A stretch of 64,000 nt of DNA from Klebsormidium nitens (lineage: Eukaryota; Plantae; Klebsormidiophyceae). Positions 1-64,000 of the stretch are shown in pieces. How positions within the stretch are numbered: the first letter of the stretch is position 1; each line of letters starts with the position of its first letter. Location: contig DF236950.1 of the NCBI GenBank assembly GCA_000708835.1, forward strand, positions 7,508 through 71,507, written 5' to 3'. The translations under genes and the position numbers were made by a program. The notes beneath the pieces are model-generated. The model was not told where the DNA came from. It worked only from the letters and a program-made list of their open reading frames with translations, and searched no databases.

Positions 1-2634
1 AGTAGTTACGCTCAATTGCTCTTTCGATTCGGCTCGAACTCGAGCATACACGGTGCTGAGCTGGTGGATGCAAACAAAATTGACCCTCTCGACAGGAGCC
101 TGCTTGAAACGCTTCCCATCCCACATCCACCAAGTCTTCCCGTCGTTCCAGATCCTGCAACTCATAAAAAGGTGTCATTCTTGGGGCTATAACGCCGTCA
201 ATGCCTTCAAAAGTCAGCGCTTGCAAGCCGTAGCGTTCGACATAACGGAACGTTCAACGGCCGGTGGCTGCTGACGTCATCCCGAGCTCCTAAACAGAAG
301 ACGATTTGACACATGGACACGGTGCAGGCTTTCTACTACGACGAACTTTAGGTGGAATGGCTGATGGCGTCACCCCGAGCTCCTGAAGAAACGAGGTTGG
401 CAGCAATCGGACACTTGGAACAGCACACAGTGCAGGCTCTCAATTTCAGTGAACGTCTGGTGGATCAGATGCTGACGTCATCCCAAGCTCACGACCCCAA
501 AAGGTTCGCTGATCGGACACTTGGACACGAAACACAGTGCCTGCTCTCAATCACAACAGACGCCAGGTGAAAGAGATGCTTGCGCCATCCCGAGCTCCCC
601 ATCCAATAAGGTAAGTTGAAACTCGGACATTGAGACAAAGGAGACACTACAAGACATGGATGACAACAAGGAATAAGCGAGATGCACGCAGACAATTTCT
701 CCCAGAGATGAGCTAGAAGGCAACAAGATGGAACCAATGGCTGCAGCTTTGTTCATGATAATTTTTCAAAGTCGCAACAGCTACCACAGAGAAAAGGAGT
801 GTTTGATACCACCTGCGGCACCTCGAGTACATCTGTGCGACGATCCGACTGCCGCCCATGTCACCTCTGAACGCCCAGTAGTCCACGAAAGGCTTTGTCA
901 GCTCCTTGTACACGGTCGGGTCGTCCTCAGAAACTGGAGCTGTCTCGCCCCCCATCATGCTCTCTTTTGCCATGAGCTCACCGATCTTGCGCGGCGGGTC
1001 ATTGTCACAACATTCTGGGCTGTTGCACTTGTAGAGGAGGTTGCGACCCCGCACGAGGACGCAAAAGTTGTTGGAGCCGCTGTGATTGGCCCCGTACGGA
1101 CACACGCGTGCGGCATTGACGCGGAACACGTTCATGTCGCCCCCAAAAGACCACTTGAGCTTGTCAAAGCATGAGTTGGAGTCTCCAGCGGCCGCGAGGC
1201 ACTTCTGAATGCGGTCCAGAACAGCTGGCGGAGGGGGCAGCTCGATTTCGTCCACACCGGAATCATCAGTTGGTCGAGCTGGGGGCCCAAATGCCAGTCT
1301 GCAAAGAAACACAACTGAGAATGGTGTTCAAATGGAGCACATAAGCCTGGCTCAAAATAATGCTCGTTGCACGGAGCTTATACTGTCAACTTTTATCTCA
1401 AGCAGCTTGCGAATCCTCCACAACCTAATTGCTCGACCTCAAATTCACGGCAAGAATCTGACTCGCATGTTTCAATGAACTTCTTCCTAGAAGCAATCAA
1501 ATCTGCCAGCGCAGACCTGTACACGAGGGTTCAAAAGCAAAAAGTGGAGGCACAGAAAATGCAAGTGTAGGGAGCAGTTGTAGCTCTCCAGCTATGATAG
1601 CTACCGACCTCCAAAGGGATCCGTGCACATCAAAAATGAGAGGCTGCTCAGAATGCCACACGGTAGACCGTGCGTGTTGAAACAAGCATCGACAAGCACT
1701 GAATGCCGGATGTTGGCACACAGGCATGGACCCTGCCTTGAACTCGTTACAGGCTTCGTGTCCTACATCAGAATGTGATGTACCTCGATGCAGTTGGAGG
1801 CGCGTTGCTTGCATTGATGATCTCGATCAGCCACTCCGGCATGGCCCGGAGGTTGGCGCGGTCTGGGGCGATCTCCTGCATCCACCCATAGCGCCGGACC
1901 GTGCCGTCGAGGCCCTTGTAGCTGCTGGGGCTCACGAAGAGCATGCCCCCCTCGCCACGCGTGTCAAGGCCCACCTTCGTGCCCTTGTACTTCAACCGAG
2001 CTCTTCCGGCCCCGCTCAGCAACCCCGCGGCTTTGGATTGGGAGAGGGAGAACAAGAAGTGTCTCCCGGGTCTGTGTCCCGACCACTGCCAGGGGGTGTC
2101 GTCCGGCAGAGGACCATGCTCTTCCAACATCCGCTCGAAAGCTTCCAACCCACCATCCTCTGCATCGACGTCCAGGGCATAGATGTCGGAGGGCTCCGTC
2201 ACGATTGCAAGGCAGCCCCGCCCCGGTCGAACCCCTTCTCGGAGGCACCTCCCAAGATCGCAGTTCTTCTGCCACTCTGGCATGAGACCAATTGGCGCCT
2301 TCTTTTCCTCCCCCTTGGCATTCAGGTAGACACTCATATCAAAGGTGAGCGACGCCACTCCCAACCCGTGGAAGTGATGTGCGGCAGCCACGCACTGGTC
2401 CAGTGCGGTGCCCGGAATCGTTCTCGGAATAGGGGGGTTGCCGGCTGCGTGCGATGCCTGGGGCGCTGGGGATGGGGTTTGGGCGCTTGGGACAGCTTGA
2501 GGGGCTGCAGGAATGGCGATGGCTGGAGGGTTTGCAGAGGTGGGCACGTGGCTGGGGGGGGAGGGGCCACCGGCAGGGACAGGCTGGGAGGCGTTGTCTA
2601 GTTGCGCGTTCGCGACAGAGTCGGGCATGTCCAA
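1..2634 (-). CDS. Spliced primase-(helicase): bifunctional Prim-Pol domain + Zn-binding module + D5_N-like domain; 3' part runs off the window
   Basis: ORF 1768-2634 has Prim-Pol motifs AIVTEPSDIYALDVDAEDGG (DxD), GRHFLF (His) and GLDTRGEGGMLFVSPS. Canonical GT-AG joins keep one frame: exon ending 1784, exon 1298-813 (RVCPYGANHSGSNN...YKCNSPEC, a C-H-C-C Zn motif), and exon from 154 (IWNDGKTWWMWDGKRF, D5_N-like). 5' end uncertain. Confidence 0.85.
240..620 (+). repeat. Degenerate ~100-bp tandem repeat (about 4 units) inside the primase gene intron
   Basis: GCTGACGTCATCCCGAGCTC-like cores at ~269, ~360, ~471 and ~578, each followed by GGACACTTGGA-like motifs. Same family as the 4.8-5.3 kb array. 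Confidence 0.7.
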
Positions 2635-3522
2635 AGGGGCCGGCCCAGATGCAAGGATTCAATTCTTGGGTGCTCTGGCAGCTGTGGGCTGCAAAGAAAA
2701 GACGATAAGAGGAAAGGGTCAGAGACCGAAGACTGTTCTGCCATGAGCAGAACGGGCAACAAGGTGTTCGTATAATGTAATGCAGCAAGAACGACACCCT
2801 TGGAAGCTGCTGACCAGAAAGACGAGAATCAAGGTGTATATGTTTGAACAACGTGGGAAACTTCACGACCAAAAAATGCTTCTGACGAGCTCTTCGATCG
2901 GACGCTAAATCCAGACCTCTGGCGCTAACCAGCTTCGAGCGCTCAAACTTGCATGCTCAAAAACTAATCGGAGTGAACAGAATTGATTCACCAGGCTGGC
3001 TTCTTTCTGTCCGACCTTGCAAAGAGCATGTGGTAAAAACAGACGAATTTGGAAAACAGACTCTAGTGTTGAATAAAAGGTTGATCTGGTCAGCCAACAA
3101 ACCTGAGTATCAACAATCAACCAACTTTGTGAGCCAACCGAGCTCCAAGATTCTGGACCGATATGCAGGCAACCGGGGTTCACGCTCCAATGTGCGCAGG
3201 GAGCCATTGGCTATGTATCCCCAGGCTACTGACCAATCCATAGAAACTCATAAGCGAAAAGCGCGGGTAATGGGAGCTGTCATCAAAGGGGGCCGACCCG
3301 AAAACTTTCGTCAAAGCTCGAACACTTGGACACCTTCGCGCAATCAACCTAAACCCCAGCGCCAGAAATTGGAGGTTGACTCTCGATTCGTGTACATCAG
3401 TAATGGTCCTTGGTGATATGTTGATATGTACACGAGCCACCGCACTGCGGCAACCCTGCTGACATGATAAAGAGCCAAGCTGCATCTGAGCCGGGAGCCA
3501 ACTCCCATGCGAAAGGGAGACT

Positions 3523-4212
3523 TCAGCAAGAAGCGAGGCTCACCAAAAGACCTTCCCGTGTTCGTGCACGCGGCACAATTATGCATTTTGCAAAATCGTC
3601 CGACAGGTCAAGGTCGGAGTCGAATTCGTCCCACCAGCCCGCATCTTCTGGCTCTGGCGCCCCCGCAGACGTGGCGTCGACGTCCAACATCTGCTCATCA
3701 GCCCCGCTTCGCTGCCTTTCTCCATCAAAAACAGCAGCCTGGCTCTCGCATGCCATCGGACCACCACTCTCAGAAGAGGACTCCGATGAGAGCAGCACCC
3801 GAGGACGCCGTCTGCTTTGAGGCGAGTGGCTTGCTCTGCCGGGTGCCCGCCGCTTGAAGCGCCGCACCAGGAGCTGGGACAAATCGTCCGATTCCGAATC
3901 GGCCTCCATAGCAGCGTTCGTTTGGGCATACCGCACCAGCGGATTCTGGACGTCTTGAATATCCTCGCCCTCCCCTTCCAACTCCGAGCTCCGCTCCTCA
4001 TCCTCGCTGGAGAGCTGCGGCTGCTGCTGGCTATCGCCACCGCCGGCCTGCAGTGCGGAATATGTTGTTTCAGCAAAGAGAAATGGATGAAGCAATGAGA
4101 GGGCACGCTGCTGGTCTTCCATAAAGCGCTGCTTTGGTAGAATGACCCCTGTCCAAGAGTCCGACTTCTTCACATGCTTTTCAGTTCGAAGTCTCCGACA
4201 TGATGTCAGCAA
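3523..4212 (-). CDS. Acidic, Ser/Glu-rich low-complexity ORF, possibly an upstream exon of the primase gene
   Basis: 229-aa ORF with coding-like composition, on the same strand as and upstream of the Prim-Pol exon. No recognisable domain. Confidence 0.3.
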   Translation of the reverse strand: MLTSCRRLRTEKHVKKSDSWTGVILPKQRFMEDQQRALSLLHPFLFAETTYSALQAGGGDSQQQPQLSSEDEERSSELEGEGEDIQDVQNPLVRYAQTNAAMEADSESDDLSQLLVRRFKRRAPGRASHSPQSRRRPRVLLSSESSSESGGPMACESQAAVFDGERQRSGADEQMLDVDATSAGAPEPEDAGWWDEFDSDLDLSDDFAKCIIVPRARTREGLLVSLASC

Positions 4213-4410
4213 CCATCATGGGCGAGATGACTTGCAATTGACAGCACGCATCCCAGTCCAAGTGTCCGAGCTCCTCACATGCTTTCTAAATCCGAGCCGA
4301 ATTCATGACGTCAGCCAACATCTCTAGCAGATTGTCTGGTAATTGACAGCACACTCACCCGCCCAAGTGTCCAGACTCAAGTCCGACCTGGCTTCATGAC
4401 GTCAGCAATC
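4150..4410 (-). repeat. About three inverted-orientation copies of the ~100-bp TGACGTCA-containing repeat
   Basis: TGTCCAAG(A/T)GTCCGA-like motifs at ~4151, ~4255 and ~4362 and CATGA(C/T)GTCAGC at ~4200, ~4304 and ~4395. These are reverse complements of the unit in the 4790-5322 array. Confidence 0.65.
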
Positions 4411-4789
4411 CCTGCCAGCAAGATGAGTTGTACCAAGGAACGAAAAAAACCAGCTAGACAAATGGAATACTTTGATTCGAACTTCACACTAACCTTCGAA
4501 ACGAGGTTGGCTGTCCTTAGCGGCAATATACTCGCCAGGTCCTACCTCAGCCTGTGTTGGAAGTCGTGGAAGTGGCTGGGGTCAAAGAGGCCTCAAAGAG
4601 GCCATGCAGGCGGGGCTCTCGCTGGTTGACTTGGACCTGCAATTGTAGTCAAACGCGGTCATAACTGCACGCTCCCATTCCGATCCTGACAGCAGCTTCA
4701 TTAAAAGACTCGAAAGCTGTGCAAGCAACTGCAAGCGACATGTGCCCTGACTATACCGAGGAGTAAGTCTGTTTTATCAGCCGTGAAGC

Positions 4790-5322
4790 GGACACCTTGG
4801 ACACTCGGATGGGGTTCGCACGATCAGCCACCGCAGATTGTGCCGGGATGGCTGCTGACGTTATCAAAGAGGGTCGATCTCAAAAGGTGCGTCAAAAACT
4901 CGGACGCTCGGACAGGGTTCGTGCAATAAGTCACAGCGAATTGCTTCCAGAATGACTGCTGACGTCATTCAAGTGAGTCGATCGGGAAAGGTGCGTCACA
5001 ACTTCGGACGCTCGGACAGGGTTCAAACAATCAATCACAGCGAGCTGTGTACGGGATGCCTGCTGACGTCATCAAAGGGATCGATCTCAAAAGGTGCGTC
5101 AAAAACTCGGATGCTCGGACAGGGTTCAAACAATCAATCACAGCGAGTTGTGTCCGGGATGCCTGCTGACGTCATCAAAGGGGGTCGATCTCAAAGGTGC
5201 GTCAAAAACTCGGACATTTGGACAGGGTTCGCACAATCAGTCACAGCGGCTTGTTCCCGGGTTGGCTGCTGAAGTCGTCAAAGGGGGTCGGTCAAAAACT
5301 TGGACGCTCGGACAGGGTTCAG
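4790..5322 (+). repeat. Tandem array of a ~102-bp unit, about 5 copies
   Basis: GGAC(G/A)CTCGGACAGGGTTC-type anchor at ~4902, ~5007, ~5109, ~5212 and ~5302. Units contain CTGCTGACGTCATCAAAG and AAAAGGTGCGTCAAAAACT. Confidence 0.9.
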
Positions 5323-6529
5323 TCAACGTTCCTTCAAAGTATGTGCACTAGAGCTCCTTGAGCACAACAAATCTTCTGACTCTCAGCCAACCCTTCCATA
5401 AATCAGGGGAACGTAAAGGTCGCTAGCGAAGGGACGATACTTGATTGAGGATTGCGCTTGAGTATCAAGAAAGCGTGTTAAGTGCTAAGAATTCACAGGT
5501 GTAATTTGTAATGGCACCTTCATTCTAGTACCTATTTCTGTATGCATCTTGAACCTTGGGGTCCTCGAGGGGGCACCAGACTAGCCCGCCGGCCAGCTAA
5601 AATTCAGCCCGCAGCGGACCACAGACCAGTTTGACACTTTTCCTGCACTTCCATGCACAGTAGAGACGGAAATAGCTCCGACGCACACATTGGATCAGCC
5701 TTGTATCTGCCTCACAATCAACCCACTGAAAGCAGGCTTCAAAACAGCCCTGGTGCTAAGTCCAGATCAGCCCTACAGCAGCTTGCAAGAAGCCCAACAG
5801 CGGTCCACTGGTCAGTCCGCCAGCCAACTAAAAACAGTCAACAGAGGGCCTCAAACCTATTTGTCAGTGTCCTAGCAAAGTGGGACATCTTGATAGATTC
5901 AAAGCACGCCTCCAATCAGCCCGAAAGCGAGCTCCAATCCACTGACAAGGCGTTTAAAGCAGCCCCGACCAGCTGTACCACCGTCAATAGAGCAGCCAGA
6001 CAATGCCCACTGAGTCATCACCCACAGTCCAATCGAATCAATTTGATACAAGTGAAACGCCTCACCTTTCTGAACGCTTGCAAACCCGTCTGGCCGACCT
6101 TTATTGAGCAAGAACTTGGGGTTGCAGCCGAGAATACCCAAGAGCCAGAAATCATGGGCAAAAAGCAAGTAGTTGGCAACCTTGTACGTGAAAGCCGTCC
6201 ACCTGGATGCTAAGCAAACCAGGCTGTTGCGGTTGCTCAGCAATCTGCGGCTCCTCATTAATCGCCATTGGCCCATCCGGGTTGTTGCAAGCGTGTGCCA
6301 TGAGGGGGGCCGGGACGCCGCCTGCCGCAGAGTTGGAAACAGGGTCGTCAAGTTGGAGCATGCACGTGTCTCCTTGCTCAACCACTGGTTCTTCCTGCGA
6401 GGATTACGCAAAAAGAGTCACACCCTGTGATGCATGGTCAGCTCCAGTCGGTAACAGGCAACGAGGGGCCAGCCGTCCCAACAAGTTGGTTTCTCAAAAT
6501 GGTGCTGGATGAAGTGACAGCAAGCCTCC

Positions 6530-7040
6530 AAAAATCCACCCTACAGTATATTTAGAAGCAGCCCAAACAGGGGACTCCGAAAAAGAGCCCCACATCGAAC
6601 TCCAATCAACCCCACGGCGGGCCTCCAGAAAACCTGACAACGGGCTCCAAAGTAGCCCTACAGCCAGCTCCAGAGCAGCCCGGAAGTGAGCTTCAAACTA
6701 GCCCTGCAGCGAACGACAGAGCAGCCCCGCAGCAAGCCCAAACAGCCCCCCCAGTGGGCTCCAAATCAGCCCGACAGTGGGCTCGAAAAGCAGCCCGACA
6801 GCAGTCGGCAAAACAGCCTCGCAGCAGCTCAAGTCAGCCTCTCAGCGGGCGGCAAGTCAGCCCCGCAGCGGAGTCCAAATCAGCCCTGCAGTGGCCGCAA
6901 ATCAGCGGCTCAATGGGCAGCGCATCAGCCCTCAGTACAAGCAACAAATGAGTCCGACAGCCTGGAAACAAATCAGCCCCCCAATGAGCCCCGTAGCGCG
7001 CGGCGAATCAGCCTTCAGCAAGCAACAAAAAAGCCCGACA
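6530..7040 (+). repeat. Degenerate ~22-bp minisatellite (AAATCAGCCC core)
   Basis: Recurrent AAATCAGCCC / AAGCAGCCC / AAGTCAGCC roughly every 21-23 bp. More decayed copies lie at 5600-6000. Confidence 0.7.
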
Positions 7041-7271
7041 ACTTGGCGTCAAATTAGCTCCTTCAAGGGCAATTGCATACAAGCACCTCAGTTTCATCTC
7101 TGTTAGCCCGCTCACCTTACCGTCTTGATTTTTACGATGCCACTGCAGGGCCTTGAGGCGCGTCCGCCATGTCCTCAAAGGGTCCTCAATTCTGTCATAG
7201 CGACCCAAGAACCTTAGTTAATAGTACAACCTTCTGATACCTGCACAATTCTGTTCCATGCACATGGTGAA

Positions 7272-7392
7272 GAGCAGGCTGCCAGTTGGCATTGAAAGCG
7301 AACCCTAAATTTGTGCTATGGGTCGATCATTAGCAGGCTGCCGATTAGCATTGAAAGCAGACCCTAAATTCACGCTATGGGTCTACCAATAG
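7272..7392 (+). repeat. ~58-bp tandem duplication (2 copies)
   Basis: AGCAGGCTGCC..TT.GCATTGAAAGC..ACCCTAAATT...GCTATGGGTC occurs twice. Confidence 0.8.
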
Positions 7393-8403
7393 CAATCAGG
7401 CTGCACACGCCAATGCTCGTCTTGCACATAACACGTAGCCATTGTAGCGGGGCGTGTGTTCACCAAGACGCAAATCTACTGTGCTCCATAGCAAGCGCGT
7501 ACAAGAGCAGCCCCCAGCGCATCCAGAATTTCAGCCTCACAAAGGTCTCAGACTAGAAGGCCCCCCTGGACAGCTCACCGTCCATCAAAGTCGTTCAACC
7601 TTCCGCTGAGCTTTCAGGACCCGTGTGATCGCTACATCCAGGAGTATTGCTTGTTTGTGTACTCTGCAGCTTGCTGCACCAGGCGTGCTCTGTCCCCGAG
7701 TGACAACTCGGAGGCCGCAAAGCAAGCAAAGGTCGACGTAAGAGAGCTTCCACTAGGGCATCAGTACGAGTCTCAGAAGAGGTGATTCTGACTCGCATCA
7801 AGTAGAGAAGGAAGGCATGTGGCAGCAATTTTCTTTTCCTGTTACCTTGCAATACACGCCATATTATTAAAGACTGAGCAGCTAAGTAGTGTAGTAGTCT
7901 GGCAGGAAGCTGCGTTGTAAGAGAAGGTGCACAATGATCAGCCACCGACAATTATTTGTGAACACCAGTGACCACCAGTGTTATTTGGCCACCTAGCAAA
8001 GCCTGCCTGTCGCTGAACTGTTGCGCGCGGAGCCAGAGTGCCAGAGAGTGCTACCAAGTGCTGCAGAGTGCTACAGAGTGCCCGCAGATACAAACAGGGA
8101 CCGGAAAAGTCGACTCGGATAACTCCCGTGTGACCTAACGTTAGGCTGTGTGACTTGAGATAGGCGCCCGGGTGACGGGTAGGGTTGGCCCGGTGGTTAG
8201 GGTGGGTACGGGTGCGGAGCGAGGTATGCTTTAGGTTGGGGTATTTAGTTTAGGTGCCCGGGTGATTTGTATCGTAGGCACAAGAGTTATCGGTATGAAA
8301 GGTAGGTGGTCGGGGTCGGTTCCCTTACCGTCGGGGTTCCGCAGCCGGAACGACGGGAATGAAGAGTCTTGTCTCCAGGGTATGGCCGGGCCGGCAAGGC
8401 GGG

Positions 8404-8467
8404 TATGACATGGCGGCCTGTGAGTGGCCCCGTTCTGAAACCGAACTTCACTTGCATGGCTTGCTGC
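8404..8467 (+). repeat. ~60-bp block shared in direct orientation with 30377-30436
   Basis: TATGAC(A/G)TGGCGGCCTGTGAGTGGCCC (26/27 identical) followed by CCGAACTT...TGGCTTGCTGC in both places. Confidence 0.75.
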
Positions 8468-11400
8468 AGGAAGGGCGGGACCCGGGGTGCATGGAAGGTC
8501 GCGCCAACTGTTGCACTGATCCATGGGGGCATCCGACTCGCATGTCCGAAAGGACAACGGAGTCCAACCATCCAATGCGGAGATCATGCATTTGATATCT
8601 GCCTGGCCAAAAAAACCCTTCCGCACCGGCAACCTAGCAACTAGATAACTGCTTTGGCCCCTTATACGTGCGAGATGCCATCTTTGAATGCCATTGTGGG
8701 GCCATCGCTCATGGTACTAACAGGGACATGCCATCGACACCTCTCATCAACAACCGACATGACCAGATCAAAGACGAAGGCGAAGGCGAAAGCACTTCTC
8801 TCGATAGCACGTTGTAATATACCCTTGCCGAGTGATTGCATGAGGCTTTGCAGACAGTGCATAAGATTGCGCTTAGTCTGGTCCGCTACAGGTCCATGCT
8901 TATGTTGAGAGATTCAAGTCATAGACCCACGTTCATGCACAAATTTGGCACTGAACATGCCTTTGCACCGGCACATTGCCCCATGCCTTTGATACGCACG
9001 GTCTATAAGAAAAGTACGTATACATCCAAGCAGTGCATTGAACGCTGTACACCGAATCTAAAATTGCCCTGAAGGATTTGTCAAGATCATAGCGCTATCG
9101 TCCGATCGAAAAACTTGGTCTCAGCACCACCCGATCGCACGATCGCTTTTGGAAAATGGGTTTCTAATCTGCAGGTTATGGATATAACATGGACTGGAGC
9201 CTCTTCAGAATCGGACCATGCCTGCTGTCACTAGCGCCATGGCTGCCAAGCGGGTGCCCAGGTGTCTGCAACACATGCAAGACCTCCCTTCTGCTTTGCG
9301 CACGTTCAACAGCTGTTCCTATAGGCTGAATCTTAGCACGGTGTCCATTCTCTAGTCCAAAGAAGGTACAACAGAGCGAACATTGGCTGGAGTGTGGGCT
9401 TGATCCATCGTTGAAAATGGTGCTCTTGGGCTCCGAGAAAGAAAACGACACACTTTGGAGCCCTAGGGCAAAAATTACACGTGCCTTTTCTGAAGTGAAA
9501 AGTTGCAGGCAGCTCAATGAACGACATTGTGCCCAACGCGGCAATGAAAGCTCTATCGTGTCTCCTAGCAAATGTCGAAGGTCACATTGGAGCCTCAGAG
9601 GAGGCGTGATTTCTTTGCTTGATTTGCTGATGAGGCTGCAGCATGTGAGGGCACAACATGGTGAAGACAGATTGAATTGGAAGGCTTAGGTTGCTACCAA
9701 GCCTGAAGACCCTACATGTTCACCAGATATGCAGATGATCCCCAAGCATCAAAGTTGGTTGCAGAGTGTCATAGGAGCACAAACGAACCATGTGTTGACC
9801 GGTCGATTTGCAAGCTGAACAAGCTAATGGTCACGTCAAACACGCGGACCCTGAAAAGGTTTGCTCATTGCAGGAACTTAAGTCATGCGATGCCAAAGCC
9901 TTCGAGAAGCGCCTGCAATGACTCGAAATTTACTCTACCCAGATCGAGGATTACCATAATACTCCTGCATCAACATCTTCCGCATATTCTCATCATCAAG
10001 CAAGGTCATTCGCTTCTTGCTGACTTGCTCGAGTTGCTCCTCCACGTCGTCAAGCCGTCTCTTCATGTCGTGCCACTTCCACTTGATTACTCGCTCGCCC
10101 AACGAGCACCGAAGAAGACCCTCCACGAGTTGCAAGGACTTGACTCGCACAGCCATGTCCTCGTCTGGCCAGAATGCACGAATCTGTATTGCAACACACC
10201 AGAATTCATTGCTTTTGACGTACATAGTACGCACTTGACCTGCAACTTAAACCTATCTTTTCCGAGATTGGGAAGCCAAACAAAACAGAAGCTTCAGAAG
10301 CTCAATTGCTAATCCGACTTGGCAACAACAAACAGCGGAGTCGTCAACTTGGAACAAGGTGCTGCACAAAGTGGCCGTAGTCCACGATCTTATGACATCA
10401 CAACTATGTAAGAATGCAATAACAACCACTAGAGCAGCCACCCACCTCAGCTGACTTTTCAAAATCGTACCACAAGGGCTGCTCAATGGACATTGAAAAG
10501 TACCTGAGTCATGCTGTACAAAGTGCCAATGGGGTACTCTCCAGGTTCCACCGCCAGGCCATAGTCGCGCTTGAGGACCTTCCTCTGCCAATTGTAACGC
10601 TGTTGCACCCAGTCCATGTCCTCCCTTGTAAGGGTTGTCAGAGAGGCCTTGTCGAGGAAGCCGTCCTTCTTGACTGTATAGAACCCTGTAAAACCGACAG
10701 CAAACACTTGATAAGCAACATGGGAGAGGGCCTGGACTCAATAGTTTACCTTGTGAATCTTCAGATAATCTTAATGGCTGAGTACATCCGTGTAGCAGAC
10801 TCTGCACACACAGCCTACAAAAGGACTAAACTATCAAGACCTTTCCAGTTACGCTTTCAAGTTCTTTGCTAGATCATGTAACAGTGGCTTTAAATCTAAA
10901 CCGGAGAAGGAAGTGTATCAGGCAGTGCAAATCATGCTTTGCCTGAATGATCATCTTCCATCTGACCACTCACCTTGAAGCTGGAAAACCTCTCCTGCCC
11001 ACTGTTTCAAATCGAATCCCAGGCCGAACACTGGAGACTGCCTTGAGGGCTCCTTCATCCAGTTTATAATAGCATGAAGGATGAGGTATTTGGCGAGCTG
11101 CCACCTGCCTCCAGGGCCGTCTTCCCAGTTCTGCAATGACGATTCAGGTGAAGGTAACAAGAATGTAAAAGGACACAAGATTCTCCGCCTCGAATATTCC
11201 TGCCTACGAGTGTCAATTGCAGACGAATTGTACAGCTGCACAATAGAAAACGTCTGCGTCTTACAGGCCCTTCTACGACATCCCTTGGTCAACAACATGT
11301 GGGCAAGAATCAACAAGAAATCGACCTTTCGGAAGGACGACCCTTTCCAATCTGCTCGGTAACATAGAAAGGGAGGCACAGCATCCAGATCCAAGTATCA

Positions 11401-12489
11401 CTACTCTACAGTCCTCAGAAGCCCCTTCAAGTAATGAATCATCAGGGATTGCTTACAGCAAGCAAGTGTGCCTTCATCTCCCATATGAGCTTGGCGCAGA
11501 TGGAATACTTGTACGCCGAGGTTGCATTCAGGATCGCCTTGTCAATGACACTTCCCATCCAATCCATGCTTTGCCGGCCCACTCCCTCGCTGCTCTCGTG
11601 CTCCCAGACGATCCCTCTGGAGCTCCCTGGCGATCCTTGCTTCGGGTCTCCTTCGGGGCCTTTGGCTTTCTTTGGCGTCAGTGCTGCATCTTTTATTGCA
11701 TGTTGGCCTACCGGCTGCAAAAGATACAAGAGTGAACCCATCGTCACCCCTTGTCAAAGGCATGCAAAATCTTGGCACAATCTTGGCACAATCAGCCTTC
11801 AATAATGCAAGTCACCTTCAATCAGATTAGGCTCGTAGATGTGTGATGGGCCATTTATCCCTTCCACTTTAACAGCTCAAAATCATGAAAAGCAAAGCAC
11901 TGAGGGTTCAGCCCTCCAACTGAAAACCAACAAGTTGTGCACATTGAGAAAAGTGTGCAGGTCCCTTTAGGATAACCGCTCGGATAGGAACACTGACTCG
12001 TCAAAAAAACTGCAAAAGCAACCACAGACAATGGCAACGCTTCAATGGACGGTACAAACTTACCTGTTCTGGGGGCTCAACTGATTCTTTGAAGATCGTA
12101 CTCCCTTCCCCATTGTCCCTGGGATCATTAGGGATCGCGAGCTCGTTGAGAAGAGTGATGATGCCCTGAGTTCGTGTCCTGTTGTTCAGCTCCCCGCCTG
12201 ACTTCTTAAGAGCACGTCCAGTTCTTTCTAAATCCTTCTGTATCACTCTGAACACTTCTACGACTATGTTGAAGTCCTCAATGGCTCCCCCTTCCCATGG
12301 ATTATTCGGCAAGTCTGTTGAGGCTTTGAAGCGGATGCATGGCCAATTCAGCATCAGGATGTGTTGAGTCCAACTGCTTGCAGGCAGCTTGAAGGGCAAC
12401 TCTTCCAACTCTTTCTTAGGCATCCTTGCCGAGAAAGGCGGCAGGTTCAAAAAGCAGGTCCGCTGTACGCTTTGAATCAATCCACTCAC

Positions 12490-12586
12490 TTCCAACTGCT
12501 CGCATACAAACAAGCTCACCCCTTTCTACTACGTTTCACTTCCAACTGCTCGCATACAAACAAGCTCAGCCCTTTCTACTACGTTC
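12490..12586 (+). repeat. 50-bp tandem duplication
   Basis: CTTCCAACTGCTCGCATACAAACAAGCTCA(C/G)CCCTTTCTACTACGTT occurs twice. Confidence 0.9.
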
Positions 12587-12736
12587 TCGAATAGCTTCAC
12601 GTCTCCCTTGTCCTGTGCACGTGGTTAGCGTTCCTGCACCCTTCTTCCTCGAGCGACGCAGGGGTCGGTACACAGATTGCACTGTGGCACTGGCAGTAAC
12701 TTTTGTTATAGCCGAGACGAGATGGCTGCTTCGCTC

Positions 12737-12745
12737 TTGTTCAAC
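12737..12745 (+). repeat. Left 9-bp target site duplication TTGTTCAAC
   Basis: Identical to 29388-29396 and immediately abuts the terminal GAG of the element. Confidence 0.9.
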
Positions 12746-12790
12746 GAGCTATTTCTTAGGATGAGCCTTAGGCCATGAGCGTTTGAGCGC
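12746..12790 (+). repeat. Left terminal inverted repeat (45 bp, degenerate)
   Basis: The inner 30 bp ATGAGCCTTAGGCCATGAGCGTTTGAGCGC match the reverse complement of the right end at 26/30, and the terminal GAG is conserved. Further TGAGCG hexamers and a TCAGATTTGAGC/GCTCAAATCTGA inverted pair lie at 12796-12847. Confidence 0.8.
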
Positions 12791-13409
12791 CCCGCTTCAG
12801 ATTTGAGCGTTACCGCAGAAAATTTGAGCGTTACCGGCTCAAATCTGACGTCATAGCGCTCAAAGTAGTCGTATGCCCGCTTTTTAGGGGCGCGCGCACT
12901 ATTCGCGGTCGCCTTGCTGACGTCAGCAGAAGGGCTTGTAAAATTTACGGGAAATTGGCCATACTTCGAAGATCTGGACCTTTTGTACTAGCTGAGGGCG
13001 GGAGCACGCACAGCTAGGTTAGCTTTCCGCACATTATTACCGACGGGCTCGCTCTATGCATGACTGCTGCGGTTTTTTTCGGTTAAACCCGGGGTTATAC
13101 ACGGGTGGTAGTTCAGTCAACATAATAGTCAACATAATTGTAGGCAGTTGTGCAAGAAATATTCAGCATACCAGAGCCTCCTCCTATTAGCATGACATGC
13201 CGTCCATTCTGCACTTCATGATTCAGGGATTGCATATACGTTCATTTATCATGGACACTAATCACAAACTATTGTCTTTCGACTTGAGTCGACAATACAT
13301 ATTTTGACAATGCAATTCAACCAATTTATACTTTTCTTCATACAAAAAACGCACTGTCTGCGAAGTTCTTTAGCTGCCTTCAATCCTACATGTTACGGAC
13401 CTTCCGGCA

Positions 13410-14105
13410 TTAACACATCGTAATGACACTCCGAACGTGGTACCAGACCGCCTCGTTTTCTCTCAACTGTACAAACTCCATCTGGGGTTGGTAGATCCTC
13501 ATCTTCCTCCTATTTTCCCCCTTTGCCACCGTTACCTTGTGGCCCATCGCCCATACGACCCTTTGCTCGAAGTCCCCTCCCCAGCATCCGCTTCGCGACA
13601 TTCTGTCTACGTAAGTATCGAATTCAGTCAAATCGTCCTCGTCCCGTAGCGCTTGGTACAATTTTTCCCACGTTGGCAATGGTCGCCGTTTGCTCGGGGG
13701 CCTCGAGGACGTTATCAACTGGGGGGGGATAGGCCTATTCTTGTGGTCACGCAGGTAGGCAACTATCGTTGCGCGCACCTTCAACCCCTCTTTCTCTAAG
13801 TCGATTGGGAGACGACCAGCCCGCAGCTGTGCAGCAAGCTCCTCTCCCCCTCCTAGGGGCTCTCCGTTCAATGTTGCCACCACAAATGCAGTCATGAAGA
13901 AGCAGTTCATGTTATCACCGCTTATTGCGAACCGCTTGTAATTGCGCAAGTCCACCGTCCCCTCCGAACTTCGCACGACGATATCATCGCTATCTTCGCT
14001 GTCCGATGACTCGGACAGAGTCACAGGCGGCTCAGCTATTGATCTTGCCGGTGAGGACATGATGGAACCCGAGACTGCAACCGATGCGATGACCTTCGTT
14101 AGCAT
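13410..14105 (-). CDS. OTU-family cysteine protease (deubiquitinase-like) carried by the MULE
   Basis: Cys loop ISGDNMNCFF (cf. GDGNCLF), YVDRMSRSGCWGGDFE (cf. Y..RM...G.WGG..E) and C-terminal WYHVRSV (cf. HY.SV). Could be a separate gene or the terminal exon of the upstream gene. Confidence 0.75.
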   Translation of the reverse strand: MLTKVIASVAVSGSIMSSPARSIAEPPVTLSESSDSEDSDDIVVRSSEGTVDLRNYKRFAISGDNMNCFFMTAFVVATLNGEPLGGGEELAAQLRAGRLPIDLEKEGLKVRATIVAYLRDHKNRPIPPQLITSSRPPSKRRPLPTWEKLYQALRDEDDLTEFDTYVDRMSRSGCWGGDFEQRVVWAMGHKVTVAKGENRRKMRIYQPQMEFVQLRENEAVWYHVRSVITMC

Positions 14106-14446
14106 GTGACGGCTCGTCTCGAAATCACGATTTGACTATTAGCAAATATCACGGTCACTTCATGCCGCGGTCTTGCATTGAGTAGTCCGAGAGGTTGACT
14201 GCCCGGTCGGTATGAGATCACAAACTTGAAGCAAACAGATCCATTCCAGAATAGTTCGTCGGTTGGTGGGATGTTTTTTTTATTTACAGTCGTATTCCTA
14301 GTTTGGCGTTTTTTTTTCCTCGGATTGTTGACTGCAAATGGTTATCTACGAAGCTTTCCTATTTTTCAGCTCACACTTCCTAACTGTTTACTAGTGACAT
14401 TGTTCCTATCACACTGCGAGATTCCTAATCCTCAAGTGCTGCATCT

Positions 14447-17400
14447 TCAATCCTCTGGCTCCTCTATCAGGTAATCGACAAACTTCAAGGCCTCGGCATG
14501 GCTAGGGGCTGGTGACTCCTCACGTGGCGCTCTCTGGCTGCTCTCGGTCGCCTCATCGCTGACGGCCGACTGCCCACCTTCACCCCCTTCGGCCGGCCCT
14601 TCTCCGCCCTTCTCCCCCCCCTTATTCCGCTTCTTCCGTTCTTTCTTTTCTCCCCCCCCTTCCCCCTCGGACTTTCTCTTCCTCCCCTTGGTCTTCGTGT
14701 CCTCAGCAGGGCCCTCTCCACCGCCCTCCGCCGTTCCCTCCGCCGTTCCCCCCTTCTCTTTCCTCTTCCGCTGTTTCTTCTCTTTGGGCTCGCTCCCTTC
14801 TGCCTTCTCTCCCTCTTTTTCCGCCGCAACAGGACCCTTCCTCTTCGCGGGCTCCTTCTTAGCGGCTGCCGCCGCACCGCTCGCTGCGTCTTTCTTTCCA
14901 GAGCCTGACGCGGCGCCTGCTGCCCCCTTCTTTCCCCCGGCGACTTTCCCCGACTTGCCCCCCTTCCCAGCCGCACTGGGACCCGTCTTCTTCTCCGTCA
15001 CTTGCTTTTCCCCCGTCGAAGCTACCTTTTCCTTCCCCTTTCGAGATGTCGCCGTCCCGGCTGTCTTCGAGGAGGGTGCTGTGGTAGTCTCTGCGGGGGC
15101 TGCTGGCAGCGGATCGAACTCGTCCGGAAGCTTTTGCCCCGCCCGGTACGCCATCGCCCGCTCGGCGAACGTCATGTCGGTGGGCGTGGATCTGATCCTC
15201 CGCCCCTTCGACCCCATCCACACATGCAGCCTGCGGCTAAGTACCGACACCACCAGCATGTTTCTCCTCAGCAGGGCAGCTGTCGTGTACCCGTTCTCCT
15301 CCCCTAAAACCACAGCTACCGCGCTCCCAGTCGCAGAGGGGACGGCGCCCTGTACATAGCAGATGCACAAGCTCCATCAAAAGTCTGAAACAGAACAAGG
15401 CATCGTAGGCAGGCTGTGACACTAGGGCAGAAACAAGTACTCGATGAATAAGTAGCCGAAGTCAAAGCAGACTAGAAACAGATGTTTATTTCCCACACCG
15501 CAACCATCGCAGGCAGGATGCGACACTTTACCACAGTCGTCAAACAATTTAAGACACTGCTCGTGCATAAGGAACTCATATATCATCGTCATCGAAGTGC
15601 TCCTGCCCCGCTTACAAAACATCACATGCAGGGTGCGACACTATCCAGCGTGAGGAAATACAATCACCTCGAGAATGCTGTTGATGGTCTCCAGGGGCCA
15701 GCTCTCTGGGTCGGCTGTGCACGGACTGGTCTGCAATAGACAAGGAGAGTGGCATCAGTTTCAGAAAACCCTTTACTACAAAAGCATCGCACGCAGCATG
15801 CGACGCTTTTACAACTTCCACCATCGAAGATTTGCAGTGGGCCGAGCTGCTTGTAAGAGGACCTACCGTGAACGTGCCGGCGTGCTTGAACTTCTTGTGG
15901 GTCAGCCCGAACCCGTACTGCTTGGACTGGTCGGGGAGCTCCAGCTCGGACCCGACGGGAGTCAAGTAGACGACCTGGTACATCGTCCCACTGTCTCCCC
16001 ACTTCTCGAACTTCCCGAACCCCTTCTGAGAGTAAATAGACATTCGTTAGGACTTAAGTGAGTTCAAGCTATCTTGATGAGGGCGGGACCTGTTATGGAG
16101 CTTCTTGCACAGTGTACATGACAAACAAGCAAGACAAAACACATGGCGAGCCCCAGCTTTTATACCTAGAGGGGAAAGCTACAAAGTACAGCAGCTGATC
16201 AAACTCTCCATAGTCAAAAGCAATCATAGTGAAGACGGAAAACAAACAAGACGACACACGGCAAGCCCAACACTTTTTAAACTACAGAGGAAAGCTACAA
16301 AACACAGCAGCTCGTAGAGGTCAGAGCAGTCTCTAAAGTTGGTAAAAAAGTTGCGCTTAACCTACCTCCAGTTTCTTGGGGACCAGGCAGATGACCCTGC
16401 GGGCGACTATCTGTAGACCGGGCGCAATCCAGTCGAGCGGGGTGTCGCCCGGAAGAACCGCGATCCCCACTGTTCCGTCAAACCTGAGAAGGTCTGACAT
16501 CAGCTGTGTCGCCGCCCTGACTGACGACTCGAGCGCGCGCGCGTCTCCGACCACCTCCCTAGCGCACGCAGCTAGATACATAACTAGATGGACCGGTCGC
16601 TCCGTCAAGTCGAATTCCTGGCTGCTGGAGGTCACCCAACCCAGGCGGTCTGTGATGGCGGAAATGGGGGGGAACTTCTCCCCAACTACCCCCTGATGCG
16701 CTGTGTCCGTTCGGACCGCCATGACAGCCAGGCGGGAGTCCGGGCGGATTTGGAGGACGATTTTGCGGTCCCATAGTTCCAGGGAGCGGGGGGGGTTTAC
16801 AATCGACTCCACGACCGAGGCTGACAGATAGGGGGCGGCCGGGAGCTTCTCCTTCTTGGCCAGGGTCCGCGGTTCAGCCCCCCTGTCCCAAACCCGGATC
16901 GTGGGGGTGGCTTCGTCACAGTCCACCTCCCACCGGCACCCCATTACCGCTTCCCTGAAGGGCGTTGTGTCCAGGTAGTCCAGCTCTTAAGGTCCCACTG
17001 CGAGTACATGACTTGCTCGTCGGCCACGTAGTCACGGTCTTCGTTTTTGAACATTGTGCCGGCGGGTTTCACGAAACCAGCGCGCGTGATGAGCGCGTGC
17101 CGCAGCTCCGGAACTGGGATGACGACGAATTGTTGGATGACGAGTTTGGGGAGGTTCTGCAGCGCCACGAGAGTCTGCAGCTGGTCGGGGGTGACCTCGA
17201 AGGTGCGCGACGGGAGGACGGTCCTGAAGTAGCTGCATAGAAGGAAACTTGAGTGGTAAGGAAGGGTGTTGCATGCAGGGTGTGATACTTTAGTTCTAAT
17301 CATTGCCAAACCCCATAATACGTAAAAGGCGGGACTACTTCGGTTGGTCAAGCCTGAAATTGACGTGTCGCATGCAGGGGGCGACACTGTAACCCACAAT

Positions 17401-20400
17401 GCTTTTTATTCATAAAAGGAACGACTGAAAATATTTTATTGATCAAAAAAGAAAACACTTTGACACGACACGCTAAGAGCAGACAGCCGGTATCATTCTA
17501 GTACGGAAACCGAGTTGGTACAATTCAAACTGAACGAAACAGTTTTAATGATGTTAGCATCGCAGGCAGGATGCGATACTTCCGGGAAATACGCTCAGAC
17601 AGCAAACAAACACTCTGACAACTTTACACAACCAAATTCTTGAAGTACGATCGCCAGATATTGATTCAACAGCAGCTTCGTACCTGGGTAGATTGCACAA
17701 ATGTACAGAACAGATTTCGAAATCCACTAATTACTAACCTGAGCGTCATTCGGTCTCGCAAGGAGGCGAGCGCTGCAGGCTTGATGTTTCCGCTGAATGC
17801 GGACACGGACGCCGCCCACCAAAACGGCCTCCCCGCCGGCCCGTCCGGGGTCTGCATCCACAGAATGGCCTTGCCGAACTCGTACGGATCGTACGCTCCG
17901 GCGAAGTGGAGGTAGTCCTTAGCCAATGCAGGCGAATCCCCCCTCTTTCTGGTCTTCGGCTTCTCGTAGAACCCGAAGTCCATGAGCTGGGTGACGACAG
18001 CCTCGCACACCGCGAACAGGACCCCCATCCACTTCACCCAGGACTTCAGATTGGATCGGGATCGGTCCAGGCCGGTGATGTGCTTGAAGGACTCTCCGTC
18101 GAGTTCGCAGAGAAGCACGACGACTGCATCCCAGGAGACGGGCAGGTGCTTCATCGACAGAACGTCGAGGACGTCGATGTCTGGCACAACGAGCTCAGGC
18201 TGCTCGAGCATGACCCATCTTTGCCAAATGGGCTCCCAAAAGCCGCGCTTCTCCTTTGACAGGTTGGCGCAGTGCACCCTCTTCAGCGCCCACACAGACC
18301 GGGCGGACCCGAGTTCGCCGACTTTCTCCGCAGGGAGGCTCAAGGTCGACTTGTCCATGAGCAGCAGGCTGTAAAGCATCAAGAAATAGTAAGCCGTCTT
18401 TTCAATCGCGTCTAAACGTCAGATTTGACATAACATTCTTTCGTACAGAAGGACAAATCACAACAGTATTTCCATGACACTCAGTACAGCCAACAAGAGT
18501 AGACAATAGCATTATGCTTGCAAACTCATTATTAACCGGGATCCCGAGTTCCAATGATCTCCACGGAAAGTAACAGCAAGAAACACAGAAAACGAGTTGG
18601 GTTCTCACCCGAGGCTGGGCTTCAAGCCCACAGCAAACACAATCCCGGGGTAGTTCACTCCTTGCTCTTTGAGCTCTGCTCGCAGCTTAGTCCACTTCCC
18701 AGTGTGTTCGCCGTACAACGTGAGCATCTGCATCGGTAAATAAGTATCGCACTCAGCATGTGACACCTCCACAGCAATCGAGTACAGGAGAATAAACCTC
18801 GACAAAGAGACAGACCCAGACAAGAGAACAATTCCGCGCATACAGTGTATCCGTCCTACAAGGCTTGTCTCTCTTAACCAAATGGGAACTCGAAGGAAGA
18901 AAACAACAAGGCGTCACAGCCTGCCGGCGACACTCCAGGAGATAGGGGATCTGCTTTAAGCTGTGCAACAGTCTATAGGCTAGATATCCTTACGTCATTG
19001 AAATTCTAAAGGTTGAAGAAGCACAGCATCACATCCTGCCTGCGACACTCTCTGGTATAAAATTTCGAAAGGTTGAAGAAGCACAGCATCGCATCCTGCC
19101 TGCGACACTCTCCGAGATAGAATTCCAAAGGTTGAAGAAGCACAGCATCGCATCCTGCCTGCGACACTCTCAGTAAACTCACCGCTCCGCTGACGATCTT
19201 CTCCATCTCTTCTTCGGTCTTGTCGTTGAGCTGGTAGCAGGCGTAAACCTCTTGCGCCACAGTCTTCTTGGAGTTGAACTCGATGTTGTTGTCGTTTATC
19301 TGCCGGGACATAGCCGCGACGTCGTCCATGTTGTCAGCGGTTAGGCCGACCAAGAACGTTTGGAAGAAGATGTCCTTGGTAGTCTTTCCCGTGTCAGCCT
19401 TGTCCTTGGCACGACCCCGTTTGTATCCCTCCAGCCTGGAAAGAAATGGAATCAAATCAACAACTAATTTCCTAGCATATTTAGCACAGCGTACAGCCAA
19501 TGACCTTTGGTACAAAGCAACGGAGGCAGCCATGCCGAGTCGCTCATTTTGTTGTCGGAACGTATGGCAAAGACTGATTCGCAACCAACAACATACAGGA
19601 TGGAATACAGGGCTAACATCACCTTGGTTCTGGTTAAGCTTCTTTTCTATATTCTGTGGCAATGAAATCGTTGAATGCAGTCAAGAAACAAAGGCGAGGC
19701 AACTTTAGCATAGCGAGCGCTGACCACTGCAGTATTTCACAAATGTGCTCACCTCGAGTTCCCATCCACAAGGAACAGCCACCTCCCCACCACGTTCGCC
19801 TTAAGCCACTCCCCCTTCGCCTTCACTCCGGCGTCCTCGCTCTTGCACATCTGCCCGACCGTCTTCTCAAACTTCTCTAGATCCGCCCGATCTTCGACAG
19901 ACATCGCCGCCTTGTCTTCTTCGGTGATCAAAACGTCTTTCCCAAACGGTCTGATCACTGCCGTCACGTCCCCCCTCTCCTTGATGTGGCCCTCCACCCA
20001 GATCCTCTCCCCCGTCCTGACCTGCGCAGGCGTGGTCATCCTTTCCGTGATCCGCACCGCCTTGGGCCGTCCGTTGGCGTCTACCTCAGGGTGCACTACA
20101 CCAAACTTCTCTGCGTCGTTCCCGTTTTGCAGCATGCACATCGGGATGTCGAAGTGCAGCTTGCCCCTCCCATCCCAGTCCTTTGGATAGGCGGCGGTTG
20201 CTTCCATCAGAGACGTCATCCGGCGCGCGACCTGATGCACGCTTACCAGGTCGGTGAGCTTGCGGAACTGCAAGGGTTGAGAAACGTAGTTAGGTGAGCG
20301 AATTGAACCAATCAGCACAGTAAATATTTCGGGAGAAGGACTACACCATCACATGCTGGAGGCGATACTCTCAAAAGAGGTCTAGTAAAGGGTAACTCAA

Positions 20401-22074
20401 GGAGGCATGATGAACAAGACACTGCACGTGGACTATCAGCAACCTTATCCACATTCGTTTACACACTCCGCAGCGATTTGAAAGGAATCCTATTCTGTAC
20501 CAGGTGTTTGTTATAAAAATAGCTAGCTCTGAAACGGGCGTGACCAGCTACAGGCCCCTTACAAACGCCAACACGTTATGCCAACAACCTATCCTAGTAT
20601 CACAGCCAGGATGCGACGCTGGGAGAACACAGAATAGCAGAACGACGAATACTTAAGCATTAACTTGCGCACAGTTCATGCTGGCAATAACCCTAAGGAC
20701 ACCCCTTTACAAGATATCACAAAAACACGAGAACATCAGTGGGCAATGGTATCACAGGCAGCATGCCACGCTTCAGACTACAAACAGCCAGTATGCAGAC
20801 TATCTGAAGGTATAAGAAGGACATGACAACCTCAACAATCAAAAGCGTCACAGGCAGCATGCGACGTTCATACAAAGACCATCCCTTTGTACCCCTTTGC
20901 AGTCCCCATCTCAAGTCTCAAATGAAGTAGAGAACCTCAGTTAAGTCCACAGCATCTCATGCAGTTTGCGACGCTTCTAAACTCAAGCAACATAAAAAAT
21001 CTACTAAAATGTTATCTAATCTATCAAACCTACCTCTTCAGCATTCAGGCCCTTTGCCTCTTCACCCCCCTTCCCCTCCTTGAATTCCTGAGCCAGCTTC
21101 CTGATGTACTCCATCCTCTCAGGGTTGATCTTCCCTGACGGTCCGAAGAAATCTCCAGAGCCCACCGCCCCAGTTGGTGCCTCCTTCTCCCCTCCGTCAG
21201 CAGCCTCTGACTTGCCTGCGGCATCCCCCTTCCCTGACGTTCCCGCCTTCTTTGCACCCCCCTTCTCTGGGGGCTTGGCAATAGGAGGTGTCTCCTTGGG
21301 TGGTGCCTTGTCTTGCTCCGCACCCCCCCCCACCTCTTCCCTCATCTCTGCTGAAACTTCCCCACTTTTCCGCTCTTGCGCTGCGCTAACCTCGCTTCTC
21401 TTCTTCTCGATATCAACTGCGGAGGACTCCACCCCTTCAAGGCTTGACCTTCCTTGCAGCCCCTCCACCTGAACCTCAGGCGGTTCCTTAGTTACCCCTT
21501 CTCCGGTTCCCTCCGCCTCCGCCTTGTCTTCCTTCTTCCCTAACTCAGGATCGTGCGCCTTTTGGGTCGCGCCCGTTACCGCATCTAAGGCCGACAGCTC
21601 ACTGACCGCGGGCGGGTTTTTAGTCGGGGGGTTTTCAGGGTTTACCCCCGAAACGTCAGCGGCCGCCCCGCCCCCCACTTCCGTCGGCGCGCTCGCGACT
21701 TCGAGCCGCGCGCCCGCTCCACTATCCAAAACCTCCAGGCCAACCGGCTGATCTTCGGCGGCGATTCCGGCGGCCGCGCGGTCACCGGAACCGCCTTCTG
21801 CGGCGGCCGCCTCCGCTCGCTGCTCGCCTACCCCACCCTCGAAATTTGACTCCGCTTCTGCCACCACCGAGGGCATTGCAGCAGGGTTAACTTCCGAGAC
21901 TCCTTTCCCGCCTTCCGCATGAGCGGATTCCGCTTCTTCGTTGCCCCTATCCCCCCGCTTCAGCTTGGACCTGGGCTTCCTCGTTCCTAGCGGCAAGTCC
22001 TCAGGGTCAACCTGTGCAGCTTCCCGCTTTGGCTTCTTTCCACGCCCCATACTCGTTTCGCTTCGGTTGTTCAC
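14447..22074 (-). CDS. Large multi-exon MULE cargo protein: low-complexity N-terminus, ParB/Srx-like domain, possible degenerate DNA-MTase fold, Lys/Gly/Glu-rich C-terminal tail
   Basis: Exons bounded by AG/GT at about 22074-21034, 20267-19753, 19435-19181, 18730-18608, 18364-17738, 17233-16366, 16028-15866 and 15350-14447. Splicing creates FLVDGNSRLEGYKR...SRQINDNNIEFNSKKTVAQEVYACYQL. One apparent 1-nt frameshift at ~16986. Confidence 0.75.
19006..19172 (+). repeat. ~60-bp tandem repeat x3, each unit containing one 25-bp palindrome
   Basis: AAAGGTTGAAGAAGCACAGCATC(A/G)CATCCTGCCTGCGACACTCTC occurs three times in an intron. Confidence 0.92.
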
Positions 22075-22908
22075 GACACTATCCGGGATAGAACTTCTTG
22101 GCCCTGGGCCGCTTCGCAGGTTCTTTCCAAACGGTGAAGTACGTGTCGAGACTGTCTCACTCTCTGCTGTGGTATTCTGAGAATCCTGGTCTGTTTTTTT
22201 TTAGCGAGTGATCCTAATTACAAGCCCACTCCGAGAGGCCATACAACCAACAGGCGTCGCAGGCAGCAGGTGACACTAGCTTAGCTAAACCCCAGATGCA
22301 ACGATCGCCTCTGAGCGTCGCACCCCGGATGCGACGTTTTGAGAAACTTTGAGGAGCTCACGAACGACAGCAAGAGAGAAGCGTCCTAGGCAGGATGCGG
22401 CACTAACCTACGAAGCCAGCTGCACAGAGGTTTCAGACAAAGGCGTCACAGGCTGTGTGCGATGCTTTTACCTCTAATGCATTGAAAGCAGTTTGAGCTC
22501 GCATCTAGGCATTCGCTTGCAGCCCACAAGAAAGCATCGTTTTCATAAACGATACTTTGCTGAAACGGCCGTATTCTCCGGCGGCGCCCTGAAAACCAAC
22601 TTCAAAAGTTGGGAAAAAGGACAAATGACGCTTTTCTGAAACCTTTGAAGCATGACGCTAAATGTGACGCTAAAGCGGAGCAACTTTTGCGAGATCAATT
22701 TGTTATCCGTGACTACTTTAGCGTCACACTTTACGGCTGCCTCGCGGCTTATATGATTTTCTTACATTTGTTGTTTCCACCGACAGCCGCAAAATCCAGT
22801 CGGGTGCTTGACTAATGATGTTCAGGATGCGTTTTTTCTAACCATATATTACTACATTATTCTACTGACATGCAAGTTGGCGCATGCACGTGTTTCAAGC
22901 GAACATGA

Positions 22909-22985
22909 CCAATCAGAATGGTGCAAAAGGATGGGCACATCCTTACCAGCCAATCGGAGCATCTAAGGATGTTCGCGCGTCCAAT
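22909..22985 (+). promoter_or_regulatory. Three CCAATC boxes in the divergent promoter region between the cargo gene and the transposase
   Basis: CCAATC at 22909, 22950 and 22981, between the two divergently oriented genes. Confidence 0.5.
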
Positions 22986-23996
22986 CACATTCGAGCAACC
23001 ACGCAGGGGTGCTCGTGCTTGCTGCTGCGATCATAGAATTCCGCGAATGTCACAAACCCTCGGCGCCCATCTCGCTCATTCGTAGGTTTGTAGGTTCGAC
23101 GATCGGGGCGCTTCTCGGCAGTTTCCGCACGTGTGCTGACGTCAGCACGCAATGGCATCAGGTAAGTTGCAGCATCGCATGTCGCCTACGATACTGTGCT
23201 CTGAGAGCTACTGTTAACTGTGACCACCTGCGAAGTTGCTGTCAGACAGCTTGGATCGGATCTTTTGACGAAGCATCGCATGCAACATGCGATGCTACGA
23301 GATAGACGGTGCTACAAACTACAGATTCATATGGTAAAGCTGAGCCCCGTACAGTAAGTCACGTACCAGTAGTTACTGAACTATTCTTTGCCCGAACTGT
23401 GTGCAGCTCTCACCGCGTTCAAGCCGCCACGGCAAGGACTGACAGTTGGTAGTCGGCTTTCCGGGGACGGGAAGCAGGCAACTCAGCGGGCCGATCACGG
23501 CCAGCGTTCAGGTGAATGAACACATTAACAGCTACTTTGAATCTAAAATTTATTGTTTATTGTTCAGGGGGTATTTGTTTTCGTTTCAATTTGTTGTCAC
23601 GATTTGGGGTAGCAAAAGTGCACTTCTTGCTTTCGTTTTAAAGGGCTCCGTATTGCTCATTGTCATCTTGAATCTTTTGACTCCTTTGATTGTTTCGTAA
23701 AAGGTCCTTGACTATAATGAACATTTCGACTTCTTCCGTTATTGATTTAAGGGTTAAAATAGAGAAGTGTTTTGAAGTTAGATTCTAATTTTGGTTGGTT
23801 GATTCAAACGAGAAATCTCACTATACCAAGCTTTGTAGTTCGAAGAATTAAAAGGATGTTGGGCTTGATACTATTTCTTAGTTTATCAATATTAAATTGT
23901 TTGAACTAGCAAGCACGAGGATTCAGCCAGGAATACAGAGACATTTACCGTTTTACCTTGTCCGTAGCAATTATGTTAAGCTAATTTTGGTGCTGT

Positions 23997-26900
23997 GCCA
24001 AGCAGGATCCGAAGGAAATGGCGGGGCACGTACCGGTGGTGCCTCGCCATCGAGGACGCATTCGGACTCCGAGTTGCCCCGCAATCCAACGGCGCAATCC
24101 AAGGAGATGCCAATGGTGGAGATCACCAGCGATAACGGCAAGGTGTACTCCACCATTTGCGACGGCGATGAGGCGATCGTCTTCGAGCGGACGCTAAAAT
24201 CCAAGTTTCACGACGNNNNNNNNNNNNNNNNNNNNNNNNNNNNNNNNNNNNNNNNNNNNNNNNNNNNNNNNNNNNNNNNNNNNNNNNNNNNNNNNNNNNN
24301 NNNNNNNNNNNNNNNNNNNNNNNNNNNNNNNNNNNNNNNNNNNNNNNNNNNNNNNNNNNNNNNNNNNNNNNNNNNNNNNNNNNNNNNNNNNNNNNNNNNN
24401 NNNNNNNNNNNNNNNNNNNNNNNNNNNNNNNNNNNNNNNNNNNNNNNNNNNNNNNNNNNNNNNNNNNNNNNNNNNNNNNNNNNNNNNNNNNNNNNNNNNN
24501 NNNNNNNNNNNNNNNNNNNNNNNNNNNNNNNNNNNNNNNNNNNNNNNNNNNNNNNNNNNNNNNNNNNNNNNNNNNNNNNNNNNNNNNNNNNNNNNNNNNN
24601 NNNNNNNNNNNNNNNCAGCCATTCCCGGTTTGGCTGTACAACCATTTGTTGAAAACTTTCTCTCGGACATTGACACGTCACAGGAAATCTGAAAAACATT
24701 GTCGTCGACTACAGTTGTTTGTGATGATTGGATGAACACATTGAGATACCCAAAGTGATTGCATGCTTTTATTCTAGACTTGGGTATCATCGTAAAATTT
24801 ATTTGTTTACGGGTCCGATTGTTGGACGTTTGTTTTGATCCATCAAAAACACAACTCGTACATTAACCAGGCATATTTGTTTTTTTATACAGTCTAGTAA
24901 AAAGCGTGCAGCCGCTCGCTCGGATGGACAAAATAAGGAGGACTATGGCGAAGGGCCGGGTTCTAGCCGGGGCAAACACGAGGAGCAAGTACGCGGGTCT
25001 AGATATTGCAAAGAAGTTGGGGTTTCCCTTCGTACACAAGCTTTTCCTCGCGGAACAGCAGTTGCAGCCGACGTCGGAGGTCCCGATGGTGTTCATGATG
25101 ACCGTACAAGGCCGGGGGTCAGGCCTGCACGTCGCTAGAGAGATGAGCGTTCCGGGGAGCGACTTGTACTTTAGCACAGCTTATATAGACGCCCAAAAGG
25201 TCACCGCGGAAGACGAGGTGTTGACGCGGATAAGCACGTACTCCCACGTTCAGAGGAGGATGCTAACGATCGCTTCGGCGCTGATAGAGTCGGAGAGCAA
25301 GAAGAACATGGTTGCGTTCATGAAGGAGCTGAAAAAGATCTGCCTAACCGGCTGGCCTGCGGGAGGGCAAGATGGGGAGGGTTTCTGGGAGGCAATCGCG
25401 CCATTCGCGCTGGATTTTTGGAGGTTGTGCTCCGACGCTGCGGAGGGGCCTGCGGCAGCGTACAGGGCGGTGGTCTCTAGCGGGGAGGGTCGGGGGGCGC
25501 TCGTCCAATGCGAGATGCACTTTAAAAAGGACCTGAGGAATGCGGAGCACAACCTGCCGGAGGACTTGCGAGGTCACCACAGGTCCTTGGTGAGGATGTG
25601 GTTGGTGTCCGAGACGGACGAGCAGTGGAAGTCGAGGTTCCACGCTCTGCTGGACTGGTACGAAGCAAAGTTACAGAACAACAAAACGGCGAAAAGAAAA
25701 ATGTGCAACTGGGCGGCGTTCTGGAGATTCAAGTAAGAACGATTTAGACAGCGGCTTATTCCCATAGTATACTAAACGATCTGTGTTTGTTGTCAAGCAG
25801 TCATCGGGCTATTGTGTCAGACGAACGTTTGTTTATAGAGATGTTTCTGTGCTCTTGAAAGGTAGACAGAATGTTGTATGACCTGACTTGCAGGATCCGA
25901 CTGTTTGAATGAGCAAAAATACCCAAGAAAATTGTGCGTTTTTGATACGCTGAGGTTTTCAAGAGTCTCTGTCCAACACTGAATATTATGACTCCGAGCT
26001 GGCAGGATGCAAGGAGCGTCGCATGTTGAGTGCGATGCTTGTGATATGTTTGTCGTGTTGGGCGCTGACTTTGGTATTATTTTCGTAACTCAAACCTTCA
26101 GGTCCAAGGAGCTGAAGGCGTGGTCGATGCCTGAGAACGTGAAATTTTTGGAGGAGGAGTGGGTAGCAGTGAATCCGTCCGCTAATTTGGCCGAGATCGT
26201 GAACGCTATTTTCTGGTTCTTGGTGGGAGGGAAAGGGCCGTATCTACCAAGGGGGGAGGTGATTCTGAACGAGGGAACGGGCGGCGTGTTGCAAATCGCG
26301 CGAACAGTGGAATTTGAGGAGACGGGCTACACGGGGCAGGGCCCGACGCTAGAGGAATTGCGAGCGAGGGGTGAGGAGAGGAAAAAAAGCGTGGAAACGC
26401 AACGGGAGAACGCACGGCGGATGTCTGGAGCGGCCCTAGGAGATGTCGCGAGAGGGGCGGGTCTTGCGACCGGGACGGTTGGGGGTGGGGTGAGGAACGT
26501 GGTCTCAAAAACGGCGTGGGCGGCATCAAGTCCAGGATCCGCGGGGGTGGAAAGCACGCACAGACATGACCGGGTCTTAAAGGAAGTGGATAACAGAACG
26601 AGGGAGAAGGGAAAGGGGAAGCAATCTGGAGCAGAGGAGGGTGGAGAGGACGGAGGGGTCAAGGGCAGCAGGTATTACGAGGAGCTGGCGATTGGAATTT
26701 CGGAGGGGAAAAAACAGCTGGAGGATCTACCGCTGGAGGAGAAAGAGCGTGTAGTTGAACTGCAGAGGATGGCTGCTGCTGGAGCAGCCAAGGGGGCGGC
26801 GGGCGCGAGACCGCAACCAGCCGACACACCGGGCCCAAGTAATGCGAATACGCAGCAGACTGGGGAGCAGGCAAAAGAAGCAGCAGGCCCGAGTGCTCCT

Positions 26901-28534
26901 AGGAGGGAAGAAGAGCCACGAGTAGCGGAGGCAGCGGGGCCTAGACAAGGTGAATGGGAGGACGAGGACGAGGTGATGGGAGAGGGTGGAGAAAGAAGTA
27001 CTGAGGCGATAGGGGCGGCTGATGAGGCAGAAGAAGAGCTAATCCGGAGGAGAGCAGTAAAACGGCTGCAAGAGAAGAATTTGGGGAGAAAGGCGTCCTG
27101 GTCAGATGAGTTTGGAGCTGAGGGCTCGGAACGGGGGGGTGCGAAAGAAGGGGGTACGAAGACGGGGTCAGAGAGCGTGGCACTGCCTGGGGACGAGAAA
27201 TACGAGGAAGGAGAATGGGGGGTTTGTCGATTGAAGAAAGGTGATGGCTCAGGGTGCGTCGGGGTAAAAATCGGCGGGGGAAGATGCGAGACAACGAGCT
27301 TTGAAGCCCAGAGGTATCACGGAGCATCGGGGGTGTTGGTGTTGATGCGGTGAGTGCGTCGACTCAAGCTGTAGTACTGAGTTTCGGAAAGTCCTGCAGC
27401 GTACGTGGTACTCGACCGGTTGATTTGATCATATCGCTGTCATAGGGTCAGGATTAAAACATGTACTAGTCTCGAGCTTTCATTATTACTTGCAATTCGG
27501 TGTACTTGAATCTATCAGTGCCGAATCCTTGGCCACATGATTCTCGATAGCATCACATGCAGGATGCGATGCTTAAACGTATCAACTATTTTGTGCACAG
27601 CCAAGCGTTCCGCCACTTCGGCCTACAAAACAGGCAGGGAGAGTACGAGAACACGGGCATGAAATACATGTCTTACGCGAAGATGTGCATTGACGGCCCG
27701 TGCGACAGTCGCCAAGGAACCAACAAAAGTCTCGTGGACAAGACGACGCCGGAAAAGGGGAACGAGGTGGGGATTTTCGAGGGGACTCTCCTGAGTGACT
27801 CGGAGCTCGCATGGCTGCGACAAGCGGGGTGGAAAGTAAACCCGTTCTACATCATCAGCCTACAAAAGGTCCACTCGGAGCAAGTGACGTATAAGGGGCA
27901 GGTCAAGCAACGGGGAAAACCGCCCCGGAACGACGGGTTGAGCGACGTCGAGAACGAGTCGGAACGGCAGCGGCGGCAACGGGAGGAGGCTGCTGCGCGA
28001 CGAGCGGAGAGGGAATTGGAGAGAGAGAAGAAGGAGGTGGAGAAGGAGATGGGCAAACGGCCGAGCGAGCGTCCAGAGGGAAGGAAGGTGAAGAAAGTGG
28101 GAAGGGTGATCAGAGATATGGAAACGCGGCTGGAGCAGGCGCTGGAGATGGAAAGTACTGTGCACGTGGAGAAGTACGTGCAAAGGGAGTCGATTGAAGT
28201 TCTGGTCGAAGAAGCCTCAGCGCTGTTTTCGACGAGAATAGGAGGGAGGTACAGGGTTACGATAGACGCCGCCCCGAGGTGTGACGAGATTTGTCCGGAG
28301 TACGTGGAGATGAAGGAAAAGAAGTCGGGGAGCTGGGTCCACTGCAGACACGTGTACGCGGTGCTGCGGGTGGGACTGAGGCTGTTCGACTTCACTGACG
28401 GAGACGACACAGGGGTGCCGTTGATCCACCAGGCTACGTTTTCGGAAAAGGAGCTTAGATCGATTCTGTCACAGGGCCTAGACGTCAAAGCGATGGGGGG
28501 AGAATTAATGGAATACGCAACAGAAGAAGAGTAG
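23997..28534 (+). CDS. Mutator-family DDE transposase with C-terminal SWIM zinc finger (multi-exon; 5' part spans an assembly gap)
   Basis: Exon ~24910-25733: FSTAYIDAQK (D1), IASALIESESKKNMVAFMKELKK, FALDFW (D2) and QCEMHFKKDLR (CxxH). Exon ~26101-27350: NPSANLAEIVNAIF (catalytic E). Exon ~27601-28534: RCDEICPEY...VHCRHVYAV (SWIM). Start codon not resolved. Confidence 0.88.
24216..24615. other. Assembly gap (400 N)
   Basis: Run of N. Confidence 1.
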
Positions 28535-29192
28535 TGCTAATGATGCTACGACCGCAGCTGGTCCTAATACCAGCATTTGTTTTTGGCAGTCTGTACATAA
28601 ACTGAACGGTGTATATGCATGAACTAGTGATGTGCCACTTGCTTGTAAGCAGTTGAATTGAAGGGAAGTTTGAATGTTTTCGATAACGCTCACTGATATC
28701 AAATGATACATGTATGTGTATGTGTGTTGCTTGTCAGCCTTAGGTATGTCAGTAAACCCAATGGAACACGCAAATGGATGAACGGACTAAGAGTCTGTAG
28801 AATGTCAGAAGTTGGTTGTCCTGCCAGTTGTCCTAAAAAGGCTCGCGCGCAGGCGACAAACTTAGCTGCCACCCGGCCGCCGCGACCGACCTTAAGGTGG
28901 AGGTACTGCGCTCATATGCAATATAAGTGTGGGTGAAAGTAACAGTAGTAACCAATGTACACATTAGCTATCTTTTAATCACCAGGGATACTTTATAAGG
29001 TTTTTTTCGCGGCGGTTACGGGAAAATGCAGTCACCCATTACAGGCGCTAAAATATACGGAAGAATTTACCGTATGGTCATAAGCATCGCATGGTGGATG
29101 CGATGCTTGAACAGCAATGCTAAACAAAAAGTCCGACACCATATGTCAACGAATCAATGATGCAACCACGGACGTAAGTACAATCTAAAGGT

Positions 29193-29212
29193 CCTAACCC
29201 TAAAACCCTAAA
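29193..29212 (+). repeat. Short telomere-like/telo-box tract CCTAACCCTAAAACCCTAAA
   Basis: Seen directly, ~175 bp inside the right end of the MULE. Confidence 0.5.
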
Positions 29213-29342
29213 TACATATTATGGACTTCAGCCGTATTCACCCGGCGATACATTTCGAATTTTCAGAAAGCTGCTGACGTCACTTTCGCGGCGACCACTG
29301 TCCGCTCGCGCCGGCCACACGTACGCTCACGGGCCCACGGTC

Positions 29343-29387
29343 GCGCTCATACGCTCATGACATAAAGCTCATACATAACATAGACTC
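29343..29387 (-). repeat. Right terminal inverted repeat (45 bp, degenerate)
   Basis: GCGCTCATACGCTCATGACATAAAGCTCATACATAACATAGACTC, the reverse-complement match to 12746-12790. Confidence 0.8.
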
Positions 29388-29396
29388 TTGTTCAAC
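29388..29396 (+). repeat. Right 9-bp target site duplication TTGTTCAAC
   Basis: Identical to 12737-12745. Confidence 0.9.
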
Positions 29397-29738
29397 CCCC
29401 GAGTTGGACACTTGAGTCTTGAGATGTAGATCGGCGTGGAAATGGTCAAGAGGACCTCGTATGTCACCAGCTTATGGCAAGAGATCCAGACCTTGCGCTC
29501 GAGTGTTCCCCCTACCAGGGGAAGTTGGGTTGGAATGGAAGATCGCGCCAACTCCGAGATTCCGGCCTACCGCACTTAAAGTGCCCGGTTCACTCTCGAG
29601 ATTCATAGCTATTAATGAAACCGGTCCCGTCATATAGTTCACCATCCCTTCTAAACCGTACGAATATTGTAATTTATGGAGCGAGCGGACAATAGGACAG
29701 GATGGAAATGAGGATCTCGTGTCCTTGTCCCCTCTCAT
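29388..29738 (-). pseudogene. Upstream part of the gene interrupted by the MULE
   Basis: The frame of ORF 29472-29738 continues past one TAA as AGDIRGPLDHFHADLHLKTQVSNSGVEQ. After removing the element and one TSD it continues as ERSSHLVSAITKVTASATVQSVYRPP in the left flank. Confidence 0.5.
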
Positions 29739-30376
29739 ACTTGACCAGACTGTGACCTAGAACTGTATCAATATTGTGATTTGTAGAGCGAATCGACAGG
29801 AGGACAGGACAGAGAGGATATTGTGCTTTCCTTGCCATTCAGAATCTATGTGAGACAAGGATACATGGGGCGCACCTTAGATACATACATGTTGGCAAGC
29901 TCGGACGAAATCCGAAAGAGTTTTACTATGATTTGTTATGATTTCTTTTTTTTCTGGGGAAGGAATTATAACAACAGAAACGATTAAATATAGAGTTCCC
30001 TTTGCGATCCATTCGCCAATATATGTATGTCAGGCCATACCCCAAAAAATGCAATTTTGTAAATCTAATTTTGATTGTTTGGAGAAGAAAATATAACAAG
30101 ATTGGCAGTATGGAATTTTCTCCCTCGGATCCAATTGCTAATATGTATGTATGTAAGCCTGTGTACAGATGTAAGGCCATACCGGGAAACACACAACGTT
30201 GTTATGCACTCTTCGGAGAAAAAGGATTTTCCCTCCAAGTAAGGTAGTAATACTTCTTTGGTATCCAAGTGCCTGGGTTATCAAGTGGTCACTTGGGTCC
30301 GTACCGGCTCCGAGAGAGCCTTTCGACCCCTGGTACGACCCTCCCGGACAACATCACACCTTTGGGCTCTGGGGGT

Positions 30377-30436
30377 TATGACGTGGCGGCCTGTGAGTGG
30401 CCCAAATTTAACACCGAACTTTATTTGGCTTGCTGC
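30377..30436 (+). repeat. Second copy of the block at 8404-8467
   Basis: Direct sequence match, as described for 8404-8467. Confidence 0.75.
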
Positions 30437-31743
30437 CGCTTCAACCATGGCGCTGCGCCGCAACGGTCGGTTCCGCTGCCAAGAACTCCTAGAGTGTGCT
30501 TCCTGCCACCTTCCTGCACATGGCCGTCAATCAGATCTGCCAGTGCAATCCAAACTCAGGAAGCTGCTATTCACCAAAAGGAACAGTACTACAACGGGTA
30601 TTAGCACTGGCAGCGCTGCTTAGCAACTTGCAAGGGCCATGACGCCACTCAAGCTGATCAAAAGGTGGCTGCCTGGCCGCCAGCTCTACAAACTCAGGGA
30701 AGCATTGTTTCCTCTTTCTCACTACCTACTGCTGACCTGACTGGCTCAGAGATGCTGTGAACTTGCACTTGAGAGGGCCTAAACCTCACTGTCGGCACCC
30801 AGGTTCTTGCTATCTACCAGAATACAATTGCGAGAATTCTGACTGGCAAAAGTGCGGGGCTCTCAAACCAAATGCAAAATGAGCTTTTGCCTTCTATAAG
30901 AGAAAACGGTATGCATCCAGTCATTGCCTGATTGCAATGCCTGATCGCAGCTCTGCTTTGTGGCATCTCAGGCTGCGATAACTTGCAATGCACTGGAAAT
31001 GCTGATGCCTAGCAAGCCTACCACTCAAAGTTGTGCCCACACTAACCTCAAGACAAATCAACGGAACGCTGATGTTGGTGCACGCATTGGCTAAGCGCTA
31101 CCGTTTTGGATATGGCCAGTCTTGCGTGTCTCCTCCATTTAGCATACACGTTGGTTGAGAAAAGAAGTGCCAGGCATTGCTGCAATTCTTTCCGAATGAG
31201 GGTCTTCTTCATGCTCTGACCAATTGCCAACTTTGAAAGCGCTATTATTCTTGACCACCTTGGGTTTGCTCGAGGCTCTCATGCCAGGTCACGCCCAAGC
31301 AGCAAATCAGAGTTGCTCGCTATATCGTGGTACCTTTTTCTCCTCTACCGGAGGAGTTTTTTAATGGCCTACTAACCAACATCTCTTGACCCCTACACAG
31401 GCATGCACTGACATGGGCACAACCATGCCCTCTGGAGACCACGACGAAGGCTGCGGCAACTGCAGGCAACGCATGGGCTTCTGATATTGCCAAGTTGGAA
31501 GATGCCACCAAGCTACGCCAAGCAATAGCACAATCCAGCGCCCACAAATTAATAATATGTCTAGCAGTCAAACCCAAAGTCCAGCTCTTCGTCGTGTTAG
31601 TCTCCAGAGTCAGTTGCACGCCAGTTACAATAATGCAAACACATTGGGATGAGTATGGCATGTATCATTAGTTTCAACTTTTTGCTTGTTGCATTTGTAG
31701 CTTTAGTATAGGAGTCTAGGAGATTGGACATGACTTGCAGCCG

Positions 31744-32903
31744 TAGCAAGCTGCAGAGTCAACTCATTGTACCGTCCCGGTCTCACCGGCAGACTTTGCC
31801 CGATGGCTCTATGTGGCTCAGGGCGTTAATAAACCGTAAGTTACCATCCTCGACTCGGCAGTCCGCCGATACATTCTACCGTACATGCTGCCCACGACCG
31901 TAAGTCGCTTCTTGCACTTCTATGAACCAGGAGTCATCGTTTCTAACGTGTTCCCCATGATTCTGCATTACAGGCATGAGCAATAAGCCCAAGCCCAAGC
32001 CCAAGCCTTTGGCAAAACTCCATACCATGGAGCAGAGGAGTCTGTTAAGCAATTATCCAGAAGGACTGACTCTTATTCGGTATGAAGCTTTGTCCATCTA
32101 AGTTTCTTGCCAACTGCAGCGCATCCTATTCTGGAACGGCCTCCCTCGATCGTCCTTTATTGCATGGTGCTAAAACGCGGGCCAGCATTCTGCCGTTCAT
32201 TGTTGCATTGTTGAGCACCAGTGACAGCTGTCAGCAAATGACTTTCTATCCGTTGTACTACTTGGTGCACTGGATTCCGAGGTATGTGATAAGGTGCCCC
32301 GCCGGTTCCTTTTTCCCCTCATTGAAAAGATCCCCTAAGCTATGAAGTACGGGGCAGGGGTTTTTAAATGGCCGGCCGGCGTGTTGCGTGTCACTACCTA
32401 GATCAAATCTCAGCAGAGTTCCGCAAGCCTCTACTGAGGACTCGCCTATGCGAGCTTCTTCCTATCCGCTCGGCCACCACGATCTCTAGACTACTGTCCA
32501 CGTACGCCCATGGGTCTCGAATAAGTAGATGCCAAAGTCTAGTACGTCAGAGGTAGTTGGTACAGAGAACATGCAGCTGGTAGAGGCGTAGTCGAAGCTG
32601 AGCTAGAGACATGAGATAGCACTGAGGCACAAGGGACTAACACTCATACATGTATGCCATGAGGAGCCTCTGGCCTATAGGCTACGGCGAGTATATGAAA
32701 GTGACCATCGTTCAATGGCGGGGCCCGCCAGCCTTCATGTCTTTAGCTTATAGTATCGTATAACTAGTAAGATTTGCTAATATAGCAAGCTTCAGAGATG
32801 GTCAACTCATTGCATGTATTCCAGTCTCACCGGAGTGTTGTTCGATGGCTCAGCTGGCATGGCTCAGGGTTTATATGAGCTCAAGTGACCATGAATCGAA
32901 CTC
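31744..32903 (+). repeat. Pair of diverged ~115-bp direct repeats (31744-31856 and 32783-32903)
   Basis: Shared TAGCAAGCT.CAGAG...TCAACTCATTG...GTCTCACCGG...CGATGGCTC...TGGCTCAGGG...AAGT.ACCAT. Confidence 0.65.
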
Positions 32904-35228
32904 CTTGATGGAGTCGCGAGGTGCATGCCGGGATGCAATTTTGTAAGTCATGCCGCAGTGCATGCCAGCCACGCTGCAATGAAGCGACCGTAAATTATAG
33001 CACAACAAAGTGCATAACCATTAATGATTTTGTTATAATGGTTATACACGTGCTTGGTTGATCCATCTGCCAGTCTCACGCATCAACAGAATCGACTGAC
33101 CTCAGAGACCTTCAATACCAGTTTCGATCGAGTCTTAACATGAGTAAAACACCACTTCCTCGATGCTGAACTAAAGCATCTTATTCTGTGGCGTCTAAAT
33201 GGTGGATCAGCTTTGAAGTCCTCACCGTGTAAAGGTACTCTTCTAAAGTTGCAAGTTTCGGCTCCCTCCGTTCCTGGTGCCCAACAGTTGCTGTCTCGGC
33301 TTTTCAAGGCCCAGCTTGACGATATAAGTCTTTGCATCTTGTGAGCTCAATGAGTATACCCGTCATCTGTTCCAACATCGTTCAACGGCACTCTCCTCCC
33401 CCACGTTTCCCCATAGTATCTCCCCGGCGTGGGCGGCAGCTCAGCCTTCTGCACAAGGCACGTGACAGCGACAAAATGGTAAGCTAGAAGTTTATCTTCA
33501 ACCACGGTGGAAAAGCCTTCATATTGTCATCCGCCTATACTAATAGGACAAGACCATAAACCAACATGGGGCATCTGCTGGCAGTCTCCCGACAAGGCTC
33601 CTCAAACATTCTCACAAGCCTGCAACTTGGGGCCTGCCGAGTACTTTTGACGCACCTCCGCTTCAATCGCTGCCATCTCCTTGGGGTCGAATTGGACAAT
33701 ACTCCTCGTTCGAGGCTGCCGTCGGCTGTCGCGCTCTGCCGTCAGAAATGCATTCAGATTACTCTGCTCGCAGCAAGAGAAGCGCTTCTACAGATTGCCT
33801 AAAAAGAATCAATTGTGAGCTCAATCTTCTGCAATCAGGGCTTTTCAACTGAATGCTTATTGCATGAAAATGATCAAAGGTTGCCAAGGAAAGTCTTCAA
33901 CGCGTGAGTCAAGGCACTGCCACAAGATTTAGCTCTTCCTCTGCGCTCAGAATGTTGAGCTCACCGTAGTATTTGATATTGTACACGTGGTCAGGTTCTG
34001 AATGAGGGATGTAAACTCTCTTCGGAGCAGTCCTGGATGAATGAAGGATCCCTCTTCAGTGTGAGTCACCCTATGCCTTTTTGGGACAGACCATTCAGGT
34101 TGGGTCATTTCCAATCAGTCTCAATCGGCAACATCTCATTCACACTTTCGCAGCCCCAGTCTGGTGATTACAATCTCAATCAAAGCCAGCAGAAATGAGT
34201 CACAAATGAGTCACTGACTGTTTCAAACAAGACAAAAGTGGGCTTAACAAGTCCTACCCTAGTCGTACCCTTTCAATATGCTGTATGCTGATTGGTGAAA
34301 GAATTGGATTACAAACAACAGATGCTTCTGATGCCAATGGTGGACATACCAATAATGCTGAAGATGCTTATTCAAATGCACTTCGTCGTCTACTCTAGAC
34401 TTCAAGATCAGATGGCTCCAGAAAGGTCCCTAAAAGACCATCAAAAGTTTGCTTTGCAACAAACCTCCTGCGGAAAAAGCGTTTTTACAAGCCACCACCC
34501 AGATCCCTGAAGTTCACGAGTACACAATGCTCACCCAGGTCCCCACTTCCTGTACTCGCCAGCATCTGGAACTGACTCCAAGTATTCCTGACCCGCTGCT
34601 GGTCCTGTTATCTTCCAGGGAGGTTTGATCCGCAAAGACTTGGTGAGGTTGGATAGGAAACTGGTGGCTTTCTGCGCAGCCATGGCGCGTCTTGCTGACT
34701 CGGTTTGCCAGACACCACTTTCCGAGTGCTGTTTCAGCCTTCAACTTCTGAATCTCAGGCTTCACGAATTACAGTTCACTGCTTCTTGCCAGAAAACCTG
34801 CGTGCATGTCAGTTTTATCAAAAGCTGTTGACAGTGATGTTCATACGACCCCCTGGCAGGGGATCATAACCCCGTATTCAGAGAGGATTCCAATCATATA
34901 ACCACCGGGGTATCCATTGAGCAGATCGTTGTGACGATATAGCCTATACGGGGAGTACCGTTTGTTAATTGCAGAAGTTAATTCATCCAAAAGTGCATCG
35001 TCTCTTGTAAACTAGGCATCGAACCTATGCTTCAAGTACTCGGTTATGGCCATATAGGGAGGTACTTCCGAGCTTTTTCAAGGGGCACATTGACAAACAG
35101 TGAACACCAAGTACGTCTGGTGACCTTGAAACTTTGGTCGAAGGAGGTTTCTCTGCTGAGCAGCAGCTGCCTTGCAACGCCAATGGTGAGATTTTGAATC
35201 CTGATGGCCTGAAGGTTGAGATCGAGCT

Positions 35229-37663
35229 TTGGCGCGGGTTGAAGACAGGATGTGGGCCGAGGACGATTTGGAGGAGGTCGGGGGCCGCTGGGGTGCCAAT
35301 GAGAGGAGCACTTCTGTACGGGCGCGGCCGCAGGAGTCGGCAGTCAGCGAGAAAGCCCGCCAGCAATTGGGCAGTCGGGGCGCTGGCAATGGGGAGAAGG
35401 GGACCCATCAGGCGGAGAGAAGCCCCAGGGACAACGGAGGTAGAGCAGCACGCAGGGATGGAAGCAGATACGATTACAGGGTTGACGATGACCACAAGTA
35501 TGGAGGTGGCAGGCGAGGGCAGGGCAGCCCTGGCAGTGACAGGAGGGGCTCGCGGGGGGACATGCCGCGTGACTGGATCCCTGACCGGTTCAATCGGAGT
35601 GAGCAGGGCGGGAGGCCCAGGGAGGATGGGCTAGAAGCAAGGGAGGCATGGGGTGGCGGCCGTGGACATGATGGCCCGGTGCGCGGGGGCGGGCGCGGGC
35701 GCGGTCGGCGGGACGACTCCGGGACGGATGATTTGCCGGTGCTGTACTCCATCCACCGGGCGAGCGTGCAGTCGGTGCGGCCCTTTGGGCTGTTTGTCAA
35801 GCTGGAGGGCTACCGCAGGAACGGGCTGGTGTGAGTGCCGCACCACCGAATCCAACGGGCTGCACAATTGAGCAATGGGTAGTCTTATTGCAGCATGATT
35901 CTCACGAGCTCACGTTTAAGAGCGGAACCCTCGTCTAACGAGTGCATGAATCATCACAGGCACAGCTAGGAAGCAATCGTGTGCACTTCTTGTGGTCCTT
36001 GATGGTGGTGGTGGCGCGCTGCGTGTCCACATGTTGCGCTGCCCGCTCGTCCCCTGCTGGTTGCGCCCCCGCTGTGAGGAGTGGTGTGTTGGGTGCAGGC
36101 ATGTGACGCAGGTGTCGGACCACGAGGTGACGCGCAAGGACGACGCGGAGGACGCCAAGGTGGACGCACTGCGCGGGGTGGCCACCGAGGGGGACCACGT
36201 CTGGGTCAAGGTGGGCATGCCCGCCCCAAGACAAGAGCACAACTGGTCTGAGGGGCATCGGCGAGACCAAACCCCAGGAAAACCATGGAGCTTTCAGATT
36301 GAAGCGTCCCTGCATGACATTGACTAAGCGCGCTACCCGTCACGGCTGCACCGCTGATGTTCGACTGTGCACACAGGTGATCTCGCTGAAGGAGGGCGAG
36401 GGCGGCGGCGGCCCCAAGGTGGGCTGCTCTCTCAAGCTGGTGTCGCAAGCGGACGGGCGCGACCTGGACGCCAACAATCTCATCCTGGACAAGCACGAGA
36501 GGAAGCCCGCCTGGCAGCAGCCACAAAAGTGAGCGCCGCACCGGCCCTCCCCGCAGGCGGGGGGACCCAAGGGCTGCGCCCGTGCCTGGGGTTGACAAGT
36601 CGTTGGAGCAACAAACCCAGGCACCGAGAGTATGGGAACCGCTGAACGCTTCCCCCAAGTTCAGATAAACGAGTGCCTGTGGGCCATCCCACCTCTTCGT
36701 TGGAACCTCGCTACAATCCTCTGGAGTTCCGTCCTTGATTGTCACGTCTTTGGCGTGCGTGCGCGCAGGCTGGAGCTGGGGGCGGTGCTGGCCGTGACGT
36801 GCACGCGGTGCGGGGGCCGCGGCCATCTCAAGACCGACTGCTACGCCGCACTTGACACGCACTACGACCTACTGCCAGGCAAGGCTGTCGATCCAAGCTA
36901 GAGGCCTTCGATCGTGATGTTTCACAGCACGGCCTGGCCCTCTGCACCTGCCTGAGTCGTCAGCTTGGTGTAGTCGAAGCCGAGACATGCCCCATCATCA
37001 AAATGGATCACAGGACTCCGTTGAGACAGGTGACAGCTTGCCGTGAGCTCAGACCGCCAGCATGAACCAGGCATGCCCTAAAAACTTGCGCTTGCTGATG
37101 CAGAAGAGGACGAGGCCGCTCTACCCACTGCCAGGCCAGGCGTTGGGGCGGCCGCTGCGGCAAGCAGGGGGCAGGGATCGGGGGCTAACGACGTTCCGCT
37201 GGGCCGGGGCCGGGGCATAACCCAGCCAGCCTGGATGACACAAAGCAGGCCGGAGGGCGGCCCCGTCATCGGACAGCCAGTGAGAGAAGATCGAGGAGCG
37301 GCAGCCGTTTTACCCGCTCATATTGGCACTGTCGAGGAAGCTCTGGCGGTGATTGAAAAGTTGAAAAAGGAAAAGAAAGAGCGGAAAGCGGAGCGCAAAG
37401 AGCGGCAGAAAGCAAAAGAAAAGAGGAGGCGAAAACGAAGGAAAGGGGGCAGCAGCAATGAGAGCGAGAGCGAGAGCGAAAGCGAGAGTGAACGGAGGAG
37501 GAGGAAGAGGAGAAGGAAAGAAAGAAGAGAACGCAAAAGGAAGCAACAAGAGGGGTCTGAGAGTGCTAGTGACAGCGGCAGCGGTGAGTCCTGTGGAAAG
37601 AACGAGCGAGGACAGAAGCATGAAGGCAGGGGCCGGAGTCGCAAGAAAAGCATGGATGGCTGA
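35229..37663 (+). CDS. S1 RNA-binding domain + CCHC zinc-knuckle protein (pNO40/ZCCHC17-like) with Lys/Arg/Glu-rich tail
   Basis: Exons 35229-35830, 36099-36210, 36377-36528, 36769-36878 and 37104-37663. S1 motif SIHRASVQSVRPFGLFVKLEGYRRNGLVHVTQVSD, knuckle CTRCGGRGHLKTDC, and GRGRGITQPAWM. Confidence 0.85.
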
Positions 37664-39513
37664 TTAACTAAACCGACGATGCGAGTCGACTCGCATGCAG
37701 CGAGCGTCACGATCATTCGAAAAGCCGTGTTTACGTGGGCCAAGGGCCGTGAGGGGCCGTATGTTCGCATATACATAAGCAACTAGTGGGACGATCCATC
37801 CCAAGCCTGGTCTCCGAAGCCGATGTCGTATACCTTCCATTGATGCTAGATCAAGCGTCATGTTTGAACGTTCCAACATGCCCTAGCTGGCACTGGCCGC
37901 CCCATGCAACTCATGTGACGTGTTGGCTCCTATCATAGACCGCACTTGCTTTGCATGTACGTTCTGATTTGAAACTTTTAAGTCTGATTGTGGACGATCA
38001 TATTCTATCGCGCCGGCTCATGTAGATATTTCTCGCATGCAACTGCATGAAGCTCATCGGACAGCTGCGGCGGCGGAAACAACCGCCTTTGTCTGTGCGA
38101 TCTAGAGCTGCATGCAGTTCAATGCTCATGACGGTCATGCGTACTGCACATGCCAGAATCATGATTCAATACAAATTGCAATCCAACTCAATGATCATTC
38201 AGTTTACTTCATCTTGTATGGTAACCGTCATGCATGTACGTACCGAGCTCCGGCACTCAAGTGCAACTGAACGAAGGCCGGCCCGTTGAACATGCGCAAG
38301 AGATCTGACGATCGAGATCAAGCAGATGGTCTCTCTGGACTCGCGAAGCATATACTAGCTGTACGTGTTTCAATCTATCTAGCTAGCACTGCAATCACGG
38401 GACTGCATCAAACGCCGCACGAATCAAGGAAACATATCGTATCTATTATATTGTGCGAGTGTGCTAGTGTTGCGTATCATTCCACTTCGCTTCTCACTCG
38501 GCCGTACGAGTCTCCTAACTCACGTACTAGCTTTCGAAGAAGTGTCTATTTGCCGATCCGTATATTCTCTGTGCGACTTTTACATCCCCCATACACCCTT
38601 TCTCAAAGGTATCACCACGCGTGCCCCTCACTATACACGTATCTACATATCATTCTTGCGCGCCTGCGCTCCCCATTAAGCCTCCTCTGCTTTTCCTCCC
38701 CGGGCCACGACTCCCCCCCTCTCATGCATCCTGGGGGGCCTGCCCGCGTGCTCTTTCTAGCCCTCCCCCGCCAGGAGCGGCTCTGTGGGCAGGCCCGCCA
38801 GGCTGGCCCGGTCGACGCCCATGCCTGAACGGATGGAGAGAGGGAGCCTGAGCACACGTCATGCCGCCTGCTCTCCCGCCAGCAGCGGCTCCGCCGCCCC
38901 GCTCCGCACATTCCGCCCTGAACAGAGGGGTGGGAAGAGACGTGCTCGCCATTAGCACGGCCCTAATCTTGTGCAGTTGTCTTCACAGGCGACCGCAGAA
39001 ATGGAAACCAGGAAGCACAGCAACCCATTCCTCAGCCGAACCCTCTAGCCTTAGCCAAATCAGCAACAATTGCTGGCTGGTAGTGGCCGGGTAATCTTTC
39101 CTTTTGTGTTTCATCAATTAATAGGGCAGGCGATTGTTGACTCTGAGTCTCAGGTAGAAGGAGCAATTGGGAGACGAGAAGGAGTGATCGATGAGATCAA
39201 GCGGAGACTCCCGGCCAAACAGAGAAAATCTGTCCGACACGCAAGATCAAGCATTGCTGCGCAAAGTAGAATACTCTATCGAGTGCCTCTACGACCCGAG
39301 GAACATGGCCTCTCATGCCAAGAAACAGAAGAAGGTTTTCAGCAAGATTTAAACAAGATCCAAGCGCCTGCTTTCCAAAGATGCAGAGCCGCAAGTAGGC
39401 ACCGCACCATGTCAAACCAGAGCAAGCAGTAGTAGCGCCTGAGGAAGACCCAAAAACGCGCATTATCATGTCAATAGATGAAGACGTGATGCTTGTAGTG
39501 AGGCGCCGCTCAC

Positions 39514-40606
39514 CGAGGTTGGCCATGCACGCGACGAGGCCGAGCGCGGCACCGGTGACGACGAAGTCGACCCCGACCAGCACGCCCACCACCCACGTGG
39601 CGGACGCGGGCCACTGCGCGAGGATGAGCACCGCCAGCGCGAGCGAGAGCAGGCCCGATACCAGCACGGACGGCCACGTGGACAGGTGGCGCACCTGGTA
39701 CGCCAGCACCAGCTTCGACAGCCCGCTCGCAAAGAACCTGCGCGGCAGCGGGCGCACGCGCACGGGGTCAGCAGCGCAGTGCTGAGACACAGGAGGGGTC
39801 GCTAAGTGAGAAGGCGACACATGGTATGCGGATCAGACATGTGCCCAGACCCGGCAAATACGGCAGAACATATGGGCGCTCTGTGGCCCTGCCCCGCTCG
39901 GAGGCGGTCGCTCTTGGGCAATGACCAGCTGGCCCTCGTACGAAATGCTCAAGAGACGGAACCGCGCCCCTTGAGCGGCGAGTGGCTGACCATGCTGCGA
40001 TGAGGAGGGTGAGGCCGGCGAGGCCCTCGACGGGGGAGGTGACGAGCCAGACGCCGACAAAGAGGTTGAGGCCGCCCAGGAGCAGGTTCATGCTGCAGCC
40101 CGGGGCGGACACGCCGCACATCTGCAGGCCGTGGACCACCTGCACGATGCCACCTGGCAAAACAACGCACAGACACACGTGAGCAAGCCGGCGGCAATAG
40201 TGCAGGCGGAGGGAATACGAGGTGGGCAGGAATTGAGGCTTCTGACCGTGCCATGAAGGCAACAAGACAAATAGCTCGCGAAGCAATAAACATCACAGCA
40301 GAGGGCGGGACACAAGTGAGAAACCACAGACAGCCGTCCATGGAAAAGAAAAGCAGCCGTTTACATCCCACAACAGTGTTGGCTTGCAGTGTGGGTGCGC
40401 CACTGACCGAGGACGAAGAGCACCCCGAGGAACTGCTCGATGACGAGGCTGAAGAGCAGCGGCGCCGCGACGGCCACCACGCCGATAACCACCAGGATCA
40501 GGCTCAGCACCGTGAGGCCCGTGGAGAGGCGCTCCAGCTGCTCGGGGGGGACCGGGCCGCGCAGGGGGATCACCTGGGGGGGGATTGCGACACCCTCCGT
40601 TAGCAT
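39514..40606 (-). CDS. HdeD/DUF308-family multi-pass membrane protein (3' end unresolved)
   Basis: Exons 40606-40408, 40153-39991 and 39737-39514. Repeated hydrophobic helices with HdeD-like pattern (LFVLGGIVQVVHG; GLTLLIAAWFFASGLSKLVLA; LILAQWPASATWVVGVLVGVDFVVTG). Confidence 0.75.
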
Positions 40607-42398
40607 AGGGGCAGAGTAGAACTCGAGAAGGCTCGATCTGGGGTTTTCCTTGGATTGATTAAATTTATTTGACCAACCCGGAGTACAAATAGAAAGGGAA
40701 GATCAGCATTACGGGCTTCTGGTGCACAGCGATGCAAAAGGCTGGGACCTCAGAGTAGAAGAAGCCATAGAAAAAGTGCACGAGAGTGATGAGACTGGTT
40801 TCAAAAGAGGAGCAAAAAGGAGGAATTCTAAACGCAGGCGCCACATGTTGATGATTGTAACCATGGATGAGATGAAAGAGAAGAGATTGAGGAATTCAGA
40901 AGTTCGAAGCAGAGGAAGTTCGAAATTGAAAGTGGAGTGTACTAGCTTGGAGAACAGGACCAGCGAGGAGGAGGAAAGGACAGAGGGAGGGGGGGATTGC
41001 AGCTACAAAGAACAGGCCACAGTCAAAGACAGAAAGACTCTAAGCAGCCACAACTCAAGCATGACTCTAAGCAGGCACAAGAAAGAGACGAATTTTAAAA
41101 GCTGATCAGGGGTCAACGGCTTGAGCTTCAAACCCAAGAAGACAAATACTTGGACTGACAGGTTACAAGCAATCACAAGTAGCCACTGTCTATGCAACGT
41201 CAGCTTGAAGAGGCATCACCAACCTCAAAAACTCTTTTGGTCTGTTGGATTTGTTGCGCATACCGCAAAATTAACGACCCCCACCGCGGTGGCCGCCTCC
41301 CTGGGCGTCCTCACTGCGGGAGAAGGGGTGCGGCCGACCTCCGAGGAAGCTGCACCACAATGACAGGAGCACACAAATCAGACAAGCAATCTAGGCACAG
41401 AATCCAACCGGTGCCTTCCAAGGTGCATGGTCTGTCGTATCAGGATGGAGTGCACTCTGCCAGAAAGGGCAAAGCTCGTAGAAAACTCAAAAATGCCTCT
41501 GGTTCACTGGCATATGTGGGGCAACAATCGAATTTTTCATTTCCAATGGCCGCCACTTGATACTTGTCTGGTTGCAAAACGTTAGGCTGGGACCCAGCAG
41601 AACCTCTCACAAATATCTGGACAACTCGTAATTTTCAAAGGGTGGTGAGCATAGCCCCTCATGACCCATCCTGCATTTACACAACAGAGAACATGAGGAC
41701 TAAGACTTTGAACCACAGCATTTTCTGTGGTGGTAAGAAGTTTCTTTCTCCATTGAACTGTTGTGGAACAAAGGGCATGCCCAGAACAAATGAGGCACAC
41801 ATTGAGAGCAATACGTCCCATTTTAAAAAAGTGAAGGCTCTTTAACTTCAAGCAACACGGCTCTTCTCCAAATACGTGCAACATCTGCAAAGTGCATGCA
41901 TTTCTGCATCAATGCCCAAACAATGCTGCACCACCCGGACAGTTTCATAAAGACAGACGCAGTGTGGTGGTCCTCTGTACTGCCTTCTTCCCCTACTCAT
42001 CAACTGATTCCCTCGTGCATGCCAATATCAGAACAGTCTTCAGCATTCCATTCATTGGGCTGTTGCCCACCTGCTGGTGCTTGTGCCCTCTTGCTTGCCT
42101 CTGCTTCATGCCTGACCGGCACCTCGTGACTGCTGGGCTGGGCGGGGGCAGCGCCTGCGCCGGGGGCCGGCGGGACGTCCGCGGTATCGCCCATGTTGGA
42201 AGGGTTTCCTCGCATGATGGTGGACACAGGTGAAGCGAACAAGGTCTGAGCTGGCAGGGCTAAGGCTTTGATCCAATGCTCGATCCAAATGAATGCTGTC
42301 AAGCACGAAGCCCGAGGGGCCAAGCCAAGGCCCAGGGGCAGCAGGGAATTATAAAGCTGTCACAACAACTTTCAAGCTGCGAGGTCACCCTTCCCAAG

Positions 42399-42420
42399 TT
42401 TAGGGTTCGCCAAACCCTAA
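42399..42420. promoter_or_regulatory. Inverted pair of telo-boxes upstream of the F-box gene
   Basis: TTTAGGGTTCGCCAAACCCTAA ~130 bp before the ATG. A similar TTTAGGGTTTCGCC lies at 58863, ~200 bp before the protease ATG. Confidence 0.45.
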
Positions 42421-42547
42421 TCCTGGAGTTGGCACTGCCCAACGTCTCGATCATCGCCAGAGCAAATGCGAAGGCCACGTGTAGAGCAGAGTCCAGGGCG
42501 CCACTGATCGGGATGTCTGTGTGCTTCTTCCTAGCTCGGGCGCCGCC

Positions 42548-43522
42548 ATGACGGACTTCCCCAGCGAGGCGCTGCCCGCCATCCTGTCTGCACTGCGTGG
42601 CTCGGACCTGCGCACACTGCTGGCCCTGCTCAGTGTGAGTAAGCAATGGCGCGAGGCCGCCCTCGCAGATGCCGCCCTCTGGACGTCCATTGTGGTGCCG
42701 CCCTCCCTTGCTCCGCGCCTCACTGACGAGCGCCTCCGGGCCATTCTGCTGCGGGCGCAGCGCCGCGGCTTTGATGAGATTGACCTGACTGGGTGCGTCC
42801 AGCTGACGGTGGAGAGCCTGGACGCCATTCTGGAGGAGTGTGCGCGCTTCCCGCGCCGCCTCAGCTTTGTGGGCTGCCCCCAGCTGCACTGGACTCACGT
42901 GCTGGCCCTCCTGGAGAAGCTGCAAACGGCGTGCCAACCCCTGGCGTCGGTGGCCCTCCGCACAGCCAGCAAAGAGGGGCACGCAAGAGTACCAGTTTCG
43001 CAGCATTGCCCAGCTGCTGATGGCGGGTGGTCAGAGAGCTACTTAGAACTTCCTGGGGGTAAAGTAATCCGCAACCCGCACCTTCCTAGGGCGAATCTTC
43101 TGGGCGCCACCGTGCGGGAGTCGGCGCCTGTGAGTGCACGCGCGGCGCCCAAGCTGGTGCGGCCGGAGCGGCGGCTGCGCGAGCTGGGGGTGGCGGGGAT
43201 CGACTTCCGGCGCTGCAAGTGGCGCGAGCTGCGCACGCTGCAGCAGTACGCGGAGCGCCTGGACGTGGGCGAGTGCGAGGACGAGCGCTGCTTCCAGATC
43301 CGGCGTGTGGCGCCGTGCGCGTCGTGCCTCTGCGAGTGCTGCGAGCAGCACCTGTATCGCTGCAGCGTGTGCGGGGGCCGCACCTGCCGCGAGCACTGCT
43401 TTGACCGCACGGCCGCAGACACGGAGCCGCGCCTGGGGGTGTGCTACCGCTGCCACCTGCGTGGTCGGCAGCACCGCCTCGCTCAAGCGCAGGAGTCAAT
43501 GGTGAGGCGCGGCTGGATTTGA
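42548..43522 (+). CDS. F-box protein with short LRR-like segment and Cys-rich C-terminus (SKIP14/SKIP28-like)
   Basis: F-box FPSEALPAILSALRGSDLRTLLALLSVSKQWREAA, then SIVVPPSLAPRLTDERL...EIDLTGCVQLT, and C-terminal CASCLCECC...CSVCGGRTCREHC...CYRC. Confidence 0.8.
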   Translation: MTDFPSEALPAILSALRGSDLRTLLALLSVSKQWREAALADAALWTSIVVPPSLAPRLTDERLRAILLRAQRRGFDEIDLTGCVQLTVESLDAILEECARFPRRLSFVGCPQLHWTHVLALLEKLQTACQPLASVALRTASKEGHARVPVSQHCPAADGGWSESYLELPGGKVIRNPHLPRANLLGATVRESAPVSARAAPKLVRPERRLRELGVAGIDFRRCKWRELRTLQQYAERLDVGECEDERCFQIRRVAPCASCLCECCEQHLYRCSVCGGRTCREHCFDRTAADTEPRLGVCYRCHLRGRQHRLAQAQESMVRRGWI

Positions 43523-45463
43523 CAGGGTTCAACATTGTTTTGCCCGTTGCAGTGAGTCTGCTCTGGACGTTGGACAGGCAGTCCCGAACTTTCGAGATCT
43601 GTGTCTTGTCAGGCATATGGCAAGTTCAACACAAGTTGCACTTGAGTGGAGCTTCAAGTTATCATTGACTTGGATTGGTTTCTGTGAGGTCAGATTCCAG
43701 CAGTGAAGAGCACGGAATGCAGCAACGTCTGAGTGGGCACATGCTGATGTTGGATACACCCGAGCAGGATGATCCACCTAACAGCAGAGATCCGCTCTTT
43801 CTGCAGGTACTCCCAGAGGTCAGTCAAGAAACGCGGAATAATCAATAAGCCAGATAATGATGGAAAGCTGTTCCGTCAAAGACCGAAGGCCCCCTCCAAG
43901 GGACTTCTGTTGCTTGCATAGTTGAGGAATTGTCGTGCAGGGCTCCAAAGCAAGGCAGGTTTAGGATACTTTGCCAAGCGTCTCCCTCCTTCATGGACTT
44001 GCAGGTAAGATAGTGTTGAGTCGCACAGGCAAGGAGCGTTCAAAGGTGCAACACTGTCCTCGACTGATGCACTTGACTAGGTCAGATTCTTAGGAAGTTC
44101 ACTACTAAGTCATTGTATTGGAGACATGGACGCGCGGACGTTGTCAGGCCACATCGGTATTGAATCGAACTTGCATGAGCTAGGCTAAGTTTTGATCTCG
44201 ATAGGAGTTCTGAAGTGACTGATAGGTTTGCAAGGAGACTCAGGTTGTTTGACTATTGACAGGCTGCGAAAATGCATGTATAGCTAGAAATGACAGACAG
44301 AACTTTTGTTATACTTAAGGGGGAACTTTTTGTTTGCCTGTTTCCGGCTCGCCGTCACTTTTTTTGGCCCCGATTCTCGTTCCAACCGTCTAAATTTGGA
44401 GATCTGACATTCAAGCACACTGACAGCTACTACATGCGATCGAAGAATACATGCATCATTCAATCCGATTGCAAATGTTTTCGAGTTGTACTCAATTCGA
44501 TCGCGCGCATTATTTCGATATCATAGACCAGCTAGGCGCAGAATAGTTGAGTCCGAATTTGATCATATCAGGCGTGCGGCACATGTCAACGAAGGCCCAT
44601 CATGGGCGCGTAAGTACTCATTGAATCAGCTCTTAAATGATCGATCAGACCATTTGATGCAACATGATCATGGCGGCCTGGGCCAACCGCGGGATATACT
44701 CAATTGATTGCATGACCGAACAATTGAGCGGTACGATTCGGGTAATGATAATTGCTGCGTAACGCTCCACATAATTTCACATGGTTAATCAAGTTGATGC
44801 AAGAACTAAGCGGACCTCCAATCCAAAGATCATGAACTTGAATTGCACACAGAAATTGGATTGCTTCTTCTTTGCATGGGCCATGTATAAAACGCAATCG
44901 TCGTACATGTATGTATCCGAACGATGAAGGTATATACAAGTGCGGAGCATTTTAAGGCCGTCGCGCGGGCGCTGGTCGGGGCTGGCGGGCGCTTGTTCCT
45001 GCGCCGCGGCCGGGCCTGTATAGAGCCTCGGACTGGCATGGGCCCCCACTGAGCCTTTGTCGAAATCTATCAAACAGTACCCTTGGTCGAAACATAAGTT
45101 TTGTATCGTATATCTAGAGGCTTCAGTGGCCACGTGGATCCGATCAGCTCGAATTTGGCTCGGCACCAATCGATCAGAATATTCATCCCTGTGCAGCATT
45201 GCAATGCACCATGGCCAGCTTCTCGTCGGACTCAAACACCAAGTGTGTATGCCAGCATACATGCCTCCAACAGTGAGAAGGCTGCACAGCTTGATCCTAA
45301 AAACATTGGGATTGTCGTTGCTTCTCCAGAACAATCTTAGTATACACCTGCCAAGATGCATCTGATTCTCAAACTCGGCTCAGTGCTTGCGCGCATGTGT
45401 TAGTCGGTATCTCAGTCTAGGCCGTCAGATTATGAAGGCCCAATGTCAGCAAGGCGCGTGACG

Positions 45464-48400
45464 TCAGCACGAGAGCGGTCCCCGCCCCTCCGCTGCCCCT
45501 CCCGCCGTCACCCTCTTGCGCGGCGGCCGCGGTGCTGCCCAGTCGCTGTCGGCCAGCTCGCTGCCCTCCTCGTCGCGGCTCGGCGAGCTGCGCACGCTGG
45601 ACCCGCGCGACGGCGCACCGCTTGCCCGCCCCGCACCCTCAGGAGATCCGCGGGGCTCGGGAACACGCACACTCGTGGAGGCGTGGGCACCATCAGCGAA
45701 ATGACCACCAGTCCGTCCGTCGTCGCTTGGCCGTGAGGGATGGCGGCTCGACTGCCTGCGCCCATTTCCCAGCGCGTGCTCGGGGCTACTCTCGACCGAG
45801 CTTGGCCCCGCCGAGGACTGGCCCCCGAAGTTACCCGGCCCGGCGTCTAGTGGTCGGTCCTCCGCTTGGCGCCCGGTGGGCTTGGCCCGGGGCACCGCTT
45901 CCAGCCGTTCCCGGCGGTGCTCCCAGTGCGCGGGCAGGCTCACGGCCCGCGCACGCCCCGTGCCGGCCGCCCCGCCCCGCCGCGCAGCCCACTCCGCAGC
46001 GGCGCGCTGCAGGGCCGCCACGTCGACCCCGTCCGAGACGAGAGAGCTCTGCCGCTGCTTCTCCGTCTGTGCGCGCTGGCTGCAGAGGCGAAAGGGCGAT
46101 AAGGGACTTGACGCATTTGCGAAGGAGTCTACGGAGGCCGCTTCAGAAGCTGCTGGATGAGAATTGTATGGATGTAGCCTCGATCCTACCAGTTGGAAAC
46201 AAACTCTGTTACGTCTTCTCGTTCGCAGCAACAACGGCTTTTTGATTGGATATGAAGCTTTCCACATATCCCTTCTGTCCTTTTCGGCGGGCAACTTCGT
46301 CAGGTTCCTTTTTGGGTCAGGTCAGAAACATCACGTGACGCTGATGCACTAGGATACCCGGCCCGCGCGCGGGTTTGGGTACACGAAGGGCTCCTTTTCC
46401 TGTTGCGACTGCCTTCGCCGTTACAAATCTTGCAAGGAACGCGTTCCAACGTTGTGACAATTTGTTGAGGTGTCGCTCGGAGTTTACTACATCGTCTGGA
46501 CTATAGCAACGCTTCAAACTGATGCCCCAATACTGGATGGCATGTTTGTGGCTCACGCTTCCAGTCGCGCCATGGCCGCCAGGTACTCGTCGTCGGAGAG
46601 GCCCTCCGCGGCGGGTGGCACGCCGTGCCGATCCAGCGCGCGCGCCATCGCGTTCTCCAGCTCCTGCACGCCGGCACATGCTCTTTGGTCAATTTCTCAC
46701 GAGAACTAAACGGACACGCTCTGCTTGTCACGCCCTAATTGTCCCTCACTTGAATTTGCCCGCCTGCGTCAGCAGAAGTGGTTTAAAACGCATCTGGTTA
46801 GAAAAATTGGCTAGTGCGGGCGTGCTCCTGCCGTCGCAAGGTCTCTTTGCCGCGGCTTTACCTCGCGCACTTCTTCAAATGGCAGCGCCGCGCGCTCCTC
46901 CTTCCGCCGCCGCCGCTCGTCCTCGTGGGCGGCCATCTCGCGCGCGGCCTCCTGCGCGTCACGGCACTCGCGGCGCCAGCGGTGAGACTCCTCACGAACG
47001 GACTCCACCTCCGCCTGGCACGCCGCCAAAGCTGCGCCCTGCGGCAGATGAAGGCCAAAATGGCTCAGCGGCGCCAACAAGATTTTCTGCACCCCGTTGC
47101 TTTCAAATTAGGCTCTGATCCGTCTTGAACGGTCACAGCGTGGTTCTGACAACTAAACACAGTTCGCGCCATGGAAAGTCACCACGCATTCTCTTCTTTT
47201 GAAGGAGCTTTTGTCATGGTGCATGCGCTGAAAGCATGGTGGAATAATAAGGGGACCTTTTCCGCAACTGCAATTGAAAGAAGCAGATCTCGCAGACCCC
47301 TTACTGCGTCGTCCAGTTGTCCGCGCAGCGCTGTCTCAGTTTGTTTGGCGACCTCCAGGGCTGTTCGCAGCGCCTCCGCGTCGCCCTGCAGCAGCCGGTG
47401 CCGGTCGTGCATCTCGTCCAGCTGGCGGCGCAGCTCCTGCAAGCGGAGGGTTTGACGTTACCTTTCGCTTGCTTCGACGGACGTCTGCAGTGACATGGTA
47501 AGATGAAGAAAATTATCTCCGACAGACTACTTGCAAAGCAAAATTTCAAGAGTACTAGAGAGACAAGATTCGCACAGTCATCAGACTGGAGGCGGCAGCC
47601 CACCTGCGTCTTGAGGTCGACGGCCTCGTCCAGCTTAAGCAGGCGAGCGGCAGTCTCCTGAGCAGCCACAAGAATAGGGTCAAAGACAAGTGTTCCCCTT
47701 TTCCCTGCTAGGGACCTCGGCGTTCTCGTCTGGACGCTTTGCCTCGTCCCATCCGAAGTCGAGACAGCGGTCCGACTCCCAGTGTACCTCCCCGAGCTTC
47801 ACGGGCGTCATTTGATTCAATCAACCGTCTGACGCTTCGAGACGGAGATGTTCCCACAAGATGAGCCGAAGGCGTGGCTTTCTACGACTGTCGTATGGTT
47901 ATACTTTACTGAAATTCTCTACGACTTCGGCACCGGATGGGGGTTCCCCATTCTGGGCGCTCGCTGAAAGACGTTTTCGCATAGGCCCAATCTGCTGACA
48001 GTATGTCTTCCTAATCTTGCCATTCTGTTTCTTGACACACCCCTTCGGGTGCCGTGTGCGCACCTTGGCCTGCTCGTCGCTCGCGCGCAGCGCCGCCTCC
48101 GCCTTCTCCTTGTCCTTCTCCAGCTCGCGCGCGCGTGCCTTGAGCTCCTCGCGCTCGGCGGCGTGCGCGCTCTCCGCTGCCTTGCGCGCCTGCTCCTCTG
48201 CGGCGGCCCCCTGCCGCCACTGCTCTTTCATCGCGTCGCTCAGCGCGGCCAGCTCCGCGGCGTGCTTGCGCGCCTCTTCCAGGGACTGCGGGACGAGCAT
48301 CCCGGTCAGCGGCGGCCATACAGGGTGAGAGACGAGGCCATCCAAGAACCAAATTTGTCGCCTGTTGCCTTCGCAGCTCCACCTCAGACCCGGTGTAAGA

Positions 48401-50681
48401 AGAGAGCGAGCTCACAACAAGTTAAAAGATACGAGCCAAGGAATCGGCAGACCCAATCCACAGAGTGGACAATAAAGAACTCATCTCCGAGAGAAAGTTC
48501 GAAAAGAGAGTATCTAGAATTCCATTCTATTCTTTGAGGAGCTTTTTCCCTTCTTTATTTGCTAGCCTCCCCTTTGAATGAAACAAGCTAACTGATGAGT
48601 CTACAACAGTGTCACAGAATGTATCAGAAGTGGAGGATCAACGAGAAGCAAGAAAGCCAGTCTGCCGGTAGAACGGACCCTCAACGGAATTACTAACCAG
48701 AACGCATGGTCACGGTATGGGACGCCTCACCGGAACGAGAAGCGAAGTCGAAGAGCGAGCCCCTCACCAGTATTTCCAGGCTGTGCCATCCAGTACTCGC
48801 CCTGACTTTCCTCCACCACTAACGCCGAACTTCAGCACGTGGCCTTGCTGTCGCCTCACCTTTTTCCTCCACTCTGCTGCTGCTGCCAGCGCGGCCTCGT
48901 GCTCCTCCCCCGCCGCTTTCTCCGCCGCCTCGGCTACTCTGATCGCGTCGGCTACCTTGCGCCGTAGCGCCTCCAGCTGTCCCTCCAGCACCGCCTCGCG
49001 CGCCGCCCCCGCCGCCACCTCCGCCCGCGCCTGCCGGGCCTCCAGCTCGGCCGCCTGCTTGCCCGCCTCCAGCTTCTGCACGCAGGCAAGTGAAGGGACA
49101 ATCTTGGTTTAGAATTTGGACAAAAGATGAGATGAGGAGGCCGAGACCTCGCCTGGTCGTCGAGTCATCTGTCGCACCTTGAGGCCATGGCTGGTCCCCG
49201 ACGACCTCGATGATTGAACAATGATTGCAATACATCTTCACGTAGAACGAGGTCGAAGGATACGAAGGCGCCGACCTTTCGACTTTAGTCAAGCACCGAC
49301 GTCGACAGTGTTCGACCTTCGTGGCTGCCAAGTTCAATACAATGGGTACCAGTCACCTCGAAACGAAGCTGATTGCATGCTCGACTCAAGCGACCACGAC
49401 TCGTACGCTGACTGCCAACCCTGCTTTCAGCTCTCTGCACACTCTGTAACCCTTTCCTCCGTCCCGCTCTCGCCCCGTGCTGCCTCACCTCCTGGTGCGC
49501 GCGCGCCTGCACTGCCTCCTCGCAGTGGAAGCACGGCGCGCCCGCCTCCCCCGCGTGGCTGTGGCGGGGCACGTTCTCCTTGGCGGGATGCGCCAGCGTC
49601 TGCGGCAGGCTGGCCAGCGGGGCGCGCGCGCTCGTGATGGCCTCCTCCAGCGCGGAGCGCCAGCTGGTGACGGACGACGGCAAGGGGGGCGGCGCGGACG
49701 ATACCGAGCGCAGGTACGAGCGGGGGGCCGTGGTCAGGCCTGCACCAACAAAACGAGAACCGCAAAACCGTTGGGTCGTCTTGTTTCAGGTGCCCGGCTG
49801 CCATACTGCCAGAATGATCAAGCTCGTTGTCAAACACGAAACGAGCCCGATCTGACAACCCCGAAACGGGGATTGTCTCCAAATTTTGGTGGAGCGGAAA
49901 AAGCTTGCAAAAGCAGCGACTCAGCTCAGATGCCACAATAAGCACTGGAAGGAGCTCCTCCCAATACCCATGTCGCAATTGGCTCTCCCGGCCCTGCTAG
50001 CTCAGCCGCTTGCATCAAAATGAGAGGTGCCCCGCAGCAGACTCACTGCCGTTGAAAGGGTCGCGGTAGGTGGCCTGCGAGCTGACGCTGCGTGCAAGTG
50101 AGCTGGTGCGTGTGAGGCTGCGCATTGTCGCGCGAGGTGCGTCGTAGAAGCCGTCTGAGATGGGGGCCGTACTGAACCAGCCACCGTCCTGGGTGTGGCC
50201 GGAGAAGCGGCGGCCCGCCTGGGAGCCAGACTTTCTGCAGCGAATGAAGACAGACATTTGAGGGGAGCCCACAAGCTCCGTTTCGTATTCGTGAAGGAGT
50301 TGTGTAAATAAGTTTGATGATGGGGGTGTGAGCTGGGATTCTCGATGGTACTGCTGGCCCAAAGCAGAACCGTGCAACTCTTACATTATTACCGTTGAAA
50401 CCAGATTCGACTTCCAAGTGCCAACTTCTTTTTCGATCCTATTCCTGTCTAACATTCATACGAGCCGTTTGAAGCTAGATTGCTGAGCTCAACGTTTCTT
50501 AGGGACTGGCGATCAGCTGCGCATGCTGATACCTGCTTGAACGCTGAAATTCATCCCTCTTGGACGGTGCAGCTTCGCCAGCAACGTCATCGCTTCGTCT
50601 CTGCATTCTTTTGATCTCCGCTTCTTCAGAGAAAGTGGGCCAATTGCCGTCCTCTGAAAGGGGCGCTTCCAACTCAGCCAT
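45464..50681 (-). CDS. Multi-exon Ala/Glu/Arg-rich coiled-coil protein, function unknown
   Basis: About ten GC-rich exons with canonical splice sites (e.g. ~49078-48860, ~48280-48065, ~47439-47260) encoding heptad-rich helices. The start at 50681 is tentative. Confidence 0.6.
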
Positions 50682-51778
50682 GCAGCTATCAGAAAATGCT
50701 GCTATAGCTTTCTGATGCAGCTATGAGAGGGCTAAAAGCGAGAAGCTTCCGCTTGTGCTTGGGAAGTGGTTCTGCTTTAAAGAATAATCGCCGAATCAAA
50801 CTTTACTTTGCTCTCTTTCGGGCCCACTGTGCTCCTCACAGCACAACAGCATAATTGTCCGAGAGTCTTATCACTGGCCCCGATAGCAACGAGCTCGCCA
50901 ATGCTGTGGATGTGCCCGGCTTCTCAGTGAGCGCCCATTGGCCCGGCAAGACTAGCCTTTGGACCTTGCAGTTAGACCGGATTGATCACATAGAATATGG
51001 AGACATCAGGCCCCAAAAGATCTTCCGTTTCTTTTTAGCTGCTTTGAGATATCAGTAGGCGAGTAAGTCTCATAAGTCTGATTCAATAGCACGACTTTGG
51101 CAGCATTGAGCGGATCGACATCAATCCTGATCAAAGTCTACTCTCGCTTCAGTTTGACGTCATGAGATCGAGGACCTTTAGACGGCTAGATGTGAGAAAG
51201 CGGATAAGGATCTCGACTTGTCTAATCGTAGGCATTGGATCAACTACTGTAAGGCCGCATGAATGCAGCAATACTGCGTCATTAGAGGTCACCTGGCCTG
51301 ATTGTGTCCTGCCAAAGAAAGCGACATGTGCGAAGTCCGTTTCATGCGCGCCAAAATACGAACGGCGAGATATCCAAGGGACCCAGTCCAACATTGAGCC
51401 TGCTAACTTGTCCATTCCAAGGGTCACAATATGTCGTACTGTTCACGTATTTGATTCCTCCAAAGAGTTTTGAGTCGATGAATGCTGCATCCTCGGAGCG
51501 CATCTGGGCCTCAAGCTATGAAGCTAGGGCCGAGGTCTAAGGCAGCGTACTGAAGCTAGATCCAACAGCGGATGTCAGAACACAAGCTGACATCATGAGC
51601 AGACTTTGTCACATTGCTCGGGTCAGGGGAATGCGAGCCGTCTGGCATTCGTCATGTGCTAGCAACATCATGAACAGATTGCAGCGAAGATTTTCTGCAC
51701 ACTGGGATCCGACGTACGCGTGCCGGCACGTTCAAGTATGAGCCTGTCTTCAGGGATAATTCAGTGCCTCAGCGCCGC

Positions 51779-51804
51779 GCAGCGTGCAGCCCGCTGCACG
51801 CTGC
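51779..51804. other. Perfect 12-bp-stem hairpin GCAGCGTGCAGC-CC-GCTGCACGCTGC
   Basis: Seen directly in intergenic DNA. Confidence 0.6.
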
Positions 51805-52716
51805 ATGGCGATAGCTGGGCCTAGGTAGCATACCAACCCAGCTCAAGGTTACGTGAGTACCTACCAAAGCCTCAGCCTTTTAACTATTACGGTAGACCGA
51901 CTCCCTGTACAGTTGTACCACGCGACTTCTCTTTCCCGCGGCCAAACAGGAATCCCCCAACTGACGTCAGCCCCAGATACATACCAGATTAGCTTGCGTC
52001 ATTGTATATCTTGGGGTACGCAACCGGCCGTTAAAGCTGGTGGCGTGGGTACTAACAAATCGTCCGATGATACGCACCTTCCAAATGGCCCCTTGTAAAC
52101 CGTCGATAAATTGTCGTCGATGTCATCGCCTTGTGCAAGTGAGTCAGACTCCGACAGAGCCCCCTGACACAGCCCTACCAGATTTCCGCTGTTTCCAAAT
52201 TGACCACGTAGGCTGGCGCACTGTCCAGGTGGCAGCTTCAACCGTCTCGCCCGCCTTTGCCAAGGTGTTGCTCTGCTTGAGCGGAGGTCCGAGGGCCACC
52301 ATGGATGCCGCATGCCCATGTCGAGCTGGATGTGCAAGCCGATTAAAAGGTCCTCGCGCTGCGGGGTTCCCATGCACAGTGTCTGAACTATGAGCGCAAA
52401 CCTGCTTTGCATGTGAAACTTTTGCGTAAATTTTGAGCAGTCTTCAGCAAAGACAAGCTGGAAAGAAACTTCGAGCAATCGGAGAGCTCTGCGAACTTCG
52501 TCCTGTTGGTGCTGCAAGCTACCGTTTACTCGTTCAATGAAGAGGTAGAGACGGATCCTGTAGCTGCTTGAGGAGTTGGCTGTGTTTTACCTTCAAGAGA
52601 AGAAGAGTGCCGGATCAGAGATCTGAGCAAGGTCCTCGCTGAAGCATGCAATTGCCAGATTGCAAAGATCAATAACAACGACTTCAAAGTGCTTAGAAAG
52701 TCGATCCTGAGCTGCC

Positions 52717-55700
52717 ATGGAGGCGTGTGCCTCAGCCCGCACAGGAGCGTTCGCTCCCACTCATTGGACTTCCAGCTGGAGAACTAGTGGTGGTACAGTC
52801 CGCCGCAATCAAACCCGTGGTGGACGGCCAGTATCTGGACTGCCCACTTTCTGGTCTGGTACACCCTTGTACACGCGAACCAGCTTCTTGGGTCGGTGCC
52901 AGAACCAGCAAGATGAGCGGCAAAGCTGCCGGCAGCCAACGCGGGGTGTGCGCTGCCAGGCGGTGGAGCATGCCCAGATGAGCAAGGTGTTTGCCAGACA
53001 AGCAAAGCCGGCCAGCGGGGCCGTGCAGACAGCGGGGCAGGGCACAATTGAGATCAAGGGGCGTAGAGGCGCGCAGGAGCGGGTAAAAAGCGAGGCCGAC
53101 GCTGTCAACGAAGAGGTAAGGAGCCCTTGTGGTAGTGAAGCTTCATCAGCACCTGGACTCTTTGTGTGGGCGACGGTGCTGTTTGATCTGGATTGTTTGC
53201 TGGCGCTGTACATAGCGTGGTTCGAGTTAAAAAGCTTAAACACCTGGCTGACTTGACCAGGCTGATCACCATGGGCTTGTATGAGAGAGGTCTCGGGCAA
53301 ACTCGCTGACTTCGAGTTCTGTCAGTCAGCCATTCGGCCATTCGTTCTTATTCATTCATTGTGGTCTGTTGCTTGCAGAGGTTAGATGCCCTTTCAGCCA
53401 CTCTGCGAGGGGCTCTGGCTGCAGCTGTCCTGAACGGGGGAGATAACCTCCATATGGTGGCAGCCTCCATCGTGGCCCTCACCCTGGTGAGTTCGCACAC
53501 TTCAAACAACGTTCATGTTTTGATGGGCAACTGAAGATTACAGTTCGAACTTGTCAAAGTTCTGATATGCAACTGTAAGATTATAAACGTCGGTAGCACT
53601 GCTGGTCATTTGAAAACACGAACAGTACAGATGGGCTGGAGCGATTTCTTGCTTGATTTTCGTTTTGCGTCCTTCTCTGCAAGTGGCGTTCAGCTTTGCA
53701 TACAGTATGTTGAAAGTCTGATCCTGCTTATGCAAGAGGCTCCTCGAACGATTGCTGCTTTTTGTGCAGTGTCCAATCATGTGAAGTGTTCTGGGCTAGC
53801 AGTTTGATCTAATGCCCAGGTCTTCCTTTGGAGGTTCTGTTGTTTCCTTTTAGTCTATCGAGGCACCTGTGTTGTATCGGTTTCTGCACAGTACTTAGCT
53901 TACTTATTCCACGTGCTGACTCGCCCCACTTGTGTTTTCCAGGCCTCTGTTCCCCCTCAGCAGCTGGGCACTTTCATCATGCAACTAGGAGACTCCACCG
54001 TCCTGCCTTCCCAACAACAAATTGAAAAGCTGCTCAGGTAGGAGGACATATTCCACACTTTAGGAGTTTGATTCCGGCCTTTCAGGACCTTTGTCCTGCT
54101 GGGCAGTTTCCTTCTCTTCTCATACATTTGAAACGAACTGGACTGCATGCGTTTTTCTTTGCTTCTAACAATCCGAGGAATAATCAAGTGATCGAGGAGA
54201 GCTGCCCACATGGCCCGAACGATCTTCCGCATTCATCAGTTGAATGCCTCAGTCACGTGTTTCGTTCCTGTGCTTGCGGATTTTAGTATATGCTTTTACC
54301 TCTTTGAGCTGTCTTGACTTTGTAAGACTGATTTGATTAGTTTGGGATCCTGCGTTGGATTTGTTCTGCATGCCATGCTTCCCCTCTCGAATAAAAATCA
54401 AGCGTTTCATGTGATGCGTCCTGTGAGAATCTGGGTTTGGTTTCCTACGTTTTCGACTAGCTTTTCAATGTGACATCTTAGTCGGGGTTTGTCACGTTCA
54501 GTCACCTATTTCTTCCCTAGCCTTTTTCTCTCTCTCTCTGATCTATGTTGGACAGGGACAAGTTTGCTGGGGCAGTCGTCCCTGTTTCATGGACCTTTTG
54601 ATTGAGCCTTTTCCACATCTTGCACGAGCTGAACTTCACTTGCCTTTGTCCCTGGCAGACGCATCGACCACGCTCTGCGCAGCTCCGCCTCCGGCCGCTC
54701 CAACCTGTTACAGCTCAAGGAGGCCGTGCGCCTGCTCCAGCAGAGCAGCGCCGCGCCATCCTCGCAAGTCTCGCACCTCCTCAAGGCGGCCGGAGACACC
54801 GCCTCCGCCCTCGGCACTTCTGCTGCATCCAGCCTTAGCCGGAGCCTTAGCGGCGCCTCTGCGATTGGCTCCTCGGCTGCAGAAGGCGTGGCACGTGGCT
54901 TCGCTGACGTGGCGCGCAAGGTGGCCGAGGTGGTCATTCAGTCGGACGACGGGCTCAAGGTGTCCTTCGCCATGGACATCGACATGACGTCACCTAAGGC
55001 GCCCACTGCAGAAAAAGTTGGTGCGTTTGGGCCGCAGGCGGGTGAAGACGTCTTCGCGATGCTGCAGTCGGCAGTAACGGCGCAGCGCACAGCTAAGGCC
55101 GCCAAGAAGGGCTTCAAGGTGCTGTCGGAAGACGACGGCCGGGTGGGCCGGAAGGAGCCCGTGGTGTACGTGCCGCTCGAGCTGGCGGCCAACGTGACTG
55201 ACAGCAAGCCCGTCCAGGTGCAGGTGGGCGACCGCCACGTTTCTGAAACGCCAAGTGGCAACATGCGATCGACCGTCTTTCTCTGATCTGTTTCGACGTT
55301 CGTCGAAGAGTCTTTACATTTGTTTACACGTGTCTTGACATTTCGTACGATTTCATTTGCTTCGCTTTGTTTCAATAGACTCTAGAAAAACATGCTTCGA
55401 AGCAAGTGGGCGGGCAGAGTTTGCCAGAGACGCATTCCTTTTCGAGTCGCCCATCAGCGGGACGAGAGTTGACAAACTCTCTTCTTGTTTTCTGTGCGCA
55501 GGTGTACGGTCAGACGTTGGTACTGTGGCGCCCCCGCCCCGGCGAGGTGGCTGCCATGTCGGACGTGTGCCCGCACCGCGGCGCGTCGCTGGCCATGGGC
55601 TCGCTTGTGGGCACCACCGGCAAGGACGGCCGCGGCAAGTGCGTCAAGTGCCCCTACCACGGCCTCGAGTTCGACGCCGCGGGGACGTGCCAGAAGAAGA

Positions 55701-57770
55701 ACATCCACCTCGACCCCATCAAGGTGAGGCGGACTTCGCTCCTTGCGGAAGTTTGACTCGTCAGGCCTTTTGTTAAGTTCGTGTACGCTTAGTTTACGGG
55801 CTTCCAACATTGGATCGGCTCTGCTAATCCGGTTTGCGCGTCGTTGTGTAGTTTTCAGTGGGTTTAGCGTACGCTTAGTATACGGGCTTCCAACATTGGA
55901 TCGGCTCTGCTTATCCGGTTTGCGCGTCGTTGTGTAGCTTTCAGTGTGTCGAATCTATATGAAAATCCTGTTCGCTACTTGTGGTAGATCGAGCTTCATT
56001 CGAACGACGGCTTCCTCCGTGATCCTAGAGTTCTCCGCGTGGCTGTTTCGCTGGATAATGAACCAAGCAGTGGGGTAATTCGGCTTCGTCGGTGAGAAGG
56101 CTGCCCAGGACTTCGCTAGATTGACCTCTAATATTGCTCACGCGTCGCTTCCACGCAGATTGTGGAGGCCAACGGCGTTATCTGGATGGAGGAGAAGGCC
56201 CCGGCGACGGGCGTGATCGACGTGGAGGCCATGGAGATGCCCCCCCTGCTGCGCTCCGTCATGGAGTCGCTGGCCCCCGAGCCACGTGACCCCCCCGCGA
56301 GCGCTATCCCCGCCGTCCCCCGCACCCTGCTCCGCCCCAAGCGCAGCAACGCGCCCGCGGCCGCGCTCGACGCCCCGCCCGCCACCCCGCTCCCTCAGGC
56401 CGAAGTACCCGATGACGTTATGCGCGCGCGCGCGGAGGCGCTCTCGGACGCTCGGCCGAGGAGCGACGTGGAGGTGCTGGATGGGCCGGCTCTGGCCGCC
56501 GGAAAGAGTGACGGTGCCGAGGAGGGCCACGTGGAGGTCGCGCTGGTGACGGAGGATGACACACCCGAGGAGCCCAACGCGGGGCTGCCCTTCAACGAAC
56601 ACTTCCTGGACCCCCACTACTCGTGAGTCGCCTACAGTGCTCAGTCCCAACCTGTTACGAGAACCGAGGTGCTTTTCCTCGACCTGTTGACAGGATCCTC
56701 GACCTGTTGACAGGATCCTGCGACCTGGGTTTGCTTGCATGTAACATCTTCTGGAATTGTTTGAAAGCGCGTGATAGGGTCGAACATGTAGATTATCGAT
56801 TGCAAGTCACTGAGCTGACATAACATGCCTCTGAGTGTGCAGTTGCTAGTTTCACCGATTCGTAGCCGCGTAACGAGTCATCTATGCGACTACTTTCATC
56901 GATTTTTTAACGGTCTCATTGTCGGGTGCCAGGCCTCGTTTTCTTCGTCGTCGGATTCCTGGCCTGCGGAAATTTTCCTTTATTAAAGCTGTTCGTTCTT
57001 GCACGCGTGCAGGCAGCTGGGCGGGACGGTGGACATTGAGAGCGCGCCCCGCGCGGTGGTGGACAACACGTTCGACCTGCACCACATGATGTACGTGCAC
57101 GCCTCCAGCTTCGGCGGCGGCGAGCTCATCCGCACGTGGAAGCCGGACCCGCTCACCATCTGCTTCGAGTACGGCATGAACCAGCGGAGCAACCCGTTCA
57201 GCAAGTTCTTCGGCGACGGCCGCGTGCTGGTCACCATGCAGCGGTCGCCCCCTTACAGCGCCATGGTCACCGTGGGCGACCCCAGCGGGGCTGTCGTGCT
57301 CAAGACGCTGACGCACGTCGTGCCCATCTCCTCCACCAAGTCCAAGCTCGTATGGCAGGTCAGCGCTCTTTACCGTCCGTTTTACTATTGTCCGAATTGT
57401 GAAGCTCCGAAGGGGTTCAATTCACCTTCGTTTCCTTGCACGTGCTTTTCTTCGTACGGTCGTTCCCTACCTGTGGCTTCATGTCCTAATTGTGGCTTCA
57501 TGTTTATAATTGCACCCGGGCTGGCGGTTTCCTCGTGCCTGTTTCGACCCTTACTTGTTTCGACTGGTGAACCCGTTTCGTCTCGCTCTTTCGTAGCAAG
57601 GTGCTAACGATTCTCTTGTGCGTGTGCAGCTGCTGCGCAACTTCGGGCGGCCGTCGTTCATGGACTTCTTCTTCCGGCAAGCGGTAAAGCAGATTCTGGC
57701 GGAGGACAAGGCCGTGCTGGAGGGCGTCAACCTGCACGGTGTGCGTAAGGGCATGGACCTCGGCATCTAG
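52717..57770 (+). CDS. Rieske non-heme iron oxygenase (CAO/PAO/TIC55-like superfamily), probably plastid-targeted
   Basis: Exons at about 52717-53115, 53380-53486, 53944-54039, 54659-55223, 55502-55723, 56159-56622, 57014-57357 and 57630-57770. Rieske motif DVCPHRGASL...KCPYHGLEFDAAGTC, mononuclear-iron motif VVDNTFDLHHMMYVH, and C-terminal ILAEDKAVL. The N-terminus is Ser/Thr/Arg-rich. Confidence 0.85.
55782..55945 (+). repeat. ~77-bp tandem duplication in an intron
   Basis: GTACGCTTAGT.TACGGGCTTCCAACATTGGATCGGCTCTGCT.ATCCGGTTTGCGCGTCGTTGTGTAG.TTTCAGTG occurs twice. Confidence 0.85.
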
Positions 57771-59061
57771 AGCGGGCACAAAACGGGGCGCACGCAAATT
57801 GCTGGGGGCTGTCAGCATATTGGAAAGGTGTAAGACCGACGAGAGGTTTGACGAACGTCCATTTGGTCGCAGCTCGCGTGAGGTTCGCATATACATGTAC
57901 TGTGTTTGATAAACGGACGACTGACATGTAGACATATGTAGGATTAGTTGCTCGCGCGCTGCAAAGATTCGTGTATTCAAATACTGATGTTGTAGATAGC
58001 ATTTCGTGCGTGACGATTTTGTGTGAAGAAGCAGCGTTTGCTGTTACGTGTGCATAGAAACAGTTGAAGCTGACTGCGTGGCATGTGTAGAGTTTGCGAT
58101 TGGATATGGTAGACGAAAGATAGTACTAACAAAGGTACGTAGATTAGTCTTACAAGGGTAGTGCATAGACATACCTGACTCGTACTTGACCTGTCAAAGG
58201 AATGTAGATAATTCACTCGTGTAAAGATTGTAGCTTCGACTTTACGAACTAATCTGCTATATTTTTATAGCGAATTGCAATACCACGGTTTGATCTTCTA
58301 GATTGTCGGGTTCAGAACATATTGAATCGCTCATCATGTGATGCTAGCTTTCAAACCTCCATATTTACCTGCGTTAAAGTGCAAATGGCTCTTCAAGCAA
58401 TCATTGATGTCCTTATTAGGCATGGCTCGAGCGGTTGTAAGATTAAAGTTGAAGGGTTGCGGTCACTAGCCGCACTAGCCGCGAGTGCGTTGACGCCTCC
58501 GACGGGTTGCTTGCACTAACCAACGGTATGCCGGAATTTGGCATACATTTGTAATGTGTGGACCTCTACGAAGAAACATGCGATGACTGTGTGACAGCCT
58601 CTATGGCCGCATTGGCAGAAAACTTTGTGTAGGGTTGAGCATCAAGAACAAGATCGAAGATTTGCTTACCGAAGTACGAAGCACATGGCGCCCAGGGTGG
58701 AGCCAGGGGGGAGCCAGCAGCTGTAGCATTGAAACTGGTGGATTTAGGGGTGGGGACTTGAAAGTCATGGAACATCATATAACGTTGCGGTTGGTGGACC
58801 TAGGTTAAGGTGTAACCCAGATGGGTCAACAGCGCTGCATATATGAATTATGTGACGGACGATTTAGGGTTTCGCCTTAAACCTGAAATTTTTAGAAGGG
58901 TTTGCATACGTGGCGGGTGTCGTGGAGTTGCCCAACCGTTGATAGCACTGGAGTCGCCAGCGTCAGCAATAGGTGATCTTATTCTCTGCACCTCTCGAAG
59001 CTGGAGCATTCTTTCAACTTCAAGGAAGAGTTGGTCGTCTATCTCGCCCATTTCTTCCACC

Positions 59062-62000
59062 ATGGCTGCCAGCTCTCTGCTTCTGCTCGTGACCTTGCTT
59101 GCTGCGGTTTCCGCTGCCTCTGCGTGGCGGCCTCTATTCCCCATCGTCCAGCCGAGCGTGGATAGTCTGCTGGGGGTGGAGGACAAGTTTGGCGCGTTCC
59201 TGGTGCAGTATGGCAAAAACTACACAGGCAGCCAATATTTGCACCGCCTCAAGGTCTTCCGGGACAACTTGGTCAAGGCAACACTCAATCAGGTGCGCGG
59301 ACTACAGCATTGAGCTGGTCAATATAGAAGGAATTGATGTTTCGGCAGAATGGGCGTCAAGGTGGACGAGCAGTCATATGCTTGGGGCTGGTCCAAATTG
59401 CCCCTTGTGGCAGGTCTGATTACTGAGCTGCTACCTTAAGGTGGAGGGGGGAAATTGGGAACAAAAAGGGGAAATTACCAAACATAGCTATGGATGAACG
59501 AGACGTTGATTGCACTCCATCCGAGACCACCATGTGCCCGACACCCACTTTAAGCATATGCACCTCACCTTTAACTTCAGTGCGTCCCCTCTGAGTTATA
59601 GGCTGCCTGTCTATAAGAACGTCAAAGTTGGGCATCCTTGGCTCGCAATTTTTCCACACTGCAATCGGCAGGATGATGTCCTCTTATTAACTGGTTTTGT
59701 GATCCTTTTCGGGAATCGAATTTATTTTGGTTCTGTGAAAGATTTGGTCTGCCAAATGACACAAGGTGTGAAAGTGGCGCTCTTAGTTGTGTGCCACGAG
59801 CATTAGACTTGGAGATGGTTCCGCTTGTTTACCTCAAGTGTTGGTTGTCGATCATAAGGGCAGAACGGAAACAATCTCTTTTACAACCAATCTTTCAGAA
59901 ACCGGGGGCACTGCACCATCGACACCCCCGTACAGCCGTTTTGTCGTTCTGTCCTTCTTGGGGTCTTCTTCAAGTGGCAGAGGCTGCGAGAATTACTCCT
60001 TTTTCTCACCAGTATTTCTTTGTTGATTGCCCTAGTTTGACCTCTTGAGTCGCTTCGCTTCTTTCCTCGCAATATCTCATACTTTTGTGCATGCTGGGCG
60101 GTCACAGCACCCCAACATTGTCTTGATCAGCGCTGTTCCTACTATTGTATGGTCTTTCAGGAAGCTTTGTTTCGGAACGCCTTGGTCAATTTGCACGACT
60201 TTAGGGGCCACTTTTGATCCTATTCAGCAAGACCCACATCAAAACCCCTCTTTTTACGAGCAAGTGCCCTCTCTCCGACCTGCGCACTTCCTATTGCAAT
60301 TGTGCACTGTGTGCAACCCTACCTTTGTCCTACTTCTCTTGCAAAGTCTCGTTCTGCAAGTCTCAAGCTCAACGGACATATTCTGAATCAATACTTGTCT
60401 GCCCCCCCTAGTTGAACGACCCCGGTGCGCAGCACGGTATCACGCAATTCTCTGACCTGACTGAGGAGGAGTTCCAGCACTACTACCTGGGCCTGGCCTC
60501 CGCGCACGAGCCGGGCGAGAGCATTCCCGTCGCCCCCCCGCTGCCCACTGGGGACCTCCCCGAGACGTTTGACTGGCGCGACAGGGGCGCGGTGACGCCC
60601 GTGAAGAACCAGGGCATGTGCGGCTCCTGCTGGGCGTTTGCCACCACGGGCGCCATCGAGGGCGCGCACTACGTCAAGACGGGCGAGCTCGTCAGCCTCT
60701 CGGAGCAGGAGCTCGTGGACTGCGACCATGAGGTGGGGGAACACATTCATGTTGGGATTATGGAGATTGGTTATTTGATGGATATTCTCTTGTGATTTCG
60801 GCGTTGAAAGGCTTATGTTTAGATTTCGACATTGAAATGCTTCTTTAATATCTGAGTATTGGCTGTGACTGGGAGCCTCAGTGCTGGGATAATTCTTTTG
60901 AGGTAAGGGAAGACGGGTGTACACACAATCGGCTATTGCTCACGAGTAGAAACTAGGTGTAATATCATCATGTAATCTAAGAAGGTCTTCTATCATCAGG
61001 TAAGCCGCTTGTGTAGCCTCTTCGGCACTTACTGGTAAGGCTAGAGCAACATCGCGCTCAGGGTGCTGTCATTGTACACGCCCATATGTCAGGATGGAGC
61101 TTGAGCCACTTCATGTAGTATAAGCGCAATTTTGGTGCTATACTTGCAGTTATCCAATAGATAAGAATTCGATCTCACTTACTCTCAGTAGAACAAGACG
61201 TCCTTTTTTATGTCGCTCTCACCTTCACTTCCCTGCTGCCTGCTTAGGGGACTTCCTCGCTATGCTGCCCCTGGGGTAAACGTGCAGTGGTGTTTTCCCC
61301 GCAACTCTGCCCTTTTTAATAGGCCCCCCCTCTTGCATATTTACAGTGCGACCCCAATTTCCCGGAGGCGTGTGACAGCGGGTGCAGCGGAGGGCTGCCT
61401 AACAATGCGCTGGAGTGGATCGTGGATAAGGGTGGCCTCGTTTCGGAGGCGGACTACCCCTACTCGGGCCAGGACGGCACCTGCAAGCTCACCGACTCTC
61501 TCACGATTGCGGCCAAGGTTGACAACTTTTCGCGCGTCGCAGTCGACGAAGAGCAGGTGCGTACCCGCCCGCCAAGACAGGGCCTGTGACGGGTCTTGGT
61601 ATTTGTCCATCGACCATTCTCCTGGAGTTCGTCAAAGTAGCTCACTAGCCAAGTGGCAATCGATTGGTCCCTTATTGGTGCCCAAGCAGACATAGGCATG
61701 ATCCACCTTGTTTCCTTCCCCGTTGAGCTGTCATGTGAAAGCCTTGATACTGTCGAAAAGCTGGCTCCGACCGTCGATTCACAGTACCTGCTGTATTATG
61801 TCCTTCTTCCTGACACCCGCTCCAGTCAAAGCGCTCCTTACTGCATACAGGATCACATGTATGATCGCAAGCCTGCTTCCTGACCTGTTACCTTACTGCG
61901 CTGCAGATTGCGGCGAACCTGGTGAAGTTCGGCCCGCTGGCCATCGGCATCAACGCCAACTACCTGCAGACGTACATTGGCGGCGTGACGTGCCCGCTGA

Positions 62001-62447
62001 TCTGCAACCGGCACGCGCTGAACCACGGCGTGGTGCTGGTGGGCTACGGCGTGCACGGCTTCACGCCCATCCGCCTCGGCTTCAAGCCGTACTGGATCGT
62101 CAAGAACTCTTGGGGGCCGCACTGGGGCGAGCAGGGCTACTTCAAGTGAGGCCATACACGGCACCGCCCAGGCCTTCCGCTGCAGGCCGCTGGCGAGCTG
62201 AAGTACAGTTTGCAAAAGAAATGAAGAGGTGCTTGCGAGAAAAGGCAAATGCAGATGTCTTGCCGTTCCTTTTCGCTTGCACCCGCTTGTACGAGCGGTT
62301 TGTGTTGGCGGCCGTGAGCTGCAGTGGACGTGCAAGGAGGGAAAGACGAACAGAGCTGATGCGACTTTGCTGTCGTGCAGGATTTGCCGCGGGAAGGGCG
62401 AGTGCGGACTCAACACGATGGTGTCGGCCGTTATCAAGGCAGAGTGA
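59062..62447 (+). CDS. RD19: Papain-like cysteine protease, RD19/cathepsin-F-like subfamily
   Basis: Exons 59062-59292, 60412-60732, 61347-61556, 61907-62145 and 62381-62447. Signal peptide, ERFNAQ-type prodomain ([17 protein letters not shown]), [30 protein letters not shown] and [14 protein letters not shown]. Confidence 0.93.
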
Positions 62448-64000
62448 CTTTGAGCTGGCTTGATCAGCCGCGAGTGCTCATGGCGGCAGTTGTACTATTG
62501 CAATTGTATAGCGGCGTTCTAGAAGTCCTCCTTTGTCTAAGGGCACTTCTGTGTATAGAATAGGAGGGTTGAGGTTGCTTCGGTTGTCTCTCTGTATCAT
62601 TCCTTTCAGTTGCAAGGAAGGTTATAAGGGCTATGCACGAGGGATTACTTCAATATATGTACGGTATGATCAAGACCGAGTCACGCTTCATGAGGAGATT
62701 GCTGTGGTAAAATTAAGCGTTGGCCCAAGCTTGCATGACGCGTACGCTGTTTGAATATTGCAGAACTCTACATTGCTTCAACACTTAGCAATGTACGTAG
62801 CACTTGACATGCAAAAACACCTGTGTGCAATCTGGCTAAGCTGCGCGCAGTTAGCCCGGCCCCATGGTCTGCAACATGCCCAGGGGACCCCATGCACATT
62901 CCCATTCGTAATGATGTTTATGCGATCGAAGACGTTTTCGGTGATGCGTTTCAAGATGTTCTCTTTTCAAAGATGATCGGCTTGATTGTAGCATGCCGCC
63001 CCTCGCATCACTTCATGCATTATATATTGATTGAACACTGAACGACCAATGATATCGATACAGAACTGTATGGCCGCCCCTGAGATCATACATGTCCAAT
63101 GGCGATCCGTGGTATGCACCATCTGGCATGCATTGAATCACATATGCAGGAATTGAGATCGGTCATGCTCGATCGGATCGACGCTTGGCCCATATTGTGC
63201 TTCAAGTGGTCGGCGGCCGCGCTGCGAATGATGCCATGTAGGATATAGCGTTGCATGATAATGCCATTTGCGAGCGCGAGCCTGACGCATTCAATTTGCA
63301 ACGCGATCACATGGCGTGACTGCGTGCATCGGATTCAAGGGAGACCAGTTCGAGGCTTGCCGGGTAGCTACTTTTTATGCTATCATGCAACCTGTACCGG
63401 TGAGTGCGGCAGCCCCATGGGCCCGGTCGGCCCCCGATTAATGTATCGGGGGCAAATTGGACTTTGGTCGCACGTGATTTGACTCTGGATTCTATACAAA
63501 GCGTATAATATAGCACTTACTGGCAAAGATTCCGGGGCGCCTTATTAGCTAGTGTCAATTCACCTTGAACTTTTGCAATTGAGGCCGGCCGGTATACGTC
63601 AGCCTTCTACTATTTCTATTGCAACCCTGAGTGCTGTCTGTTAAAACTAACTATGTAGGATAACTTGCTGGTGCATCTTTCTTACAAACCTGCAAAAATG
63701 TTGCTTAGCTTATTCAGAGTCGTGGCGAAGAACCACGTTGTAGATCTTAACCGAAAACACTATACGAATACATATTATAAAGCCTGCCGCGCTCAACGCT
63801 CAAACTTCGTACGTTCAATTGTACTATTTTACTTCCATATGGTCGACTATGTCCCAAAATGTACGACCTACACATATACTTGCTCACGCAATACATAGAC
63901 CCATGACTACTCTAGTACCTAGCACCTGCTCCGAGCCCGCTAGAGCTAGTAGAGCAGAAATGAGCCAGAGCTTATAGACATATGTACCGCATACTACGAG

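Follow-up and report, generated by a model that had tools for sequence, protein, structure and literature searches.

Lineage-specific palindromes in the non-coding DNA of a giant Mutator-like element from Klebsormidium nitens and their putative element-encoded reader

Why does one 25-bp palindrome recur 26 times within a single transposable element of the streptophyte alga Klebsormidium nitens, and might the element itself encode the protein that reads it? Here, this question was analyzed for a 64-kb stretch of genomic DNA (the window), for which the original prediction had described operator-like palindromes confined to the non-coding DNA of a Mutator element and had named a ParB-like cargo protein as their most plausible binder.

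The palindrome and the element that carries it

The exact pattern AGYRTCRCA-N7-TGCGAYRCT was found at 11 sites in the window, and a search allowing up to three mismatches gave 52 strand-matches, i.e., 26 sites between 15399 and 29107, as compared to a mean of 1.08 strand-matches in shuffled sequence; all 26 predicted sites were thereby recovered at their exact coordinates. When the entire window was scanned with a PWM, these sites, with about 30 bits of information per site, scored 22-36 bits, the runner-up at position 2434 scored 15.4 bits, and no other window position exceeded 8 bits. The 26 sites are a discrete class present only inside the insertion 12746-29387, and the same scan, introns included, detected no intermediate matches in the 47 kb of host DNA flanking the element, which bears out the claim that the sites never fall outside it.

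The spacer measures 7 bases in all 26 sites, so that the predicted invariance of its length held throughout. Moreover, this spacer is near-palindromic too (K-G-C-W-G-S-A around a central W), and the whole unit is a near-complete 25-bp palindrome, AGCRTCGCA TGC W GCA TGCGAYGCT. The spacer had been described as directional; what is seen is merely a frequent asymmetric variant, GGCAGGA/TCCTGCC, present in both orientations. Within a site, only 72% of the positions of the left and right arm match by Watson-Crick pairing, and covariation at the arm pairs 3-23, 4-22, and 7-19 was no better than in shuffles: the half-sites each match the consensus, although the paired arms vary independently. Selection for a hairpin or cruciform was rejected on the basis of this low pairing and lack of covariation. 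Similarity of the flanks between sites was at the level of controls, with a 60-bp tandem repeat of 2.9 copies at 19001-19171 as the sole exception, so that the statement that the flanks are unrelated is right for most sites and wrong for this triplet. An origin from a MITE, which the original prediction had named as a refuting outcome, was rejected because of these flanks and because no sites occur in the host DNA on either side. REP elements and MITEs likewise are short palindromic units repeated in non-coding DNA, but they occur genome-wide and have shared flanks or target duplications, whereas the window sites belong to one element and have mostly unrelated flanks. The likeness to tyrosine-recombinase core sites found no support and was dismissed, as no recombinase was found.

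The insertion spans 16,642 bp (12746..29387), begins with 5'-GAG and ends with CTC-3', and is bordered by the 9-bp target-site duplication TTGTTCAAC (left copy 12737..12745, right copy 29388..29396); an apparent 12-bp duplication was rejected in favor of this 9-bp duplication plus a chance CTC. The terminal inverted repeats are imperfect, the left core (12761..12790, plus strand) matching the right core (29343..29372, minus strand) at 25 of 30 positions, 15-45 bp from each end. TGAGCG repeats are found at the right core and follow the left core to about 12830, with four copies in 12746-12900. The termini thus carry the TGAGCG repeat and lack the palindrome, which argues that the palindromes are not the end-binding sites of the transposase. 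The catalytic-domain exon of the transposase (24906..25736, plus strand) gave an AF2 model (pLDDT 79) with a Mutator/IS256 fold, matching FRS6, FAR1, FHY3, ZSWIM, and IS256-family proteins at E-values of 2e-7 to 1e-4, with 1e-5 for ISCth4. Further exons (26094..28501, plus strand) encode a SWIM-like CxC...CxH near the C-terminus as judged by eye; the Pfam MULE and SWIM models did not match the transposase. Considering the 9-bp duplication, the terminal inverted repeats, and the FAR1/IS256 fold as modelled, the element is a Mutator-superfamily transposon, as had been predicted. Searches with Pfam, NCBIfam, and PADLOC returned no match for the ORF pieces of the element or for a full-length K. 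nitens transposase homologue, and exon borders were placed by homology and GT-AG signals. An assembly gap in the 5' part of the transposase gene (24216..24615) is bridged by no contig, contigs entering it from each side by up to 255 letters, and the number of 26 sites is therefore a lower bound; the first catalytic D of the transposase may lie in or near this gap. One sequencing run, X5, looks bisulfite-converted. One RNA run yielded no contig of the element, whose genes may thus be silent.

Placement of the sites around the two genes

The cargo gene lies on the minus strand, head to head with the transposase gene, an arrangement seen in every relative in which that side is visible. Its exon 1 (19752..20219) ends in the invariant motif DGNSR and is followed by exon 2 (19183..19437), exon 3 (18607..18729), and further conserved exons within 16360..18367 (16360-17235 and 17733-18367). 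Four of the 25-bp sites are located at 15399, 15503, 15618, and 15783 (15399..15807), three in one cargo intron at 17265, 17364, and 17556 (17265..17580), and five in the cargo intron 18730-19182 at 18743, 18910, 19025, 19085, and 19144 (18743..19168), the last three within the tandem repeat. Upstream of cargo exon 1 there are five sites at 20345, 20596, 20748, 20844, and 20951 (20345..20975), followed by four with a spacing of about 62 bp at 22253, 22314, 22380, and 22442 (22253..22466) and by two between the divergent genes at 23171 and 23272 (23171..23296). The remaining sites are one in a transposase intron (26015..26039), one at the end of a transposase intron (27549..27573), and one in the 3' non-coding region, with 280 bp separating it from the right end (29083..29107). 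Hence, 23 of 26 sites cluster around the cargo gene and upstream of it (15399-23296), and the density around this gene and the divergent promoter is about 3 per kb; the left 2.65 kb of the element are free of sites.

With regard to coding DNA, a single window site out of 26 (23171, in a block shared with the related locus L007) touches a block conserved at the protein level, as compared to 39-46% expected (P 5e-5 to 2.5e-6). The corresponding counts per locus for the window and its relatives are 1/26, 0/21, 2/13, 0/10, 0/7, and 2/12. The claim of element-specific palindromes confined to non-coding DNA was thus supported, and its stricter form, that they are never in exons, is nearly correct. 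By eye, the spacer of site 27549 (TGCAGGA, divided between TGCAG and GA) may in addition hold the splice acceptor, in which case the right arm of this site may be coding.

The intronic position of most sites raises the possibility that they act in RNA, where palindromes in the pre-mRNA would pair or fold and thereby aid splicing or feed small-RNA production. Any two copies are mutually complementary, the cargo intron 18730-19182 carries one site about 15 nt inside each of its splice sites, and the minus strand, which is the transcript strand, shows some excess of G-U pairs (35 as compared to 21). However, sites are also present in the region separating the two genes and in the 3' flank, arm positions pair imperfectly and without covariation as described above, and RNA pairing requires neither dyad symmetry nor one common sequence across introns. 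Moreover, it would not predict that inner bases change in concert throughout a lineage, and the palindromes of distant families described below, having a center of one base, are unable to form hairpins. Action at the RNA level is, in our view, very improbable indeed.

Palindrome turnover among related elements

The main new result is comparative and derives from sequences of related elements. In close relatives, in which cargo exon 1 is 64-68% identical to that of the window (L007 to L010), the outer arms are kept as AGYRTCG-N11-CGAYRCT with the same 25-bp span, while the inner bases differ from those of the window and are shared by all copies within a lineage; in L007 they read CTTC-NNN-GAAG. 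This palindrome was found at 13 sites in 7.2 kb of L007, 12 sites in 4.1 kb of L009, and 4 sites in 1.9 kb of L010, with fewer than 0.3 expected in each. In distant relatives, with transposases 37-55% and cargo exons 33-36% identical to those of the window, the palindromes, likewise confined to non-coding DNA, are built around GTT-N-AAC instead: L001, which is from K. nitens and has a cargo exon 1 with 35% identity, carries 21 copies of TCCCGTT-N-AACGGGA, L002 carries 7 copies of AATCGCCGTT-N-AACGGCGATT, also in its transposase introns, and L005 and L012 carry 10 and 13 copies, respectively, of TGCGCAGTT-N-AACTGCGCA. The window motif is absent from these four loci. Only two sites were found in the 3.6 kb of L003, and no recurrent palindrome array was detected in 7.3 kb of L004, whose transposase is 34% identical. 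The expected conservation between diverged copies was therefore found, and in a stronger form than had been predicted, since arms and 25-bp span persist among close relatives and the palindrome is exchanged in distant ones. This is the pattern expected of a site that co-evolves with a protein encoded by the element, and the relatives form a graded series in which changes in the proteins of the element are accompanied by changes first in the arms and then in the entire palindrome. Judged from the window and L001, two families with different palindromes apparently reside in one genome, which argues against a host reader.

These comparisons also bear on the notion that the palindromes do not serve the element but are a self-propagating, REP-like mini-repeat, a by-product left by gene conversion or repair, or sites of a host factor. 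Since 26 copies of a 25-bp motif cannot come from point mutation, some copying process must exist, and one recent tandem triplication is visible. Furthermore, in L005 and L012, which are 93% identical, the sites diverge by 9.0% and other DNA by 6.4%; this comparison gives no positive sign of selection on the sites and is what is expected of decaying copies. Single matches occur elsewhere as well: scans for the exact motif returned at least 120 metagenome contigs and 14 viral contigs, each holding a single exact site and none an array; the DNA is GC-rich and of bacterial appearance, and the matches seem to be due to chance or to hairpins. By contrast, copies are lacking from the 47 kb of adjacent host DNA, the units have neither shared flanks nor duplications around them, and the same architecture is kept across lineages that are 33-37% identical in protein while the palindrome sequence changes. 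Different palindromes apparently coexisting in one genome would, moreover, be left unexplained by a single host factor. We thus regard palindromes without function for the element as decidedly unlikely.

Candidate readers of the palindromes

We propose, with a probability of roughly 0.6, that the 26 palindromes are recognition sites for a dimeric protein encoded by the element that co-evolves with them, most likely the cargo protein. Arms that do not covary, together with the one-base center of the distant palindromes, fit a dimeric protein on duplex DNA and not a folded strand. Following this, a sequence-specific protein of the element would bind the palindromes as a symmetric dimer, the likeliest binder being the large minus-strand cargo protein with its suggestive N-terminal resemblance to ParB. 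Through the dense site array, this protein would locate its own element and cover it while leaving other DNA bare, and coating would control the chromatin or transcription of the element, for example by anti-silencing or self-modification, in analogy to VANC, KorB, and PAG3. Protein and site would co-evolve, giving each family lineage a private palindrome.

The transposase is another putative binder, in that its N-terminal zinc-finger region could bind the palindromes as internal enhancers of transposition or to control its own transcription. Mutator transposases are sequence-specific DNA binders able to activate and hypomethylate cognate copies, and the AtMu1c transposase acts as a transcription factor (bioRxiv 10.64898/2026.08.24.746577). 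Transposase introns hold sites as well (26015 and 27549 in the window, and likewise in L002), the transposase co-diverges with the palindromes as the cargo does, and the L001 transposase homologue shows, by eye, a WRKY/GCM1-like C..C...H.H region. Contrarily, AtMu1c binds at the TIRs and not internally (bioRxiv 10.64898/2026.08.24.746577), and in the window the element ends carry TGAGCG without the palindrome, the left 2.65 kb lack sites, and most sites (23 of 26) cluster around the cargo gene. Symmetric sites of 15-25 bp would also better suit a dimeric protein of the helix-turn-helix type than a single zinc finger. Binding by the transposase is therefore considered unlikely.

As for the cargo protein, its ParB-like identity, which the original prediction had assumed, is only suggestive. 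The profile of exon 2 ranked ParB proteins first in PDB, at E-values of 0.058-0.12 that are below significance, and the two ParB matches cover different parts of their chains; the alignment is in register with DGNSR if this invariant sequence is taken to be a GxxR motif. Domain searches were run on single exons, and at this level no ParB domain was matched in Pfam, NCBIfam, or PADLOC and no DNA-binding domain was identified in any cargo exon. The AF2 model of exon 1, a truncated domain because the exon stops at the GxxR-like motif, had no fold match in PDB (Foldseek), AFDB clusters, or VIA-align wide. Protein Atlas searches with exons 1 and 2 and PDB profile searches with the downstream exons returned nothing informative or useful.

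ParB-like proteins beside inverted-repeat arrays have already been proposed in giant transposons of red algae: PAG3 of Plavaka, Mutator, and Zisupton elements has a ParB-like N-terminus fused to a 2OG-dependent oxygenase, and its authors propose that it binds and modifies its own transposon (bioRxiv 10.1101/2025.02.11.637652). The window element is likewise a giant algal DNA transposon with an accessory gene beside inverted repeats (23 of 26 sites) and a candidate ParB-like N-terminal region, its similarity being below significance. It differs in its streptophyte host and in that its sites are dispersed through introns of both genes, whereas the PAG3 repeats are a tandem array adjoining the gene. 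Moreover, no 2OG-oxygenase domain was detectable in the window cargo exons, the exon-wise profiles of the downstream exons being insensitive. The red-algal proposal would thus be extended to a streptophyte alga.

To our knowledge, VANDAL/VANC of Arabidopsis is the only eukaryotic case in which transposon self-recognition is understood in detail. There, too, a Mutator-superfamily element with accessory genes carries a short, family-specific motif that is dense in introns and upstream of its own genes and rare elsewhere, that differs between families and gains new copies in part by tandem duplication (Hosaka et al., 2017; PMC5735166). In contrast, VANC motifs are 9 bp long, non-palindromic, and in one orientation (PMC5735166), whereas the window family has dyad-symmetric units of 15-25 bp with mostly unrelated flanks, and Pfam searches of all ORF pieces of the element returned no VANC-family protein. 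The window family may represent a second, independent, and much more explicit example of transposon self-recognition, and, with at least two specificities apparently coexisting in one genome, co-evolution of protein and site would be directly testable.

A bolder version of the proposal is that eukaryotic transposons have acquired a true ParB-type clamp: the 26 parS-like palindromes would be loading sites at which the cargo protein, with CTP, encloses the DNA before spreading along the 16.6 kb of the element, thereby shielding it from silencing or holding the excised DNA together. Palindromic sites on the same element, as in ParB/parS, are indeed present in the form of 26 dyad-symmetric units. 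Plasmid RK2 carries 12 OB sites. In this mobile element, too, one palindrome is dispersed in many copies through non-coding DNA, and the element-encoded dimer KorB reads the OB sites and then acts over kilobases (PMC11790492). However, KorB and ParB are bacterial, and CTP binding, clamp closure, and sliding were demonstrated for them, whereas such activities of the cargo protein would be conjectural; the clamp is a tentative and rather doubtful reading. If the ParB link holds, a recognition module of the bacterial plasmid type would operate on eukaryotic chromatin, and, if the clamp exists, a rapid switching of palindrome and protein specificity would give rise to mutually blind transposon "incompatibility groups" within one genome.

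The palindromic sites and their host transposon

A pattern scan of the 64-kb window for AGYRTCRCA-N7-TGCGAYRCT detected 11 exact matches, and 26 sites (52 strand-matches) when up to three mismatches were allowed, all inside 15399-29107, whereas shuffled sequence gave a mean of 1.08 strand-matches. A symmetric weight matrix made from the 26 sites and run over the 64 kb scored these sites at 22-36 bits; the runner-up position, 2434-2458, reached 15.4 bits and is probably a chance match, and all others remained at or below 8 bits. The other 47 kb of the window, spliced host genes included, contained zero sites. This excess and the clean gap in matrix scores bear out the original prediction of 26 sites in this interval and none elsewhere in the window, and place the array well beyond chance. 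The predicted combination of a fixed spacer length with unrelated flanks was likewise found across the 26 sites, save for a tandem repeat at 19001-19171 (60-bp unit, 2.9 copies). Outside this repeat, the flanks are no more similar to each other than those of randomly chosen non-coding positions in the element, and the possibility that the sites are MITE remnants was therefore ruled out. Column counts showed the spacer itself to be near-symmetric: 23 of the 26 sites have C at position 12, 25 have G at position 14, and A or T occupies the centre. The whole unit thus forms a near-complete 25-bp palindrome, AGCRTCGCA-TGC-W-GCA-TGCGAYGCT, frequently bordered by A-rich and T-rich bases.

The insertion carrying the sites (12746-29387) is bordered by the 9-bp direct repeat TTGTTCAAC, with target duplication copies at 12737-12745 and 29388-29396. 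It starts with GAG and ends with CTC, and its terminal inverted repeat is imperfect (25/30), with several TGAGCG repeats at both ends. Pfam models did not match any ORF piece of the element, and only 27 of 1.84 billion representative proteins are related to the ORF at 24906-25736 (plus strand). The AlphaFold model of this ORF (pLDDT 79) matched FAR1/FHY3/FRS proteins, ZSWIM proteins and IS256-family transposases with E values of 2e-7 to 1e-4, as well as the ISCth4 transposase structure (E 1e-5), and the assignment as a giant Mutator element therefore holds. No contig bridging the assembly gap at 24216-24615 was found, those from two runs reaching at most 255 letters into it from either side; thus, the transposase gene is incomplete in its 5' portion, and 26 is a minimum for the number of sites. 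The family is multi-copy, many contigs that are 90-99% alike being present in sequencing runs X1, X5 and X6.

Distribution of the sites relative to genes

Since none of the listed RNA runs was shown to contain the element, and the one examined yielded no contig, coding DNA was defined by conservation, i.e., by blocks from a translated comparison with eleven related contigs, which together span 5.8 kb of the element. A single site of the 26, that at 23171, touches a conserved block, as compared to 39-46% expected (P 5e-5 to 2.5e-6); hence the claim that sites never occur in exons is close to correct. The sites of the related elements likewise avoid conserved blocks, those touching one numbering 0/21, 2/13, 0/10, 0/7 and 2/12. 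Most sites (23/26) fall in 15399-23296, either inside the minus-strand cargo gene or upstream of it, with a density of about 3 per kb; the other three are located in introns of the transposase gene or in the 3' flank. The termini and the left 2.65 kb of the element (12746-15398) are free of sites; the latter holds a K/E/G-rich ORF (14447-15370) and an ORF at 13410-14105 in which OTU-protease-like motifs were seen by eye, without a Pfam match.

Within the supposed divergent promoter, the blocks 22547-22786 and 23073-23178, the second of which is touched by site 23171, share 68% and 80% DNA identity with the related contig L007 and may represent regulatory DNA under conservation or 5' exons missing from the annotation. 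In the minus-strand intron 18730-19182, read as GT-AG, one palindrome starts at a distance of about 15 nt from the 5' splice site and another stops about 15 nt short of the 3' splice site, and the two could pair in RNA. At site 27549-27573, the spacer (TGCAG|GA) perhaps includes the AG acceptor for the transposase exon that follows, in which case the right arm would be coding (D-A-M-L...).

Palindromes of related elements and the nature of the sites

The closest full-length transposase homologue, P0005 (34% identical), derives from Klebsormidium nitens assembly GCA_000708835.1, and its 11.9-kb scaffold L001 displays the same head-to-head gene pair, in which cargo exon 1 also has a homologue. 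A scan of L001 did not find the palindrome of the window; instead, the scaffold carries 21 copies of TCCCGTT-N-AACGGGA as compared to 0.6 expected. Palindromes of their own also occur in the distant relatives L002 (7 copies of AATCGCCGTT-N-AACGGCGATT), L005 and L012, two sister copies sharing 93% identity (10 and 13 copies of TGCGCAGTT-N-AACTGCGCA), and L003 (2 copies of TCGCAATT-N-AATTGCGA in 3.6 kb), while another distant relative, L004, showed no palindrome array. The target TTGTTCAAC includes GTTCAAC, matching the GTT-N-AAC core common to the L001, L002 and L005 palindromes; this may be coincidental or may point to targeting. By contrast with these distant relatives, L007/L008, L009 and L010, which share 64-68% identity with the window in cargo exon 1, retain the outer arms AGYRTCG...CGAYRCT at the exact 25-bp span (13, 12 and 4 sites, respectively, versus <0.3 expected). 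Their inner bases differ lineage-wide, L007 having CTTC-NNN-GAAG and L009 and L010 a non-symmetric inner part. Conservation of the sites between diverged copies thus applies to the arms and span in close relatives, but not to the palindrome of distant ones.

The proposal that these are self-recognition sites of the element is well supported by this comparison among relatives: a dense, element-only motif of about 30 bits in non-coding DNA, with fixed geometry, persistence and concerted replacement, is what would be expected if a cis site and a reader encoded by the element evolve together. The arrangement is retained even between lineages with only about 35% protein identity. If the window and L001 share the K. 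nitens genome, the same nucleus contains two palindrome specificities, a point against a reader encoded by the host. A structural role as a folded strand is unlikely, because arm-to-arm pairing within a site holds at only 72% of positions, covariation is absent at 3-23, 4-22 and 7-19 (12, 12 and 9 of 24 versus shuffle means of 11.4, 11.3 and 12.3) and the distant palindromes, with a single base at the centre, are incapable of forming a loop. Dyad symmetry together with independent conservation of the half-sites points to a dimeric protein, which would read the symmetric sites on duplex DNA. New sites must originate by copying; one recent tandem triplication was seen, several clusters show regular intervals of 60-110 bp, resembling those of VANDAL (PMC5735166), and flanks of older sites are randomised.

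When metagenome and viral contigs were scanned for the exact motif, each contig listed had a single exact match and no array, most of them being GC-rich and bacterial-looking. Clustered hairpin repeats in bacterial-looking metagenome contigs (AGCGTCGCA-N7-TGCGACGCT and AGCGTCGG...CCGACGCT; L063:1914-2177, L064:1241-1304) appear REP-like and unrelated to the transposon.

Candidate reader protein and known systems

The cargo protein is favoured as the predicted reader, because the termini carry another repeat and no palindrome, Mutator transposases studied to date bind at element ends (bioRxiv 10.64898/2026.08.24.746577) and most sites surround the cargo gene. Its likeness to ParB is only suggestive: a profile of exon 2 (19183-19437) searched against 177,635 PDB sequences placed H. 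pylori ParB and P1 ParB on top, and with a larger alignment ParBs were three of the four listed matches, at weak E values (0.058-0.46). The H. pylori alignment begins directly after the GERR motif of that protein, and the two alignments span different parts of the ParB chains. Exon 1 (19752-20219) terminates in an invariant DGN(S/T)R; its model gave no fold match in structure searches, profile libraries matched none of the cargo exons, and exon-by-exon analysis of the downstream exons gave no sign of an oxygenase, methylase or DNA-binding domain.

A literature search found no description of these palindromes in Klebsormidium, and this kind of system already has recent precedents. The closest working analogue is VANDAL/VANC, likewise a Mutator-type element with a family-specific, co-evolving motif dense in introns and upstream regions, although VANC motifs are short and direct (PMC5735166) and Pfam detected no VANC-like protein in the element described here. 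In the red alga Bostrychia, giant Plavaka, Mutator and Zisupton transposons carry the accessory protein PAG3, which combines a ParB-like N-terminus with a 2OG oxygenase, adjoins tandem inverted-repeat arrays and was proposed to bind and modify its own transposon (bioRxiv 10.1101/2025.02.11.637652). By analogy, the Klebsormidium element would fit this idea in a streptophyte alga, but its sites are dispersed and intronic, and an oxygenase was not detected in the cargo exons. A bacterial parallel is provided by KorB and its dispersed palindromic operators on RK2 (PMC11790492).

Concerning the cargo gene region, a DNA contig from run X6 (a second organism) skips 356 bp at 19391-19746, roughly corresponding to the first cargo intron. 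Moreover, DNA contigs from run X5 differ from window positions 19000-24990 nearly exclusively through C>T (53) and G>A (84) changes, a pattern as in a bisulfite library, and this run could report methylation of the element and its sites.

Follow-up and report, generated by a model that had tools for sequence, protein, structure and literature searches.

A conserved, spliced accessory gene of a Klebsormidium transposon family and its possible relationship to ParB

Introduction

Does a gene that lies among short palindromes in the genome of Klebsormidium nitens encode a ParB/Srx-like domain assembled across introns? Such a domain, of prokaryote or phage type and in a spliced eukaryotic transposon gene, had been proposed in a sequence-only reading of the window, i.e. 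the whole stretch of 64,000 nucleotides analysed here. ParB-like accessory proteins situated beside inverted-repeat arrays have been described for red and brown algae, in their giant transposons of the Plavaka, Mutator, Zisupton and Sola1 groups (10.1101/2025.02.11.637652; PMC12477816). The novelty seen in that reading, for which no ParB-like cargo of Mutator elements was known, is therefore superseded by these red and brown algal cases, published in 2025.

Results

Gene structure and the exon 1-exon 2 junction

Six exons or more make up the gene, which extends from 22050 to 16366 on the minus strand (exon/intron boundaries are marked by a slash):

Exon 0, 21034..22050, minus strand: ATG at 22050; low-complexity, Lys/Glu/Gly/Ala-rich; ends ...GCT GAA GAG/gtaggt (phase 0)
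Exon 1, 19753..20267, minus strand: 171 codons plus 2 nt, acceptor cag/TTC at 20267 and donor AG/gtgagc at 19753; conserved domain with the C-terminal end ...GEWLKANVVGRWLFLVDGNS(R)
Intron 1, 19436..19752, minus strand: GT-AG; interrupts the Arg codon of DGNSR
Exon 2, 19183..19435, minus strand: 1 nt plus 84 codons; LEGYKRG...IFFQTFLV...MSRQINDNNIEFNSKK..AQEV...NDKTEEEMEKIVSGA
Intron 2, 18728..19182, minus strand: three to four tandem units of ~60 bp with one palindrome per unit; five palindromes in total
Exon 3, 18609..18727, minus strand: MLTLYGEHTGKW...GIVFAVGLKPSLG; 71% identical to its equivalent in L001
Exon 4, 17739..18368, minus strand: ~210 aa; 58% identical to L001
Exon 5, 16366..17232, minus strand: SYFRTVLPSR...

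Read on the minus strand, the 3' end of exon 1 is ...GGG AAC TCG AG/gtgagc with the donor at 19753, while the 5' end of exon 2 at 19435 is ttccag/G CTG GAG GGA TAC, preceded by a pyrimidine-rich tract. Splicing 19753>19435 restores AGG, an Arg codon, and the translation reads ...RWLFLVDGNSR-LEGYKRGRAK...IFFQTFLVGLTADNMDDVAAMSRQINDNNIEFNSKKTVAQEVYACYQLNDKTEEEMEKIVSGA. This is exactly the product that the sequence-only reading had quoted, so that the splice and the DGNSR-L motif claimed there are borne out.

Of the related ORF fragments P0001-P0017, which come from other assemblies and are 31-94% identical to exon 1, 17 of 17 break off at ...DGNSR and then run into intron read-through or a stop, and exon 2 equivalents are found 300-500 bp downstream in the related loci L001, L003, L004, L006 and L009. 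Furthermore, KFL_011670020 (P0018), a diverged and spliced Klebsormidium nitens paralog annotated at NCBI, has an intron at the identical codon and in the identical phase (AAC ACC AG/gtgagt ... ag/G TGC CTG), which yields DGNTR-CLGWKLA. In exons 1 and 2 alike, synonymous divergence is 3-10x above the non-synonymous one, with a dN/dS of 0.1-0.3 (among close copies in the case of exon 2) and saturated synonymous sites. Given the common end point of the fragments, the exon 2 equivalents, the position and phase of the P0018 intron and the low dN/dS, the comparisons indicate that the splice junction is real, conserved and beyond chance. They also indicate that exons 1 and 2 are under purifying selection, and that the protein family has long been so.

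As for the rest of the gene, exon 0 and the first ORFs of both L001 and L004 are homologous; we infer the start codon of exon 0 at 22050, the frame being open further upstream. Exon 4 showed no known domain in searches of Pfam, NCBIfam and PHROGs. The gene probably extends 3' beyond exon 5, and L001 is syntenic with it across all exons. In the present copy, an apparent 1-nt frameshift near 16986-16990 divides exon 5 into two frames, compared to a single 307-aa ORF in L001, and may disable this copy. The window could then hold a decaying pseudogene from which no full-length protein is made, while the family may be functional; a conserved stretch upstream of 22050 that is without an ATG points the same way. 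However, the frames of exons 0-4 are uninterrupted and their GT-AG sites intact, and the frameshift could have arisen in the assembly, an N gap being present in the same element. We consider the pseudogene reading possible if somewhat doubtful, and it concerns this copy and not the nature of the domain.

The host element and its palindromes

The gene studied lies inside an element of 16.7 kb which is bounded by terminal inverted repeats (TIRs):

Left terminal inverted repeat, 12739..12790, plus strand: local alignment score of 41 against the reverse complement of 29343-29396 (shuffled maximum 24)
Right terminal inverted repeat, 29343..29396, minus strand: pairs with 12739-12790, score 41
Transposase-like gene, 24867..28531, plus strand: several exons; head-to-head (divergent) with the gene studied
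Palindrome array RTCRCA-N7-TGYGAY, 15402..29104, no strand assigned: 25 copies, every one intronic or intergenic within the element

The 9 bp flanking each TIR differ from one another. The transposase-like gene displays CxxH and SWIM-like Cys/His motifs, as read by eye, and is 31-43% identical to the gene that lies opposite KFL_011670020 in L005; its ORF pieces gave no Pfam match, MULE/Transposase_mut included. The element showed no ParA-like ORF, and it contains an assembly gap of Ns at about 24200-24600. The accessory gene family is multi-copy, and the relatives returned by word and profile searches are of Klebsormidium type only. Relatives outside this lineage were found neither in JGI metagenome contigs (two scans) nor in IMG/VR viral contigs, 185,579 prokaryotic genomes or 50,697 phage records. 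The gene is a multi-exon accessory ('passenger') gene of a TIR-bounded DNA transposon family in a Klebsormidium-type green alga, divergent from the transposase-like gene. The earlier view of it as a spliced eukaryotic gene within a transposon is upheld by the TIRs, the transposase-like gene, the synteny with L001 and the element-specific palindromes around it.

The palindromes that had been claimed near the gene are real as well. Indeed, RTCRCA-N7-TGYGAY has 27 matches in the window against 1.9 expected, 25 of them between 15402 and 29104; the two outside the element are both 1-mismatch matches. The related elements carry palindromes of their own, namely TCGCTTC-N3-GAAGCGA in L001 (8 copies), TCCCGT-N3-ACGGGA in L005 (11 copies), ATCGCCTT-N3-AAGGCGAT in L006 (8 copies) and TCGCAAT-N3-ATTGCGA in L007 (6 copies), and L009 likewise has a private variant. 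Every one of the related element subfamilies has a palindrome to itself, and that of the window's element occurs in non-coding DNA only. Spaced palindromes of this kind suggest a dimeric reader.

Search for a ParB/Srx domain

In canonical ParB, the GERRxR arginine patch and the ENxxR motif serve CTP binding and hydrolysis. The queries of the HMM searches, each run separately, were the two exons 1 and 2, the alignments of both and P0018 as a contiguous paralog. Neither exon-wise nor paralog-wide did Pfam, PHROGs, NCBIfam or PDB return a ParB/Srx family, even at E<=10. Matches of exon 2 to Pfam DUF5726 (E=0.082), of the HTH region of P1 ParB (1zx4) to the exon 2 profile (E=0.24) and those to GCN4 and kinases were treated as noise. 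Neither exons 4-5 nor L001 exon 5 nor the 939-aa paralog gave a Pfam or NCBIfam match to a C-terminal 2OG-oxygenase or N6/N4 methyltransferase (PF01555).

Profile-profile comparison by hhalign against a profile of 101 bacterial ParBs gave a score of 23.3 and a probability of 3%, and two of ten unrelated bacterial families used as controls scored likewise (22.5-22.6). The score lies above all 200 column shuffles (200/200; 13.5 +/- 2.2), and the alignment is in the register that a ParB-like domain predicts, with VPxxh, ENLQR opposite IN[DE]xx and the beginning of the HTH aligned. Exon 1 alone aligns to the ParB profile in a different and incompatible register. Phage P1 ParB, which is genuine and diverged, reaches 96% with the same profile.

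At the level of single residues, DGN[ST]R is present in the window and in each of the 17 fragments, thus in 18/18 of the family members compared, and also in P0018. The full motif is [FS][LV][VI]DGN[ST]R followed by xxG ([LCFM][ELT]G[YWF]), its first residue missing in the L001 row; the Gly of xxG is found in 7/7 exon 2 sequences, and the family-invariant residues of exon 2 are G3, S, N and Q. A strand followed by (G/D)GxxR with a small residue three positions on is a feature present here, and the invariant DGN[ST]R with xxG fits DGxxRxxA/G. Family-wide, the GERRxR patch is reduced to the single Arg of DGNSR and ENxxR to its Asn (hSxxhN), the Glu and Arg positions being I/V and N/S/L/V. The 'GER' of exon 1 (RTGERIW), which hhalign matched to GERRWRA, was rejected as a ParB motif, not being conserved in diverged members, as was an internal duplication between the middle part of exon 1 and exon 2 (hhalign 11.4, shuffle mean 11.7).

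Structure prediction was carried out by AlphaFold on residues 170-420 of the paralog P0018 (pLDDT 61.5, with about 50 in the exon 2 part, modelled there without alignment depth) and on exon 1 alone (pLDDT 75, pTM 0.68). Foldseek, VIA-align and Atlas gave no ParB match for either model, the paralog model being shallow in the exon 2 part, and the exon 1 model matched no known fold (best Z 2.6). A fit to ParB would demand an insertion of ~95 residues in the N-domain. The sole positive lead on the fold came from the ESM Atlas look-up of paralog residues 230-420, which pointed to ParB_N, DUF6551 and DndB with TM 0.37-0.49 overall. There, the ParB_N set made up 39 of 100 feature matches at 0.91, and six of ten structure rows, obtained with the Atlas's own model of the paralog, were ParB, HTH_ParB, KorB or DndB (TM 0.37-0.45, 106-128 residues aligned). 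The same look-up with exon 2 of the window alone gave no usable match. The ParB/Srx domain of the sequence-only reading was backed neither by the profile check, in which the four databases yielded no ParB family and hhalign did no better than with unrelated families, nor by the AlphaFold and Foldseek check on the two models.

Discussion

The gene, its junction, the DGNSR motif and the transposon context are real; the ParB-likeness of the domain is not confirmed by the sequence comparisons and models. The conserved core, hhFLVDGNSR/LEG[YW] - strand - hSxxhN - xxQE - helical region, is most likely a very diverged ParB/Srx-like module, with helices after it. With slightly less than even confidence, we take exons 1-2 as part of a transposon accessory protein in which they would form a very diverged ParB/Srx-like DNA-binding module, a candidate reader of the element's own palindromes. 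The putative protein would probably bind these palindromes as a dimer and so mark 'self' DNA, to which its C-terminal two thirds, encoded by exons 4-5 and what lies 3' of them, would be brought, for instance to act against silencing or to help transposition. VANC of VANDAL elements would be the closest analogy. Since the CTP residues of canonical ParB are lost, a CTP-gated sliding clamp is unlikely and not expected.

Several known systems resemble this locus. PAG3 (Plavaka accessory gene 3) of red algal giant Plavaka, Mutator and Zisupton transposons (Petroll et al. 2025, Curr Biol 2025; 10.1101/2025.02.11.637652) has an N-terminus called ParB-like by weak remote homology alone (best HHpred match 7BNR_B, E=0.29) and adjacent tandem inverted repeats, and its authors propose that it binds its own element (10.1101/2025.02.11.637652). 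Compared by description, both are accessory genes of large DNA transposons (17-19 kb for PAG3) with inverted-repeat arrays. However, PAG3 is reported to have a putative 2OG-oxygenase domain, none being found in the gene of the window, its repeats form one adjacent tandem array whereas the palindromes here are spread across the introns of the whole element, and its hosts are red algae and not a streptophyte alga. In Ectocarpus, the accessory protein of Sola1-1_Ec32, ParB-like with a DNA methyltransferase, has been suggested to bind the element that encodes it and to modify it (PMC12477816). It is likened to the present gene by description, as a protein of ~1,100 aa whose gene lies opposite the transposase in a giant DNA transposon and whose N-terminal part is ParB-like; it differs by its N6/N4 methyltransferase (PF01555), undetected in the window gene and the full-length paralog, and by the transposon superfamily.

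In the ParB-parS partition systems of bacteria and plasmids (ParB_N, PF02195), as in the locus, a strand that ends in (D/G)GxxR and its small residue precedes a further strand and a helix bearing a conserved Asn, and short palindromes are clustered on one and the same DNA molecule. In contrast, the present gene gives no significant sequence or structure match, is without the CTP arginines, the catalytic Glu and a ParA partner, is eukaryotic and spliced, and would need an N-domain insertion of ~95 aa. VANC of the Arabidopsis VANDAL elements (Mutator-like) is an anti-silencing accessory protein whose short element-specific motifs are concentrated in the element's own non-coding DNA and differ between subfamilies, and the element of the window is similar in this respect. 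No sequence relationship to VANC was found, however, the motifs here are spaced palindromes, and their binding is predicted.

The searches bear on two other accounts of the domain. The gene may be a real and conserved accessory gene whose domain is not ParB/Srx at all, DGNSR...N resembling the ParB pattern by chance within an orphan fold, with the palindromes read by the DNA-binding region of the transposase or by a host factor, or acting as hairpins. The HMM, profile-profile and structure searches, which all failed to single out ParB, agree with this, as do the fairly confident exon 1 model that matched nothing and the absence of the arginine patch and of the Glu and Arg of ENxxR. We nevertheless regard an orphan fold as rather doubtful: among thousands of possible families the ESM Atlas look-up landed on ParB_N/DUF6551/DndB, the one proposed beforehand, the best hhalign alignment is in the predicted register, and a ParB-like reading was reached independently for analogous algal transposon proteins beside inverted repeats (10.1101/2025.02.11.637652; PMC12477816).

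At the other extreme, the protein would be a ParB of prokaryote or phage type, recently acquired from bacteria or phages. It would bind and hydrolyse CTP/ATP and, loaded at the palindromes, clamp or spread on DNA, or cut it. The palindrome arrays do resemble clustered parS sites and a DGxxR-type motif is present, but with GERRxR and ENxxR mostly gone, one Arg and the Asn alone being kept family-wide, and with no relative in the phage, viral and prokaryotic collections searched, the NTPase or clamp envisaged in the sequence-only reading is unlikely. Moreover, the ParB profile that easily recognises phage P1 ParB does not recognise this family, and conserved spliceosomal introns are common to paralogs at about 30% identity, so that the gene must be old in the lineage. 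Taken as a whole, we judge a recent acquisition of this type highly improbable.

The preferred reading, a very diverged ParB/Srx-like module, can be carried further to a ParB-derived protein that would read a private parS-like palindrome across its own introns. Protein and palindrome (TCGCTTC-N3, ATCGCCTT-N3, TCGCAAT-N3, TCCCGT-N3 or RTCRCA-N7) would co-diversify between subfamilies as a self/non-self code confining the action of each to itself, be it anti-silencing, bridging or the control of transposition; a bacterial centromere-binding module would, so to speak, be redeployed in algal chromatin. This extension we hold to be unlikely.

The concept is already in the literature and the domain assignment is tentative; the value of the locus is that of a well-delimited test case and not of a new principle. 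If the protein truly reads its own palindromes, streptophytes would have a second, independent system of transposon self-recognition besides VANDAL/VANC, and the idea raised for the giant transposons of red and brown algae would become directly testable. With their clearly different palindromes and diverged protein copies, the Klebsormidium subfamilies form a natural specificity series for binding assays.

Spliced gene and its relatives

On direct reading of the minus strand, the open frame of exon 1 ends in ...GGG AAC TCG AG/gtgagc at 19753. The intron that follows is 317 nt long, its 3' end being rich in pyrimidines (...tccatttctttccag), and exon 2 opens at 19435 with G CTG GAG GGA TAC AAA CGG. 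Joining 19753 to 19435 restores an Arg codon, so that the protein reads ...GEWLKANVVGRWLFLVDGNSR-LEGYKRGRAKDKADTGKTTKDIFFQTFLVGLTADNMDDVAAMSRQINDNNIEFNSKKTVAQEVYACYQLNDKTEEEMEKIVSGA; the peptides and splice coordinates of the sequence-only reading are correct, as the minus-strand sequence reads as quoted there.

The junction was assessed by comparison among related copies. A word search with exon 1 returned eight fragments with 62-94% identity, and an exhaustive profile search returned nine further, more diverged ones. All fragments reaching the end of exon 1 stop at ...DGNSR or run on into intron read-through, and an exon 2 equivalent is found a few hundred bases downstream in the loci fetched for exon 1 fragments. 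Among the profile-search hits is a single full-length protein, the paralog P0018 (939 aa; NCBI name 'hypothetical protein KFL_011670020, partial [Klebsormidium nitens]'). Mapped to its own scaffold, P0018 displays an intron that interrupts the equivalent codon in the same phase (AAC ACC AG/gtgagt ... ag/G TGC CTG) and its junction reads FLIDGNTR-CLGWKLA; hence an independent annotation of a ~35%-identical paralog uses the same junction. On this comparative evidence, the junction between exons 1 and 2 is confirmed.

Synonymous sites are saturated between copies (pS 0.54-0.80), while among the close copies (window and related loci L001, L003 and L004) non-synonymous differences are 0.13-0.25 and dN/dS is ~0.1-0.3 in both exon 1 and exon 2. 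Judging from these substitution patterns, the family has long been maintained as a protein. Searches of JGI metagenomes, prokaryotic genomes, viral contigs and phage records found no relatives outside the lineage; this result and the old introns shared by the paralogs speak against a recent origin from prokaryotes or phages.

A six-exon collinear model of the gene was obtained from tblastn of L001 against the window.

Exons of the studied gene
22050-21034, minus strand, exon 0, low-complexity
20267-19753, minus strand, exon 1
19435-19183, minus strand, exon 2
18727-18609, minus strand, exon 3
18368-17739, minus strand, exon 4
17232-16366, minus strand, exon 5; the gene probably extends 3' beyond

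The window copy of exon 5 shows an apparent 1-nt frameshift near 16986-16990 (minus), L001 having a single 307-aa ORF; either an assembly error or a disabling (pseudogenising) mutation lies behind this frame change. The first ATG of exon 0 is preceded by a SPFGKNLxxGPGPR stretch, conserved in the window (~22100-22150, minus), L001 (~1830-1870) and L004 (~640-680). Two readings fit this stretch: a conserved 5' leader/promoter element, or a translation start lying further upstream in other copies.

Transposon context

The transposon context of the gene is confirmed. The unit that holds it is bounded on both sides by imperfect terminal inverted repeats (12739-12790 and 29343-29396, ~52 bp each), whose alignment score is 41 compared to a shuffled maximum of 24. 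The 9 bp outside the repeats (TTCGCTCTT and CCCCGAGTT) differ from each other, hence a target-site duplication is unconfirmed. A multi-exon plus-strand gene at 24867-28531 is divergent from the studied gene, and its pieces share 31-43% identity with the gene that faces KFL_011670020 head-to-head on the scaffold of the paralog. By eye, the plus-strand gene of the window displays CxxH and SWIM-like Cys/His motifs, and Pfam gives no Mutator match for it, so that 'Mutator' is a plausible name for the element but is not shown. This transposase-like gene region contains an assembly gap, seen as Ns at ~24200-24600.

Two other minus-strand ORFs were observed in the element. The one at 13410-14105 is OTU/cysteine-protease-like in appearance (...GDNMNCFFMTAF... 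followed by ...CWGGDFEQRVVWAMGH...), with no match in Pfam. The other, at 14447-15370, is long, Lys/Glu/Gly/Ala-rich and of low complexity, with a composition like that of exon 0, and is possibly part of a third gene in the element.

Palindromes

That the gene is set among private palindromes is well supported; the sequence-only reading had already placed it among parS-like palindromes. RTCRCA-N7-TGYGAY is observed 27 times in the window vs 1.9 expected, and 25 of these copies are within 15402-29104, every one intronic or intergenic. Intron 2 contains three to four tandem ~60-bp units (18886-19179) with one element palindrome each, local amplification of a binding-site-like motif being one possible cause. 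Each of five related loci has its own recurrent palindrome, and in L005 several copies are inside the intron splitting the DGNTR codon.

Recurrent palindromes of the related loci
L001: TCGCTTC-N3-GAAGCGA, 8 copies
L005 (KFL_011670020 scaffold): TCCCGT-N3-ACGGGA, 11 copies
L006: ATCGCCTT-N3-AAGGCGAT, 8 copies
L007: TCGCAAT-N3-ATTGCGA, 6 copies
L009: CGCAAT-N3-ATTGCG, 4 copies

TCGC is present in four of these five half-sites.

Proposed ParB/Srx assignment

The proposed ParB/Srx fold was tested on each exon separately, on exon alignments and on the contiguous P0018. HMM searches of Pfam, PHROGs, NCBIfam and PDB sequences, taken down to E<=10, gave no family of ParB type. The AlphaFold model of P0018:170-420, made from an 18-row alignment covering the exon 1 part only, has a pLDDT of 61.5 (~50 in the exon 2 part) and no ParB match by Foldseek, VIA-align or Atlas shape search; exon 1 of the window alone (pLDDT 75, pTM 0.68) has no structural match (best Z 2.6).

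A ParB reference profile was also built from 120 bacterial loci, selected by a degenerate IENLQREDL-box pattern and yielding 101 canonical ParBs, and compared by hhalign with a family profile whose master is P0018 and in which fragments of exon 1 and of exon 2 form separate rows. The best alignment sets the family strand, hSxxhN, xxQE and NDKTEEEM over ParB VPaiI, IENLQRE, PiEeA and glTqeeiA and, with a relaxed alignment threshold, FLVDGNSR on elIAGERR, which is the register predicted by the ParB hypothesis. Its score of 23.3 is above 200/200 column-shuffled profiles (mean 13.5 +/- 2.2, maximum 21.3). However, the hhalign probability is only 3%, compared to 96% against the same profile for the ParB of phage P1, which is genuine though diverged. 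Of ten real but unrelated families derived from these bacterial loci, two score 22.5-22.6, and exon 1 alone takes a different register via a GER tripeptide. Hence, the profile comparison falls short of significance. The GER tripeptide was rejected as the ParB motif, being absent from diverged members.

The sole positive lead comes from querying the ESM Atlas with residues 230-420 of P0018, which lands on the family proposed beforehand: the ParB_N cluster set represents 39/100 feature hits (score 0.91), plus DUF6551, and six of the ten structure rows are ParB_N, HTH_ParB, KorB or DndB families, with TM values of 0.37-0.45 over 106-128 residues, under the usual thresholds. With this lead and the predicted register on one side, and the HMM and AlphaFold searches and the low hhalign probability on the other, the ParB/Srx assignment is a reasonable, unproven hypothesis whose chances we consider about even.

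The family-invariant residues are DGN[ST]R, a Gly three residues later and, in exon 2, a single Ser, a single Asn and a single Gln. One Arg is left of ParB GERRxR and the Asn alone of ENxxR; given this loss, the CTP-dependent clamp or NTPase activity first suggested is unlikely, even with a ParB-like fold.

Known algal systems

The giant Plavaka transposons of red algae carry accessory genes that have homologs in Zisupton elements and in Mutator elements (Chondrus crispus) (Petroll et al., bioRxiv 10.1101/2025.02.11.637652; Curr Biol 2025); the sequence-only reading knew of no ParB-like cargo in Mutator elements. By HHpred, the N-terminal region of one product, PAG3, is weakly similar to ParB (7BNR_B, E=0.29). 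PAG3 also has a putative 2OG-oxygenase domain, and its gene adjoins inverted repeats in tandem; in the proposal of its authors, it would bind its own element and modify it (10.1101/2025.02.11.637652). In Ectocarpus, a 1,104-aa ParB-like and DNA methyltransferase protein lies opposite a Sola1 transposase (PMC12477816). ParB-like cargo beside private inverted repeats is thus already known as a putative idea. In contrast to PAG3 and the Sola1 protein, domain searches of the studied gene and of the 939-aa P0018 found neither an oxygenase nor a methyltransferase domain. By description, the studied gene joins these recently reported accessory genes of algal transposons as a new member of their kind. 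The main value of the finding is that its subfamily-specific palindromes make the idea of self-recognition testable.
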